A DNA stretch of 64,000 nucleotides from assembly GCA_040768745.1 (NCBI GenBank), contig JAXGMI010000002.1, forward strand, positions 96,001-160,000, written 5' to 3'. The number at the start of each line of letters is the position of its first letter. Position 1 is the stretch's first letter. The position numbers and the translations under genes are program-made. The notes under the pieces are model-generated. The model was not told the origin of the DNA. It ran no database searches and saw only the letters and a program-made list of their open reading frames with translations. The stretch is from Desulfomicrobium sp. (lineage in GTDB: Bacteria; Desulfobacterota; Desulfovibrionia; Desulfovibrionales; Desulfomicrobiaceae). This document shows, one piece after another, positions 1 through 64,000 of the stretch.

Positions 1-216
1 CTCTTCCTGGCCATGCCCAACCCGCGCGGCGACAAGGGGGTCGCGGCCGTCCTGCAGGTCGGCCCGGAGCTGGGGGAGGCAGCCGTGGCTGACGCGGCCC
101 GTCGGGTCACCCACTACGGCAGGGACAGCTTCGTTGGTTTCAGTCAGGGCGTGAACCGTCTGCGCGGGGCATGGCCTGCGCTGGATTCACCGCTGATCGT
201 GGAGTTCCAGCCATGA
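1..216 (+). CDS. 3' end of a gene entering the window (possibly an M1-aminopeptidase-like protein)
   Basis: Frame open from base 1 to TGA at 214-216, overlapping the next ATG (ATGA). Product is guessed from the adjacent ChaN-family gene only. Confidence 0.45.
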   Translation, partial: LFLAMPNPRGDKGVAAVLQVGPELGEAAVADAARRVTHYGRDSFVGFSQGVNRLRGAWPALDSPLIVEFQP

Positions 217-1070
217 ACGCAGTGCAGCCCAGATACATCGCAATCTTCATCGCGCAGCTCCTGGCCCTGGTCGCGTCCAGCCCGGCGTTTTCCAATGCAC
301 CTCTGACGCTGCTGGACCTGGCCCGGTCCCGCACTGCAAGCCTGACGGAGCTGGCCCCCGAGCTGGCCAAGGCCGACCTGGTCCTGGTCGGCGAATCCCA
401 TGGCAACCCCCTCCACCACCAGGCACAGCTGGCTGTCATCCGCGGTCTGCACGAGGCCGGGCACCCTGTGTCCGTGGGGCTGGAGATGTTCCAGCGGCTG
501 GAACAGAATGTCCTGGACCGATGGATCGCCGGAAGCCTTGCGGAAGCAGATATGGTTCAGGCGTTTTCCCGGAACTGGAGCATCGCATGGGAGGCCTACC
601 GGGACATCTTTGTCTACTGTCGCGACAACGGCATCCCCATGGCCGGGCTGAACGTCCCGCTGAAGATCACCCGCAAGGTGGCCAGGGAGGGCTTCTTTGC
701 CCTGACCGCCGAGGAGGTCGGCCTGCTCCCGCCCATCACCTGCAGCGTCGACCCGCAGTACGAAGCCTTTCTGCGTGGATTTGCGGGCTCGAGCGGCCAC
801 GAGGCGAGCTTTGACCGCTTCTGTCAGGCCCAGCTGGTCTGGGATGCGGCCATGGCCGTGCACGCCCTGGACTTCCTGAAGACGAGGCCGGACCGGACCA
901 TGATCATCATGGCCGGTTCGGTCCACGCCTGGAAGCCGGCCGTACCTGATCAGGTCCGCCGTCTGGCGCCGCAGGCCGCCGTGATTTCCATCCTGCCGGA
1001 AACAGGGATCAAGGGGGACAGGTCCGGCATCGGCACGTCCGACGCGGACTTTCTGATTCCGGGCCGCTGA
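213..1070 (+). CDS. ChaN-family (haem/iron-regulated) exported protein
   Basis: GGAG RBS and ATG at 213; N-terminal signal peptide; motifs VLVGESH..HHQAQL, VGLEMF, QAQLVWDAAMA, AGSVH. Confidence 0.85.
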   Translation: MNAVQPRYIAIFIAQLLALVASSPAFSNAPLTLLDLARSRTASLTELAPELAKADLVLVGESHGNPLHHQAQLAVIRGLHEAGHPVSVGLEMFQRLEQNVLDRWIAGSLAEADMVQAFSRNWSIAWEAYRDIFVYCRDNGIPMAGLNVPLKITRKVAREGFFALTAEEVGLLPPITCSVDPQYEAFLRGFAGSSGHEASFDRFCQAQLVWDAAMAVHALDFLKTRPDRTMIIMAGSVHAWKPAVPDQVRRLAPQAAVISILPETGIKGDRSGIGTSDADFLIPGR

Positions 1071-1281
1071 ATGCGGCGGACGCACAGCGAATCCCGGCCT
1101 GGATCAGGTTGCGAGACCCAGGCTTGAATTTTTCGAGGGTGATTGTGCGCGCAAAAACCGGTTTGCGCTTCGCTGAAGGAGGAGAATCAATCTGGAGAGG
1201 GCACAATGATGGCTCAATTTCTGACCATCTGAGTGCTGTTCTCCCGCGCAAATTCCCGACGAGTTCACTTCTTCTTAACCA

Positions 1282-1312
1282 AGGGGGAAGCCACCTTCCC
1301 CCTGTGTTTTTT
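1282..1312 (+). terminator. Rho-independent terminator
   Basis: AGGGGGAAG-ccac-CTTCCCCCT stem followed by GTGTTTTTT, between convergent genes. Confidence 0.8.
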
Positions 1313-1328
1313 CATCATGCGGCGCAGT

Positions 1329-3710
1329 CTATTCCAGCGGCGTGTTCGGAATGAGGGTCCAGATGCCGCAGGGACAGGCTCCGGCGCAGAATCCGCAGCC
1401 AATGCACTTCGTTGCGTCGCAGACCATGGCGAATTCATTGTCCGGCAGGGTCTGGCGGCTGATGGCCCCACGCGGGCAGACCGCCTCGCAGATGCCGCAG
1501 TCCCGGCATACCCCGCAGGAGGAGCACTCCTCGGCGCATTGGTCCAGGCTTTCGAACCCCGCCATGCGCGGATCGAAGTAGGCCAGGTTCATGCGCGCGT
1601 AGTCGATGGTCTCGGACATGTGATTGCCCGGATCCATGTAGTCGATACGGGTTTTCAGCCCCTCGGCCATGTCCTCGGTGACAGACAGGGGGCGGCGACC
1701 GGAGATGATGTCGTCAATGGCCTGGGCCGCGCGGCGGCCGTCGCCGATGGCCTGGGTCAGCAGGCCCAGCTTGACCAGGTCGCCGATGGCGAAGACCCGC
1801 GGGTCCGTGGTCTGGTTCACGTCATTGACCTGGATGAAGCCGCGCTCCCGGGCAATGTTGTCCGGAAAGGCCTCCAGGTCAGGGACGTCTCCGATGGAAA
1901 CGATGACCGTGTCCGCCGGGAGCAGGCGGCCGTCGGTCAGGAGCACGCCCTCGGCCGTGATTTCCTTGGTGAAGCAGGGCCACAGGAACTGCGCTCCGGC
2001 CTTTTCCGCCTCGTCGCGCTCCTTTCCGAAGGAGGCGGGTTTCTGCACGTCGATGAGCGTGATGCTCCTGGCCCCGAGGCGTCCGGCCTCGGAGGCCACG
2101 TCGCAACCGACGTTGCCCGCGCCGATGATGACGACGCGCTCCCCGACCTTGGCATCGCCATGCTTGCAGGCCTTCAGGAAGTCGGTGGCTGTGACCAGGC
2201 GTTCATTGCCGGGCACCGGCAGGGTCCGTGGGCGCTGGGCGCCTGTGGCCAGGACGATGAAGTCATAGTCGTTCCTGATGGCTTCAAAGTCGTCCCTGGA
2301 CAGCTTCTTGGACAGTCGCACGTGGGGAATGATCTCCCGGGCCCGATCCAGTTCGGCAGCCAGCACCTCGGGAGGGATGCGGTTGGCCGGTATGGAAGCC
2401 TGCAGTTTTCCGCCCAGCTTTTCGTCCATGTCGAAGACCGAGGCCTTGTGTCCCTTGAGCCGCAGTTGCCAGGCCACGGAAATGCCTGCAGGGCCGCCGC
2501 CGATGACCGCGACCTTTTTGTCAGAAGACATGGGCAGCATGGGCGGGTGGGCGTTGATACCTTCCTTGCCCAGCATCTTGGCGTCCACGGGTTTGAGATT
2601 GCCGAGGCCGCGGGTGCAACCTTCCATGCACAGGTTGGGGCAGAGATACCCGCAGACCGTGGCCGGAAACGGTGTGTATTCCAGAGACAGGTCCACTGCC
2701 TCGGCCAGGCGGCCTTCGCGCACCAGCTGCCAGCGTTTTTGTACGGGTATGCCCGAGGGGCAGCTGGCCTGACAGGGCGGCATGTACTTGCAGTTTTCCC
2801 ACACCGGAACGAAGCGGCGCAGTTCATCCGTGGTAATCAGCCCGATGGGTGAACGGTCCACCGCGGTCAGATCCCCAACCAGTCCTCCCCGCCCCAGTTC
2901 CTTGTCCCAGACCTGAGAGTGGAACTCGGCCATGGACTTTCGTTTCTTGGTGACCTTTTCATACGGGGTCTTGGCGCGCACCAGCCGCCACTGATCACGG
3001 GAGGCCAGGGAATCAAAGAGGCCGCTTCTGTTGATTTTATTCAAATACAACTTGAGATTTTCCGTGAGCCAGGCCCAATCCTCGTCGTTGATGGGAGTGT
3101 GCACGGCGTCGGCGGTGCTGACGGCCTGCTCCTGGCCGCGGTAAAAGATGCGGCCTCCGACCATGCCCACGCAGGGCCGGTAGCCCAGGATCGAGGCGTT
3201 GTCTCCGGCATCCACTCCGCAGACCACGGCCACCCCCCCGGCCATGAATTCGGCGAAATAGTCTCCTGCATGGCCCAGGACCCATAATTCCGGAGCAGGG
3301 AAGCGGGGGTTCTGCTTGGTCATGGTCATGGAGCGTGAGCCGACGTTGCCGGCGATGAAAACCCTGCCCTGGGCCATGGCATTGGCAATGCCGTTGCCGG
3401 CGTTGCCGTGGACGATGATTTCCGCCCCGGCGTTCAGCCAGCCGATGTCGTCGGAGCCGGGTCCCATGGCCTCGATGGTCGTGCCGGGAAAACCGAAGGA
3501 GCCCAGCCGCTGGCCCGCGGCCCCGGTCACGGTGATCCTGACGGGTTCCTTTTTGGAGATCCAGAGGCGGCCGCCGATGCCGTGCTGGCCTCTGGCCTCG
3601 ATGACGAGTTCGCGTGCTCCTGCCTTGACGGCGTCCTGGATGCGCTCCTCGAGGATGCGGGATTCCAGCCGGACGCCGTTTTCCTGTCCTGCAATGAATG
3701 TGTTCTGCAT
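1329..3710 (-). CDS. Glutamate synthase subunit: GXGXG (GltB C-terminal) domain fused to GltD-like FAD/NAD(P) oxidoreductase and 4Fe-4S domains
   Basis: N-terminal GXGXG repeats, PCQASCP Fe-S motif, VAVIGGGPAG and IIGAGNVG nucleotide-binding motifs, C-terminal CxxCxxCxxxCP motifs. Confidence 0.9.
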   Translation of the reverse strand: MQNTFIAGQENGVRLESRILEERIQDAVKAGARELVIEARGQHGIGGRLWISKKEPVRITVTGAAGQRLGSFGFPGTTIEAMGPGSDDIGWLNAGAEIIVHGNAGNGIANAMAQGRVFIAGNVGSRSMTMTKQNPRFPAPELWVLGHAGDYFAEFMAGGVAVVCGVDAGDNASILGYRPCVGMVGGRIFYRGQEQAVSTADAVHTPINDEDWAWLTENLKLYLNKINRSGLFDSLASRDQWRLVRAKTPYEKVTKKRKSMAEFHSQVWDKELGRGGLVGDLTAVDRSPIGLITTDELRRFVPVWENCKYMPPCQASCPSGIPVQKRWQLVREGRLAEAVDLSLEYTPFPATVCGYLCPNLCMEGCTRGLGNLKPVDAKMLGKEGINAHPPMLPMSSDKKVAVIGGGPAGISVAWQLRLKGHKASVFDMDEKLGGKLQASIPANRIPPEVLAAELDRAREIIPHVRLSKKLSRDDFEAIRNDYDFIVLATGAQRPRTLPVPGNERLVTATDFLKACKHGDAKVGERVVIIGAGNVGCDVASEAGRLGARSITLIDVQKPASFGKERDEAEKAGAQFLWPCFTKEITAEGVLLTDGRLLPADTVIVSIGDVPDLEAFPDNIARERGFIQVNDVNQTTDPRVFAIGDLVKLGLLTQAIGDGRRAAQAIDDIISGRRPLSVTEDMAEGLKTRIDYMDPGNHMSETIDYARMNLAYFDPRMAGFESLDQCAEECSSCGVCRDCGICEAVCPRGAISRQTLPDNEFAMVCDATKCIGCGFCAGACPCGIWTLIPNTPLE

Positions 3711-3723
3711 GGTGCCCTCCGTC

Positions 3724-5358
3724 TCAGACCACGTATTTGATGGCCAGTCTGTCCGCTGCGTCCTTGTCGGCGATGCCCAGGGCGTCGGACATGCCGACGG
3801 GCAGAGATGTGGACCTGCCCAGGGGGGCGAAGACCTTTTTCAGCTCGGTATCGAAGCTGACATAGAGATCCACCAGCCGCTCAGCCACCTTTTCCGGATC
3901 AAGGCGGCGGTAAACGCGCGGATCCTGGGAGGTGATGCCCTTGGGACAGACGCCGATGTTGCAGACGTTGCAGCGATCAGACTCGGAGCCCACGCATCCG
4001 GCCGCGGCCTGCATGACGTACTTGCCGATTTGCACGGCCGAGGCGCCCAGCATGATGAGCGAGGCCGCATTGGCTGCCAGGTTGCCGTTCTTGCCGATGC
4101 CGCCGCCGGCGATGAGGGGCACTTCGTTCTGCTTGCCCATGGCGCACAGGGTCAGATAGGCGTCGCGGATGTTGGAGGCGATGGGACTGCCCATGTGGTT
4201 CATGGATACGTTGTAGGCCGCGCCTGTGCCGCCGTCCTCGCCGTCCACGGCCAGACCGGCGGCATAGGGATTGCGGCAGAGGTTGTTCAGCACCGCGTTG
4301 GTCGTACTCGTGGCCGAGATCTTGGGGTACACGGGCACGCGGAATCCCCAGGCCATGGACATGGACTGGATCATCTTGGCCACGGCCTCCTCGATGGAGT
4401 ATTTGGTCTGGTGGGTCGGCGGACTGGGCAGACTCACTCCCGGAGGGACCCCGCGGATGGCCGCGATGAGCTTGTTGACCTTGTGCCACATGAGGAGTCC
4501 CCCGTCCCCGGGCTTGGCGCCCTGGCCGTACTTGATCTCGATGGCGCAGGGGTCTTCCTTCATGTCCGGTATGGCGTGGATGATCTCGTCCCATCCGAAA
4601 TAGCCCGAGGCGATCTGCAGGATGACATATTTGAGAAACCGCGAGCGGAGCAGGCGCGGGGGGCAACCTCCCTCTCCCGTGCAGATGCGCACGGGCATAC
4701 CCAGCTCCTCGTTCAGGTAGGCCACGCCCATCTGCAGGCCTTCCCACATGTTGGGTGACAGGGCGCCGAAGGACATGCTCCCGATCATCAGCGGGTAGAT
4801 CTCGCGCACCGGCGGGGCCCACCCGTGTTCCTTGATGGTGGCCAAGCCGTCCAGGGGGCTCTGCACGCGGCCGATGAGGGTCTTCAGGTCGAATTCATGG
4901 CGGCCCGAATCGAGGGCAGGGTCCGTCAGCATGGAGATGCGGATGAATTTGATCTGGTCCAGGACCGAGCCGTTGTCGTTGCGGCGTCCCCCCCGGGTGC
5001 GGGGCTGGCCTCCCAGGTTGATATGGAAGCGGAGCTTGTCCTTTTCATCCGAGTGCATGGGCAGGATGGCATCGTTGGGACAGACCATGCTGCAGGTTCC
5101 GCAGCCCACGCAGGCCTGGTGAGGGGCCGTGCGCTGGCGGATGCCGTAGTAGATGGTGTGCTCGTTCTCGGGCTTGTTCTTGAACCCCGCCGCGACCTTG
5201 ATGCTGCGCTTGCGGAAGGTGCCGAGTTCCAGGGACTGCATGGGACACACGGCGCAGCACTGGCCGCAGAGGGTGCAGCGTTCCTTGTTCCAGACAATCT
5301 GCCAGGGCAGATCCTTGATACTCAGTTGTGAAGGGGTAATGGCTGCGACTGCCGACAT
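3724..5358 (-). CDS. Glutamate synthase FMN-binding subunit (GltB2-like) with N-terminal ferredoxin
   Basis: MSFGALS, TGEGG, QIASGYFG, EIKYGQGAKPGDGG and CNIGVCPKGITSQD motifs; two ferredoxin motifs. Confidence 0.92.
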   Translation of the reverse strand: MSAVAAITPSQLSIKDLPWQIVWNKERCTLCGQCCAVCPMQSLELGTFRKRSIKVAAGFKNKPENEHTIYYGIRQRTAPHQACVGCGTCSMVCPNDAILPMHSDEKDKLRFHINLGGQPRTRGGRRNDNGSVLDQIKFIRISMLTDPALDSGRHEFDLKTLIGRVQSPLDGLATIKEHGWAPPVREIYPLMIGSMSFGALSPNMWEGLQMGVAYLNEELGMPVRICTGEGGCPPRLLRSRFLKYVILQIASGYFGWDEIIHAIPDMKEDPCAIEIKYGQGAKPGDGGLLMWHKVNKLIAAIRGVPPGVSLPSPPTHQTKYSIEEAVAKMIQSMSMAWGFRVPVYPKISATSTTNAVLNNLCRNPYAAGLAVDGEDGGTGAAYNVSMNHMGSPIASNIRDAYLTLCAMGKQNEVPLIAGGGIGKNGNLAANAASLIMLGASAVQIGKYVMQAAAGCVGSESDRCNVCNIGVCPKGITSQDPRVYRRLDPEKVAERLVDLYVSFDTELKKVFAPLGRSTSLPVGMSDALGIADKDAADRLAIKYVV

Positions 5359-6452
5359 ATTCTGACCTCCTGGCGGTCCGGGCCAACAATGGCCGAGTCA
5401 AGATGCATGGGTTGAAAATCCTTGGTTCTGTCACGATCCGGGATGGCCAGGTCCAGGCCGCATATCTCGGAGGAGAATGCGAACAGGCCAGGCCTGCCGC
5501 CGACCACGCCGGGGCGGAGCTTTTTGCTGTCCTGGACCATGAACATGGACTTGTCCGGCAGGCAGCCGATGACGCAGTTGGGTCCGTCGATGATCAGGCG
5601 GCGGCAGATCTGCTTCAGCTTGGTCAGGAATTCCCTGTCCGGATGGTTATGCATTTCATGATCCTTCAGAGGGGTGATGACGTGCTTGTATGCCTCGAAA
5701 GGAAGGGCCAGCCTCTTCAAGGCATAGTGCAGGATATGCGTGAACACCTCCGAATCGGAATTGTAGCCCTCGTAGCCGGGGATGCCCTGGCCCATGAGGT
5801 AGTCCCGGATGGGCACGAATGCGGTGTTTTCACCGTTGGTCATGGTGCTGATGCCTTCGATGAAGAAGGGGTGGCAGGCGTAGAGATTGATGGCATAGTT
5901 GGTGTTCTGCCGACCCTGGGCCAGGATGAGTCGGCTGTGGATTTCAGGACGGTCCAGGCCCAGGTATTCCCCGACCTGCAAGGGATCTCCGATCTCCTTG
6001 ATCATGATTGTGTCCGGCCAGAAGGAGAAGACAGTGATGTCCTCGCTGTCCAGTCCCATGTGCTTGAGCTGCAGGCGGGTTCTCAGGCAGGCCAGCCCTT
6101 TTTCCTCTGCTGTCAGGGTGGCCCAGGACTCGGGAACGTCATAGGCGCGGACCACGTAGGCATCGCGCTTGGGCGTCCAGGTCGGCAGCGCCCCCTTGGG
6201 GGTGATGGGCATGTCGTACCTGAGGGTGAAGCCCTTGGCCTCCATGAATTCGTCGAGGCGTTTCATGCCCGGGTCGGTGAATATTCCGGACAGGACGGGG
6301 TTGTCCTTCATGGATTCGAACGGACCGGCCAGATCCGACAGGTACAGTCCGACGCCCGAGCCGTCGTGTCCCTCGCGCATGACATCCAGGGCCCGGATGG
6401 CATCCATGGGGGAGACGGGATCGCTGCTCGTCAGAGCAAATAATCGACACAT
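5322..6452 (-). CDS. Class II glutamine amidotransferase subunit of glutamate synthase (GltB1-like)
   Basis: N-terminal M-C (Ntn nucleophile); DGSG, CHPF, NGE, SDSE, LRP, SSE motifs; first gene of the operon. Confidence 0.9.
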   Translation of the reverse strand: MCRLFALTSSDPVSPMDAIRALDVMREGHDGSGVGLYLSDLAGPFESMKDNPVLSGIFTDPGMKRLDEFMEAKGFTLRYDMPITPKGALPTWTPKRDAYVVRAYDVPESWATLTAEEKGLACLRTRLQLKHMGLDSEDITVFSFWPDTIMIKEIGDPLQVGEYLGLDRPEIHSRLILAQGRQNTNYAINLYACHPFFIEGISTMTNGENTAFVPIRDYLMGQGIPGYEGYNSDSEVFTHILHYALKRLALPFEAYKHVITPLKDHEMHNHPDREFLTKLKQICRRLIIDGPNCVIGCLPDKSMFMVQDSKKLRPGVVGGRPGLFAFSSEICGLDLAIPDRDRTKDFQPMHLDSAIVGPDRQEVRICRQSQPLPLHN

Positions 6453-6507
6453 AGCGCATCACTCCCTTTGCTGTTCAATCCCGGATTGCGCGCAGAGGCA
6501 CAGAGAA

Positions 6508-6527
6508 ATATGACAATTCTGTCATAT
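6508..6527. promoter_or_regulatory. Palindromic operator candidate upstream of the glutamate synthase operon
   Basis: Perfect ATATGACA-N4-TGTCATAT about 55 bp before the start codon; further TATGACA half-site at 6551-6557. Confidence 0.55.
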
Positions 6528-6719
6528 GGCGATGCGTCAAACCGGGCTGTTATGACAAATTTGAAAAAAAAGAATGCATTCCCGGCTTCAGAAGAAGGGG
6601 ACCACACGTACAGCAAGGACAGGGCCAAAGTCGGTTATCGGGGCGGGGGAATCGGAAGGGGTTTTGAAAGAGGTGCCATGCATGGGTTGCCGATGTTCCG
6701 CAGCGCAACCCTTACTGCC

Positions 6720-7013
6720 TCACGTTCGGGGCACAGACGGGTTCTTGCGTTCCGGGGTGAAGAACCACCAAGGGCGAGGGTCGTCGCCGTCCATGAAGCG
6801 GATCACGGACACGAAAACGTCCAGGATACAGGGATCCTGCCGCGCTCCGGTCAGTTCGCAGAGGCGGTCGAAGAGGGCCAGCGGGTCCTGCCCGGCGAGC
6901 TGTTCCGGCCGATCGAAGCCCAGGAGTCGCAGGTCCTCGGCCATGGCGGGTCCGATGTTGGGCAGGTCGGTCAGGGAGGACAGGCGGTCGCGCCTGACTT
7001 TGTTCGGGTTCAA
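6720..7013 (-). CDS. Cdd1-like helix-hairpin-helix protein (mitomycin-resistance-like family)
   Basis: LTDLPNIGPAMAEDLRLLG...DPCILDVF...PWW pattern; TTG start. Confidence 0.8.
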   Translation of the reverse strand: MNPNKVRRDRLSSLTDLPNIGPAMAEDLRLLGFDRPEQLAGQDPLALFDRLCELTGARQDPCILDVFVSVIRFMDGDDPRPWWFFTPERKNPSVPRT

Positions 7014-7020
7014 GGGGTCC

Positions 7021-8076
7021 TCAGACCATCCGGCGGCTGATTTCGTGATGGTTGATGAGGATCTTGCTCACGTAGTCAACGGTTTCGGCGAAGTTGGGGA
7101 TGCGGCCATAGGCTGTGTATATGCCTGCCTGATAGTCCGTATTGCCCAGTCCGGCGTTGTATCCGGCCGTTGCCGCCAGAATATTCCCGCTGCGGGAGCG
7201 CATGTTTTCAGCCATCATCCTGATCATGGCGTTGATGCTGTGGGAGTAGAGCACGCGCTGTTCGAATTTCTCGAAAAATGCCACATCCTGAGGGTCAAAA
7301 ATGGAGCGACCCTGGAAATTTTCGGCGAGGTATTGGCGGCAGTTGTCCCGCGCCTGGGTGTACTGGGCCTGGGCCAGATCCATGCGCTCCAGGGCAAGGC
7401 TCAGGTCGTCTGCCTCGGCGAAGGGAAGGCCCTGCACCTGTCTGGAGAGCAGAGTCCGCAACATCTTGGCGGGATTGTTGAACAGATCGGATTGGTCCCT
7501 GCGCATGTTCCGCATCTGCTCGCGCAGCCTGGAGGCGCGCTCGAATTCAGTTTCCAAGTCCATCCGGCGGGCCTGCCCAGGAGGGAGACTGTGGGCATCG
7601 GCGCAGATCAGTCCATACCCCCTGGCCGTCGGGGCTATGAACTGGCAGGGACCCACGGCCAGGGCCGAGGACACAGCGAACTCATAAAAAAAGGATTCTG
7701 CCATCATCTGACCCATGATCCAGCAAGGATCCACTGGATAGATGGAGGCGTTGCGGATGACCCCCTGGACCACGTGTCGGCAGATCTCCGGAATGCGCGC
7801 ATGCAGGTCCACTTGGCTCAAGGGCTGTTTCCAGACCGGCAGATTGCCGCTGGGGTAGTTTTCCATGACAAAGGTCAGGACCGACTGGGCCAGAGCGTGG
7901 GCAAATCCTGGTGCGGAAACCGTGCCCACCACGCGGGAGGGGTCCTTGGTCTGGATGACCCGGATTTCCGAAACCTCGGACAACGGAGTCTGGGCCGCCT
8001 TGGCCGCCGGACTCAGCAAGGGAAGGAGCAGGGGGGCAAGGGAGGCCTTGAGCATGGTACGGCGTGCTGTATTCAT
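7021..8076 (-). CDS. Lytic transglycosylase (SLT domain) with Tat-like signal
   Basis: ARRTMLK leader; SLT motifs MMAES, GPCQF, AGYNAG, ETVDYV. Confidence 0.8.
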   Translation of the reverse strand: MNTARRTMLKASLAPLLLPLLSPAAKAAQTPLSEVSEIRVIQTKDPSRVVGTVSAPGFAHALAQSVLTFVMENYPSGNLPVWKQPLSQVDLHARIPEICRHVVQGVIRNASIYPVDPCWIMGQMMAESFFYEFAVSSALAVGPCQFIAPTARGYGLICADAHSLPPGQARRMDLETEFERASRLREQMRNMRRDQSDLFNNPAKMLRTLLSRQVQGLPFAEADDLSLALERMDLAQAQYTQARDNCRQYLAENFQGRSIFDPQDVAFFEKFEQRVLYSHSINAMIRMMAENMRSRSGNILAATAGYNAGLGNTDYQAGIYTAYGRIPNFAETVDYVSKILINHHEISRRMV

Positions 8077-8080
8077 CGTA

Positions 8081-8455
8081 TCAACCGGAATTGAGGGTCA
8101 TGCGGGCCACGACCTTGCGGAAATACTCCTCGTTTTCTTCCAGGAGCAGCCCGCCACTGCGGATCTTGGCTTTGGCGATGACAAGTTGGACTTTCTGGAT
8201 CTGACGCATTTTTTGCGCTTCGTCTGTTTCCCTTTCCAGGCATTCGATCAGGGATCGGATTTCGCGTTGGGTCTGGATTTCCTCGGGCACATAGCCCCCG
8301 TTCTTGAGCACCTTGTAGGCCATGCGCAGATGCTCAGGCATGAACGGGTCCGAGTCCAGGGTCAGGGGTTGTCCCTGACCCTGGAGGTTGTCGAACTCTC
8401 CGCGCTGCTGGGCGTTCTGAATGGCCTGTTCGGCCAAATCAGCAAGAATTTTCAT
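8081..8455 (-). CDS. DUF1992 (DnaJ-associated) family protein
   Basis: True start ATG 8455 overlaps the upstream stop; AEQAIQNAQQRGEFDNLQGQGQPL...RMAYKVLKNGGYVPEE. Confidence 0.85.
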   Translation of the reverse strand: MKILADLAEQAIQNAQQRGEFDNLQGQGQPLTLDSDPFMPEHLRMAYKVLKNGGYVPEEIQTQREIRSLIECLERETDEAQKMRQIQKVQLVIAKAKIRSGGLLLEENEEYFRKVVARMTLNSG

Positions 8456-8922
8456 CGCATCAGAGAGGCCTTTTTCACGATGTGGCGGAACCCTTCTTCG
8501 GAGATGATTCCCAGATGGTCCAGGATCATTTCTCCGCTGGGACTGTAAATTATGGTCCTGGGAATGGATTTGACGGAAAGCGTGGAGCCGATATCCCCAT
8601 TGTCGATGTAAACGGGGAAATTGATCTTCTGCCGGGTGACGAACGCATCCACCGCCTTGGGACTGTAATCCAGGGAAATCCCGACGATATGCAGGTCGCG
8701 CTCGGGGAATTCCTGGCGAGTGGCCATCAGAGCGGGTAACTCCTTGACGCAGGGTCCGCACCAGGTGGCCCAGAAATTGACGATGAGAACCCGTCCCTTG
8801 CTGGAGTCCACGATTTGCTTCAGGTCCTGGGGACCGATCGTGCGGACCCCCTGGGCCAGGGCTGCGCCGTTCAGACAGAAGGTCAGCAGGAGAAGCGCGG
8901 TCAATGTTTTGATGGCGTGCAT
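8452..8922 (-). CDS. TlpA-family thiol:disulfide oxidoreductase
   Basis: Signal peptide; VNFWATWCGPC; SIP cis-Pro motif. Confidence 0.9.
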   Translation of the reverse strand: MHAIKTLTALLLLTFCLNGAALAQGVRTIGPQDLKQIVDSSKGRVLIVNFWATWCGPCVKELPALMATRQEFPERDLHIVGISLDYSPKAVDAFVTRQKINFPVYIDNGDIGSTLSVKSIPRTIIYSPSGEMILDHLGIISEEGFRHIVKKASLMR

Positions 8923-9057
8923 GTGCGAATCCTTGTTTCCGTTGTTGTTGCACGATTGCTAGCCTGTTTGCCGTTTGGCAGTCAATCGAGGGAAGAGGTC
9001 ATTGCCTTTTGCGGGCAATTGGCTGATTGCAGGGACGCGAAGACCCCAGGAGGGAAT

Positions 9058-9714
9058 ATGACGCAATTCGTCAAGAAAAAAGTTGAGGTCGAAGACGCAG
9101 AGGCGACCATGGTTTTCCGGCCCGGTCAATTCAAGCGCGAGCCCTTTTCTCTGGAAAAAAAGAACATTTTTCTGCTCGGCATGCGCGCCAGCGGCAAAAC
9201 CACCTTGGGCCGGGCCCTGGCCGTGGCACTGGGCTGCGACTGGGTGGACACCGACGCCCTGGTCGTCGAGGCCGCCGGGCGGAGCATCGAGGCCATCGTC
9301 GCCGCCGAGGGCTGGGACGGGTTCCGTCGGCTGGAGTCCGGGGCCCTGGCCAGTGCCGCCGGGCTGCCGGGCAAGGTGGTGTCCACGGGCGGCGGGATTG
9401 TCCTCTCGGAGGCCAACCGGGATCTCATGGGCAAGACCGGGGTCAGTTTCTATCTGGCCGCGGACGCGGGGTTGTTGGTTGGCCGGATGATGCGCGATCC
9501 CAACGCAGCCCAGCGACCTCCGTTGACTCCTCTGGACGTGCATGAGGAAGTCGTGGCCGTCATGACCGAACGCGAACCCCTGTACATGTCCAGCATGGAT
9601 CACCTGCTGCAGGCCAACCGGGCCGTGGAGGAGCTGGTGGACGACGTGCTCGTGGCCCTGGGGCTGAAGGAGTGGGACTACAGGCAAAAAGAGAGGGTCA
9701 TGGACCGCTATTGA
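9058..9714 (+). CDS. aroL: Shikimate kinase
   Basis: GGAGG RBS and ATG at 9058; GMRASGKTT, DTD, GWDGFR..E, STGGGIV, RPPL, REPLY. Confidence 0.88.
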   Translation: MTQFVKKKVEVEDAEATMVFRPGQFKREPFSLEKKNIFLLGMRASGKTTLGRALAVALGCDWVDTDALVVEAAGRSIEAIVAAEGWDGFRRLESGALASAAGLPGKVVSTGGGIVLSEANRDLMGKTGVSFYLAADAGLLVGRMMRDPNAAQRPPLTPLDVHEEVVAVMTEREPLYMSSMDHLLQANRAVEELVDDVLVALGLKEWDYRQKERVMDRY

Positions 9715-9732
9715 AAGTCTGGGGGGTATGCC

Positions 9733-11040
9733 TCAAATTCTGGCCACGGCCAGGAATACGGCATGCAGGGTTGTGACCAGGACGACGAAGAGCTGCCGGC
9801 TGCGTTGGGGATCAAGGCCTGCAAAGGCATAGCCGATGTGCGCGTGAAGGCATCGAGGCAGGCAGTCCCCGCACAGGGAGCAGGTCAGACCGGGCCGATT
9901 GCGATCCAAATCCGCCCGGGTCAGAGCGTTGTAGCGGCAGGCCGCGGCGCAGGCCCCGCAACGGGTGCAGCCGGCGTCGATGCGGATGCGCCAGGGCAGG
10001 ATCCTGCCCAGCAGGTTGTTGACGAGACCGACGGGGCACCAGGTTGTACAGTGGGTCATGGTGCCGGTCCGGCGGGACCACAGCAGCATGATCCCGACCC
10101 CGGCCAGGCCGAAGGCCGCGGCCAATCCTAGGGCCCAGATCCAGGGAATGTGCATGGCCCGCAACACCAGAGGTGTCAAAATGGTCGCGACGAGGATGGC
10201 CATACGCAATCGAGGGGCCCAGGCCGGCAGTGTTTTGGGCCGCCCAAAGTCCCAGCGGGCCAGACGGTCGTCCCAGGCCCCGATATAGCAGAGGTGGCTG
10301 CACCAGGCCGGGCCGACCAGGGCCAGGGAGACAGCCAGCAGGGTGAGCATGAAGAATCCTTCCCCACGGTAGATGGGCCCGGCCAGAATCAGGGCCGGCA
10401 CAGGCAGATGCAGCTTGCCGGTCATGAGGAACGCGGACCAGCCGGCCAGGCCCAAGGCCAACTGTCCGAAGAACACGGCCGAAAACAATGTCCAGATCCG
10501 TCCGCGCACCCTGTCTGCTCTGTTGCCGAGGAGCAGGCCGCCGATGGCTGCACCGTAAAGTGCGAAGGCAACTATCCAGAAGGAACCTGAATCCGGGAAG
10601 AAGCGCTCCCCCATGAGCAGGGGGATCTTTGTTGTGGCCCCGGCAAGGACCAGGGTTGCCGAAACCAGCACGAATATGGCCGTTTTTGACCAAGCCACAC
10701 CATCCAGGTCGCCGAAAAGCCTTCGTCCGGCTTGACCAGCAAGCAGGGCCAGGGCGGTCAGATGCGCCACGCACACTGAACCAAGGATTGCGGCCAGGCG
10801 TACCCAGGGCTGTCCGAGGCTGAGCCGCCATTGGACCAAGTTTGCAGCGTGGTCGACCCAGAGCAACGCTCCGCCCAGGGCTGCCATGCAGAGCAGAGGT
10901 CTGGGCAGGATGCGAGGCCAGGCAAGTGCAGTCATGGGCAGAACGCAGGGTACGGCGTCCCACAGGGTCCCGAAACGCAGAAAGTGGGCCGCCGTGGTCA
11001 GAGAGCACAGGGCCATAAGCACACGCAGCAGGGCGATCAT
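9733..11040 (-). CDS. Membrane 4Fe-4S-binding protein (NapH/RdxA-like)
   Basis: Multiple TM helices; WCSHLCY and HCTTWCP motifs; CxxCxxCxxxC ferredoxin motifs. Confidence 0.8.
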   Translation of the reverse strand: MIALLRVLMALCSLTTAAHFLRFGTLWDAVPCVLPMTALAWPRILPRPLLCMAALGGALLWVDHAANLVQWRLSLGQPWVRLAAILGSVCVAHLTALALLAGQAGRRLFGDLDGVAWSKTAIFVLVSATLVLAGATTKIPLLMGERFFPDSGSFWIVAFALYGAAIGGLLLGNRADRVRGRIWTLFSAVFFGQLALGLAGWSAFLMTGKLHLPVPALILAGPIYRGEGFFMLTLLAVSLALVGPAWCSHLCYIGAWDDRLARWDFGRPKTLPAWAPRLRMAILVATILTPLVLRAMHIPWIWALGLAAAFGLAGVGIMLLWSRRTGTMTHCTTWCPVGLVNNLLGRILPWRIRIDAGCTRCGACAAACRYNALTRADLDRNRPGLTCSLCGDCLPRCLHAHIGYAFAGLDPQRSRQLFVVLVTTLHAVFLAVARI

Positions 11041-11666
11041 GGTCGGACCTGCGCGTTGAAGTTTTCCTGTCCCATCCTTGTCACCAGATCCGCCAGGCGC
11101 AGGCCGGGACTGTAGTTTGCCATGAACATGTGCAGGGTGTTGCGGAGAACGGCAAGGGCCGCGGCCTGGGAAAGAAAGCCCAGCTCATGGGCCAGACGGG
11201 GGTGCCTTCCGAGCTTGCCGCCCAGCAACACGCGGTAGCCTTTTTGCCCAATGGCCAGACTTCCGGTAGGGCAGACCCGGGCGCAGGATGCGCAGCCGAG
11301 ACAGAGGGCTCTGTCCAAAACGATTTCTGGCTCAAGCCGCAGGGCCTTTTCAGCGCATGCCCCCACACACAGGCCGCAGGCCGAGCACGAGCCGGTATCG
11401 ACCTCGATGTGCGCGGCCCCGATGAGGCCGAAATCGGCGATGTGGGGCTGCGAGCAGCCATTGGGACAGGCGGATACGGCCGCGCGGAACTGGTGATGGT
11501 GGCGAATGGGGGACTGGCGTTGGATCAGAAACTCCGGCCAGCCCGAATCCCGGATGATTTTTTCCAAGTCAGGGGCCAGATCGTCGGTCGCGACAGCGTG
11601 GGGGCATTTGGGGCCCCGGCAGAATTTCAGGCCAAAGGACGGGATGATGGCATCAGGATGGATCAT
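11037..11666 (-). CDS. Nitrite/sulfite-reductase 4Fe-4S domain protein with inserted ferredoxin
   Basis: SACPNGCSQPHIADFGLIG, two ferredoxin motifs, LGGKLGRHPRLA; start placed at ATG 11666. Confidence 0.8.
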   Translation of the reverse strand: MIHPDAIIPSFGLKFCRGPKCPHAVATDDLAPDLEKIIRDSGWPEFLIQRQSPIRHHHQFRAAVSACPNGCSQPHIADFGLIGAAHIEVDTGSCSACGLCVGACAEKALRLEPEIVLDRALCLGCASCARVCPTGSLAIGQKGYRVLLGGKLGRHPRLAHELGFLSQAAALAVLRNTLHMFMANYSPGLRLADLVTRMGQENFNAQVRP

Positions 11667-11749
11667 GGAGCACGCATGCCATGGCCGGCAAAGGCAATCC
11701 TTGACTTGCGTCAAAATTCCTTTTTTCCTTGTATGCGGTTGTCCTGGGC

Positions 11750-12130
11750 TCAGGAGGTCTTGATGACCAGGGGAATGGCATGCAGGGATTTGGAGATTTC
11801 CCGGGTGGGAGACAGGGTCCAGGAGGCCATGGGCGTGCCCAGCTGCCCGCACAAGGAGGCGGCCATTTTGTCCACGGCCAGCACAGGGTGCCGGGCAAAG
11901 ACCTGCGGCAGCCCGTAAGTCAAATTGCAGGCCAGGCACTTGCCTGGACGCTGGATCAGTTGAAAGGCAAAATGGAGTTCATGCCCCTTTTGCTCCTGGA
12001 AGCGGAGGCGGATATCGTAGGCTCCCTCTTCGGCGTCCCCGAACAGGGCGTCGAAGAATGCCGCGGTTTTGGAGGGGGGGAAGACGTCATCCAGGTAGGC
12101 AGGGGTGAAGATCTGGGCCGCATTGGTCAT
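11750..12130 (-). CDS. Conserved hypothetical protein
   Basis: RBS present; FFDALFGDAEEGAYDI and RPGKCLACNLTYGLPQVF..HP look like a conserved deltaproteobacterial family. Confidence 0.75.
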   Translation of the reverse strand: MTNAAQIFTPAYLDDVFPPSKTAAFFDALFGDAEEGAYDIRLRFQEQKGHELHFAFQLIQRPGKCLACNLTYGLPQVFARHPVLAVDKMAASLCGQLGTPMASWTLSPTREISKSLHAIPLVIKTS

Positions 12131-12255
12131 GGTTTTCTCCTGTACTTCCGGATTGTTCGAGAAATCCTACGCATGACGCCGGGTACAGGTCAAGTGGACA
12201 TCAATGCGGGGTGGCCGGAAATGAAGCATCAGTCACAGCATCAACCGGGGTCGGC

Positions 12256-12456
12256 ATGAATCAGCGCATGGAAAAACTGGAAATCCGGTATTCGTATCTC
12301 CAAAAAACGGTTGATGATCTCAGCACAGTTGTCATAGAGCAACAAAAAGAAATCCAGGAGTTGCGGCGGCTGGTCATTCTTCTGGGCAGCAAGCTCAGAG
12401 AAGTCTCTGCGTTGCAGAGCGAATCCGATCCTGATGAAAAGCCTCCACATTATTGA
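12256..12456 (+). CDS. slyX: SlyX family protein
   Basis: RMEKLEIRYSY...VIEQQKEI coiled coil; C-terminal EKPPHY. Confidence 0.85.
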   Translation: MNQRMEKLEIRYSYLQKTVDDLSTVVIEQQKEIQELRRLVILLGSKLREVSALQSESDPDEKPPHY

Positions 12457-12472
12457 GCAGGTTGGAGATCAA

Positions 12473-15208
12473 GTGCACACCACTTCCCATCAGACTCCGA
12501 CGGCGGACGACAAAGCCGGCTCCTCGACGGGTGAGGAGCGCTCCCTGCGGGCCATATTGCAGCAGATTGAGGCCCTTCCGTCCCTTCCCGCCGTGGCCAA
12601 CACCATTTTCGAGCAGGTCCTCAATCAGGATTTCGAGCATTCCAGACTGGCCCGCGTCATCGAGACCGATCCCGGGCTGACGGTCAAGATTCTTGATTAC
12701 TCCAATCGGGCCATCTATGCCGCCCGGGGAGAAGTCAACCAGGTGGAGCAGGGTCTGAACCGGTTGGGCAGCAGGGTCGTGCGGGCCTTGCTCTTGTCCG
12801 TGCTGATCAAGGATTCCCTCATCTGGGGCGACAAGGCCGCGGAAACCACCCAGGCCGGGTTGTGGAAGCACAGTCTGGCCACAGCCGTTTATGCGTCCCT
12901 CATCGCCGCCAAGTCCTTTCCTGTTCTGGCGGACGAAGCCTTTGCCGCTGGGGTCATGCACGACATCGGCCGTATTTTTCTGCAGCTCTATGTCAGTGAC
13001 GAATACGCGCAGGTCACGACCCACAAGGAAGAACTGTTCGAGTCCACTCTCGAGGCCGAACAGGCCGTTTTCAAGACAGACCACACGGCAGTGGGGCGGT
13101 GGATTGCCCAGAAATGGAAGCTTTCAGCAGCCATGGCCGATGTCATCTGGCTGCACCATCAATCCGCGCCCGCCTTGGGTGTGATGAAGGAGAACTCCAG
13201 CCTGGTGGCCATCGTGGCCTTGGCGAATCTCCTGGCCCATGCCACGCTCATGGATGAACCCAGGGCCATGGTCCGTGAGCATCAGCGCCAGAGCGGCCTG
13301 GTCGCCATGCTGGGCCTGACCGACAGGGATCTTCTCGCCATCCAGGCCGCTTTTGCCCCGGCATTTGCCGAACGGGCCGAACCGTTCGATCTGGAAGGCG
13401 ACCAGGTCGAGCTTTTTCTTTCCTCCCTGCAGAAGGCCAATCAGCATCTGCTGCGCATGAGTCTGGACCTGGACCAGATCAATACCCGCCTGGAGGACGC
13501 CAACCGTTTCACTGCCCTGGGATCCATGGTCGGACTGAAGATGAGCAAGGCCAGGGTGCCGGGTGACGTCTTTGAGTCCATAGCCTCCTGCATGCTGGAA
13601 TCGGCAGGGATCCGGGGCGGGTTCGTGTACTGGATCCTCCCGGGCGATCGGACCATGCAGGGGCTGATCTGGAACGGGAGTGGCAATCAGCGGCCGGTTT
13701 CCTACGCCCTGGATGGAGACGGACTTCCTGATTTGCACGGCGGCACGCCGTTGCCCGAGACCATCAAGTCCATCGTGCTTTCCCATCGCCAGCGGTACGG
13801 CGGGGCCTCGCTCATGGATTGGGAGTTGAGACTGAAGCAGTTCTTCGTGGTCAGCGGGTACTACATCTTCCCGCTGGTGGGCAGCGATTTTTCAGGCGAG
13901 ATGTGCATCCTGCGCTCCCAATCCAGGCCTCCCAAAATGACTCCCCAGGAATACATGGGCTACTCGCAGGTCACCTGCGTGGCTTCAGCCACCCTGGACC
14001 GGGTCAGGCTCTTTGACAATCTGCAGATCCGGGCTGACGAACTGTCCCATGCCTTGTGGAAGAATCAGCAGATCAATCTGCAGCTCCTGCAGACCGAGCG
14101 GCTGGCAGCGGTTGGGCAGCTGGCAGCGGGAGCAGCCCACGAGATCAACAACCCCCTGGCCATCATTTCGGCCCGCACCCAGCTGCTGGAAAACCGGGAA
14201 ATGGATGAGAAAAAACGCCGGGATCTGCGCCAGATCTCGCAGCAGATCGAGCGCATTTCATCTATCCTGCAAAGCCTGATGGGTTTCGCCCGGCCCAATG
14301 CCCCGCAGGTTGGCAAGGTCGATCTCAATGCCCTGCTGGCCAAGATCTGCGGGCTGGTGGAGTCGATCTTCCACACCCACCGCATCCCCATCGTCCAGCA
14401 ACTTGACCCGAATTTGCCCTTCATCCTGGCCGACTCCAACCAGCTGGAACAGGTCTTTCTCAATCTGTTCATCAACGCCCAGCACGCCATGGAGAAGGAT
14501 GGCGGGGTCCTCAGCGTTGTTTCCTCCTTCATGCCCGACAAAAAACGGGTTGCGGTGTCCGTGCGGGACACGGGCACAGGCATCGCACCAGAAAATCTCT
14601 CCCGCATTTTCGACCCGTTCTTTTCCACCAAAGCCGAAGGCAAGGGGACGGGCCTGGGACTGTCCACAGCCTACGGGATCATCACCAACCACTACGGTGA
14701 GATCAAGGTTGCCAGCGAACTGGGGAAAGGCACGGAAATGATTGTCATTCTGCCTGTGTCCACCCCCGTGACCGTTCCGGACAAGACAGCGGCCGTGGTG
14801 GAACCCGCAGCTTCGCCTCCTGAAACTGCGGAGGGGCGCATTCTGGTCGTCGATGATGAGCAGTACATCCGGGACGTCCTGACCGAGACCCTGCACGATG
14901 CGGGGTATGCGGTGGATACTGCCACCAACGGGGAGGAGGCGATGGTCAAGTTGCGGTCCGGATTCTACAACCTGATTCTGCTCGACATCCGGATGCCCAT
15001 CCATTCCGGATTGGACCTGCTCAAGGCCCTGGCCCGCAGCGGCTCGCATCCTCCCATCCTGGTCCTGACAGGACACGCTTCCTCGGAAGAGATTGACGAG
15101 GCGTTGCGTTTTGGGGCCAGCAAATGCATCCACAAGCCCTTCCACCTGAAGAGCCTGCTGGCCGAAATTGCCGGGATCATGCAGCCAGGCACGACCGCCA
15201 ACACCTGA
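12473..15208 (+). CDS. Hybrid sensor kinase: HDOD + HisKA/HATPase + receiver
   Basis: GGAG RBS and GTG at 12473; LPSLP..DPGLT..HS..MHDIG (HDOD); AHEINNPL, NLFINA, DTGTG, GTGLGL; VVDDE..LLD..KPF. Confidence 0.9.
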   Translation: MHTTSHQTPTADDKAGSSTGEERSLRAILQQIEALPSLPAVANTIFEQVLNQDFEHSRLARVIETDPGLTVKILDYSNRAIYAARGEVNQVEQGLNRLGSRVVRALLLSVLIKDSLIWGDKAAETTQAGLWKHSLATAVYASLIAAKSFPVLADEAFAAGVMHDIGRIFLQLYVSDEYAQVTTHKEELFESTLEAEQAVFKTDHTAVGRWIAQKWKLSAAMADVIWLHHQSAPALGVMKENSSLVAIVALANLLAHATLMDEPRAMVREHQRQSGLVAMLGLTDRDLLAIQAAFAPAFAERAEPFDLEGDQVELFLSSLQKANQHLLRMSLDLDQINTRLEDANRFTALGSMVGLKMSKARVPGDVFESIASCMLESAGIRGGFVYWILPGDRTMQGLIWNGSGNQRPVSYALDGDGLPDLHGGTPLPETIKSIVLSHRQRYGGASLMDWELRLKQFFVVSGYYIFPLVGSDFSGEMCILRSQSRPPKMTPQEYMGYSQVTCVASATLDRVRLFDNLQIRADELSHALWKNQQINLQLLQTERLAAVGQLAAGAAHEINNPLAIISARTQLLENREMDEKKRRDLRQISQQIERISSILQSLMGFARPNAPQVGKVDLNALLAKICGLVESIFHTHRIPIVQQLDPNLPFILADSNQLEQVFLNLFINAQHAMEKDGGVLSVVSSFMPDKKRVAVSVRDTGTGIAPENLSRIFDPFFSTKAEGKGTGLGLSTAYGIITNHYGEIKVASELGKGTEMIVILPVSTPVTVPDKTAAVVEPAASPPETAEGRILVVDDEQYIRDVLTETLHDAGYAVDTATNGEEAMVKLRSGFYNLILLDIRMPIHSGLDLLKALARSGSHPPILVLTGHASSEEIDEALRFGASKCIHKPFHLKSLLAEIAGIMQPGTTANT

Positions 15209-15224
15209 TTCCGTCCTGGTCACC

Positions 15225-16646
15225 ATGCAGCACTCCACATCCACACCGACATCCAGATCTGCTCACACGCGCATTCTGGCCCTGGCCAGCGGCAAGGGCG
15301 GAACGGGCAAGACCACGGTGGCCGTGAATCTGGCCCTGGCCCTGAACCGGGCGGGGCATACGGTCTGCCTCATCGACGCGGATTTCGGTCTGGCCAACGC
15401 CGAGGTCCACCTGGGTCTGCCTGCCCCGCTGAAGACCCTGGAGCATGTACTTTTCGAGGCGCTGCCATTGGAGGAGTGTCTGGTTCCGGTCCGTCCGGGA
15501 TTCGACCTCATCTCCGGCAGCAACGGCGTGGCCCGCATGGCCGAACTGGATCTGGAGGCCCGGCGGCGCCTGGTCCGGGAGTTCACGGCCCTGTCCGGCT
15601 ACGACTTTATCGTCCTGGACAATTCTCCCGGCATTTCCGCACAGGTCGTCTCCCTCTGCCTGGCCACGCGCGAAATTATCCTGATTCTCAATCCCGAGGC
15701 CGCCTCTCTTGTGGATGCCTACGCCTTGATCAAGGTCCTCAAGGAACACGGCCTGTGGTGGCCTCCCCTCGTGCTGGTCAACCGGGCCGAATCCGGGATG
15801 CAGGCCAAGCAGCTGTTCACCCGGTTCCAGGAAACTGTGCAGCAGTATCTGGGCCTCAAGCCTCTGTTCCTGGGGGTCATCCCCTTGGACAACACTGCGC
15901 GCAGGATGTCTGCGGCCGGCATGCCCTTTGTCACCCTGCGTGACGATCTCCCGGCGAGCCAGGCTGTCATGGGTGTGGCCAAGCTCCTGGTCGAGAGGCT
16001 GAACAAGGAATGGACCAGGAACGATCCGGCCGTTTTTTTCGAGAGCGTGGTTGTCCGCATGAAGCAGCGCCCGGAGTTCGGATTGACGGGCTTGCTGGGC
16101 AACCTGAGCGGGGTAGCCCCGTCCTCCTCCCAGCCCGATGTCTACATGGAACTGGTAGCCCTGATCGACAGGGCCTCAGCATTGTGCGAGAATTTGTTGG
16201 AAAATCCAGCCTACGCCTTTGTACGGGATCGCTTTGGGCTGGTGCGTCTGGCAGTGGACAATTTTCTCCACCCCTTGGACAGGCTGCGTTCGCCGCAGGG
16301 GTCAGGCAAACATCGCATTCTCGTCCTTTCCAACCATGAGCAGATGAGGACCATGCTCAAAGAAATCGTGACCGAGATGGGCTATGACGCGGAGGTCTGC
16401 ATGCCTGCCCATGGCGGCGTTGCGCAATCCCGGGGCACATGCAACCTCATGCTTGTTTCGTGTGACCGGCCGGAATCCCTGATCCGATCCACCCTGACCC
16501 AGATACCGGAACTCCCCCTTGTGTTGTTGACCGGGTTTGGCACGTCCAGTCTGGAAAGGGAATTTCGCCACCGCACGGTGGCCGTGCTGCCCAGGCCTTT
16601 CCATGTGGACGAATTGCGCACGATCCTGCAGTCGGCCCTGCGTTAG
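15225..16646 (+). CDS. MinD/FlhG-like ATPase with C-terminal degenerate receiver domain
   Basis: SGKGGTGKT, DADFGLAN, DAYALIK; C-terminal REC-like fold lacking the acidic residues. Confidence 0.85.
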   Translation: MQHSTSTPTSRSAHTRILALASGKGGTGKTTVAVNLALALNRAGHTVCLIDADFGLANAEVHLGLPAPLKTLEHVLFEALPLEECLVPVRPGFDLISGSNGVARMAELDLEARRRLVREFTALSGYDFIVLDNSPGISAQVVSLCLATREIILILNPEAASLVDAYALIKVLKEHGLWWPPLVLVNRAESGMQAKQLFTRFQETVQQYLGLKPLFLGVIPLDNTARRMSAAGMPFVTLRDDLPASQAVMGVAKLLVERLNKEWTRNDPAVFFESVVVRMKQRPEFGLTGLLGNLSGVAPSSSQPDVYMELVALIDRASALCENLLENPAYAFVRDRFGLVRLAVDNFLHPLDRLRSPQGSGKHRILVLSNHEQMRTMLKEIVTEMGYDAEVCMPAHGGVAQSRGTCNLMLVSCDRPESLIRSTLTQIPELPLVLLTGFGTSSLEREFRHRTVAVLPRPFHVDELRTILQSALR

Positions 16647-16771
16647 CCTGTATCCCTCTTTACAATCCATGTCCCCTGGCATAACCATTTTGTCCTTCAT
16701 CAATCCCTTCATCGGGGATCGCCATTTTCCTGCGGAACTGGTGTGACGTTCAGCAGCCATCGGAAAAACAT

Positions 16772-18073
16772 ATGCGCAGAGATATCGAGCACGTCGGTTG
16801 GGGAAAACTGACCTACGAAATCCGGGCCATCGTGGCGGTGGCCCAGGATCTTCGCAATCTGGGCCTGGAGATCATCTGGGAAAACATCGGCGATCCCATC
16901 GAAAAGGGCGAGCAGGTGCCGGTATGGATCAAGGAGATCATCGCCGACCTGGCCATGGATGATAAATCATACGGATACTGCGCCACGCAGGGCATCCTGG
17001 AGACCCGCGAATTTGTGGCCCAACTGGTCAATCAGCGCGGCAGCTACCAGGTCACCTCCGACGATATCATCTTTTTCAACGGCCTGGGTGACGCCGTGGC
17101 CAAGATTTTCGGCTTTCTCAAGCGCGAGGCCCGGGTCATTGGACCGTCTCCGGCCTATTCGACCCATTCTTCGGCCGAAGCGGCCCATTCCGGATACGAA
17201 CACCTGACCTATGAACTGGACCCGAACAACGGCTGGATGCCGGACCTGGTCGATCTGGAGAACAAGGTCCGCTACAACGATTCCATCGCCGGCATCCTGT
17301 TCATCAACCCGGACAACCCCACGGGTGCGGTCTATCCCTGCGAGTTGATCGAGAAGATCGTGGATATCGCCCGCCGCTACAACATTTTTGTCCTGGCCGA
17401 TGAAATATACGCCAACATCGTGTACAGCGGCCAACCGACCTGCAGTCTGTCCGAGGTCATCGGCGAGGTGCCGGGCATGGCCCTGCGCGGGATTTCCAAG
17501 GAGTACCCATGGCCTGGGGGCCGCTGCGGGTGGATCGAGGTGTATAACAAGGACAAGAATCCGGACTTCAAGGCGTACATCAAGAGTCTGCTCAACGCCA
17601 AGATGCTGGAGGTCTGCTCCACCACCTTGCCCCAGCTCTCCATTCCGCTGGTTATGGGCGACCCGCGCTACAAGGCGCACCTGGACGCCCGGCGCAGGCT
17701 GTTCGAAAAGCGCGCCCAGGAAGCATGGGAAGCCTTCCAGGGTGTGTCCGGGATTCGGGTCATCAAGCCCCAGGGCGCCTTCTACATGGCGGTCATGTTC
17801 GAGGAAGGGGTGCTGAACGCCAATCAGACTCTGGACATCCAGAACCCCCGCGTGCGGGCCCACGTGAGGGAAATCGTCAAGGGCGTGGAGGTGGACAAGC
17901 GTTTTGTCTATTATCTCCTGGGCGCCACTGGTATCTGCGTGGTTCCCCTGACCGGCTTCTGCTGTAACCGCAAGGGATTCCGGGTCACCCTTCTGGAGAT
18001 GAACGACGAAAAGCGTCGTTACACATGGAAGACCATCGGGGAAGCCATTGCCCGCTACCTCGCTTCGGCCTGA
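16772..18073 (+). CDS. PLP-dependent class I/II aminotransferase (AlaA-like)
   Basis: YEIR, NIGDP, INPDNPTG, ADEIY, GISKEYPWPGGRCGW. Confidence 0.9.
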   Translation: MRRDIEHVGWGKLTYEIRAIVAVAQDLRNLGLEIIWENIGDPIEKGEQVPVWIKEIIADLAMDDKSYGYCATQGILETREFVAQLVNQRGSYQVTSDDIIFFNGLGDAVAKIFGFLKREARVIGPSPAYSTHSSAEAAHSGYEHLTYELDPNNGWMPDLVDLENKVRYNDSIAGILFINPDNPTGAVYPCELIEKIVDIARRYNIFVLADEIYANIVYSGQPTCSLSEVIGEVPGMALRGISKEYPWPGGRCGWIEVYNKDKNPDFKAYIKSLLNAKMLEVCSTTLPQLSIPLVMGDPRYKAHLDARRRLFEKRAQEAWEAFQGVSGIRVIKPQGAFYMAVMFEEGVLNANQTLDIQNPRVRAHVREIVKGVEVDKRFVYYLLGATGICVVPLTGFCCNRKGFRVTLLEMNDEKRRYTWKTIGEAIARYLASA

Positions 18074-18077
18074 TCTC

Positions 18078-18707
18078 ATGACCGAGGGTTCCAATGTTCG
18101 TTGGCTGGACTGGGCCAGAGAAATTCAGGCCCTGGCCCAGACCGGGCTGGCCTTCACCACAAGTCAGTACGACCGTCTGACCTTTGAGCGCCTGTCCGAG
18201 ATCGCGGCCGAGATCGTGGCCGGACATTCCCAGCTTGTATTCCCGGAAATCAAGCGCGTCTTTTCCCTGGAGCCTGGGTACGCGACGCCCAAAGTGGACA
18301 TCCGGGCTGCTGTCGTCCGTGACGGACGGATTTTGCTGGTCCGGGAGAAGGCTGACGGCAAATGGGCCATGCCCGGGGGATGGGCTGACGTGGGTGACCG
18401 TCCGTCAGAAACAGCCGAACGGGAAACACAAGAGGAAAGCGGGTTTGTGGTTCGGGCGGCCAAGCTCCTGGGCGCCTTTGACGCCAATCGCGGGGAGAAG
18501 GCCAGCGTGTTCTTCCATGCCGTGAAGCTCGTGTTTCTGTGCGAACTTCTGGGCGGTGAGGCCAATCCGAGCATGGAGACCCTGGCCGTGGATTTTTTTG
18601 ATTTCGACAACCTGCCGCCCTTGTCCGAGCACCGCACCAGCCTGCGGCTTCTGGATGAGGTCCGTGCGCATCTGGCCGACCCCCTGCGACCGGCTGCCTT
18701 TGACTGA
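18078..18707 (+). CDS. NUDIX hydrolase with N-terminal domain (YjhB-like)
   Basis: QALAQTGL..YD N-terminus, GYATPKVD, Nudix box GGWADVGD...RETQEESG. Confidence 0.9.
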   Translation: MTEGSNVRWLDWAREIQALAQTGLAFTTSQYDRLTFERLSEIAAEIVAGHSQLVFPEIKRVFSLEPGYATPKVDIRAAVVRDGRILLVREKADGKWAMPGGWADVGDRPSETAERETQEESGFVVRAAKLLGAFDANRGEKASVFFHAVKLVFLCELLGGEANPSMETLAVDFFDFDNLPPLSEHRTSLRLLDEVRAHLADPLRPAAFD

Positions 18708-18708
18708 C

Positions 18709-19527
18709 ATGCACGCTGAAACCTGTTCACTGCCCATTGGTGTTTTCGACTCCGGTATCGGCGGTCTGACCGTTCTCAAGGCCCTGACCGAGGCCCTGCC
18801 CCAGGAGAGCTTCGTCTATCTGGGAGACACAGCCCGTTTGCCCTATGGGACCAAAAGCGCGCGGTCCGTGACACGCTATGCCCTGCAGACCACGGCCCTG
18901 TTGAAGGACCGGGGGGTGAAGCTGCTGGTCATCGCCTGCAACACGGCCACAGCCATGTCTCTGGATGCCCTGCACGAGGCCTATCCCGACCTGCCTGTGG
19001 TGGGCGTGATCCGTCCCGGGGCCGCAGCCGCCTGCCGGGCCAGCAAGAGCGGCCGGATCGGCGTCATCGCCACGGAAAACACTGTGAACGGACGCAGCTA
19101 CGAACGCGAAATAGTGCGCCTGCGTCCTGATGCCCAGATTTTCGCCCAGCCCTGTCCGCTTTTTGTGCCTTTGGCCGAGGAGGGATGGTGCAATGGAGAA
19201 ATCGCCGAGCTCATCGCTACCCGCTACCTCGGCTCCATGGTTGAAAACACGGGCATCGACACCCTGGTCCTGGGCTGCACCCACTTCCCGGTCCTGTCCG
19301 AAGCCATCCAGAGCGTGGTCGGGCCGGACGTGACCCTGGTTGATTCGGCCTGGACGACTGCGGAATTCGTGCGGGATATGCTTGCCCGGAGGGACATCTG
19401 TTCCACCACCGCAAGTCGGACCCTGTCCTTTCTGGCTACGGACGGGGCGGAACGCTTTGCGCGCATCGGAGGGGTGTTTCTCGATCGTCCTCTGCAGGCC
19501 CAAGACGTGGAGATCGTGGACCTCTGA
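18709..19527 (+). CDS. murI: Glutamate racemase
   Basis: IGVFDSGIGGLTV, PYGTK, IACNTA, LGCTHFP. Confidence 0.96.
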   Translation: MHAETCSLPIGVFDSGIGGLTVLKALTEALPQESFVYLGDTARLPYGTKSARSVTRYALQTTALLKDRGVKLLVIACNTATAMSLDALHEAYPDLPVVGVIRPGAAAACRASKSGRIGVIATENTVNGRSYEREIVRLRPDAQIFAQPCPLFVPLAEEGWCNGEIAELIATRYLGSMVENTGIDTLVLGCTHFPVLSEAIQSVVGPDVTLVDSAWTTAEFVRDMLARRDICSTTASRTLSFLATDGAERFARIGGVFLDRPLQAQDVEIVDL

Positions 19528-19985
19528 TGTCCGCCCTCCTGGCCGTGGATGCCGGACTGCGCACTGGACTGGCACTCTATTCCCGCCATGGGCGGTTGAT
19601 GTGGTGCCGTTCGCACAATCTGGGCACCACCACGCGATTGAAAAAAGCTGCGGCCCGGGTTCTTTTTGAGTTGCCGGAGCTGGAGTACATCGTGGTCGAA
19701 GGCGGAGGGCAGACCGCGGGGATCTGGGAGCACGCGGCTCAGAAACGCGGAGTTCCGTGTCTTGCCATTCAGGCCCAGGACTGGCGATCAGACTTCATTC
19801 TGCCCCGGCAGATGGTCAGCGGGCAGAAGGCCAAGGCGGCCGCTTGCGCCTTGGTCAACAGTATTTTGCGCAGGGAGGGGTGGTCCTCGCCGACCACGCC
19901 GGGCCATGATGCCGCCGAGGCAGCACTCATCGGCCTGTGGGCAGCAGTGCGGCTCGGATGGCGGATCATGCCCGATCTGAGGTAG
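19527..19985 (+). CDS. Hypothetical protein with RuvC/RNase H-like motifs
   Basis: LLAVDAGLRTGLA, IVVEG, W..K, HDAAEAALIG; start overlaps the murI stop. Confidence 0.7.
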   Translation: MSALLAVDAGLRTGLALYSRHGRLMWCRSHNLGTTTRLKKAAARVLFELPELEYIVVEGGGQTAGIWEHAAQKRGVPCLAIQAQDWRSDFILPRQMVSGQKAKAAACALVNSILRREGWSSPTTPGHDAAEAALIGLWAAVRLGWRIMPDLR

Positions 19986-19992
19986 GAACCAT

Positions 19993-20841
19993 ATGGATTC
20001 ACTGTGTTACGATCTTCCTGGCATGAGCCCCGTGGGTCTGGGTCTCATAGCCCTGCTGAACACCCCCGGGGCCACGGTGAAGCAGATCGCGGTCCAGGCT
20101 GAGCTCGACCCAGCCATATTCGGCAATATCGTTGGCTGTGCCAATTCCCCGGCCTATACCGGACTGAACAAATCCACCGACATCCTGGCCTCCCTGCTCC
20201 GGCTGGGGCAGCGGGAAGTCAGGCGCATCGTGTTCCAGGTCGTGCTGCGTGGGGCGTTCCATCACGAATCGCAGCCCATCAGCACCATCCTGCGCCGGAT
20301 CTGGCTGCAGAGCCTGGCGACCAACGTGTCTATGCACAAACTCACTGCCGCGGCATCAGAGTCCTTTGCCCTCGACCAGGAGGAGGCAAGGTTTGCGGAA
20401 TGTCTGGGCCTTTTGCACAACATCGGGTACTTGGTGCTGCTGGCCAATTTTCCCCATCGATTCCTTGACTTTTTTTCCCGGCACGAGGATCTGCCACTGC
20501 CAGTGTTTTTTGACCAGGAGCAAAGGTGGTTTCATCCCCATGACCATTTTTCCTGTGGCCGCGCAGTGCTCGAGGTCTGGAATTTTCCCAGATCCTTCTC
20601 GGAAATCGTGGCAGGCTATAAAGAGCCCACTGGGGAGTTCCGCGGCAGTCATCCGCGCCTGCACGGCATGTTGCGCCTGTCCAGGCACGCCATCAGCATG
20701 ACCGAGTACGCGTTCCATCCCGTTCAACCTGACGGATTCTGGGTGGAGGGGGCGGAACTGCCGGATGGGCAACCGGATTTCAGCACTCTCATCCCGGATG
20801 TGCGGCAGAGCGTCCAGCATGTGGAGGCATCGTTTTCATGA
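19993..20841 (+). CDS. Stand-alone HDOD domain protein
   Basis: LP..DPA..ANSPAY..RLG; LLHNIG; WNFP. Confidence 0.85.
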   Translation: MDSLCYDLPGMSPVGLGLIALLNTPGATVKQIAVQAELDPAIFGNIVGCANSPAYTGLNKSTDILASLLRLGQREVRRIVFQVVLRGAFHHESQPISTILRRIWLQSLATNVSMHKLTAAASESFALDQEEARFAECLGLLHNIGYLVLLANFPHRFLDFFSRHEDLPLPVFFDQEQRWFHPHDHFSCGRAVLEVWNFPRSFSEIVAGYKEPTGEFRGSHPRLHGMLRLSRHAISMTEYAFHPVQPDGFWVEGAELPDGQPDFSTLIPDVRQSVQHVEASFS

Positions 20842-21038
20842 CCTTCGAACACCGCGATTTTCGCACAAACCTCCGCTGCACCACATGCAGGGGCCTGTTG
20901 CAGGTCAGGCGGACCTGACGGTCCGTGTCGCTGCGCTGCAGGTCCTGTGGCGCGCATTTTGGACTCCAGGAATTCGGCACGACCCTCGACGACCTGATGG
21001 AGGAGTATCTGGCCAACATTCCCTGTGATCGCGTATGA
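20838..21038 (+). CDS. Small dual-CxxC selenoprotein (66 aa, Sec27), not in the ORF track
   Basis: MTFEHRDFRTNLRCTTCRGLLQVRRT-U-RSVSLRCRSCGAHFGLQEFGTTLDDLMEEYLANIPCDRV; GGAGG RBS; ATGA overlaps with both neighbours; UGA at 20916-20918. Confidence 0.88.
20933..20953 (+). promoter_or_regulatory. Bacterial SECIS element
   Basis: GCGCTGCAG-GTC-CTGTGGCGC stem-loop with a G-led apical loop 23 nt after the UGA; resembles the GCAGGUCUGC apex of the E. coli fdhF SECIS. Confidence 0.8.
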
Positions 21039-21535
21039 ATAGATCCAAACCCGTGTCCGCCAGCCGGGCGACCATCTCCTGTTCCGTGCAGCCGCAGAAT
21101 GCCAATCCAGCCGGCATTGTGCACGGCGGGTTCATCCTGCATCAGATCGATACAGTGGCCGCCGTAGCGGCCATGCGCCATGTGCGAGGGAACGTGGTCA
21201 CCCTTTCCATAGACCGGACCATTTTCCACGAGCCGGTGCATATCGGAGAACTGGTCACGTTTTTCGCCAGCGTGAACATGGTCGGCACGACGTCACTGGA
21301 GGTGGGGGTGCGGGTGGAGGCTGAAAACCTGTTCACCGGGGCCATCAGGCACACCAATTCGGCCTATCTGACCTTTGTGGCCCTTGACCGCCGTCATCGC
21401 CCCGTACCTGTTCCGGGGCTGATTCTGGAATCCGAGGAGGACCGGCGGCGCAACGAGGAAGCACTGGCCCGCCGCGCCCAACGGCTGGCCGAACGGTCAC
21501 ACTCAACACCGTCAAGGATTACATTTCGCCCATGA
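21035..21535 (+). CDS. Acyl-CoA thioesterase (hotdog fold, YciA-like)
   Basis: ANPAGIVHGG..ID, VVTLSID, GTTSLEVGV, YLTFVALD. Confidence 0.92.
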   Translation: MNRSKPVSASRATISCSVQPQNANPAGIVHGGFILHQIDTVAAVAAMRHVRGNVVTLSIDRTIFHEPVHIGELVTFFASVNMVGTTSLEVGVRVEAENLFTGAIRHTNSAYLTFVALDRRHRPVPVPGLILESEEDRRRNEEALARRAQRLAERSHSTPSRITFRP

Positions 21536-22800
21536 CTTCCGTCATTATCCCGCGTTCCGAGCATCCCGTCTCCCGCAAGCATATCCATCCTGACGCACTG
21601 AAGGTCATGTACCGCCTGGCGCGCAAAGGATTCACCGCCTATCTCGTGGGAGGAAGTGTGCGCGATCTCATCCTCGGCCGCACGCCCAAGGATTTCGACG
21701 TCAGCACCAATGCCACTCCCTCCCAGATCAAGAAAATATTCCAGAATTGCTTCCTGATCGGTCGCAGGTTCCGGCTGGCCCACATCCGTTTTGACGACCA
21801 CATCATCGAAACGGCCACCTTCCGGCGTTGCCCGGTGCAGGAAGAGGAGACCGATGACGGCGAGCTGTATATGTTGCGTGACAATTGCTACGGGACGCCG
21901 GAGGAGGACGCCCTGCGCCGGGATTTCACCATCAACGGACTCTTCTACGAGATTGAACGGTTCACCATCATCGACCATGTGGGAGGCCTGAGCGACATCC
22001 GCAATCGTCTCATCCGCAGCATCGGGGACCCGAACATCCGTTTCCGGGAGGACCCGGTGCGCATGATACGGGCGATCCGTTTTGCCGCCAGGCTCGACTT
22101 CCATATCGAGCCCGTCACCTACAACGCCATCCTGCGCCACCACGAAGAAATTATGAAGGCTTCCTCCCCGCGCATCTTCGAGGAGCTGCAGAAGCTCTTC
22201 GCCTTCGGATGCGGGGAGAAGGCGTTCCGCCTGCTGTACAAGACCGGCCTGCTGCACGACATGCTGCCGGAGGTGGCCGAATTCCTGGATCACGACCACG
22301 GTCAGGACTCCGTGCTGTGGGATTGGCTGGCGCACCTGGACGAGCGGATCCGGGACACGGGCAAGGCCGAACCGGTCCTGCTTTTTGCGGCCCTTTTATT
22401 CGCGCCGGTGCGGCGCGTGGCGGACAGGTACGCGGCCCAGGGCGAGCGGGTGGTCTTCGCCGAACTCCTGGCGGACCTCCTCACGCCCCTGTGTACGCGC
22501 ATCTGTATGCCCAAGTGGATGTCTGCCCGTTTGATCCAGATCATGGTCAACCAGACCCGGTTCGAGCCAGACAAGCGCAAGCGTTTTTCCAAGCGTGGGT
22601 TCGTGGCCCAGGACTGTTTTCCCGAGACTCTGGCCCTGTACGAACTGGGTTTGCGCGTGGCCGGCGACGACCTAAGCCACACCACAGCCTGGAAGGATCT
22701 GCGCAGAGAAGTGGAGTCTGAGCGGCCAGTATCCGACGGGTTCCGTTCCGAACATCCAAGACCGCCCCGCAAGCGGCCCTCCCGCCGGCGGCGCAGATGA
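21532..22800 (+). CDS. pcnB: Poly(A) polymerase I
   Basis: VGGSVRD..PKDFD, PAP-specific LIGRRFRLAHIRF, RRDFTIN, EDPVRMIRA; basic C-terminus. Confidence 0.93.
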   Translation: MTSVIIPRSEHPVSRKHIHPDALKVMYRLARKGFTAYLVGGSVRDLILGRTPKDFDVSTNATPSQIKKIFQNCFLIGRRFRLAHIRFDDHIIETATFRRCPVQEEETDDGELYMLRDNCYGTPEEDALRRDFTINGLFYEIERFTIIDHVGGLSDIRNRLIRSIGDPNIRFREDPVRMIRAIRFAARLDFHIEPVTYNAILRHHEEIMKASSPRIFEELQKLFAFGCGEKAFRLLYKTGLLHDMLPEVAEFLDHDHGQDSVLWDWLAHLDERIRDTGKAEPVLLFAALLFAPVRRVADRYAAQGERVVFAELLADLLTPLCTRICMPKWMSARLIQIMVNQTRFEPDKRKRFSKRGFVAQDCFPETLALYELGLRVAGDDLSHTTAWKDLRREVESERPVSDGFRSEHPRPPRKRPSRRRRR

Positions 22801-24632
22801 ATCTGCGAGAGGATCTGGTCAGTTTCCCCACCTGCCCGGGCGTCTATCTGATGAAGAACGCCGCGGGCAGAATCATTTATGTGGGGAAGGCCAAGCACCT
22901 GCGCCGCCGGGTGGCCTCCTATTTCCAGCCTGACCACCGCCTGCCGATCAAGGTCAGGGCCATGATGCCGAAGGTGCAGGGCATCGACTTCCTGTGCACG
23001 TCCACGGAAAAGGAGGCGTTGCTCCTGGAAGCGAGCCTGATCAAGAAGCACCGGCCCAAATACAACATCGTTCTGCGTGACGACAAACAGTACGTTCTCT
23101 TTTGTCTGGCCCGTAACCATCCCTTCCCGGCTTTGCGCCTGACCCGCAGGGTCATCCGCGACGGATCGGTCTATTTCGGTCCTTTCACCTCGGCCCTGGC
23201 CGCCCGGGAGACCAAGCGGGTCATCGATCGCCTCTTTCCCTTGCGTAAATGCCGGGATACGGTCTTCGCCAACCGGGTCCGGCCCTGTCTGCAATACCAC
23301 ATCGGCCGCTGTCTGGCGCCGTGCTGTCTCCCCGTATCCCAGGAGGCGTACCTGGAGGTGGTCAGGCAGGTGGAGCTTTTCCTGTCCGGCAAGTCGGCCG
23401 AGCTGGTGGCCGGCTTAGAGACCGAGATGCTGGCCGCCTCCGAGGCTCTGGACTTCGAGCGGGCAGCCCGGCTGCGGGACAGCATCCGGTCCCTGCAGGA
23501 GACCACCGAGCGCCAGGCTGCGGTCCTGTCCGACGGCCGGGATCTGGACGTCCTGGGCCTGCACAGCCATGACACAGGGATCAGTCTGGCCGTCGTTTTC
23601 GTCCGTCAGGGCCGGATCATCGACGGTCAGACCTTCTGGTTTCCGGGGGCGTCAGTGCAGACAGCCGAGGACGAACGGACCGTGATCAATGCGTTCATCC
23701 TGCAGTTCTACACCGCTGAGCGCTTCATTCCTGCGCGTCTGGTCACGGCTTTGGGCGGGGCGGATCCCGGAGTGGGCGAGATCCTGTCGGATCTGCGTGG
23801 AGGCAAAACAGTCCTGGCCAAGGCCCGGGGAGAACAGGAGCGCCGATTGGTGGACATCGCCACTGCCAACGCCCGGGCCGACGTGCGCCAGCACCGCCGG
23901 GCCGGAGCCGACGGCAAGGGGCTGGCCCGTGCCCTGGGCCTGGACAGGGAGATCGGTCGCGTGGAATGCGTGGATGTATCCCACATCCAGGGCGAAGGCA
24001 TGCGGGCAGGCCTGGTCGCGTTCACCGACGGACAGGAGGACAAGGAGGCCTACCGCATTTACGCCTTTCCCGAACTGGAGGGCAGTGCGGACGACTATCT
24101 GGCCCTGGCCCGTTTCGCAGTGCGGCGCGTCCAGTCAGGTCCGCCCTGGCCGGATTTGCTGCTCATCGACGGGGGCAGGGGGCAGCTCAGGGCCGTGGAA
24201 CGGGCCCTGAACGAGGTCGGGGCTGCTGGTCTGTTCGCTCTGGCCGCCATTGCCAAGGGCGAGAGCCGCCGGGCCGGGGAGCTGGGCGATGCGGTGTTTC
24301 TTCCTGGCCGCAAGAATCCTGCGCACCTCAAGGCCGGCAGCCCCGAGCTGCTCTTCCTGCAGCATGTGCGGGACACGGCCCACCGCTTCGCCATCTCCCG
24401 CCTGCGTCGGCACAAGCGCGGGACCCAGTTCAAATCCGAGCTGGACAGTCTGTCGGGCATCGGTCCCAAGAACGCCCGGCTGCTTTGGGAGCGGTTCGGG
24501 AGTCTGGAGGCCATGGTGGCCGCATCCGTGGATGAACTGGCCGCTTTGCCCGGGCTGGGGTTCCGGAAAGCAGTGGCCATCCACGCTGCGTTGGGGGCCC
24601 TCGGATCAGTCCCAGCCAATGCGAAGTGCTGA
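22797..24632 (+). CDS. uvrC: Excinuclease ABC subunit C
   Basis: PGVYLM..IIYVGKAK GIY-YIG domain, UVR domain, DVSH, IDGGRGQ, RD.AHRFA, HhH tail. Confidence 0.96.
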   Translation: MNLREDLVSFPTCPGVYLMKNAAGRIIYVGKAKHLRRRVASYFQPDHRLPIKVRAMMPKVQGIDFLCTSTEKEALLLEASLIKKHRPKYNIVLRDDKQYVLFCLARNHPFPALRLTRRVIRDGSVYFGPFTSALAARETKRVIDRLFPLRKCRDTVFANRVRPCLQYHIGRCLAPCCLPVSQEAYLEVVRQVELFLSGKSAELVAGLETEMLAASEALDFERAARLRDSIRSLQETTERQAAVLSDGRDLDVLGLHSHDTGISLAVVFVRQGRIIDGQTFWFPGASVQTAEDERTVINAFILQFYTAERFIPARLVTALGGADPGVGEILSDLRGGKTVLAKARGEQERRLVDIATANARADVRQHRRAGADGKGLARALGLDREIGRVECVDVSHIQGEGMRAGLVAFTDGQEDKEAYRIYAFPELEGSADDYLALARFAVRRVQSGPPWPDLLLIDGGRGQLRAVERALNEVGAAGLFALAAIAKGESRRAGELGDAVFLPGRKNPAHLKAGSPELLFLQHVRDTAHRFAISRLRRHKRGTQFKSELDSLSGIGPKNARLLWERFGSLEAMVAASVDELAALPGLGFRKAVAIHAALGALGSVPANAKC

Positions 24633-24826
24633 CCACCGGCGTGGAAGTGCCTTCCATAAAATTCATCTTTGTCTTGTATGACGAAGGGTTGCCTTGCATT
24701 CGTGGTCGCTTCGGGCTACCTCTGGTGCAGGGCAGGCAGGAGAACGTCGGATACATCCGAAGCACAATCCCTGATTCTGGAACCTTGAGCATTTCAAACA
24801 TCAATCCGGCAAGGAGTTGTAGATCC

Positions 24827-26542
24827 ATGTCCAACGCCGCACACCATTTTGCCTCCGATCCCGCGATACATCCCGATCTCGTTTCCGTGTCGCCGGAAGG
24901 CCAAGTTTTTCCCCTCCCCACGCAAGCCGACTACGACAGGGAAAACCAGCGACTGCTCCAACTGGTCGAAGCCCAGCGCGCATTGGGTCGCGAGATCGTG
25001 GTGGTCATGGGAGTGGGCTTTGTGGGCGCGGTCATGGCCGGCGTGGTGGCCGATGCCGTGCACAAGGACACGGGGGCGCCGCTCTACTGTGTCATGGGCA
25101 TGCAGCGCCCAAGCCCGCGGTCCTACTGGAAGATCCCCTACCTGAACCGGGGTCAGGCCCCGGTGGAGGCTGAGGACCCTGAGGTGGCGCCCCTCATCGC
25201 GCGATGCGTGCGGGACAAGAAGACCCTGACCGCGACCTTCTCGTACGAGGCCCTGGCGTTAGCCGATGTCGTGGTCGTGGACGTGCAGTGCGACTACCAC
25301 AAGAACGCCCTGGGCGACGTGCGCGATGGCCATGCCGAGATCAAGGCCCTGGAGGAGAGCCTTCGGGTTGTCGGGGAGAAGATTCAGCCCCATTGTCTGG
25401 TACTCATCGAAACCACTGTACCCCCGGGCACGACCGAGTATGTGGCCTATCCCATTCTGAAAAAGGCCTTTGCCCAACGCGGTCTGGTCCAGGATCAGGG
25501 GGCTGACCAGGTCTCCCGATCCGAACCGCTGCTGGCCCATTCCTACGAAAGGGTCATGCCCGGTCGCCAGTACGTGGCCTCGATCCGGGATTTCTGGCGG
25601 GTCTGCTCCGGGGTCAACGCCGAGGCCCGGGACAAGGTGGTGCGTTTCCTGGGCAATGTGCTCAATGTGGACAAATTCCCCCTGACCGTGCTGGACCGGC
25701 CCATCGAATCCGAGACGTGCAAGATCGTGGAAAACTCCTACCGGGCGACCATCCTGGCCTTTCTGGACGAATGGAGCAGGTTCGCCGAGCTCAACGGAGT
25801 GGACCTGATCAAGGTCATTGAGGCCATCAAGGTCCGGCCAACCCACGACAACATCATCTTTCCCGGGCCCGGGGTGGGCGGATACTGCCTGCCCAAGGAC
25901 GGAGGTCTTGGGGTATGGGCCTACAACACCCTGATGGGGTTTGAGGACGACATCTTCAAGATCACCCCCCTGGCCATCGACATCAACGATACGCGTTCCC
26001 TGCACGTGGCCCAGCTGGTGCGCGACGCCCTGCGCAACATGGGCAAAATCGTGGCCGCTTCGCGGGTCGCTGTGCTCGGGGCCTCGTACCGCCAGGACGT
26101 GGGGGACACCCGGTACAGCGGTTCGGAAATGATCGTGCGCAAACTGGCCGAGATGGGCGCGGAGGTCGCTGTCCATGACCCGTATGTGCGCCACTGGTGG
26201 GAGTTTGAAAAACAGGAAACCTATCCGGCCTCGGGCAAGAGCTGGGCACGGTTTTTCCGCAATCAGGACCACCTGCGTGACCTGAAGATGGCTGACACCC
26301 TGCCCCAGGCCCTGGCCGGAGTCGATGCGGTGGTCCTGGCCGTGCCCCATCAGCCCTACAAGGCCCTGACCCCCGAGGCCGTGGTGGACATGATCGGCAC
26401 CTGCGCCGCGGTGATCGACTGTTTCGGCATGCTCAGCGACGCCCAGATCGAACGCTATTTCGAGTTGGGCTGCGAGGTGAAGGGGCTGGGTCGGGGACAT
26501 ATCCAGAGGATCAAGAAAAAGGTGCAGAAAGGGGAAAATTGA
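24827..26542 (+). CDS. Nucleotide-sugar dehydrogenase
   Basis: AAGGAG RBS and ATG at 24827; GVGFVG, ETTVPPGTT, ERVMPG, GPGVGGYCLPKD. Confidence 0.9.
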   Translation: MSNAAHHFASDPAIHPDLVSVSPEGQVFPLPTQADYDRENQRLLQLVEAQRALGREIVVVMGVGFVGAVMAGVVADAVHKDTGAPLYCVMGMQRPSPRSYWKIPYLNRGQAPVEAEDPEVAPLIARCVRDKKTLTATFSYEALALADVVVVDVQCDYHKNALGDVRDGHAEIKALEESLRVVGEKIQPHCLVLIETTVPPGTTEYVAYPILKKAFAQRGLVQDQGADQVSRSEPLLAHSYERVMPGRQYVASIRDFWRVCSGVNAEARDKVVRFLGNVLNVDKFPLTVLDRPIESETCKIVENSYRATILAFLDEWSRFAELNGVDLIKVIEAIKVRPTHDNIIFPGPGVGGYCLPKDGGLGVWAYNTLMGFEDDIFKITPLAIDINDTRSLHVAQLVRDALRNMGKIVAASRVAVLGASYRQDVGDTRYSGSEMIVRKLAEMGAEVAVHDPYVRHWWEFEKQETYPASGKSWARFFRNQDHLRDLKMADTLPQALAGVDAVVLAVPHQPYKALTPEAVVDMIGTCAAVIDCFGMLSDAQIERYFELGCEVKGLGRGHIQRIKKKVQKGEN

Positions 26543-26990
26543 ACGCACTCGTGTTCTTCCGGTAAAAAAAATCGGCCATCCGGCAGCATGCACAATGCCG
26601 CGCGGGGTCCTTTTTTGGCGTTTCTGGCCATGGCAGCCCGTCATGCCCTGATCCGCGTCAACGCGCGGGCCATGGACCAGGCTATGCCCGGGGGGCTTCG
26701 AGGCCGGTCAATCTGCATGGGTTGTTGCTTTCCCTTTTGCTCGCGGGCAGTCCCACCTCCACTTCATCGGCATGGACAGGCCGGAATGGGGCAAAGCCTG
26801 AGCCACGGCAGTTGGCAGGAGCCTGCCCGTGTTCAGTTCAGGAGACGGATGAATCCAATTTCCCATGGAACAGAAGTTCGTTCCTTGACTATCCCGGACA
26901 GTGAACGTTGCGGACAGCTGTTTCATCCACAGCCAGAGTGCTTTCCGGTCATGGCGAACGGAATGGCCCAGAATATCCAGAGAGGACACC

Positions 26991-27446
26991 ATGCGCAGAC
27001 AGGACAGACTGATGCCCCAAGCAGAAGCTTTTTCCCTTCTCCAGAAGGGCGAGTACGGGATTTTGAGCACCGCGTCCGCCACGAACGAGCCATACGGCGT
27101 GCCTGTCAATTACTGCGTCATCGATGAAAGCATTTATTTCCACTGCGCCACAACAGGGAAAAAGATCGAGAACATAACTGCCACCCCCCGGGTCTCTTTC
27201 TGTGTGGTGGGAGAGACCGAGATCGTGCCCGCTGATTTCGGGACAAAATATGAAAGCTGCATTGTCACCGGTCTTGCTTCCGAAGCTTTTGGTGCTGAAA
27301 AGCAGCTGGCCCTCGAAGGCCTTGTTCGCAAGTATTCCGCGCAATTCATCCCCCAAGGATTGCGGTACATCGAAAAGTTCAGGGACAAGGCGCGGGTGTT
27401 CAGGATTTCCATCCAGTCCATTTTTGGGAAGGCCAATAAGGCATAA
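26991..27446 (+). CDS. Pyridoxamine 5'-phosphate oxidase-like / Nim-family protein
   Basis: GAGGA RBS; MRRQDR, PYGVPVNY, IYFHCA..GKK, VSFCVV, YES. Confidence 0.88.
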   Translation: MRRQDRLMPQAEAFSLLQKGEYGILSTASATNEPYGVPVNYCVIDESIYFHCATTGKKIENITATPRVSFCVVGETEIVPADFGTKYESCIVTGLASEAFGAEKQLALEGLVRKYSAQFIPQGLRYIEKFRDKARVFRISIQSIFGKANKA

Positions 27447-27590
27447 GTACTGCACTGCAAAATTCCCCTCCGACACAGACCAGGATCCCATTCACTGAAC
27501 TTTTTCCTGTATTTTGCCATTGATACGCAACGAGTTGCGTTGCTGCAGTGCTGGTTGTTGAGCGGTTCCGGACGGAGGAAGGAGTAAGTC

Positions 27591-28234
27591 ATGAGCGCCA
27601 AGAAAAAAATCTATCTGTACACGCGATTCGAGCGGTTCTGGCATTGGGTGCAGTCCCTGCTCATCTTCCTGCTCCTTTTGACCGGATTCGAGGTCCATGG
27701 CACGTTCTCTCTCTTCGGGTTCCAGAATGCAGTGGAATACCACAACTTCCTGGGCCTGACCTGGATCGTGCTCTTCATCTTCATTGTCTTCTGGGTCTTC
27801 ACCACGGGCGAGTGGCGGCAGTACATCCCGACAACCAAGAAGCTGTTCGAAGTCATTGGCTATTATTCCTCGGGCATTTTCAAGGGGCTGCCGCACCCCG
27901 TGGCAAAATCCAAAGAAGCAAAGCACAACCCCCTGCAGCGTTTGACCTATCTCGGCCTGACGGCCGTTCTGTTGACCCTGCAGATGGGCACGGGGTTTTG
28001 CTGTATTACCTGTATAACGACTGGGCCATCTGGGGCTGGACCTTTCTGAACCTGCGCCTGCTGGCAATCATCCACCTCGGCTGCGCCTTCGCCATTCTGG
28101 CCTTTGTCATCGTGCATGTGTACATGACAACCACCGGCCATACTCTGACCAGCCACATCGCGGCCATGTTCAGTGGCTGGGAAGAGGTGGAGGAGGGCGA
28201 AGTGGCGGATTGGGAAGTGCAGCAGAAGCGTTAG
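27591..28234 (+). pseudogene. Frameshifted di-haem cytochrome b (PhsC/HyaC-like)
   Basis: YTRFERFWHW..KHNPLQRLTY in one frame, LYY..IHL..HVYMTTTG in another; shift at GGGGTTTT 27992-27999. Confidence 0.85.
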
Positions 28235-28648
28235 CCGTTGCATTTTACCGCATGCAAGAAACCGCGGTTCGCACCGAAGCGGGCCGCGGGTGCGGCCATC
28301 GGCGGTCTGGCCGGGGCCGGAATCGGCCGCATGATGGACAACCAGGAAGCGGAGATGCGCCAAGCCCTGGCCCAGTCCGACGAGGTGGCCGTCCGGCGCG
28401 AGGGCGATCTTCTGGCCCTGACCCTCAAAGGGGACGTGACCTTTGCCGTGAATTCCGACGTGGTCCTGTCCGGCCTCTACAACGAGCTGGACCGCATCGC
28501 CCAGATCCTGGTCAAATATCCCCAGACCAGCATCGTGGTGGAGGGCCACACGGACAGTACCGGTTCCGATGCCTATAACCAGGGTCTGTCCGAACGCCGG
28601 GCCTGGAGCGTGCAGCGCCTCCTGGTGGACCGCGGCGTGGTTCCGGCC

Positions 28649-30524
28649 CCCAAGTTTGACAGCGGCCTGAGGCTAACACCTCGAAGTTATGACTTATATT
28701 GTTTTTTAATGCCCAATTTGTAGTACGTACAAAATAGACATAAACATTGCTATTCATGAATAATAATGCTACTCGTAGTTTATGTTTGTACGAATAGCCA
28801 AGCAGAAACGAGGCGACAAAGTCTACCGCCATCTTCAGATCGCGGAATCTTTCCGTGATCCCGAGAAAGGCGGATCTCCGCGCACACGCATCCTGGCTCA
28901 TCTCGGCACTATCGAGAGTTTGGGCGAAGACCAGGTCGAGAGACTCATCGCTGGCTTCCAGAAAGCTCTCGGTCGAGACCCGGTTCAGACTGGACCGCCG
29001 CTCCTCACGTTTGCACGTGATTTCGGACATGTTCACGCGGTCAAACATCTCTGGGAAATCCTGGGACTCTCCAAAGCCCTGGCCCGTGCAGGAGTAAAGA
29101 CCGGGGCCGGGATGGATTATGCTGAACTGATCAAGTTGCTGATCGTCAATCGACTCTGCGATCCGTGCTCCAAACTGGCGCTACTGGATTGGCTCGATGG
29201 CGTCTGGCTTTCTGGATTTGAGCAACACCGCCCGGCCTATCACCATCTCCTGCGCGCCATGGATAGATTGCTGGATGCGAAGGAAGCTTTGGAGCCCTTG
29301 ATAGCCAAGCGCTTCATGCCCAAGGCGCATTGGGAAGGCGACCTGCTCTTCTATGACATCACTTCCACATGGTTCGACGGGGATCGATCGTTGGTGGAGG
29401 ATGACATTCGGCGCTTCGGATACAGTCGCGATGGCCGGTTTGATCGGCGCCAAATCACCATCGGCGTGGTCATGGGCAAGGACGGCATACCGCTTTGCCA
29501 CCATGTCTTTCCGGGGAACACCGTGGATAAGACCACTGTGGTTGAGGTGGTGAAGGATCTGAAGACTCGCTTCAAGCTACGCAGCGTGGTGTTTGTCGGG
29601 GACAGGGGAATGCTCTCGGACCAAAATCTCGAGACGTTGCTGGCCGAGGAATTCGGCTTCATCGTGGCGCATCCATTGCGTCGTGGAGAGGAGGCGCGGA
29701 GCGTGATCGAGGCGTTGCGTCTTAAGATCTCGTTTAATGGGCAGGACGAGGAGATTGTCGAGGAAGTTCGCAGCGGGGTCCGGTTCGTTATGGCCTATTC
29801 TCCGAAGATCGCAGCCGAAACCAAGGCGAACCGCCAGGAGCGCCTTGCCAAGGCCGATGCCAAGATCCGGGAAATACTCGCCCCAAGGTCAGGCAAGGGA
29901 CGCAAACCAAGCCCACAGGGTCAATACGACCGCATCAGGGATTACCTGCGTGACAAGGGCTTGCTCTCATTGTTCCAAGTTGCGCTCACTCAGGATCAGG
30001 TCATCGTCAAGGCCCACAGGAAACGCAGGGCTTGGGAGGAAAAGATCGATGGCGTCTTGCTTCTCGAAACAACCGACATGGATGCACCATGCGCAGACAT
30101 TATCAAACATTACAAAGAGCTTGCTGAAATTGAACGGGGATGGAGAGCGCTCAAAAGCACCTTGGAACTACGCCCTGTGTATCACTGGACTGAGGAGCGA
30201 ATCAGGGCACATGTGTTTGTCTGCGTGATCGCATTGCAGTTAGAGCGCTGGATGCGCAACAAGCTCAAAGGAATGGCAGTGTCTGTGCCGACAGCCATCC
30301 GCCTTCTGCGTCAGATCAAGATGGGGGAGATCATGGTCGGAGAGGAGACGCTGATGACTCCTAGTCGCCCCACGGACGCGCAGAAAAAGATCCTGCGTGC
30401 TCTGGGAGTCCCGCCGATCCCGACCCGTGGAGAAAAAGGAAATGTAGTGTAAACTCCAACTAGCGCCGAAGCGATAATATCCTAATTTTAAACAAATAAG
30501 CTCGATATTGCTGTCAAACTTGGG
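28649..30524 (+). mobile_element. IS1634-family insertion sequence
   Basis: Perfect 15-bp terminal IRs CCCAAGTTTGACAGC (28649-28663, 30510-30524); flanks CGGCC / CGGCA. Confidence 0.92.
28782..30452 (+). CDS. IS1634-family DDE transposase
   Basis: YDITSTWFDG, GYSRD, VGDRGM, IERGWR.LK..L.LRPVYHW.EERIRAHVFVC. Confidence 0.92.
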   Translation: MFVRIAKQKRGDKVYRHLQIAESFRDPEKGGSPRTRILAHLGTIESLGEDQVERLIAGFQKALGRDPVQTGPPLLTFARDFGHVHAVKHLWEILGLSKALARAGVKTGAGMDYAELIKLLIVNRLCDPCSKLALLDWLDGVWLSGFEQHRPAYHHLLRAMDRLLDAKEALEPLIAKRFMPKAHWEGDLLFYDITSTWFDGDRSLVEDDIRRFGYSRDGRFDRRQITIGVVMGKDGIPLCHHVFPGNTVDKTTVVEVVKDLKTRFKLRSVVFVGDRGMLSDQNLETLLAEEFGFIVAHPLRRGEEARSVIEALRLKISFNGQDEEIVEEVRSGVRFVMAYSPKIAAETKANRQERLAKADAKIREILAPRSGKGRKPSPQGQYDRIRDYLRDKGLLSLFQVALTQDQVIVKAHRKRRAWEEKIDGVLLLETTDMDAPCADIIKHYKELAEIERGWRALKSTLELRPVYHWTEERIRAHVFVCVIALQLERWMRNKLKGMAVSVPTAIRLLRQIKMGEIMVGEETLMTPSRPTDAQKKILRALGVPPIPTRGEKGNVV

Positions 30525-30690
30525 CGGCACGCATCACAGCCATCGGCTACGGCGAATCACGCCCAGTGGCCAGCAACGATACCCCGGAAGGCCGTCAGAT
30601 GAATCGCCGCGTGGAAATCCGCGTCAACCCGAACGCACAGCAGCCCCAGACTGCGCCGGCGCAATAAGGCCCTTTGCTTTTGAAAGCAAA

Positions 30691-30719
30691 AAAGGCAGGG
30701 TCCAGTGACTCTGCCTTTG
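30691..30719. terminator. Probable bidirectional terminator between ompA and the PEP-CTERM gene
   Basis: AAAGGCAGGGTC-cagt-GACTCTGCCTTT with flanking A/T runs. Confidence 0.65.
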
Positions 30720-31449
30720 TCGTCTGATGATGGGAGTGGTTACTGGCGTTTTGTTCGAGCAACGCCCAATAAACCCAACAGCCCCGCTGCAACAAGCACC
30801 ATGGTTCCGGGTTCGGGAACAACCTGCCCATTTCCGTTTCCAGAATATGAAGTTGTTACGTAATCAACATAATTTTGTGTCCCTGACACAAGAGGAGTCC
30901 CATTTACAGTAATATTGACAAACAATTGATTGACGAGGTGACCAGATGTTACATTTACAGTAGCTAAGGTCCAAAGAGGTAAATATGCACCAGCTATTGG
31001 ATCTCCAGATAAAGGAAAGTAAGAGCCAAAATAAAAACTAGAATCTCCATCAATCGTATAACCAACCCTGCCATAAACATCTATCGAATCTGGGATTCCA
31101 GTTTCCAAGTCTGCAATGATAAAATAGGCAGAAATGCTATCCATTGCTTGTGGAGTAAATATGGGTGATGCAAAACTTGAAATTGAATCACCTGATCCAA
31201 TTCCTTGTAGTGCTCCTTTATTGTCTTCTAAAGGATCAAAAGGGCCAGTTACTGGTGGACGACCAGTTCGTTGATCTCCAGAATAATTAACACCATCATA
31301 CCAAGTTGCAGCCGTTTCTCCAGAACCTGTATTAAAAACTACAGTCCATCCCTCATTAGTTCCAGAATTAAAATCGTATGTTAGAGAATAGGCTTGACTT
31401 TTTATAGAACTGTATCGGTCTACGGTTTTTTGGACACGTTTTTGGTTAA

Positions 31450-32337
31450 TCAAGCCGCAACGTTCGGCCTCTTTCTGGATGGCCCGCACCGCTGCCGGAG
31501 TCTTGTAGCCGTGGCGTCCAATGATCCATTCCCGGTTGTACGTCTCCTTGAACTCCAAGAGGGCAAGTCGGAGTTCCTCGACCGTATCGAACCGCCGGAC
31601 CCAGAGCAGGTTTTCCTTGAGCGTGCGCACGAACCTCTCGGCGATGCCGTTGCCTTGGGGTTCTCTGACGAAAGCAGGCGAACTCCGGATGCCCAGGAAG
31701 GAAACCTCCTCTTGAAACACACTGGAAACGTACTGGCTACCATTGTCATGTCGCAGGGTCAGGCCCTCTGCCACGGCGGGTCCAAAGGCTCCAAAGCTGT
31801 GGCGCACACCTTGGCGAATCGGCTCCAGGGCTTCAAAGCGCGTCCCGTACTTAGCGGCGTGGATGCCGACACACTCCAGAGAGCAGTGGTCCACGGCCAG
31901 GAAGATCGAAGCGTTGCCTTCCTGCATGGTCATCGTCGTGGTCATGTCCGTGCCCCACATCTCGTCCACCCGGGCAGTCTTGATCGTCCCGTCATGCGCC
32001 TTGGGGCCATGCGGCCTGCCGGGCTTGCGCACTGCGAGCAGGTTGTTCTCTCTCATGATCCGAAGCGTTCGCAGGGGGACGTTCTGATGCCCTCAAAACG
32101 CAACCTGGCCCACACTTTCCGATAGCCTTCACCAGTAAAAGGGGAGTTCTGGATGCATGCCACGATGTGCCCGAACAACTCCCCATCACTGTGGAAGCCA
32201 ATAGGGCCTCGGCGGCTTGGTGTGCCCTCATTCGCAACCTTGCGTGCATAATGCGTGGACCTGGGGAGATTCCAGACCCGGCAAACCAGCACCAGCCCAT
32301 ACGTCTGACCAGTGGAGGGCGAGGTGGACCGGCTCAT
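31450..32337 (-). pseudogene. IS OrfB (rve integrase core), frameshifted
   Basis: GEGYRKVWARLR, then a shift at the G5 run 32074-32078 into RTLRIMRE..WGTD..RHDNGSQY..GNGIAERFVRTLKE. Confidence 0.85.
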
Positions 32338-32723
32338 TTCCTCGACCTCCGCAACCCCAAAGGGTCTTTTGCCTCCATCATTCGGATCTTCTCGCGGAGC
32401 AGTTCTATCTCCATGGTCTGCTCGCCGATTTTCTCATTGAGGCGCTTGTATTCGGCCTCCTCCGCCGGAGAGCGTTTTTTGAGACTATCCGCGCCACCGG
32501 CCAGAAAGGCATCTCTCCATTGTGAGAGCGTGGCAGCCGTCACGCCGAGTTCCCGACTGAGCGTTTCGATGTCTTCACCACGCAGAAGCCGGAGGACGGC
32601 CTCGGTCTTGTGCTGTGCCCAGAATCGCTTGGGAGTTGCCTTCGTCTCCCCGGTTCCAGTCGGCCTACGGCCTCCCTCCACCGGGGAGACGGCTGAAATA
32701 TCCTTGTCGCTTTGTTTGCTCAT
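32334..32723 (-). CDS. IS OrfA (HTH and coiled coil)
   Basis: K.EAVLRLLRGE....LSRELGV....LSQWRDAFL; KIGEQTMEIELLREK; ATGA overlap with OrfB. Confidence 0.88.
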   Translation of the reverse strand: MSKQSDKDISAVSPVEGGRRPTGTGETKATPKRFWAQHKTEAVLRLLRGEDIETLSRELGVTAATLSQWRDAFLAGGADSLKKRSPAEEAEYKRLNEKIGEQTMEIELLREKIRMMEAKDPLGLRRSRK

Positions 32724-33046
32724 GAATCACCTCATGGGGAGTCTCTCTACTCCCAATTTGGTGTCCAAGAAAACCCTATCCCAGAGGAAAGAACATAAAA
32801 AAAAGCTGTGATTGTAAGTGTAAATTTACAAAATAAAATATGATTGACTTGATACATTGATTTTTTTTTGCAGAACATAAAACCTCCAAAATTATAAGTT
32901 ATAAAAACAATTTTATTTGCTAGATTTTGGGTTATCAGTAGATGCATCCCAATCTTGGAGTTACATCTAGCCTATAGAAAAAAATGCGAGCGACAAGCCC
33001 CAGTTCTCGGGGAAATCGAAATTTCGATATTGTCCTCTAAAAATTT

Positions 33047-33063
33047 TGCATAATTTGTTCCAA
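33047..33063 (-). promoter_or_regulatory. Sigma-54 (-24/-12) promoter of the PEP-CTERM gene
   Basis: Minus strand TTGGAACAAATTATGCA, GG-N10-GC spacing. Confidence 0.65.
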
Positions 33064-33123
33064 TAATTTTAGTATATTATTCTAAGTTGTTAAATGGGTT
33101 TGTGGATTAGCTGTGATTGTAAG

Positions 33124-33140
33124 TGTAAATTTTTCCGACA
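33124..33140. promoter_or_regulatory. PEP-CTERM-box-like enhancer 1
   Basis: TGTAAATTTTTCCGACA (TGT-N11-ACA), about 60 bp upstream of the sigma-54 site. Confidence 0.7.
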
Positions 33141-33299
33141 AGCTGAGTTGGATGGAGAACTCGCCTTCAAATAGACGTTGAGACCTTTTTTCTTGTGAAA
33201 GCTCAATTTCGATTTAAATAAATTAGATTCAAAATTGAAATCAGATAATTGCAGAAAATTAAAAAATTTTAAATTTGTCGGGCAGGTCATGTTTGGAAG

Positions 33300-33316
33300 T
33301 GTAAACTTTTCCGACA
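33300..33316. promoter_or_regulatory. PEP-CTERM-box-like enhancer 2
   Basis: TGTAAACTTTTCCGACA, 16/17 identical to box 1. Confidence 0.65.
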
Positions 33317-33650
33317 CGTTTTCGAATATTATTCCATTTTGGAATGGCGAGATGCTTTAAGCTCGAATAAACGTCGAATAAAATTGGCTATAAAAAACAT
33401 AGGTCATGGTTAGAACAGCGGATACATGCTGCGGAAGGGCTCACGGCAAGGTGGGGCTGCTGCCAAAGACCAGGGGCATGATGGAAGAGGTGGCGCCAGA
33501 GCGTGGGCGCAGCGGCAGGAGAGTCGCCGGCAGACGGTTTGGGAGTCCTTCCACCGGGCATGCAGCGCACCTTCAGCTGAAAAAGCGATACTGCAGTCCA
33601 TTCCCGGCGGTCCCGGCGTGGGCAGCCTTGTTGCTGCCCCGGTCAGGGAT

Positions 33651-35057
33651 TCAGAGCGAACACGTTCCAGGCTGGGTCATGCACAGCGCCGCATGCAGGG
33701 ATATCTGGGCCTGGGCGAACTGTTCCCGCTCAACCACGAATTGCATGTTGGTCTGCCTCGCGGTCTGGGACACGGCCAGGATGTTGATGTTGTCCCTGGC
33801 CAGGGCTCCGGCGGCCTTGGCCAGGATGCCGGGCTGGGCGATGTTGGAGCCGATGGCGCAGACAATGGCCACCTTGCGCAGGGTGATATGCTCGAATCTG
33901 TCGTGCAGCTCCGCGACCAGCGCATCTGTGCAGTCCCGATCGTTGATGATCATGCCGATGGTGTTGGCGTTGGTGGACTTGCTGATATAGGAAATCTGGT
34001 GTTTGGCCAAAATCTGCATGATGCGCAGATCGAATCCGACTTCACCGACCATGCGCGTGTCATGGACTTCCAGGCTGGTGACCTTGTCGGAACCGGTCAC
34101 AATCTCGACCATGGATTGCGGGGCGATGAAATCCTTGCTGATGAGGGTGCCGCCATGATCCGGGTCAAAGGCATTTTTGACCCGAATGGGAATATTGTTG
34201 ATTTCCAGCGGTTTGGATGCCTTGGGATGAATGGCCTCCATGCCCACGTCGGCCAGCTGGTCGGCCACGTCGAAGTTGGTGTTGCACAGGGGGTGGATGT
34301 TGTTTTCGCCAATGAGAACCGGATCGCCTGAACAGAGGTGGTATTCCTTGTGGATGATGGCCTCCTTGGCGCCCAGCAGCACCGCGACCTTGGAAAAGGT
34401 CACTTCCGAATAGCCCCGGTCGAATTCGCGCATGATGCCTTCGGTGCCCTTGGTGTAACCTGTGGCGAAACAGATGGTGGAAAACGGGTCTATCCCCTGG
34501 AAGCTGTCCTTGATGCGTTCGTCGATGGTCAACTGCCGGCTGTCTTCCCATCCGCTCAAGTCCACGAACGTGGCGTTGTATCCCCTGTTGCCCAGAATGT
34601 TGGCGGAATTGAACGCGCTGTGCATTTCACCCAGGGAGGCGAGCAGCTCACGCGCGGCCAGCAGCAACGCCTTGCGTGAGATGTAGCCAGAGGCCAGGAC
34701 GTTTTCCATGCTGCGCAGGATATTGATGGACTGGTCGATGTGGTCGCCGATGAAGTCATTGGCCTCGTCCAGGTTCAATCCGGCCGCCACAAAAGTCTGG
34801 TTCAGTTCGAAAAGGTGGTCGCGCAGGGTCAGCATCTTCCTGGCATAGTTTTCCTGGCTCCGAAAAAGCTGGTATATGCCTGGCTGACCTGTTTTCTTGT
34901 GTTCCAGAAGTTCGTTGGTGATCCCGCCATATGCGGAAACCACGTAAATGCGGCCATACACGTCATCCGGGCTCCGCAGGATGACGTTGTCGATGATTTC
35001 CGGGAACCGTGACATGGATGTCCCGCCGATCTTTTCGATTCTCAGAAAACCTTTCAT
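33651..35057 (-). CDS. Aspartate kinase (Ask_ect-like clade)
   Basis: EKIGGTSMS, VVSAYGGITN.LLEHKK, FDRGYSE, ADQLAD.GMEAIHP, two ACT domains; ATG 35057. Confidence 0.9.
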   Translation of the reverse strand: MKGFLRIEKIGGTSMSRFPEIIDNVILRSPDDVYGRIYVVSAYGGITNELLEHKKTGQPGIYQLFRSQENYARKMLTLRDHLFELNQTFVAAGLNLDEANDFIGDHIDQSINILRSMENVLASGYISRKALLLAARELLASLGEMHSAFNSANILGNRGYNATFVDLSGWEDSRQLTIDERIKDSFQGIDPFSTICFATGYTKGTEGIMREFDRGYSEVTFSKVAVLLGAKEAIIHKEYHLCSGDPVLIGENNIHPLCNTNFDVADQLADVGMEAIHPKASKPLEINNIPIRVKNAFDPDHGGTLISKDFIAPQSMVEIVTGSDKVTSLEVHDTRMVGEVGFDLRIMQILAKHQISYISKSTNANTIGMIINDRDCTDALVAELHDRFEHITLRKVAIVCAIGSNIAQPGILAKAAGALARDNINILAVSQTARQTNMQFVVEREQFAQAQISLHAALCMTQPGTCSL

Positions 35058-35277
35058 GAGCAATCCCGATGTTCTTGAAGTTTGCCGAACGGTTACTGCG
35101 GCATATGCATATCGGCCTAGTTTTTTAGGCGATAGGTCCGAAGAAGGTGCAGCGTCAATACGTGATGAACCGGAAAATCGATTTCCATTGCCTGGTTTGG
35201 CATTGGGGCTGGCCGGTTTGACGGTCCGGACGGGTGCAGCTAGAAGGGCGAAAAACAGGCAGTTCGGCAGGTTCAGC

Positions 35278-37086
35278 ATGAAGCATCTTCTTCTTTTTCT
35301 TTTTTTTCTGTCCGCAGTTCAGCCCGCCCTGGCCGGTGGCGTGCACGCCCTGGCCATGAACGGCCAGCCCAAGTACGGCCCGGGTTTCACCCACTTCGAT
35401 TATGCAAACCCCGACGCCCCCAAGGGCGGGACCGTGCGCCTGGCGGCCACGGGCACCTTCGACAGCTTCAACCCCTTCATCGTCAAGGGCAATTCCGCCG
35501 ATGGCCTGGGTCTCCTGTTCGACACCTTGACCGAACAGTCCCTGGACGAGCCTTTCACGGAGTACGGGCTTCTGGCCGAGCGCATCGAACTGGCCCCGGA
35601 CCGGTCCTTCCTGACCTTCCAACTGCGCAAGGAGGCCCGTTTCCACGACGGCAGCCCCGTCAAGGCCGCCGACGTGGCCTTCACCTTCAGAACCCTGGTG
35701 GAGCAGGGCAACCCGCACTATGCCCAGTACTATGCCGACGTGGAGCGGGTCGAGACCAGCGGGCCCCTGACCGTGACCTTCTTTTTCAAGCCCCGGGCCA
35801 GCCAGGAGCTGCCCCTCATCCTCGGCCAACTGCCCGTCCTCCCGGAGAAATTCTGGCAGGGCCGGGATTTTTCCGTCTCGTCCCTGGACGTGCCCCTGGG
35901 CAGCGGGCCATACCGCATCGGGGAGTTCAAGGCTGGCCAGCGTCTGACCTTCGTGCGCGACCCAGGCTATTGGGGCCGCGACCTGCCCGTGAACAGGGGT
36001 CGGCACAACTTCGACACCATCGTCTACGACTACTACCGCGACCTGACGGTCACCTTGGAGGCCTTCAAGGCCGGGGAGTACGACTTCCGCCAGGAATACA
36101 ACTCCAAGCAATGGGCCACGGGCTATACTGGGCCGGCCGTGGAGCGGGGGCTGATCCGCACCGAGAACATCCCGCACAAGCTGTCCCAGGGCATGCAGTG
36201 CTTCGCCTTCAACACGCGTCGCGCCACCTTTTCTGACCCCCTGGTGCGCCGGGCCCTGAACCACGCCTTCGATTTCGAGTGGAGCAACAAGAACCTCTTC
36301 TACGGCCAGTACGCGCGCTCCACGAGCTTCTTCTCCAATTCCGACATGGCCTCTTCCGGCGCGCCGACGCCCGAAGAGAAGACCATCCTTGAATCCCTGG
36401 GCCTGCCCGCAGAGGTTTCCACACAGGCTTTCAGCCTGCCCGCCACCGACGGCAGCGGCAACATCCGCGACAACCTGCGCATTGCCGCGGAACTGCTCCG
36501 GCAGGCGGGTTGGGTCGTGCAGAGCGGGAAGCTCACGAAGGACGGGCAGCCCTTTGTCTTCGAGATGCTTCTGGTGCAGCCGGACTTCGAGCGCGTGGTC
36601 CTGCCCTTCCAGCGTAACCTGGCGCGCCTGGGCATCACCATGAGCGTGCGCATGGTCGACACGTCGCAATATCTGGAACGCCTGCGGGGCTTCGACTTCG
36701 ACATGATCGTGACCAGCTTCCCCCAGTCCCTGTCCCCGGGCAACGAGCAGCGCTCCTTCTGGCACTCGGCCTCGGCCGACATGCCCGGATCGCGCAACTA
36801 CTGCGGCATCAAGAATCCGGCCATAGACCGGCTTGTGGATCTGGTCATCGCCGCCCCGGACCGCGAGAGGCTGATTTTGCGCTGCAAAGCCCTGGACCGG
36901 GCCCTGCTGTGGGGCTGGTATGTCATCCCCCACTGGCACTCCACGTCCTGGCGCGTGGCCTACTGGGACAAGTTTGGGCTGCCGGGAAAGCTGGCCGACT
37001 ACGGGCTCGATTTCCAGTCCTGGTGGGTCGACCCGCAGAAGGAGAGGGAACTGGAGGGGAAAAGGAAGGGCGCGGGGCTGAAGTAG
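35278..37086 (+). CDS. yejA: ABC transporter peptide-binding protein (YejA-like)
   Basis: Signal peptide; [48 protein letters not shown]. Confidence 0.88.
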
Positions 37087-37116
37087 TCATGGCTTTCAAA
37101 CCATGGAATGTAAGGC

Positions 37117-37188
37117 ATGGATTGCCACGCTTCGCTCGCAATGGCTTACGTGCGCTTGCGTCATTGCGAGCGAAGCGTGGCAATCCAT
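37117..37188. repeat. REP/RPE-like inverted repeat
   Basis: Perfect 27-bp arms ATGGATTGCCACGCTTCGCTCGCAATG (37117-37143 and 37162-37188). Confidence 0.85.
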
Positions 37189-37231
37189 CTTCAACCCCCA
37201 ACCTCGCACCCTGCGGTTTCACAACGAAATA

Positions 37232-38335
37232 ATGCTCGCCTACATACTGCGCCGTCTGGCCCTCATCCTCCCGACCCTGCTGGGCATCCTGACGCTCAAT
37301 TTCTTCATCATCCAGGCCGCGCCTGGCGGACCCGTGGAGCAGATGCTCGCGCGCCTGCAGGGCCTCGACGTGGCGGCCGCGGCCCGCGTCAGCGGTCCCG
37401 GCGGCGACGCGGCCGGGGGGTCACAGGCAGCCCAGGCGTCCTCCCGGTCGGCCTACCGTGGGGCCCAGGGCCTGGATCCCGATGTGGTGGCCCGCATCGA
37501 GCGCATGTACGGGTTCGACAAGCCGGTCTGGGAGCGCTATGTGCAGATGCTCGTCAATTACGCCACCTTTGACCTGGGCGAGAGCTTTTTCCGCAGCAAG
37601 GGGGTCCTCACGCTAATCGGCGAGAAGATCCCCGTTTCCCTGTCACTGGGTCTGTGGAGCACCCTCATCATCTACGCCCTGTCCATTCCGCTGGGGATCA
37701 TGAAGGCCGTGCGCCACGGTTCACGCTTCGACGTGTGGACCAGCACGGTCATGATTGTCGGCAACGCCGTCCCTGTCTTCCTCTTCGCCATCCTGCTCGT
37801 GGTGCTGTTCGCGGGTGGGAGCTACCTCGACTGGTTCCCCCTGCGCGGCCTGACCTCGCCGGGCTGGGAGGAATTCAGCCTGTGGCACAAGGTCACGGAC
37901 TACTTCTGGCACCTGGCCCTGCCCGTGACGGCCATGGTCATCGGAGGCTTCGCCACCCTGACCATGCTGACCAAGAACTCCTTCCTGGACGAGATCGGCA
38001 AACAATACGTGGTCACGGCCCGGGCCAAGGGCGTGACCGAGCGCGGCATCCTCTACGGCCACGTCTTCCGCAACGCCATGCTGCTGGTCATCGCCGGGTT
38101 TCCGGCGGCCTTCATCTCCATGTTCTTCACGGGGTCGCTCTTGATCGAGGTCATCTTCTCCCTGGACGGACTGGGCCTCCTGGGCTTCGAGGCGACCATC
38201 AGCCGCGACTACCCGGTCATGTTCGGGTCCCTCTACATCTTCACCCTCATGGGCCTGGTCACCAAGCTCATCTCGGATCTGACCTACGTGCTGGTGGACC
38301 CGCGCATCGACTTCGAAGGCAGGGAGGGCCGATGA
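37232..38335 (+). CDS. yejB: ABC transporter permease (YejB-like)
   Basis: [40 protein letters not shown]. Confidence 0.9.
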
Positions 38336-39319
38336 ATCCCATAGCCCGCCGCCGGCTGCGTGCCTTCCGGGCCAACAGGCGCGCCTTCTGGTCCGTGTGG
38401 ATTTTCCTGTTCATTTTTCTGGTCAGCCTGGGGGCGGAGCTTGTGGCCAACGACCGCCCGCTTCTGGTCCGATACGACGGCGGCTTCTACGCGCCAGTTC
38501 TGATGATATATCCTGAGACCACCTTCGGGGGGGACTTCGAGACCGAGGCCGTGTACCGCGATCCCTACGTCCAGGACCTGATCAACGCCAAAGGCTGGAT
38601 GCTCTGGCCGCCCATCCGCTACAGTTACAAGACCATCAACTACGACCTGCCCGTGCCCGCCCCGGCCCCACCCTCGGCCCAGAACTGGCTGGGCACCGAT
38701 GACCAGGGCCGCGACGTGCTGGCCCGCATCATCTACGGCGTGCGTCTGTCGGTCCTCTTCGGTCTGACCCTGACTCTGGGCAGTTCCCTCATCGGCGTCT
38801 GCGTGGGGGCGGCCCAGGGCTACTACGGAGGGCTGACGGATCTGGCCGGGCAACGCTTCATGGAGATCTGGTCGGGCATGCCCGGCCTGTTCATTCTCAT
38901 CATCCTGGCCTCCATGGTCGAGCCGGGCTTCTGGTGGCTCCTGGCCGTGACCATGCTCTTCTCGTGGATGAGCCTGGTGGACGTGGTCCGGGCCGAGTTC
39001 CTGCGCGGCCGCAACCTCGAGTACGTGCGCGCGGCCAGGGCGCTGGGCCTTTCCGACCGGGTCATCATGTTCCGGCACATCCTGCCCAACGCCATGATTG
39101 CCACCGTGACCTTCCTGCCCTTCATCGTCAGCGGATCCATCACCACGCTCACTTCCCTGGACTTCCTGGGCTTCGGCCTGCCGCCCGGCTCGCCGTCCCT
39201 GGGGGAGCTGCTGGCCCAGGGCAAGAACAACCTGCAGGCCCCCTGGCTCGGCCTCTCGGCCTTCGCCGTGCTCGGCACCATCCTGAGCCTGCTGGTCTTT
39301 ATCGGAGAAGGAGTGCGCG

Positions 39320-39348
<29 letters not shown>
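38332..39348 (+). CDS. yejE: ABC transporter permease (YejE-like)
   Basis: F+[46 protein letters not shown]. Confidence 0.9.
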
Positions 39349-40966
<1,618 letters not shown>

Positions 40967-40977
40967 AGGATCACAGC

Positions 40978-42330
40978 ATGGCCAACCACACAGAGAAATT
41001 CATTTCCCCAGCCTTTCTGCCCGTCTATTTCTTCGCCACGGTCATTCTCCTCGGTGGAGCTCTTCTCCACCATCCCATGAGCCTGCGCGACACCACTGTT
41101 TCGTGGCTGGACGCCATGTTCACTTCGGTTTCAGCCACGTGCGTGACAGGACTGACCGTGGTGGACACGGACTCCTCATATTCGACCACAGGCCAGGCCA
41201 TCATCGCCACCTTGATCCAGATCGGCGGCCTGGGCGTCATGACCTATACCAGTCTGGTCTTCTATCTTTTGCGCAGACGGATTTCCATGACCGACCGCAT
41301 TGCCGTGGGCCAATCCCTGCTGGGGGATCCTGCCTTTCATCTGGGAAAATTTCTGATCCAGATGGTTCTGGTCTGTCTGTGCATCGAGTCGGCCGGAGCC
41401 GTGGCCCTGCATGTGGCCAGTCTGGGCAGGATAGGCTGGTTCAGCGCCTTTTTCCATGCCGTTTCCGCCTTCTGCAACGCCGGATTCGCCCTTTTCCCTG
41501 ACAGTTTGATGGGTTTTGCCGGCAATTTGCCGGTGAATTTCATCATCATGTCCCTTATCATCCTGGGCGGTATCGGCTTCTATGTACTGGTGGAGGTGCC
41601 CGGATATCTCTGCCGCCTGCTGCGCAGGGACCGCGAGGCCAGACTGAGCTGGCAGAGCGCGGTGGTCATCCGCACCAGCGTATGGCTCATAGTGGCTGGC
41701 TGGGCCATATTCTTCTGGACAGAGTCAGAGCAGGGGCAGGCGCACCTGTTTGCCACCCTCCTGCAGACCTTGTTCCAGTCCGTCACTGCCCGCACGGCTG
41801 GATTCAATACCATGGACATCGGGGCCATGACCGACACTGCCCTTTTTGTCATGATCCTGCTCATGGTCATCGGTGGTTCCCCCGCCTCCTGCGCCGGCGG
41901 CATCAAGACCACGACCCTGCGCGTGCTGCTGTCTTTTGGCGTATCCCAGATCAAGGGCCGGGAGCAGGTCGTGGTGGACGGCCACGCCGTGGACAGCACG
42001 ACCCTGAACAAGGCCATGACCCTGTCCATCATGGCCTTTGTGCTCATCCTGTTTTCAGTCTTTGTCCTGACCGTCACCGAGGGCGCCAATGTCTCGCATC
42101 AGATGGTCCGAGGCAAGTTCATCGAGCTTTTTTTCGAGGCCACTTCGGCGTTCGGCACCGTCGGCCTGAGCACCGGTCTGACCCCGCACCTGTCCACCCC
42201 AGGGAAGCTGGTCATCATGCTGCTCATGTTCGTGGGGCGCTTGGGGCCCATTGTCTTTGTGACCATGCTGCAGGCTTGGCAGACCAGGGAACATTTCCGC
42301 AGGGCCGAAAAGAGCATGCTCATCGGGTAA
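40978..42330 (+). CDS. TrkH/KtrB potassium uptake membrane protein
   Basis: SATCVTGL, SAFCNAGF, RTAGF, SAFGTVGLS filter motifs. Confidence 0.93.
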   Translation: MANHTEKFISPAFLPVYFFATVILLGGALLHHPMSLRDTTVSWLDAMFTSVSATCVTGLTVVDTDSSYSTTGQAIIATLIQIGGLGVMTYTSLVFYLLRRRISMTDRIAVGQSLLGDPAFHLGKFLIQMVLVCLCIESAGAVALHVASLGRIGWFSAFFHAVSAFCNAGFALFPDSLMGFAGNLPVNFIIMSLIILGGIGFYVLVEVPGYLCRLLRRDREARLSWQSAVVIRTSVWLIVAGWAIFFWTESEQGQAHLFATLLQTLFQSVTARTAGFNTMDIGAMTDTALFVMILLMVIGGSPASCAGGIKTTTLRVLLSFGVSQIKGREQVVVDGHAVDSTTLNKAMTLSIMAFVLILFSVFVLTVTEGANVSHQMVRGKFIELFFEATSAFGTVGLSTGLTPHLSTPGKLVIMLLMFVGRLGPIVFVTMLQAWQTREHFRRAEKSMLIG

Positions 42331-42339
42331 GGAGGAACT

Positions 42340-43002
42340 ATGCAGAAACTCAAGAAATATGAATTCGGCATCATTGGACTGGGTAAATTCGGCATGAGCC
42401 TGGGCCGGGCCTTGCGCAGTCACGGTCAGGTTGTGGTGGGGGTGGACAGCGATCCCGAGAAGGTCAAGACCGCAGCCGAGATTCTGACTCAGGCCTTCCA
42501 GGCTGAAGCCATGGACAAAACGGCATTGCAGCAGCTGGGGTTTGCCGACTTCAGTGAGGTTATCGTCAGTACAGGCCATTCCATGGAGGCGAGCATCCTC
42601 ATCACTCTTTTTTTGAAGGAATTGGGGTGCCCCAGAGTCACGGTCAAGGCGATCAGCCGGGATCATGAAAAAGTCCTGCGCAAGGTCGGGGCCGATGAAG
42701 TCATTTTTCCCGAACGCTACGCTGCAGAACAGCTGGCGGCCAAGTTGGCCGTGCCGGGCCTCATCGACTACCTTCCCCTGGGGTACAATGTCATTCTGAA
42801 GGAACTGACCGTGGAGCGCTGGACCGGCAAGACCCTGCGTGAACTCAATCTGACCAACGCCTTCGGACTGCAGGTCGTGGCGGTGAGGATCGAAGGGGAG
42901 AAGCAATTCGAGTTTGTACCCCGGGCCGACCGTCCCCTGCAACGTGGTGACATCCTGGCAGTCATCGGCAAAAGTGAAAATTTGGTGGGTTTGAACCCCT
43001 GA
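42340..43002 (+). CDS. TrkA/KtrA RCK regulatory subunit
   Basis: IIGLGKFG, GADEVIFPE, C-terminal RCK-C domain. Confidence 0.92.
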   Translation: MQKLKKYEFGIIGLGKFGMSLGRALRSHGQVVVGVDSDPEKVKTAAEILTQAFQAEAMDKTALQQLGFADFSEVIVSTGHSMEASILITLFLKELGCPRVTVKAISRDHEKVLRKVGADEVIFPERYAAEQLAAKLAVPGLIDYLPLGYNVILKELTVERWTGKTLRELNLTNAFGLQVVAVRIEGEKQFEFVPRADRPLQRGDILAVIGKSENLVGLNP

Positions 43003-43017
43003 ACAGCGGGATTGCAT

Positions 43018-43449
43018 ATGCCACGCATGCAGATTGACCTTCCCGAGGCCTGGCTGTTCCGGACTCGACTGACCGTGCGCGTCGGGGACGTGAACTACGG
43101 CGGTCACCTGGGCAACGACCGGGTGCTGGGGCTCGTGCACGAGGCGCGGGTGCGGTGGCTGGCGTCCTGCGGGCTGTCCGAGAAGGACGTGGGCGGGCCG
43201 GGGCTCATCATGGCCGACGCGGCCCTGGCCTTCCGCGGCGAGGCTTTTCTGGGGGACGAACTGGAGGTCGAGCTGGGCGCGACGGACGTGCGGCGCTCGG
43301 GGTTTGGGCTCGTGTACCGGCTGCGCCGGGTGGGCGACGGGGCAGACATCGCCCTGGTTTCAACGGGCATGGTCTGCTTCGACTACGCGGTGCGCAGGGT
43401 GGCGCGGGTGCCCGAAGCTTTCGCCCGGCTGCTCGGGGCAGGGTCGTGA
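43018..43449 (+). CDS. 4HBT-like thioesterase
   Basis: VRVGDVNYGGHLGND..HEAR. Confidence 0.88.
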   Translation: MPRMQIDLPEAWLFRTRLTVRVGDVNYGGHLGNDRVLGLVHEARVRWLASCGLSEKDVGGPGLIMADAALAFRGEAFLGDELEVELGATDVRRSGFGLVYRLRRVGDGADIALVSTGMVCFDYAVRRVARVPEAFARLLGAGS

Positions 43450-44894
43450 TGCGCTGCCGGATCAGCCACAAGCTCTTTCTCTCGGAAATGCCAGAGGCCG
43501 TGAAAGAAAAGGTCATGGCCGAGCTGACCCTGGAGAACCCCAAGTGGCTCGAGAACCTGAAGATGGGGCGCACCAATTTCCGGGTCGCCCGTCACCTGAA
43601 ATACTACTCCACGCGCACATGCGGGGGGCTCATCGTGCCGCGCGGCTATGGCGAACGCCTGGCCCGTATCTGCGAAGACCTGGACGAAAAGGTGGAGTAC
43701 GAGGACCAGCGCCGCAGTCTGCCCGAGGTGGACTTCTCCTTCACCGGCGAGCTGCGCCCCTACCAGAGCGCGGCCTGCCAGGCCATGCTCCGCCGCCGCT
43801 TCGGCACCCTCTGCGCTCCCACCGGAGCGGGCAAGACCGTGTGCGGCCTGTACCTCGTCGCCGCCCGCCGCCAGCCGGCCTTGGTGGTCGTGCACACCCG
43901 GGACCTGGCCATGCAGTGGGTGGAGCGCATCGAGCAGTTTTTGGGCATCCCGGCCCGCGAGGTCGGCATGATCGGCAGCGGACAGAGTCGCCTGGGCGAG
44001 CGGGTCACAGTGGCCACGGTCCAATCGGTCTACGCCCGGGCCAAGGAACTGAAGAAACGTATCGGGCATCTCGTGGTTGACGAATGCCACCGAGCTCCGA
44101 GCCGGACCTTCACGGCCGCCGTGACGGCCTTTGACAGTGTCTACTCCCTTGGCCTCTCGGCCACGCCCTACCGCCGCGACGGGCTGACCCAGCTCATCTT
44201 CTGGCACCTGGGCGGGATGCACGCCCGCATCGACGCCGAGGACCTCATGGGCAGCGGGGCCATCCTGCGCCCGGAGATATGCATCCGCCACACGGACTTC
44301 CACACCCGCCGCGACTCCACCGAGGAATACGCCCAGATCATCGCCGATCTGACCGCGGACAGGGCGCGCAACGAGCTCATCGTCGACGAGGTCGGCCGCG
44401 AGGTGCACGGCGGCAGCGGCGTCGCCCTGGTCCTGTCCGACCGTAAGGGGCATTGCCGCGAGCTGCGGGCGCTGCTGTCCGAACGCCACGGCATCTCAGG
44501 CACGGTCTTGACGGGCGACACCCCCCTGCCCGAACGCAAGGACTTGGTCGCGCGCATCCAGGAAGGCCGCGAACAGGTCGTCTTCGCCACGGGGCAGCTC
44601 ATCGGCGAGGGCTTCGACGCCAGCAACCTGACCTCCCTCTTTCTGGCCACCCCGGTCAAGTTCAGCGGTCGCCTCATCCAGTATCTGGGCCGTGTCCTGC
44701 GACCGTGTGCAGGAAAAGTTCAACCGAAGGTTTATGATTTTGTGGACAATCGCGTGGGAGTCCTGGAGTCAGCGGGCAGGGCGAGAGGACTGGTCTACGC
44801 GGAGCTTGGAACGCAGAATGAGAAAGGTTGCGGATCTCAGGCAGAACACCGGATGGATACCGAACAGGACCGGCAAGAGACCGGTGACTGGTAA
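43449..44894 (+). CDS. SF2 DExH helicase (ResIII/SSL2-like)
   Basis: LRPYQ, APTGAGKT, DECH, SAT, EGFD, QYLGRVLR. Confidence 0.9.
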   Translation: MRCRISHKLFLSEMPEAVKEKVMAELTLENPKWLENLKMGRTNFRVARHLKYYSTRTCGGLIVPRGYGERLARICEDLDEKVEYEDQRRSLPEVDFSFTGELRPYQSAACQAMLRRRFGTLCAPTGAGKTVCGLYLVAARRQPALVVVHTRDLAMQWVERIEQFLGIPAREVGMIGSGQSRLGERVTVATVQSVYARAKELKKRIGHLVVDECHRAPSRTFTAAVTAFDSVYSLGLSATPYRRDGLTQLIFWHLGGMHARIDAEDLMGSGAILRPEICIRHTDFHTRRDSTEEYAQIIADLTADRARNELIVDEVGREVHGGSGVALVLSDRKGHCRELRALLSERHGISGTVLTGDTPLPERKDLVARIQEGREQVVFATGQLIGEGFDASNLTSLFLATPVKFSGRLIQYLGRVLRPCAGKVQPKVYDFVDNRVGVLESAGRARGLVYAELGTQNEKGCGSQAEHRMDTEQDRQETGDW

Positions 44895-44982
44895 GACCAG
44901 CGGTGTTGCCCGGTGGTCTGCATTTCCGGCATCCCTTCACCCGTGGTGCGTTTGCAGCCTTGAACCTGAACCCTAAAACGGC

Positions 44983-45495
44983 ATGTGGTTTTACGGTATG
45001 ACGTCATATACAACGCAAAAGCAGATCATCGGTCTTGTTGCCTGGCTCGCTGTCACTTTCGTTGCGGCAGGCATTGGTGGCGCCGCATCCATTGAGGCCG
45101 GTTCGTTCTATGCTCAACTGGTGCGGCCTGGCTGGGCACCCCCAGCAACGGTTTTTGGGCCGGTTTGGACCATTCTGTATTGCCTGATGGGTATCGCCGT
45201 GTGGCTGGTCTGGCGGGCAGACGGATTTCGTGTAGCCACACCCGCCCTGGCTTTGTTTCTCGTGCAACTCACACTCAATGCGCTGTGGACCTGGTTGTTT
45301 TTTGCGTGGAACTGCGGCGCATTGGCCTTCGCTGAGATCCTTCTCCTGTGGACGTTGGTCCTCGCAACCCTGGTCTCTTTCTGGCGGATCAGGCCATTGG
45401 CCGGCGCGTTGCTTGTTCCGTATCTGCTGTGGGTCAGTTTCGCTGCCACACTCAACTACGCTGTGTGGCAACTCAATCCGCAAGTTCTGGGGTAA
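44983..45495 (+). CDS. TspO/MBR tryptophan-rich sensory protein
   Basis: PGWAPP..VFGPVWTILY, QL.LNALW..LFF, PYLLWVSFA..LN. Confidence 0.92.
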   Translation: MWFYGMTSYTTQKQIIGLVAWLAVTFVAAGIGGAASIEAGSFYAQLVRPGWAPPATVFGPVWTILYCLMGIAVWLVWRADGFRVATPALALFLVQLTLNALWTWLFFAWNCGALAFAEILLLWTLVLATLVSFWRIRPLAGALLVPYLLWVSFAATLNYAVWQLNPQVLG

Positions 45496-45563
45496 TGCGT
45501 AAGCGCTCAGGCATCCGCATCTTCCTGGGACGTGCCTGTGATGTGTGATATGAGCAGAAGTCT

Positions 45564-47117
45564 TTACTTTTTGCGAGGCTTGGGCTTGGGAAGGCTTGGG
45601 AGAAGGGATTTGTCCACGTGCTGCGGCATGAGCGCCCGCATGTCTTCCGTGGTCCGTGCTGCGGGGAAGCGTTCGAAGAGGAATTTCAGGTAGGCTTGGG
45701 GCTCGATCTCGTTGGCCTTGGCGGTTTCCACCAGGGAAAAGAGCATGGCGCTGGCGTCAGCGCCCTTGGGGACTCCGGCAAAGAGCCAGTTCTTCCGGCC
45801 CAGGGCCACGGGGCGGATGGCGTTCTCGGCCGTGTTGTTGTCGGGCGTGAGCAATCCGCAGTCCACGTAGCGCACGGCCCGGCTCCACTGGTTTCGGGCG
45901 TAGGTCATGGCCTGTCCGAGCAGGCTTTTGGGCGGGACGTGGTCGATGCGCTCGTCGAGGATGGCCCGTATTGCGTTGAGGATGGGAACTGCTTGCTCCA
46001 AGCGCATTGGTACCTTTTCCTCCGGCTCCAGTTCTTTGATATTGTGCTCGACCTTGTAGAGCAGACCGATGAGATCCAGGATTTCCTTGGCCGTCCCGTG
46101 CGTGATCTTCTTTGAGGTCGCTTTCTGGACGTCCATGAACTTACGACGGATGTGGGCCATGCAACCGACATGGATGATGCCGTCCGATTCGCCGAGAGCC
46201 TGGTACCCGGAGTAGCCGTCGGTCTGGATGTAGCCCTTGTACTCGCCCAGATACTCCTTGGGGACAGAGCCCGACCTGGTCGGGTCGTAGCAATAGACCA
46301 CGGTCGGCCGATCTGGATTGCCGCCACGGAAGAGCCACAGATACGATGTGGAAGTATCGGATCGCCCTGGTTCGTTGAGTACTTGCAGTGTGGTTTCGTC
46401 CATGTTGATGACCGGGCCGGAGCGGATTTCCGCCTGGAACAGTTCATGGAGCGGCTCCAGCGCCTTGGCCACGGCCATGGCCCATCCGGACATGGAATGA
46501 CGCGGGATGTCCACGCCCAAGCGGGCAAACTGCTTGGTCTGGCGGTAGAACGGCATGGCATCGACGAACTTGGCGGTAATGACCTGGGCCAAGAGGCTCG
46601 GCGTGGCGATGCCCTTGGGGATGATCTGCGGCGGCATGGGTGCGATACGCACCACCGGCATACCCTCCTCTCCGTCGCAGGCCGGACAGGCGTACTTCGG
46701 GCGGATATGGCGTTCTACCCGCATGACGGCCGGGACGTAATCGAGCTTTTCGGAGACTTCTTCGCCGATGCGCTTCAGGCAGGCTCCGCAAGAGCAGAGT
46801 TTCTGGTCTTCGGGCAGATCGTGAACGACTTCGATGCGCGGCAGGTGATCCGGCAGAGGCTTGCGTCCCCGCTTGGCTCTGGTGTGGGCCGGGACTTCGA
46901 CGACGGGCATTTCCGCAGGCTTCGCCTCTGCGATCCTAACCAAGGGCAGAGGTAGGATGCCTTGGTAGAGGTCTTTGGATTTCTCGGACTTGGGAGCATA
47001 CAGGGCGGCCTGCAACAGGGCCACGCGATCCTGGAGATGGCGGTTTTGCTGGTAGTAATCCCAGACCAGATGCTTGAGTTGCCCGATGTCATCGGGAAGG
47101 TTCTCGATGTCTCCCAT
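45564..47117 (-). CDS. tnpC: IS66 transposase TnpC
   Basis: RKPLP.HLPR, zinc finger, DETT, TDGY..Y, C.AH.RRKF, DNN.AENAIR...LGRKNWLF. Confidence 0.93.
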   Translation of the reverse strand: MGDIENLPDDIGQLKHLVWDYYQQNRHLQDRVALLQAALYAPKSEKSKDLYQGILPLPLVRIAEAKPAEMPVVEVPAHTRAKRGRKPLPDHLPRIEVVHDLPEDQKLCSCGACLKRIGEEVSEKLDYVPAVMRVERHIRPKYACPACDGEEGMPVVRIAPMPPQIIPKGIATPSLLAQVITAKFVDAMPFYRQTKQFARLGVDIPRHSMSGWAMAVAKALEPLHELFQAEIRSGPVINMDETTLQVLNEPGRSDTSTSYLWLFRGGNPDRPTVVYCYDPTRSGSVPKEYLGEYKGYIQTDGYSGYQALGESDGIIHVGCMAHIRRKFMDVQKATSKKITHGTAKEILDLIGLLYKVEHNIKELEPEEKVPMRLEQAVPILNAIRAILDERIDHVPPKSLLGQAMTYARNQWSRAVRYVDCGLLTPDNNTAENAIRPVALGRKNWLFAGVPKGADASAMLFSLVETAKANEIEPQAYLKFLFERFPAARTTEDMRALMPQHVDKSLLPSLPKPKPRKK

Positions 47118-47164
47118 GCAAGAATATTTAGCAATAATATCTTGAAATAGCAAGATATTTGTCA

Positions 47165-47515
47165 CTATAGAACCGATCTGTAGTACAACCGCTGATGTGC
47201 TCCTTGCGGCGTGAGCGTGAGTCCATCGAGGAGCCAGCCAAGCTGTTGCGGGGTGATATTCATGACCTCTGACGCCCGCTCGGGCCAGCAGAATCGATGC
47301 TTCTCCAGGCGCTTGTGCCAGAGGCAGAAGCCGTTGCGATCCCAGTACAGCACCTTGATGGCGTCGCGCCTGCGGTTGCAGAAGACAAAGAGGTGTCCGG
47401 AAAAGGGGTCCAGATCGAGAATGCCCTGGGCCGTCATGCTCAGTCTGTCGATGCCGGCGCGCATGTCCGTGGTACCGGGGGCGAGATAGACCTTGGCCGC
47501 GGGCACCCTCAGCAT
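47165..47515 (-). CDS. tnpB: IS66 accessory protein TnpB
   Basis: TDMR.GID.L, FVFCNRRRD.IK.LYWD..GF.LW.KRLE. Confidence 0.93.
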   Translation of the reverse strand: MLRVPAAKVYLAPGTTDMRAGIDRLSMTAQGILDLDPFSGHLFVFCNRRRDAIKVLYWDRNGFCLWHKRLEKHRFCWPERASEVMNITPQQLGWLLDGLTLTPQGAHQRLYYRSVL

Positions 47516-47835
47516 CGGGCTTCCAGCACGGTCAGCAGCTTGGTCAGCGTGGCTTCGTCGAAGTCAGCCGGGATATCGAGAGCGTAACGCTTACCGACCA
47601 GCAGGCCAATGGACGGGGCTTTCGAGGCGAACGTAAGCGGCAACGCCACAAGAGCAGGAATTGAGGTGGATTCGCCACCAGAAGATGATCGGGACTTTGT
47701 TATCCAGTATTGGAACGTGCTCAAAGCCAAACCATTTTCGCGACAGTATCGGGTCTTGCCGAGGCCACTCTCCCGCCATTGCCGGACATGCGCCATCCAG
47801 CGTGCCGCGTGATTCTGTGCAAATTGAGATTTCAT
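47509..47835 (-). CDS. tnpA: IS66 accessory protein TnpA
   Basis: AAGGAGG RBS; W..HV..WRESGL....YCRENGL..STF.YW. Confidence 0.88.
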   Translation of the reverse strand: MKSQFAQNHAARWMAHVRQWRESGLGKTRYCRENGLALSTFQYWITKSRSSSGGESTSIPALVALPLTFASKAPSIGLLVGKRYALDIPADFDEATLTKLLTVLEARC

Positions 47836-48150
47836 GAAGACCTCCTTGAATTGGAGGCCCATTATCTCACATGAAAAATTTATGGATAGATGCGGACAGG
47901 TGAGCGCTTACGGGGTAATGCAGCCGCTGTCTGAGGCCTCATCAGCGAACGCGGTATTTTCATGACAGGCTGATTTTGTTGTTGCCTGCGTTGCCATTGG
48001 TTTTGTTGCGCGCTGATCAGCGAAATGCAGGGCGGTGTTTCGGGCATTTCTGACGTGGCGGGTTTGGAGAACGGTCTGGTGCAAGCGTTGGCTGGTCCAC
48101 AATGCCGGACCTGTGCCCAGCGATGGCAGGGTGCGCCGCAGGCTTTGGAA

Positions 48151-48194
48151 ACAAAAACGCCTCCGCCCATATGCCTGGGTCGAGGCGCTTTTGT
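48151..48194 (-). terminator. Terminator after glpX
   Basis: Minus strand GCGCCTCGACCCA-loop-TGGGCGGAGGCG followed by TTTTTGT. Confidence 0.65.
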
Positions 48195-48210
48195 GGGATT
48201 CTGCTGGGGA

Positions 48211-49191
48211 TCAGTACTTGATGGAGGAGAAACGCAACAGTTTGTTCCATTGGTGGGTGGACGTGATGCGGCGGATGGTCCCGGTCTTCCCCCGCAGGAC
48301 CAGGGAATGGGTGGTGGCTCCAGTGCCGGTGTATTCGACGCCCCCCAGGAAGGTGCCCCCGGAGATGCCCGTGGCCGCGAAAAAGACGTTTTCATCTCGG
48401 ACCAGGGTGTCCGTACTCAGCACCTCATCCAGATCCAGGCCAAAATCGAGCACCCGTTTGCGTTCTTCGTCTGACTGCGGATCGAACTTGGCCAGGATCT
48501 CCCCACCCAAAGCCTTGATGGCGCAGGCCGCGAGAACTCCCTCCGGGGTTCCGCCAGTGCCCAGCATCATATCCACGGATGAGGAAGGGTCCACGGCCAT
48601 GAGAGCCCCGGCCACGTCGCCATCTGTGTGCAGCTGGATGCGCGCCCCGGCGACGCGGATCTGCGCGATGAGATCCTTGTGCCGGGTTTTGTCCAGCACA
48701 AAGACAACCAGATCCTCGACCTTCTTGCCCAAGGCCGTGGCTGTGGCCTTCAGATTGTGGGCCACAGGCGCATTGATATCCACCACGCCCCTTGCTGGTG
48801 CGGGAACAACCAGTTTTTTCATGTAATAGCTGGGCCCTGGGTTGAACATGGTCCCGGCCGGGGCCAGCCCAACCACGGCGATGGCGTTGGGCCGTCCGTA
48901 GGCCAGGAGATTTGTTCCCTCCACCGGATCGACGGCCACGTCCACGGCCGCTCCCCGGCCCGTGCCCACCCGTTCGCCGTTGTAGAGCATGGGGGCCTCG
49001 TCCTTTTCCCCTTCGCCAATCACGATACGTCCATCGATATCCAGGGTGTTGAAGGACAGGCGCATGGCGTCCACGGCTGCACCGTCCCCTTCGTTCTTGG
49101 CCCCCTTGCCCAGCCAGCGTGCCGAAGCCAGGGCCGCTGCTTCCGTGACCCGGACCAGATCCAAGGCCAGATTGCGTTGTGGAGCTTCCAT
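48211..49191 (-). CDS. glpX: Class II fructose-1,6-bisphosphatase
   Basis: RVTEAAA, VIGEGEKDEAPML, AVDPVEGT, DGDV, GGTPEGV. Confidence 0.95.
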   Translation of the reverse strand: MEAPQRNLALDLVRVTEAAALASARWLGKGAKNEGDGAAVDAMRLSFNTLDIDGRIVIGEGEKDEAPMLYNGERVGTGRGAAVDVAVDPVEGTNLLAYGRPNAIAVVGLAPAGTMFNPGPSYYMKKLVVPAPARGVVDINAPVAHNLKATATALGKKVEDLVVFVLDKTRHKDLIAQIRVAGARIQLHTDGDVAGALMAVDPSSSVDMMLGTGGTPEGVLAACAIKALGGEILAKFDPQSDEERKRVLDFGLDLDEVLSTDTLVRDENVFFAATGISGGTFLGGVEYTGTGATTHSLVLRGKTGTIRRITSTHQWNKLLRFSSIKY

Positions 49192-49192
49192 A

Positions 49193-51166
49193 CTACCCCT
49201 TGATGAAATTGATCAGGTTGGCCGAGGTGAATCCGTATTTTTCCTTGAGCACAGCGGCCGGCGCCGACGCGCCGAAATGGTCGATGCCCCAGACTTTGCC
49301 GTCCAGGCCGACGTATTTGTACCAGATGTCGCTGCGTCCGGCCTCGATGGCCACGCGCTGTACAATGGTCCGGGGCAGGACGGAATCGCGGTATTCAGCA
49401 CTTTGCTCGTCGAAGAGCTCCATGCTGGGCACGGACACGACGCGGATTTTTCTCTCCGGCATGGCCTTGGCAGCCTCCAGGGCCAAATGCACCTCAGAGC
49501 CAGAGGCCAGGAGAAGCATCTCCGGGGCTCCGTCTTCGGGGTCGCGGACCACATAAGCGCCTTTGGCTACGTGCGCCTCCAGGGGTTGCGGCAGATCAAG
49601 CACGGGCAGTCCCTGCCTGGTGAACACGAGCACCGAAGGCCTGGACTTCTGCTTCAGGGCCACGGCCATGCAGGCAGCGCTCTCCCGGGCGTCGGCCGGA
49701 CGCAGAACAAGGAGGTTCGGGATGAGACGCAGGGAGCTGACGTGTTCGATGGGCTGATGGGTCGGGCCGTCCTCGCCGACGAAGAAGGAGTCGTGGGTGA
49801 AGACGTGCAGGACCGGCAGATGCTGCAGGGCCGACATGCGGATTGCGTTGCGTTCGTAGTCCGAGAAGACGAGGAAGGTCGCGCCGAAGGGCACGATGCC
49901 GCCATGCAGGGCCAGGCCGTTCAGGATGGCGCCCATGGGAAACTCACGCACGCCGAAGCAGAGATTGCGGCCCAGGGGATTGGTCTGGGCGTTGAAGACC
50001 CCGGCTGCCTCGCGGAATTTGACGGTCTGGTTGGACGGGTCGAGGTCGGCCGAGCCGCCCATGAGGGTCGGCAGCTGCTCCATCATGGCGTTCAGGCAGG
50101 CGCCGAAGGCCTTGCGTGTGGCCACGCCGGACCCGGTCTCGAACCCGGGCCAGGTCAGGCTGCGCTCGCAGACCGGCTGCGTGGCGTTTTTCCACCTGGC
50201 TGCGAAGACAGGATCGGCCAGCCGGGCGGCCAGGGCCTGATCCCAGGACGCACGAGCCGCGCTCAAGGAGGCAAAGCGGCCCTGAAAATGGCGGATCACG
50301 TCCTCAGGCAGGTAGAATCCCTGGTCCGGCAGCCCCAGTTTGGTCTTGGTGGCCAGGATTTCCTCGGGAGGCAAGGGCGAACCGTGGGTGGCTTCGCTGC
50401 CTTCCAGGGTGGCTGCACCCTTGGCCATGGTTGTGTGCCCGATGATCAGCGTGGGTCTGCCTGTCTCGGCGTGTGCAGCTTTGATGGCTGCCCGGATCTG
50501 TTCGTGATCATGCCCGTCGATCTCCAGCACGTGCCAGTGCATGCTTTCGAAAAGTGCCCTGTGGTTGACATTGTCGACCCGACAGGTGGGACCGGCCAGC
50601 TGGATCTTGTTGCTGTCATAGTACACGATAAGCCTGCCCAGCCCCCATTGCCCAAAAAGGGCTGCACTGCCCAGACAGATGGGCTCCTGGATGTCTCCGT
50701 CCGAGGCCAGGACATAGGTGAAATGTCCGGCTGTGGCGTCATCCAGGTAAGCGGACAGGAAGCTTTCTGCTGCAGCCATGCCGCCGGCCATGGCAAAGCC
50801 CTGGCCCAGGGGGCCTGTGGTGGCCTCCACTCCATCGGTCATGTCCTGCTCAGGGTGGCCTGGGGTCTTGCTGCCGAACTGGCGGAAGGCCTTCAGGTCG
50901 TCGAAGGTCAGGATGCCGCGCATGGTCAGCAGGACATACAGCAGGGCGGATTCGTGACCTGCGGAAAGCACAAAACGGTCCCGCTTGAACCATTTGGAGT
51001 CAGCCGGATCGAAGTTCAGAAAATCTTTGAACAGGACATAGGCGAAGTCGGCCGAGGACATGGCTCCTCCGGGATGACCGGAGTTGGCGGCCCGGACAGT
51101 GTCCATGATCAGACCCTTGATGACGTGAACCGATTTTTGGTCGAGAGAGGAAGCAGTAGTGGTCAT
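49193..51166 (-). CDS. tkt: Transketolase
   Basis: NSGHPG, RDRFVLSAGH, TTGPLGQG, THDS..GEDGPTHQPIE. Confidence 0.96.
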   Translation of the reverse strand: MTTTASSLDQKSVHVIKGLIMDTVRAANSGHPGGAMSSADFAYVLFKDFLNFDPADSKWFKRDRFVLSAGHESALLYVLLTMRGILTFDDLKAFRQFGSKTPGHPEQDMTDGVEATTGPLGQGFAMAGGMAAAESFLSAYLDDATAGHFTYVLASDGDIQEPICLGSAALFGQWGLGRLIVYYDSNKIQLAGPTCRVDNVNHRALFESMHWHVLEIDGHDHEQIRAAIKAAHAETGRPTLIIGHTTMAKGAATLEGSEATHGSPLPPEEILATKTKLGLPDQGFYLPEDVIRHFQGRFASLSAARASWDQALAARLADPVFAARWKNATQPVCERSLTWPGFETGSGVATRKAFGACLNAMMEQLPTLMGGSADLDPSNQTVKFREAAGVFNAQTNPLGRNLCFGVREFPMGAILNGLALHGGIVPFGATFLVFSDYERNAIRMSALQHLPVLHVFTHDSFFVGEDGPTHQPIEHVSSLRLIPNLLVLRPADARESAACMAVALKQKSRPSVLVFTRQGLPVLDLPQPLEAHVAKGAYVVRDPEDGAPEMLLLASGSEVHLALEAAKAMPERKIRVVSVPSMELFDEQSAEYRDSVLPRTIVQRVAIEAGRSDIWYKYVGLDGKVWGIDHFGASAPAAVLKEKYGFTSANLINFIKG

Positions 51167-51199
51167 GGTGATTCTCGCAGTATGACAGAATTGAAGGCG

Positions 51200-51649
51200 C
51201 TAGGGTTGATGTGTGACGGGGAGCAGCGAGTCCATGAGGTCCACCCGGCGCTGATGGCGGCCTTCCTGGAACTCAGCGGTCAGGAAGGCGTCCAGGATGG
51301 CCTTGGCCAAATCCACACCGATGATGCGCTCGCCCAGGCACAGTACGTTGGCGTTGTTGTGCATGCGGCTCATGCGGGCCATATATTCATTGGTGCACAG
51401 GGCGGCGCGGATGCCTGCAAAACGGTTGGCTGCCATGGACATCCCAATTCCTGAGCCGCAGATGAGGACGCCTCTGCTGTTGCGGGACAGCACTTCGGCG
51501 ACGAGTTTCTCAGCGATGCGGGGATAGTCGCAGCTTTCTTGGGAATGGGTGCCTGCGTCCACGACTTCGAATTGTCCGGACACATGGTCCATGAGGATGC
51601 GTTTGAGGCCCAATCCGGCATGGTCGGCACCGAAGATGATGACTCCCAT
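51200..51649 (-). CDS. rpiB: Ribose-5-phosphate isomerase B
   Basis: GADHAG, DYP, CGSGIG, R.HNNANVL, GRH..RV. Confidence 0.95.
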   Translation of the reverse strand: MGVIIFGADHAGLGLKRILMDHVSGQFEVVDAGTHSQESCDYPRIAEKLVAEVLSRNSRGVLICGSGIGMSMAANRFAGIRAALCTNEYMARMSRMHNNANVLCLGERIIGVDLAKAILDAFLTAEFQEGRHQRRVDLMDSLLPVTHQP

Positions 51650-51653
51650 GGTT

Positions 51654-51980
51654 TCACGCCTCGCTGTCGCCCGAGCGATTGTGGACATATTCCGCCCTGG
51701 TGGCGGCGAGTTCCTTTTCCAGATGATCGATTTCTTGCTGCAGGAAGCTGATCTGTTTCAGGATAAGATCGTTGTCGCTTGTCGTGGGATCAAAGAGTTC
51801 GGCCCTGCTTTGTGCATCGGCGAACGCCTTGCCCAGGGTCTGGAGTTCCTCGCCCAGGCGTTTGCGCAGCTGTCGGATCTCCCAGGAACGGAGGCATTTG
51901 ATGACAACCCATTTGGCCTCGCTGGCCATCAGCTTGAATCCGTTGAGAACTGGCTTCAGTGCATTTTGCAGCATGTTCAT
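51654..51980 (-). CDS. Hypothetical coiled-coil protein
   Basis: Fills the operon gap; RBS present; heptad-rich sequence. Confidence 0.7.
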   Translation of the reverse strand: MNMLQNALKPVLNGFKLMASEAKWVVIKCLRSWEIRQLRKRLGEELQTLGKAFADAQSRAELFDPTTSDNDLILKQISFLQQEIDHLEKELAATRAEYVHNRSGDSEA

Positions 51981-51995
51981 CCCCTGGTTTTGTGG

Positions 51996-52775
51996 TCAGT
52001 TGTAGTGAGGACCTGAGATAATGCGCATCCATTGGACGTCGTGGGGCAGATTCAGATCCAGATCCGAGAATTGCCATTCCCCCCCTGGCTCCAGCGATTT
52101 GACCCGGAGCACGGCCTTGCCTTCCTCAGGGGAGGAAAAGGTGAATTTTTCAAACAGTCTGTGCCCGGCAAAGGCCTGGGACTCGTAGGGTTTTTCACAA
52201 ACGAGGGTCCACCCTTTCTGACCGTGCAGAACCAGGGATTCAAGGTCTTCGCTGGCTTCAACAGCAGAAATATCCCCTGCAGCAAAGTTGAATCGTATCC
52301 TGCCGTCCCGGGTCCCGTGCACAGATGTGTATGTCTGGCCCAGCACAGCATCGAGGTTTCCGATGATGAGATTGCTTATTTGCTTGGAGTTGAATGGCAC
52401 AGGGATCTGGAAAAGGGCCAGTCCAACCTGCGCGTTGGCATGGCGGTAGGCCTTGTTTTCCGAGGGGATATATGCTGTCCAGAGCTCCGGAGTCTCCCGG
52501 ATCATGGCCACCGACGCTCCGGTGCCGGAAGCGAGATCCAGTCGGAGGACCGAGGATGAAAATCCCCACAGCTGCCCGACCAACCTGCCTGTCCTCTCCT
52601 TGGTCTCCACCTGCAGGGAAAAGTGGGCCGTGATACGTTCATCCTTCCTTTCCTGTGGATGCAGGGCCGACCATACGTGGGCGACAGTCTCTGGGCTGTG
52701 CAGCTGTATTTTCGGGGCGCAACCGACCAGGAACAGGAATGCGGTCAGAATAACGGAGAATGCTCCATGAATCAT
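51996..52775 (-). CDS. Lipoprotein, possibly LolB-like
   Basis: LVGC lipobox; beta-rich sequence; directly downstream of a TPR gene. Confidence 0.65.
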   Translation of the reverse strand: MIHGAFSVILTAFLFLVGCAPKIQLHSPETVAHVWSALHPQERKDERITAHFSLQVETKERTGRLVGQLWGFSSSVLRLDLASGTGASVAMIRETPELWTAYIPSENKAYRHANAQVGLALFQIPVPFNSKQISNLIIGNLDAVLGQTYTSVHGTRDGRIRFNFAAGDISAVEASEDLESLVLHGQKGWTLVCEKPYESQAFAGHRLFEKFTFSSPEEGKAVLRVKSLEPGGEWQFSDLDLNLPHDVQWMRIISGPHYN

Positions 52776-54472
52776 CGGCGGAATCCCAGCTTGTTGATCT
52801 TGATTTTCACGGCTTCGGCATTTTCTCCCTGGAGCTCCAGTGCCTTGGTGTACCCCTTGTGGGCTTCTCCGTTGAAGCCAAGGGCACGGGCGATGTCCCC
52901 GTAGTGTTCCCAGATAATCGGGTCATTGTCGACAAAGTTCACGGCCTGCTTGATCTCCTGCCAGGCGAGACGCGTGCGGCCTTGCTTGAGATAGACCCAG
53001 GCCAGGGAATCGATGAAATACCCGTTGTCGGGTTTGGTTTTCAGGGCGTTTTTGACCAGGATTTCGGCACGTTCCAGGTCACGGCCCAGCTCCGCCAGCG
53101 TATAGCCCAGGTAGTTGAGGGCTTCGGCGTGCTCGGGATTCTGGGCGATGACTTTTTCCATGATGACCATGGCCTGGTCCTGGTCTTTCATGCGATCATA
53201 GAGCAGACCCAAACGGTAGAGGATGGTCATGTTCTGGGGCCACTCCGCATTGGCTTTGAGCAGGAGGTCCAGACTGGCCTGATGGTTCCCTTCCCGTTCG
53301 TAAATCTCGGCCAGAACTATCCGGAATTCCGGCTGCCGGGGAAACATGGTCGTGGCCGAAAGACACAACTGTTTCGCCTCGTCCTTCTGTCCTCCCTGAT
53401 AGAGGAGATGGATGCGGAAGACCAGACTGCGTTCATGGTGGGGATGACCTGCGGGGATTGACCCCAGGTAGTTGAGTGCCTTGTCGGGTTCGTTTCGACC
53501 CTCGTATTCCAGAATGGCCAGGTAATAGAGTGCGTTCAGAGGTACGGGATTCTCCTGGGCCAGCGGGTCGAGCAGTTGAGCTGCATGATCGTAAAATCCC
53601 TGAGTGAGGAAAAGGTTGGCGGCTTCCAGGGTCAACGCCTCGTCTTCCTGATACTCCAGCAAATGCGAAAGGGCCTTGTCCGGATTGTTGAGCTTCAAAT
53701 TGAGGTCCACCAGGCGAAAGATGATCTGTTGGCTCTCAACTCCCGAATCGACAAGCTGGGCAAAAATCCGCTCGGCATCAATGTAGTTTTTCTGTGCTTC
53801 GTAGGTCAGACCCAGTTCCACCCAGGCGTCGAAATATTCAGGTTCAGCGGCGACGACCTGTTGGAACGAGATGATGGCCTTGTCGGTGAGACCCAGGCCA
53901 AAAAAGGCCTTGCCCATGAGGAATGTCGTGGTGGTCGTGGCTTTGTCTTTGGGAATGGCCGCAAGTCTGTCAACGGCATCGCCGAACTGTCGCTGTTCCA
54001 TGCGGTATATGGCGGTTTCGTGGACAAGATCGATCTCGTCCGGATGGGCTTTGCGGTAGTCGTCCAGGGTCAGCACGGCGTCGTCGAATCGTCCCTGGGC
54101 CGCATAGGTCTTGGCCAAGGTACTCAGCAAAAGTCGTGATTCAGGATACTTGTCAAGCCCCTGTTTGAGAACGACCAGGGCATCCGAAAAGCGTGAGGCC
54201 CGCCAATACAGATTGCCCAGCTCAAGATACAGTTCAGGTGTGGGTGCAAGGGCAATGGCCCGTTCCATGGCCTGCGCAGCCTCATCGGTTTTGTGCTGTT
54301 GCAAGTATTCCCGGTAGGCGAGATAGGCGTAAATGGCCTGGGCTTCAGCAGACTCTGCCGGCCTGGAGGGCTCATTGGGCGTGGGCTGGGGAGGAGGAGC
54401 CGAAGCTGCACAGGACAGGCTCAGCATCACAACGCCAACGAGTACAGTACGGAGCATGCGCGTCAACATCAT
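52772..54472 (-). CDS. TPR-repeat lipoprotein
   Basis: LSC lipobox; tandem TPRs; ALNYLGY, DSLAWVY..G, EHYGD. Confidence 0.9.
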   Translation of the reverse strand: MMLTRMLRTVLVGVVMLSLSCAASAPPPQPTPNEPSRPAESAEAQAIYAYLAYREYLQQHKTDEAAQAMERAIALAPTPELYLELGNLYWRASRFSDALVVLKQGLDKYPESRLLLSTLAKTYAAQGRFDDAVLTLDDYRKAHPDEIDLVHETAIYRMEQRQFGDAVDRLAAIPKDKATTTTTFLMGKAFFGLGLTDKAIISFQQVVAAEPEYFDAWVELGLTYEAQKNYIDAERIFAQLVDSGVESQQIIFRLVDLNLKLNNPDKALSHLLEYQEDEALTLEAANLFLTQGFYDHAAQLLDPLAQENPVPLNALYYLAILEYEGRNEPDKALNYLGSIPAGHPHHERSLVFRIHLLYQGGQKDEAKQLCLSATTMFPRQPEFRIVLAEIYEREGNHQASLDLLLKANAEWPQNMTILYRLGLLYDRMKDQDQAMVIMEKVIAQNPEHAEALNYLGYTLAELGRDLERAEILVKNALKTKPDNGYFIDSLAWVYLKQGRTRLAWQEIKQAVNFVDNDPIIWEHYGDIARALGFNGEAHKGYTKALELQGENAEAVKIKINKLGFRR

Positions 54473-55242
54473 AGGATTTTGTTTCCCGAACAGTCATTCT
54501 GCGCGCAATATGACTGAATTTTTTGGTAGATCTTTTTACCAATCGTCAGGCCAATATCAATGAATTCAGGACCATAAATTTTACCTGCAGCAGTGCGGAA
54601 GGTGTTCTGCACCGACGCGATGACTTCAAGTCCCGCTGGAAATCTGTCCAAAATCTGTTGCAGGGTCCAGTCGTGGTAGTTGCAGATTTCCCAAAGGGTG
54701 GTGACGAAATTGTCCGGCCCCCACCGAAACTTGTCGGCATCATAGAGGGAATCGGCCAAAATCTGTGTTGCTGCATGCTCAAAGCGGACATGCTTTGAAA
54801 AAGCTTCGTGACAGCGGATGGCATCGGCTATCATTGCCTTTTCCTCGTCATGCAATGGGTAGTCCTGCAGGATGAGCAGGGACAACTCCGCTCCGCGGGA
54901 GGCGTGCTCGCCCTCAAGGCGACAGGTGTCGTGCAGCAATCCGGAAAGCATGGCCAGCAGGCTCAGCCGTCTGGCCCTTTCAAACTCCAGATGTTTGGCC
55001 TCGCTGAGGACCAGAGCGCAGGCCTCAACGGCCACCTTTTTGGCGTGTTCGATGCCATGTCCGAAATCGTCGTTCAAAAAAGGGAGCACATCCTCCCGGC
55101 ATCGATGGACCAAGGGATGTGAGAAAAAGGAGTCCCGGGCAAAGGCCAGTTCAGCGTCCATGACGGCGTAGAAGCTGGGTACTGCTCCAGGCAGGATCGT
55201 GGCACTCTCCTGCTTGAAGCGTCGTAGAATGCTAGCCTTCAT
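54469..55242 (-). CDS. HD-domain protein
   Basis: HG.EHA..V, LLHD, HE, DADK. Confidence 0.85.
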   Translation of the reverse strand: MKASILRRFKQESATILPGAVPSFYAVMDAELAFARDSFFSHPLVHRCREDVLPFLNDDFGHGIEHAKKVAVEACALVLSEAKHLEFERARRLSLLAMLSGLLHDTCRLEGEHASRGAELSLLILQDYPLHDEEKAMIADAIRCHEAFSKHVRFEHAATQILADSLYDADKFRWGPDNFVTTLWEICNYHDWTLQQILDRFPAGLEVIASVQNTFRTAAGKIYGPEFIDIGLTIGKKIYQKIQSYCAQNDCSGNKIL

Positions 55243-56233
55243 GCTCTATCCATTCCTCGGAAAAATCTTGGATGGCGCTGGACATCTGGTTTTTGATTTT
55301 TTGCAGGAGCCGGGCTTCGATCTGGCGCACCCGTTCCCTGGTGATGCCGTATTTGTCGCCAATTTCCCGCAGCGTGATGGGCGTGTCCGCCAGAAGCCTC
55401 TGCTCCAGGATATCGAGCTCCTTTTCGTTCAAGCCTGCCCGGATGGCATCAATGTTGTCGTGGATGAGCAGGCTCATCTCATCGGCCGCCATGCGCTCTT
55501 CAATACCGGATTCAAGGGCTGGAATAAAATCCAAGGGTGTGAAGCTCGAATCGTCATTGATCTGCATGTCCAGGGAAACGTCGTGCTGGCCCAAGCGCTG
55601 GCCCATCTCCACGATATCGTTTTCCGAAACCTGGAGGTTTTTGGACAGGGTGGATGTGTCGGCGTCGTACCCCTGGGCCTGCAGACGCTGGCGCTCTTTG
55701 CCCAGGTTGTAAAACAATTTCCGCTGGGCCTGGGTAGTGCCGATCTTGACCATTCTCCAGTTGTCCATGATGAATTTGAGAATGTAGGCCTTGATCCAGA
55801 AGGATGCATAATAGGAAAATTTGATGCCCTTGTCCGGATCAAATTTCTGTACGGCCTTCATGAGCCCCACATTGCCTTCCTGAATCAGGTCCAGGACATT
55901 CTTCATCCATCTGCGCTGGAAATCCATCGCTATCTTGACAACCAGGCGCAGATTGGACGTGATGAGAACAAAAGCGGCCTCTTCCTCCTTGTCATCCCGG
56001 TAACGCCGAGCCAGATCGAATTCCTCGTCTGGCTCAAGGGAGCGAAAACGCTTGATTTCCTGAAGATAAATATGGAGCGGATCAAGCGTGCCGACTTCGC
56101 GCCGGGCCGGGGTGGAGAGAACTAGCGGGGCAATATCCATCGGTTCATTGTCAGACTCGTCTTCTGCAGGCCGGGTGGTGTCCACATCTTCTCTGTCCAG
56201 GGTATCGTCGTCGGGTGACTGGTTGAAACTCAT
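55232..56233 (-). CDS. RNA polymerase sigma factor, RpoH-like
   Basis: SNLRLVVKIA, DLIQEGN.GL, RpoH box QRKLFYNL, TRERVRQIE; start placed at ATG 56233. Confidence 0.9.
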   Translation of the reverse strand: MSFNQSPDDDTLDREDVDTTRPAEDESDNEPMDIAPLVLSTPARREVGTLDPLHIYLQEIKRFRSLEPDEEFDLARRYRDDKEEEAAFVLITSNLRLVVKIAMDFQRRWMKNVLDLIQEGNVGLMKAVQKFDPDKGIKFSYYASFWIKAYILKFIMDNWRMVKIGTTQAQRKLFYNLGKERQRLQAQGYDADTSTLSKNLQVSENDIVEMGQRLGQHDVSLDMQINDDSSFTPLDFIPALESGIEERMAADEMSLLIHDNIDAIRAGLNEKELDILEQRLLADTPITLREIGDKYGITRERVRQIEARLLQKIKNQMSSAIQDFSEEWIEHEG

Positions 56234-56438
56234 TATGGTGTGTACTCTGCAGCAGTCCAGCATGTCACGTACATGCGGGGGAAGTGGTGACAATGGTGCT
56301 GCTGCGCTTGAGGTGGAGCAGGGTCATTCCGTTATTCTGAAGATTTCCTTCATAGAGTTTTTGTTTGTTTTTTTCAATGATTTTAAGTAGGATATTTTGT
56401 TAAACCGATGAGGGTGAGAGAACAAGCAAGGGGTCGAG

Positions 56439-58856
56439 ATGCGTGATTTTCGGCGTACGCTCAGGGACGCGACAATACTGATTTTTGACGGGGGAATGGG
56501 CAGCCTGCTTCAGCGCCGGGGATTGAAACCCGGTCAGTCTCCAGAGCAATTCGGCATGACACATCCCGAAGTCGTGGCGACCATTCATAAAGAATATATT
56601 CAGGCCGGAGCCCGGGTGATTACGACCAATACATTCGGCGCCACCAGCTACAAGCTGCCGCGGGATCTGGGTGTGTTCGAGACCAACGAAACCATGGCCC
56701 GCATCGCGCGCCAAGCCGCCGGGGGCAATGCGCTCGTAGCCGGGAGTGTCGGTCCCACCGGCAGGATGGTCGCCCCCCTGGGCGATGTTTCATTCCGGGA
56801 ATTGGTCGACGTCTTCAAGGAACAGATCAAGGGTCTGCTCAGCGGCGGGGTGGATCTGATCCTGGGTGAGACGCATTACGACTTGGCTGAAGCCCGGGCT
56901 GTGGTTGTGGCTGCCCGGGAGGTCTGCGACCTGCCAGTGGGCATCAGCATGACCTTTGAGGGGGGGCTCAGCCTGACCGGGACCACGCCCGAGGTCTTTG
57001 CATTGACCATGGGCAACATGGGCATCGATCTGCTTGCATCCAACTGCAGTGCCGGTCCTGAGGAGCTCGTTCTGGTGGCCCGGGCCATGCTGCGTGTGAC
57101 AGACATCCCGGTCTTGATCGAACCCAACGCCGGCTTGCCTGAACTGGTGGATGGAGCCACTGTCTTCCGCCTTCCTCCGGACCCGTTCGCCTCGGCAGTG
57201 GCGGTTCTGGCTGCCGAGGGTGTGTCCTGCCTGGGGGGATGCTGCGGGACCACGCCGGACCATATCCGCGCCCTGGCCGCCACATGCTCGGGAAAGTCTG
57301 TGTACCGTCGCGAAGCTCCGGGCAAACCCTGTCCGGTGGTCACATCCCGGACCATGTCAGTCGAAGTTGGCTTTGACAGTCCCTGCCGTCTCATCGGCGA
57401 ACGGATCAATCCCACGGGTAAACCGGCGTTGACCGAAGAGCTACAGCGTTTCGAAACGCGCAGAATCATCAGTCTGGCCGAGGAGCAGGTTGTTCAGGGC
57501 GCAGATCTGCTGGATGTCAATGTCGGCGCACCCATGGTGGATGAGGCGCGCATGCTGCCGTTGGCCGTCACGGCCTTGACCCGCGCATTGTCCACACCGC
57601 TCTGCCTCGATTCGAGCAGTGTCGAGGCCATTCGCGCGGGACTGGAGGCCTATCCAGGATCGGCCCTGGTCAATTCCATCAGCGGAGAGGCAGAGCGCAT
57701 GGACCTTCTGGGCGCTTTGTGTCGTGATTATGGGGCCCCGTTCATCCTGCTGCCCATCAAGGGGCGGAACCTTCCGGTCACTGCGCCGGAGCGCCTGGCC
57801 ATCATCGAGGAACTGCTGATCAAGGCGGAGAGCCTGCGGATTCCCCGGCGTCTCATTCTGGTCGACGCCCTGGCTCTGACCGTTTCCTCCAAGCCCGAGG
57901 CTGCCAGAGCCTGCCTGGAGGTCATCCGTCATTGCCGTGATAAATGGGGTCTTGCGTCGACTGTAGGTCTGTCCAATATTTCCTTTGGACTTCCCGCGCG
58001 CGATTTGGTCAATTCGACCTTTCTGGCCATGGCCATGGGCGCAGGAATAACCACGTTCATCGCCAACCCCAACGCCGGGCGCATCCAGGAGAGCCTTGCC
58101 GCAGCCGAGGTGCTTCTGGGGCGCGACCGCCAGGCAGCGCATTTCATCTCAGTCTATGCCGGATGGACTCCGGACGCCGGCCCGGATTTGCCAGCAGTTC
58201 AAAAATGTGATGAAGAAGGCGGCCCCGTGGCCGTGGCTGTCATTAAGGGACACAAGGACCGCATCGCAGAGCTGTTGCGCGAGCGCCTGGATGCCGGAGT
58301 TGACCCGTTCACGCTGGTTGACACGGAGATGATTCCGGCCATTGCCAAGGTAGGCGAAAAATACGAAAAGCGGGAATATTTTTTGCCGCAGCTGCTTCTT
58401 TGCGCCGAAACCATGCAGGTCGGCTTCGACTCCATCAAGCATCTTCTCCAGCGCGATGGAGCCCATGCCAGGGACACCATTATCATGGCCACGGTGGAAG
58501 GGGATATCCACGATATCGGCAAGAACATTGTCTGCCTCATGCTCAAAAACTTCGGGTATACCGTGGTGGACTTGGGCAAGGACGTACGGGCCGCGGACAT
58601 CGTCGACGCAGCCGTCAGGCATAAGGCCTCGGTCATTGGCCTGTCCGCCCTGATGACCACGACCATGGTGCACATGGAAGACACGGTGCGCCTTGTCCGG
58701 GAGCAAGGGCTGGACTGTCGGATCATGGTCGGTGGGGCCGTGGTCAGTCAGGCCTATGCGGATCTCATCGGAGCCCACGGTTATGCGGACGATGCCGTGG
58801 CCGCAGTACGCGTGGCCACGAAACTCTGCTCCGAAGTCGCCGGACATCGTTCCTGA
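56439..58856 (+). CDS. metH: Cobalamin-dependent methionine synthase (Hcy, pterin and B12 domains, no activation domain)
   Basis: FDGGMG, GGCCGT, IGERINPTG, GLSNISFG, EGDIHDIGKNIV, SALMTTT. Confidence 0.85.
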   Translation: MRDFRRTLRDATILIFDGGMGSLLQRRGLKPGQSPEQFGMTHPEVVATIHKEYIQAGARVITTNTFGATSYKLPRDLGVFETNETMARIARQAAGGNALVAGSVGPTGRMVAPLGDVSFRELVDVFKEQIKGLLSGGVDLILGETHYDLAEARAVVVAAREVCDLPVGISMTFEGGLSLTGTTPEVFALTMGNMGIDLLASNCSAGPEELVLVARAMLRVTDIPVLIEPNAGLPELVDGATVFRLPPDPFASAVAVLAAEGVSCLGGCCGTTPDHIRALAATCSGKSVYRREAPGKPCPVVTSRTMSVEVGFDSPCRLIGERINPTGKPALTEELQRFETRRIISLAEEQVVQGADLLDVNVGAPMVDEARMLPLAVTALTRALSTPLCLDSSSVEAIRAGLEAYPGSALVNSISGEAERMDLLGALCRDYGAPFILLPIKGRNLPVTAPERLAIIEELLIKAESLRIPRRLILVDALALTVSSKPEAARACLEVIRHCRDKWGLASTVGLSNISFGLPARDLVNSTFLAMAMGAGITTFIANPNAGRIQESLAAAEVLLGRDRQAAHFISVYAGWTPDAGPDLPAVQKCDEEGGPVAVAVIKGHKDRIAELLRERLDAGVDPFTLVDTEMIPAIAKVGEKYEKREYFLPQLLLCAETMQVGFDSIKHLLQRDGAHARDTIIMATVEGDIHDIGKNIVCLMLKNFGYTVVDLGKDVRAADIVDAAVRHKASVIGLSALMTTTMVHMEDTVRLVREQGLDCRIMVGGAVVSQAYADLIGAHGYADDAVAAVRVATKLCSEVAGHRS

Positions 58857-58889
58857 GCGCGAACCAAACCACATTACCCGGGGACTTTC

Positions 58890-59357
58890 ATGGCTCATTT
58901 CGAACTCAGAAAGGCGACTATCGCCGACGTCAAACCCATCCACAAACTCCTGATGGACTGCGCTTCCAAACGTCTGCTTCTACCCAGATCCTTCAATGAC
59001 CTCTATTCCCATCTGCGTGACTTCATCGTGGCGGTTGACCGTGACACGGGAGTGGTGGCCGGTTGCTGCGCCCTGACCATCACCTGGGAGGCCCTGGCCG
59101 AGGTCCGCTCCCTGGTGGTGGACGAAAGCTTCCAGGGTCAAGGGCTTGGACGGCGGCTGGTGGAGTTCTGCGTCAGTGATGCCCTGACCTTCGGCATTTA
59201 CAAGGTTTTCACCTTGACATATCAGGTCCCCTTTTTCCAGAAACTTGGCTTTGTCGAAGTCAGCAAGGATGTCTTGCCGCAAAAGGTCTGGGCTGACTGC
59301 CTCAAGTGTCCCCAGTTTCCGGAATGCGACGAGGTCGCCATGATGATTGAACTTTAG
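58890..59357 (+). CDS. GNAT acetyltransferase (short ArgA-like)
   Basis: LLPRS, AEVRSL, QGQGLG, LPQKVWADC.KC..FP.CDE. Confidence 0.85.
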   Translation: MAHFELRKATIADVKPIHKLLMDCASKRLLLPRSFNDLYSHLRDFIVAVDRDTGVVAGCCALTITWEALAEVRSLVVDESFQGQGLGRRLVEFCVSDALTFGIYKVFTLTYQVPFFQKLGFVEVSKDVLPQKVWADCLKCPQFPECDEVAMMIEL

Positions 59358-59381
59358 GTTCATGACACGAGAGGAGAGCAC

Positions 59382-59906
59382 GTGAAATTCATCAAGCTTT
59401 TTGACCGCACCCAGATCGAGGCCCGCACCCGGGAGCTTGGGCGTCAAATCTCCGAACACTATGGAGATGAACCACTGGTCTGCGTCTGCGTGCTGAAAGG
59501 GGCCTATGCGTTTTTTGCGGACCTGATGCGCAATTTGACCATTCATCCCTTCATCGATTTTGTCCGCCTGTCCAGCTATGCCGACAAGACTTCCCGCCAA
59601 TCCAAGACGGTCTTTTCCAAGGATATGGAGATCGACATCAAGGACAAGCACGTCCTCGTGGTGGAAGATATCGTCGACACGGGACACTCTATGCAGTATT
59701 TGGTCAACGTCCTGAAAATCCGTGGTCCCAGGTCCATCAGAATCGCAGCCATGATCGACAAGGCAGAGCGGCGCGAAGTGGATATTGCCGTGGATTTCGT
59801 CGGTTTTCCTCTGGATAAAGGCTATATCGTCGGCTATGGGCTTGACTACGCCGAACAGTACAGGGAACTGGACAGCATCTACGATCTGCAGTTTTCCAAG
59901 GCGTGA
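59382..59906 (+). CDS. hpt: Hypoxanthine phosphoribosyltransferase
   Basis: VLKGA, VVEDIVDTG, VGYGLDYAEQYREL. Confidence 0.95.
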   Translation: MKFIKLFDRTQIEARTRELGRQISEHYGDEPLVCVCVLKGAYAFFADLMRNLTIHPFIDFVRLSSYADKTSRQSKTVFSKDMEIDIKDKHVLVVEDIVDTGHSMQYLVNVLKIRGPRSIRIAAMIDKAERREVDIAVDFVGFPLDKGYIVGYGLDYAEQYRELDSIYDLQFSKA

Positions 59907-59948
59907 CCTAACCTTCTCGATCAAGTTCCCATTCTATAAGGAAAAACT

Positions 59949-60845
59949 ATGCGTGTTCAATGCCCTGAGTGCAACACCAAGTATAATCTGGATGAACAAA
60001 GGCTCGGCCCTGGCGGCAGCAAAGTGCGATGCACACGGTGTCAGCATGTGTTCATGGCCTTCAAGCCCGGCATGCCCGTGGATGAACCCAAGGCTGCGTC
60101 GCAGTCCACAAAATCCACAATCAGCGATTCCTTCGAAGACGAATTGGCTGCCATGTTTGAGCACAAAAAGCCGGCCCCTGCAGCCAAGGCGCCGGTGGAC
60201 GAAAAAATGCTCGCCGACCTGCAAGGTGCTTTCCAGCAGCCGCTCATTGAATCCACCGGCAAACACGATGGGCTTGATGAGGACCAGCAGCCCCAAAAAA
60301 ACAAATCTGGCAAAGTATGGTCTGTCCTTTTTGTTCTCCTTGCGCTGCTGCTTGCAGCTGGAGCGGGAATCTATTTTCTGAAACCGTCCCTCATCGGTCT
60401 GCCCACTCCTGACCCGACAGCTCCGGTCCAGCCAGAGGCCCCCACAAAGGAGGGCGTGGCCCAGATTGCCCTGGAAAACGTGCGTCAGTATTTTGTGCCC
60501 AATGACAAGGAAGGCCAGCTTTTCATCATCGAAGGCAAGGCCGTGAACCGTTTTGCCGAGCCCAGAGAGCTGATTCGTCTCAAGGCCTCGCTTTTTGACA
60601 AGCAGGGTGTGGAGGTTGCCGCGCAGGAATTTATGTGCGGGAATGTTGTTTCCCTGTACCAGCTCCAGGTCTCAACCCGGCAGGACATTGAGGCCGCCCT
60701 TGCGGCCAAGGTCGGCATCTTGACCAACAACACCAATGTCCAGCCCGGATCTTCAGTCCCGTTTATGGTTGTATTTTTCAAGGCCCCTGATTCAGTCGAA
60801 GAATTCGGGTTGGAGGTGATCCAATCAAGTTCTCCGCAAAAATAG
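59949..60845 (+). CDS. Zinc-ribbon / DUF3426 membrane protein
   Basis: CPEC..KVRCTRC N-terminus, one TM helix, C-terminal PFMVVF. Confidence 0.85.
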   Translation: MRVQCPECNTKYNLDEQRLGPGGSKVRCTRCQHVFMAFKPGMPVDEPKAASQSTKSTISDSFEDELAAMFEHKKPAPAAKAPVDEKMLADLQGAFQQPLIESTGKHDGLDEDQQPQKNKSGKVWSVLFVLLALLLAAGAGIYFLKPSLIGLPTPDPTAPVQPEAPTKEGVAQIALENVRQYFVPNDKEGQLFIIEGKAVNRFAEPRELIRLKASLFDKQGVEVAAQEFMCGNVVSLYQLQVSTRQDIEAALAAKVGILTNNTNVQPGSSVPFMVVFFKAPDSVEEFGLEVIQSSSPQK

Positions 60846-60879
60846 GCATGTGGCAGGCTCCAGCCTGCCATTCTTTTTT

Positions 60880-62232
60880 ATGAAGCAAAAAACCGTGTAC
60901 GTCTGCTCTGCCTGCAGCGCGGTGACCCCACGCTGGCAGGGGCAGTGCGCCAAATGCCAGTCCTGGAACACCCTGCAAGCCGTGGCGCAGAATGTGGCGC
61001 CTTTGCAAGGCCTGACCTCCAACCGACCCGTGGACCTGCGCCATCTTCCCCCCCATCAGGAGACCAGGATCGGCTCCGAGCTTTCAGGCCTTGATGGGAT
61101 TCTGGGAAGTGGTTTTGTTCCTGGTGGTGTCATCCTGCTGGGCGGTGAGCCGGGCATCGGAAAATCCACGCTGCTCTTGCAGGTGACTTCCTCCATGGAG
61201 CAGTCTGGCAAGGCCGTCGTCTATGTGTCAGGAGAGGAGTCTCTCTCCCAGATCCGCAGCCGGGCGGAACGCCTGGGCATGCTTGGCAGCAGTCTGACCG
61301 CCATGGCCACGAATCAGGTTGACGACATTTTGAACTGCATGGAAGACCGGCCGGACCTTCTTGTCGTGGATTCCGTCCAGACCATGGCTTCATCCAAGGC
61401 AGAGGGTCTGCCCGGTTCCGTCAGCCAGGTTCGGGCCGTCTCTACAGCTCTGGTGGAACGTGCCAAACAGACCGGAGTCCCGGTCATCCTTGTGGGTCAC
61501 GTGACCAAGGATGGGCAGATAGCGGGGCCGAAATTGTTGGAACATATGGTGGATACAGTGCTCTATCTGGAGGGAGACAAAGAGCATCTGTTCCGCATCC
61601 TGCGCGTGGTCAAGAACCGCTTCGGGCCATCCAATGAACTCCTCCTTTTTGAGATGAAAGAGAAGGGCATGATGGTCATCGAAGACCCTTCCACTTTTTT
61701 TCTGCAGGCCCGGGATACGGCCCTGTCCGGCACAGCCCTGGTCATGTCCATGGAGTCCCAGCGGCCTTTCGTGGTCGAGGTGCAGGCCCTGGTTACCCGC
61801 ACCTTCCTGGCTTTTCCCCGGCGCACCGCCCTTGGCTTTGACGCCAATCGTCTGCACCTGCTCATCGCGGTGATGGAGAAACGTCTGCAGGTCAATTTCG
61901 GGCAAATGGATGTCTATGCCAAGGTTGGTGGGGGGTTGCGCATGAAGGATCCAGGCCTGGACTTGGGCATCGTGGCGGCCATCCTATCCTCATTGCACGA
62001 CCGTGCGTTGCCCGAAGGGGCGGTTTTCTGGGGGGAGGTGGACCTGAATGGGCAGATCAGGCCGGTCAGCGGGCACGAGGTGAGACTGAGGCAGGCCGCG
62101 AATCTGGGGTACGCGCCGGTGGTCCACCCCAAAAGCGGGGATAAAAAAAGCTCTGGATGGACCCGGATTGCCGATGTCCAGCAGACACTTTTCGGTGCGA
62201 GGGACGGGAAGATGGGGCAGAGGGTGGACTAG
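60880..62232 (+). CDS. radA: DNA repair protein RadA/Sms
   Basis: C4 zinc finger, GEPGIGKST, KNRFG, Lon-like C-terminus. Confidence 0.96.
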   Translation: MKQKTVYVCSACSAVTPRWQGQCAKCQSWNTLQAVAQNVAPLQGLTSNRPVDLRHLPPHQETRIGSELSGLDGILGSGFVPGGVILLGGEPGIGKSTLLLQVTSSMEQSGKAVVYVSGEESLSQIRSRAERLGMLGSSLTAMATNQVDDILNCMEDRPDLLVVDSVQTMASSKAEGLPGSVSQVRAVSTALVERAKQTGVPVILVGHVTKDGQIAGPKLLEHMVDTVLYLEGDKEHLFRILRVVKNRFGPSNELLLFEMKEKGMMVIEDPSTFFLQARDTALSGTALVMSMESQRPFVVEVQALVTRTFLAFPRRTALGFDANRLHLLIAVMEKRLQVNFGQMDVYAKVGGGLRMKDPGLDLGIVAAILSSLHDRALPEGAVFWGEVDLNGQIRPVSGHEVRLRQAANLGYAPVVHPKSGDKKSSGWTRIADVQQTLFGARDGKMGQRVD

Positions 62233-63497
62233 TCGGTCCAGTCCTTGCTGTCTTTGCCACGCGGTTTGGCCCGCGTAGCCTTGATCTTGCGCAGCCAGAG
62301 ATTCAGACGCTCTTCATGACCCAGCGCCTTGGCCTGATAGAATATTCTGCCTTTGAGTTCAGGGGGCAGGTAGTCTTGTTCTGTCCAGCCTTCCGGGTAG
62401 GCATGCGGATATTTGTAGCCCTGCCCGTAGCCCCACTCCTTTTGCAGGCTGGTGGAGGCGTTGCGCAGGTGCAGAGGCACGGGCCGGGGGCCGTTGGAGC
62501 GGATCTCCTTTAATGCCGACAGGTAGCCCGCGTATGCAGAATTACTCTTCGGGGCCAGGGCCAGATAGACCGTGGTCTCGGCCATGGGGATCCAGCCTTC
62601 GGGCATACCGATGCGGTCCACAGCCTGTTCGCAGGCCACGGCCAGGGGCATGGCCATGGGGTCGGCCAAGCCCACGTCTTCAGAAGCAGAAAGGATCAGA
62701 CGGCGGCAGATGAAGCGGGGATCCTCGCCTGTTTCCACCAGGCAGGCCAGATAGTAGAGAGCCGCGTCAGGATCTGATCCGCGGATGGATTTGATCAGGG
62801 CCGAGGCCAGTTCATAATGAGAGTCACCTTCCCGGTCTCCCCGCAGCACCAGCTCCGGCAGCCTGCCTTTGAGATGTTCAGGGTCCAGTTCCCTGTCCTC
62901 AAGTCCTGAGGCGAACTCGACCAGGTTGAGCATGGTCCGGGCATCACCCCCCGCCAATGTGGCCAGAAGCTCCAGGCTCTTTTCCGGAAGGTTCCGTTGG
63001 AGCCTCTCCATGCCACGCTTTCCCACGTCGATGAGCTCCATCATGCCCAACGATCTCAGTCGGAGCACGTGCAGCCTGGACAGCAGTTGCCGGGTTACGC
63101 TGAAGGACGGATTTTCCGTGGTCGTGGCGATGAGGGTCAATTCCCCGGTTTCGAGCAGGGGCAGGAAAAAATCCTGCTGCACCTTGGAGTAGCGATGCAG
63201 TTCGTCCAGGATGAGGATCTCCTTTTCCTGGATCTGCTTGCGCAGGGCGGTAATGCCCACGTCCGGAGCGCTGACCCTCACGAAGGATTTGCCGCTGTGC
63301 TTGGCGAGCAGAAGGGCCACCGTGGACTTGCCGCACCCTGGGGGGCCGAAGAGAAGCAGGCTCGGCAGGTCCTTGGATTGCATCAGGGTACGCAGGCGCT
63401 GCCGAAAGTGGCTTTGCCCGATGAAGTCGTCGAGGGATTGGGGCCGCAGGGACTCGGCCAGGGGACGTTTCGGGGACACAGTCCCTTCTTTGCTCAT
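62229..63497 (-). CDS. rarA: Replication-associated recombination protein A
   Basis: PLAE.LRP, GPPGCGKST, TTENP, KSIRGSD.DA, SEDVGLAD; start may be GTG 63479. Confidence 0.93.
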   Translation of the reverse strand: MSKEGTVSPKRPLAESLRPQSLDDFIGQSHFRQRLRTLMQSKDLPSLLLFGPPGCGKSTVALLLAKHSGKSFVRVSAPDVGITALRKQIQEKEILILDELHRYSKVQQDFFLPLLETGELTLIATTTENPSFSVTRQLLSRLHVLRLRSLGMMELIDVGKRGMERLQRNLPEKSLELLATLAGGDARTMLNLVEFASGLEDRELDPEHLKGRLPELVLRGDREGDSHYELASALIKSIRGSDPDAALYYLACLVETGEDPRFICRRLILSASEDVGLADPMAMPLAVACEQAVDRIGMPEGWIPMAETTVYLALAPKSNSAYAGYLSALKEIRSNGPRPVPLHLRNASTSLQKEWGYGQGYKYPHAYPEGWTEQDYLPPELKGRIFYQAKALGHEERLNLWLRKIKATRAKPRGKDSKDWTD

Positions 63498-63973
63498 GAG
63501 GCGGCAAAAGCTGCGCCGACGCATTGAAGCAGGAGGAGGGCTTCAGGGCCATGGGCCGAAAGGTCCACGGTACGTGTTTCCCCTGACACGGACCAGGCCA
63601 TGTCGATGCGGGAGTCAGGCAGGATGTCTGCCGGCAGATGTTCGGCCCATTCCACAATGCAAAAATGGTCGGGTGCACAGAGGATCTCCTCCAGGTCGGA
63701 TCCAAATCCTTGTCCTTCTGTGCGGTACAGGTCGAAATGTCCCACAAGCGGGGTAGTGGGATAGAGGTTGAGGATATTGAAGCTCGGGCTGCTGACTTCC
63801 GACCCTGCGCTGCCGGGCAGCTCCTGCACCAGGGAACGCACAAAGGTCGTCTTGCCGGCCCCCAGCTGGCCACGCATGAGTACAGGGGGGAAGGAGGAAC
63901 CTTTCGTGATACACGCGGCAAATGCCTTGGCCAGGTTCGCCGTCGCCCCCAAGGAGTTCAGGATCAGGATCAT
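63494..63973 (-). CDS. tsaE: tRNA threonylcarbamoyladenosine biosynthesis ATPase
   Basis: G.LGAGKTT, VSSPSF, HFDLYR, VEW. Confidence 0.93.
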   Translation of the reverse strand: MILILNSLGATANLAKAFAACITKGSSFPPVLMRGQLGAGKTTFVRSLVQELPGSAGSEVSSPSFNILNLYPTTPLVGHFDLYRTEGQGFGSDLEEILCAPDHFCIVEWAEHLPADILPDSRIDMAWSVSGETRTVDLSAHGPEALLLLQCVGAAFAAS

Positions 63974-64000
63974 GGGTTGGGGATCAACGTCTTGATGATG

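Follow-up and report, generated by a model that had tools for sequence, protein, structure and literature searches.

A predicted selenoprotein of the dual-CxxC small protein family in Desulfomicrobium sp. and its possible tie to dissimilatory sulfur metabolism

The window analyzed here is a 64,000-nucleotide stretch of a Desulfomicrobium sp. genome. It contains, on the forward strand, the genes for an HDOD-domain protein (PF08668; positions 19993 to 20841), a hotdog acyl-CoA thioesterase (PF03061; 21035 to 21535), and the poly(A) polymerase PcnB (TIGR01942, above cut-off; 21532 to 22800), followed at 22797 to 24632 by what we take to be uvrC. The gap between the first two is filled by a 66-codon frame on the same strand (20838 to 21038), assigned from the sequence and a profile match to the dual-CxxC small selenoproteins (NF041197, RxU or OS_HP3 type). 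A Shine-Dalgarno-like GGAGG (20823 to 20827) lies 10 nt 5' of its ATG, and the frame shares an ATGA overlap with each neighbor, the HDOD gene on its 5' side (20838 to 20841) and the thioesterase gene on its 3' side (21035 to 21038). The single internal TGA is codon 27 (20916 to 20918), located between the motifs CTTC (residues 14 to 17) and CRSC (residues 34 to 37), and the protein ends in PCDRV. A preliminary description of this DNA had proposed such a hidden frame, with its ribosome-binding site, overlaps, lone UGA, and C-terminal motif, and all of these were found again in the sequence.

Two other ORFs cover the gap, one of 87 aa on the forward strand and one of 150 aa on the reverse strand. 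In a comparison of 21 loci, the frame of the 66-codon gene carries no other stop in any locus, whereas the five other frames are stopped in 2 to 15 of the 21, and for this reason both ORFs were rejected as real genes. Contigs from two public runs (one RNA library and one that is probably DNA) span the TGA with zero differences, which argues against an assembly error at this position and does not imply expression. One contig of the RNA library spans positions 20894 to 21050; contigs of this kind are no proof of transcription, and the library may contain DNA. A promoter scan of positions 16500 to 25000 returned no sigma-70-like site.

The encoded protein matches the NCBIfam model NF041197 (CxxC_Se_CxxC, "dual CXXC motif small (seleno)protein") over all of its positions (1 to 53 of 53) with 77.6 bits against a cut-off of 40, and still scores 68.6 bits when the TGA is treated as a stop and read through. 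The suspicion that the family might already have a name was thus correct. Public homologues bear the NF041197 name. Close relatives with a named source are records from Desulfomicrobium and Desulfonatronum. The family was first reported in 2007 as OS_HP3, with a predicted SECIS element (PMC1976440), and Table 1 of a 2026 review equates NF041197 with OS_HP3, gives its motif as RxU, and classifies it as "predicted with high confidence" and not as verified (PMC13188914). The same review files under NF041197 the "hypothetical protein DW," which has the motif GxU (PMC12013277).

Genes of this family are truncated by ordinary gene callers, and several database entries of 35 to 37 aa start directly past the Sec position. 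Among 105 pattern-matched database proteins, all derived from ordinary gene calling, position 27 holds Cys 95 times, Trp 7 times, and some other residue 3 times. The Trp forms (P0040, P0057, P0063, P0069, P0089, P0130, and P0144), most of which have the Sec-type CRSC motif, are probably due to gene callers translating a UGA as Trp.

The proposal that this UGA is recoded finds support in the rest of the genome. Profile searches detect selA (628 bits), selB (366 bits), and selD (324 bits), all above cut-off, and tRNA-Sec is present on contig C3, so that the Sec machinery on which the proposal depended is in place. The selD gene of this genome has an in-frame TGA and a hairpin of its own.

Homologues behave as expected of a selenoprotein family. 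In the order to which this genome belongs, NF041197 matches 59 of 61 genomes, 55 of them above cut-off; among the latter, 47 contain a single TGA within the matched stretch, and the other 8 lack one. The codon at position 27 in 30 extracted loci (L006 to L035) is TGA in 23 and TGC or TGT in 7, that is, UGA or Cys in every case, as the preliminary description had anticipated, and selA is kept in all 7 genomes with the Cys form. A tree built from 52 columns, with rough supports, places the Cys forms in several separate clades inside the RxU type, indicating that Cys arose there more than once. This exchange of Sec and Cys points to position 27 as a reactive residue. Past the UGA, differences from 20 Sec-form relatives fall mostly on third codon positions (144, 94, and 331 at positions 1, 2, and 3, respectively), and the frame is otherwise open in the 21 loci, which bears out the predicted conservation downstream of the UGA.

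The SECIS element predicted in the preliminary description was found again at the same place. Its upper stem-loop (20933 to 20953, forward strand) consists of 9 bp (20933 to 20941 paired with 20945 to 20953) and a 3-nt loop that starts with GU at 20942; the codons of the second CxxC motif (C34 to C37; 20937 to 20948) also serve as stem and loop. The loop lies 23 nt past the UGA, and the longer fold occupies 20920 to 20965. As regards loop, stem, and spacing, the published bSECIS criteria call for a loop of 3 to 9 nt, a stem of 4 to 16 bp, a G in the first two loop positions, and a spacing of 16 to 37 nt from the UGA (PMC13188914). Here, the loop has 3 nt, the stem 9 bp, the G comes first, and the spacing is 23 nt. 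The z-score of the hairpin is -2.46 in a 33-nt segment and -3.33 in 47 nt but only -1.54 in 60 nt and -0.73 in 85 nt. As a chance control, 559 terminal TGA stops of long ORFs from the same genome were folded; 18 of them fold as strongly and 57 pass a loose SECIS filter, which makes the hairpin by itself evidence of modest weight. The motif TGY-RRGT at +21 occurs at none of the 559. An Rfam scan of positions 20700 to 21200 gave 0 matches at E values up to 10, which is uninformative, because many bacterial SECIS elements do not resemble one another (PMC13188914).

Comparison of the two forms is more telling. The motif RRG[TG] is found at +24 in 36 of 42 Sec rows, which include one misfiled paralogue and related, hence not independent, sequences, versus 2 of 28 Cys rows. 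The mean folding energy is -12.4 kcal/mol in Sec rows and -8.3 kcal/mol in Cys rows at similar GC content. Arginine at the loop codon is AGG in 19 of 22 cases versus 10.6% of Arg codons genome-wide (Desulfomicrobium genome). Judged by these sequence patterns, the SECIS loop is under selection at the RNA level.

These data bear on the reading that the UGA is simply a true stop, the lesion of a pseudogene, or a sequencing error. The passing of the loose filter by 57 of 559 ordinary stops, the Rfam result, and the listing of the family as predicted rather than verified would agree with it. Against it stand the single in-frame TGA in 47 of 55 above-cut-off matches of the order, the third-position variation past the UGA, the loop motif specific to Sec forms, the complete Sec machinery, and the identical contigs of the public runs, which together leave it extremely improbable. 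It is the comparative sequence evidence, and not the hairpin, that decides the recoding question. SECIS-directed insertion of Sec at the UGA of a real gene is almost certainly what these sequences encode, and the genomic data thereby uphold the central claim of the preliminary description, that of a hidden selenoprotein gene.

Gene neighborhoods are conserved only locally. The HDOD gene lies upstream in 19 of 21 loci of the genus and is not seen there in other lineages. The thioesterase gene is directly downstream in 4 of 21 genus loci. The most stable neighbor within the order is pcnB, found downstream in all 21 genus loci and in 5 others among L006 to L055, with no such linkage seen outside part of the order. 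For RxU genes at large, no recurrent neighbor was found: 48 loci, drawn from other lineages and from paralogues, are flanked by 94 ORFs, which proved to be lineage specific, and guilt by association was rejected as a guide to RxU function.

An alternative is a selenium-sensing leader, in which read-through at the UGA would govern how the next, overlapping gene is translated, the peptide itself being incidental. The ATGA overlaps at both gene ends fit this arrangement and are present here as first described. However, the thioesterase overlap is a local feature and not a trait of the family, being found in only 2 of 21 genus loci, one of which has the Cys form. Neighbors and orientation vary, and conservation of the protein sequence extends across the phylum, Cys forms included. 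Such a leader is, on these grounds, very unlikely.

Several other features of the region were observed. A 152-aa ORF at 19527 to 19985, which has no Pfam or NCBIfam match, follows murI throughout the genus. In genome G028 (L012, positions 1012 to 1662), its homologue continues in frame into the small gene, which is there of the Cys form and retains a ribosome-binding site of its own; the 216-aa protein P0014 represents a similar fusion. Further downstream, a 556-aa ORF labeled by its sequence as transposase-like (28782 to 30452, forward strand) adjoins an apparently interrupted OmpA-like lipoprotein ORF (28238 to 28723). A cytochrome b-like membrane ORF (27591 to 28234, forward strand) seems to be split over two frames, 27591 to 28049 and 27548 to 28234, possibly by a frameshift or a sequencing error.

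An AlphaFold2 model built with 94 sequences (pLDDT 74, pTM 0.54) has strands at residues 8 to 13, 20 to 25, 30 to 34, and 40 to 42 and a helix at residues 52 to 59. Fold searches gave no significant match, the wide one having used only an earlier, weaker model. The leading matches, all below significance, are zinc-ribbon proteins (topoisomerase I, Z = 5.0; Elf1, Z = 3.8). The model topology fits a zinc ribbon, in which two CxxC knuckles on a sheet of 3 to 4 strands would bind one Zn, and the zinc-ribbon-like fold suggested in the preliminary description is thus a prediction. The first CxxC pair (C14 and C17; 20877 to 20888) forms, by alignment and model, the predicted first metal knuckle. Judging from topology and not from coordinates, both CxxC pairs would lie at one end of the molecule and residue 27 (20916 to 20918), within its R-x-U motif, at the opposite turn, between strands 20 to 25 and 30 to 34.

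In an alignment of 94 rows, compiled without fragments, long proteins, or Trp forms, the four cysteines are nearly invariant (C14 in 94, C17 in 93, and C34 and C37 in 94 rows). Arg25 is found in 87 rows, Asp51 in 82, and Glu55 in 85. Alignment and model delimit a predicted acidic amphipathic helix with a free [DN]R-hydrophobic C terminus at D51 to V66 (20988 to 21035, forward strand). The tail reads [DN]R[ILVMF] in 82 of 94 rows and [IM]YD in 7. Within the PCDRV columns, Cys63 is found in only 40 rows, versus D or N in 93 and R in 87; the C-terminal motif is thus present as first noted, but its conserved part is the free C terminus and not its Cys. For the same reason, a Sec27-Cys63 redox pair was rejected as the mechanism of the family. 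The [IM]YD end replaces the [DN]R-hydrophobic end in a Cys-only subtype (L083 to L089 and L093; P0093 to P0095 and P0159), which follows a phosphoribosyltransferase gene at all 8 loci and has one named member, from Desulfobulbus oralis. The longer proteins among the best 150 of 268 profile matches comprise N-terminal extensions, a single fusion with the ORF upstream, a 195-aa protein of unclear kind, and repeat proteins with several ribbons, in which the ribbon alone is aligned.

As to function, the preliminary description had suggested a redox or metal sensor with an exposed Sec. Such a ribbon could belong to a metal carrier or sensor, its CxxC pairs holding Fe, as in rubredoxin, or Zn, and its exposed Sec binding or handing on a soft metal, in the way HypA does for Ni. 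The four-Cys site suits this role, a weak HypA sequence match (E = 3e-4) points in the same direction, and in one genus, two loci of the Sec form have a Fur-family gene and a gene for a solute-binding protein next to them. The HypA likeness is, however, confined to residues 31 to 64 and far under the cut-off, and the 94 flanking ORFs of the 48 loci contain no recurrent genes for metal transport or resistance, leaving this role unlikely. HypA identity as such was rejected, as model NF003008 gives 14.4 bits against a cut-off of 125 over residues 29 to 62 only.

Another role in which Sec would matter is that of a redox-switched regulator that would bind nucleic acid, ribosomes, or RNA polymerase and use Sec for the switching, in a ribbon like those of Elf1, RPB9, or topoisomerase. 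The best fold matches are to such ribbons, the N-terminal half of the protein is basic, and the gene is near-universal in the order, with pcnB as its stable neighbor there. But zinc ribbons have many roles, every fold match falls short of significance, and the pcnB linkage was found in part of the order only; this, too, is an unlikely reading.

Phyletic distribution offers a different lead. In this order of sulfate reducers, nearly all genomes have the family. In a wider survey of 251 genomes of the phylum, NF041197 matches 64, dsrA is found in 131, and selA in 232. Separate profiles for the RxU and GxU types, applied to about 24 to 26 candidates per genome and hence liable to miss some, detect RxU in 44 and GxU in 34 of the 251 genomes after 1 and 3 cross-matches, respectively, had been dropped, and all of these genomes are dsrA positive. 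One type or both occur in 62 of 131 dsrA-positive genomes versus 0 of 120 dsrA-negative ones, of which 108 encode selA. Both types are found in 16 of the 251 genomes, including the Desulfomicrobium genome studied here. Two NF041197 matches do fall in dsrA-negative genomes; with E values of about 1e-4 they rank with the weakest, and the two type-specific profiles did not recover them. Since 69 of the 131 dsrA-positive genomes have neither type, these proteins are not a core Dsr factor. Ancestry alone may explain the pattern, because most of the dsrA-negative genomes make up entire lineages of their own.

Judged by coordinates, none of the 44 RxU genes is close to dsrA. In 5 of 34 genomes, which belong to four families, the GxU gene and dsrA are no more than about 6 kb apart, and in two of these the GxU gene lies about 200 bp upstream of dsrA. 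These five loci, picked by coordinates (L106 to L110; genomes G088, G270, G294, G155, and G125), contain dsrABD, a TPR gene, a DVU0298-family gene, and two small Cys-rich ORFs, and the cluster also includes dsrMKJOP in at least three of them. Given the shared arrangement, they may go back to one ancestral event.

The Desulfomicrobium genome has a second hidden gene, of the GxU type, on contig C3 at about 242672 to 242900 on the forward strand (L124, 6673 to 6900). It has a TGA at 242735 and a SECIS-like hairpin of its own, lies directly 3' of a Tim44-like gene, and was missed by the NF041197 search of the genome. This second copy, the co-occurrence with dsrA, and the position of GxU genes in the dsr cluster are added by the present analysis.

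In the preferred explanation, SelB would bind the in-frame hairpin and Sec would be inserted at the UGA, giving a 66-aa selenoprotein. The four invariant cysteines would hold one structural metal, probably Zn, in the predicted zinc ribbon. Sec27 would sit at the hairpin turn, away from the metal site and beside the conserved Arg25, as a single exposed reactive selenol aided by this arginine and lacking a conserved resolving Cys. The acidic helix and the free [DN]R-hydrophobic terminus might form a tail that docks on a partner protein. As a relay for thiol redox or for sulfane sulfur, the selenoprotein would serve or regulate another protein that acts in dissimilatory sulfur metabolism. A small relay adaptor of this kind, tied to dissimilatory sulfur metabolism, is favored here tentatively and at somewhat less than even probability. 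The narrower proposal that RxU and GxU, possibly as a pair, are selenium-bearing accessory factors on the DsrAB, DsrC, DsrD, and DsrMKJOP machinery, small zinc-ribbon carriers whose single selenol would recycle or pass sulfane sulfur or reset oxidized thiols, is somewhat unlikely. The remaining probability is assigned to roles not thought of.

For specialists, the gene itself is a routine call, and the interest lies in the role of the dual-CxxC family, in which a costly Sec residue is retained by near-universal proteins in an order of sulfate reducers. Literature searches, at the level of listings, found no published function or dsr link for the family. No function is assigned to it in the available portions of PMC13188914, PMC1976440, and PMC12013277. 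A term search of PMC13326102 gave no match, and those of PMC9312934 and two bioRxiv preprints turned up nothing on its function. The co-occurrence with dsrA, the position of GxU in the dsr cluster, and the conserved C-terminal tail together make up the first testable lead. If it is true, selenium would take part directly in the control or servicing of sulfite respiration.

Among known proteins, the zinc ribbons YfgJ (PF07191), HypA, Elf1, RPB9/RPA12, topoisomerase I, and LysW share with the predicted fold the two CxxC knuckles on a small β-sheet, with every score below cut-off or significance. The GxU subfamily, which, by its motif alone, is probably the "hypothetical protein DW," is much closer, having the same CxxC-U-CxxC spacing and SECIS position and a profile-profile probability of 98% (E = 2e-13). 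It differs in forming a separate clade (support 100/100, from 52 columns with rough supports), in having Gly rather than Arg two residues before Sec, and in lacking the [DN]R-hydrophobic end. Assignment of the 66-aa protein to GxU was rejected, as it has Arg25 and falls in the RxU clade. With NF041197/OS_HP3 it shares its small size, the C14-C17 and C34-C37 pairs, and R25-T26-U27 with a single Sec in the RxU motif; nothing was found that sets this copy apart, and the gene is a member of that already catalogued family.
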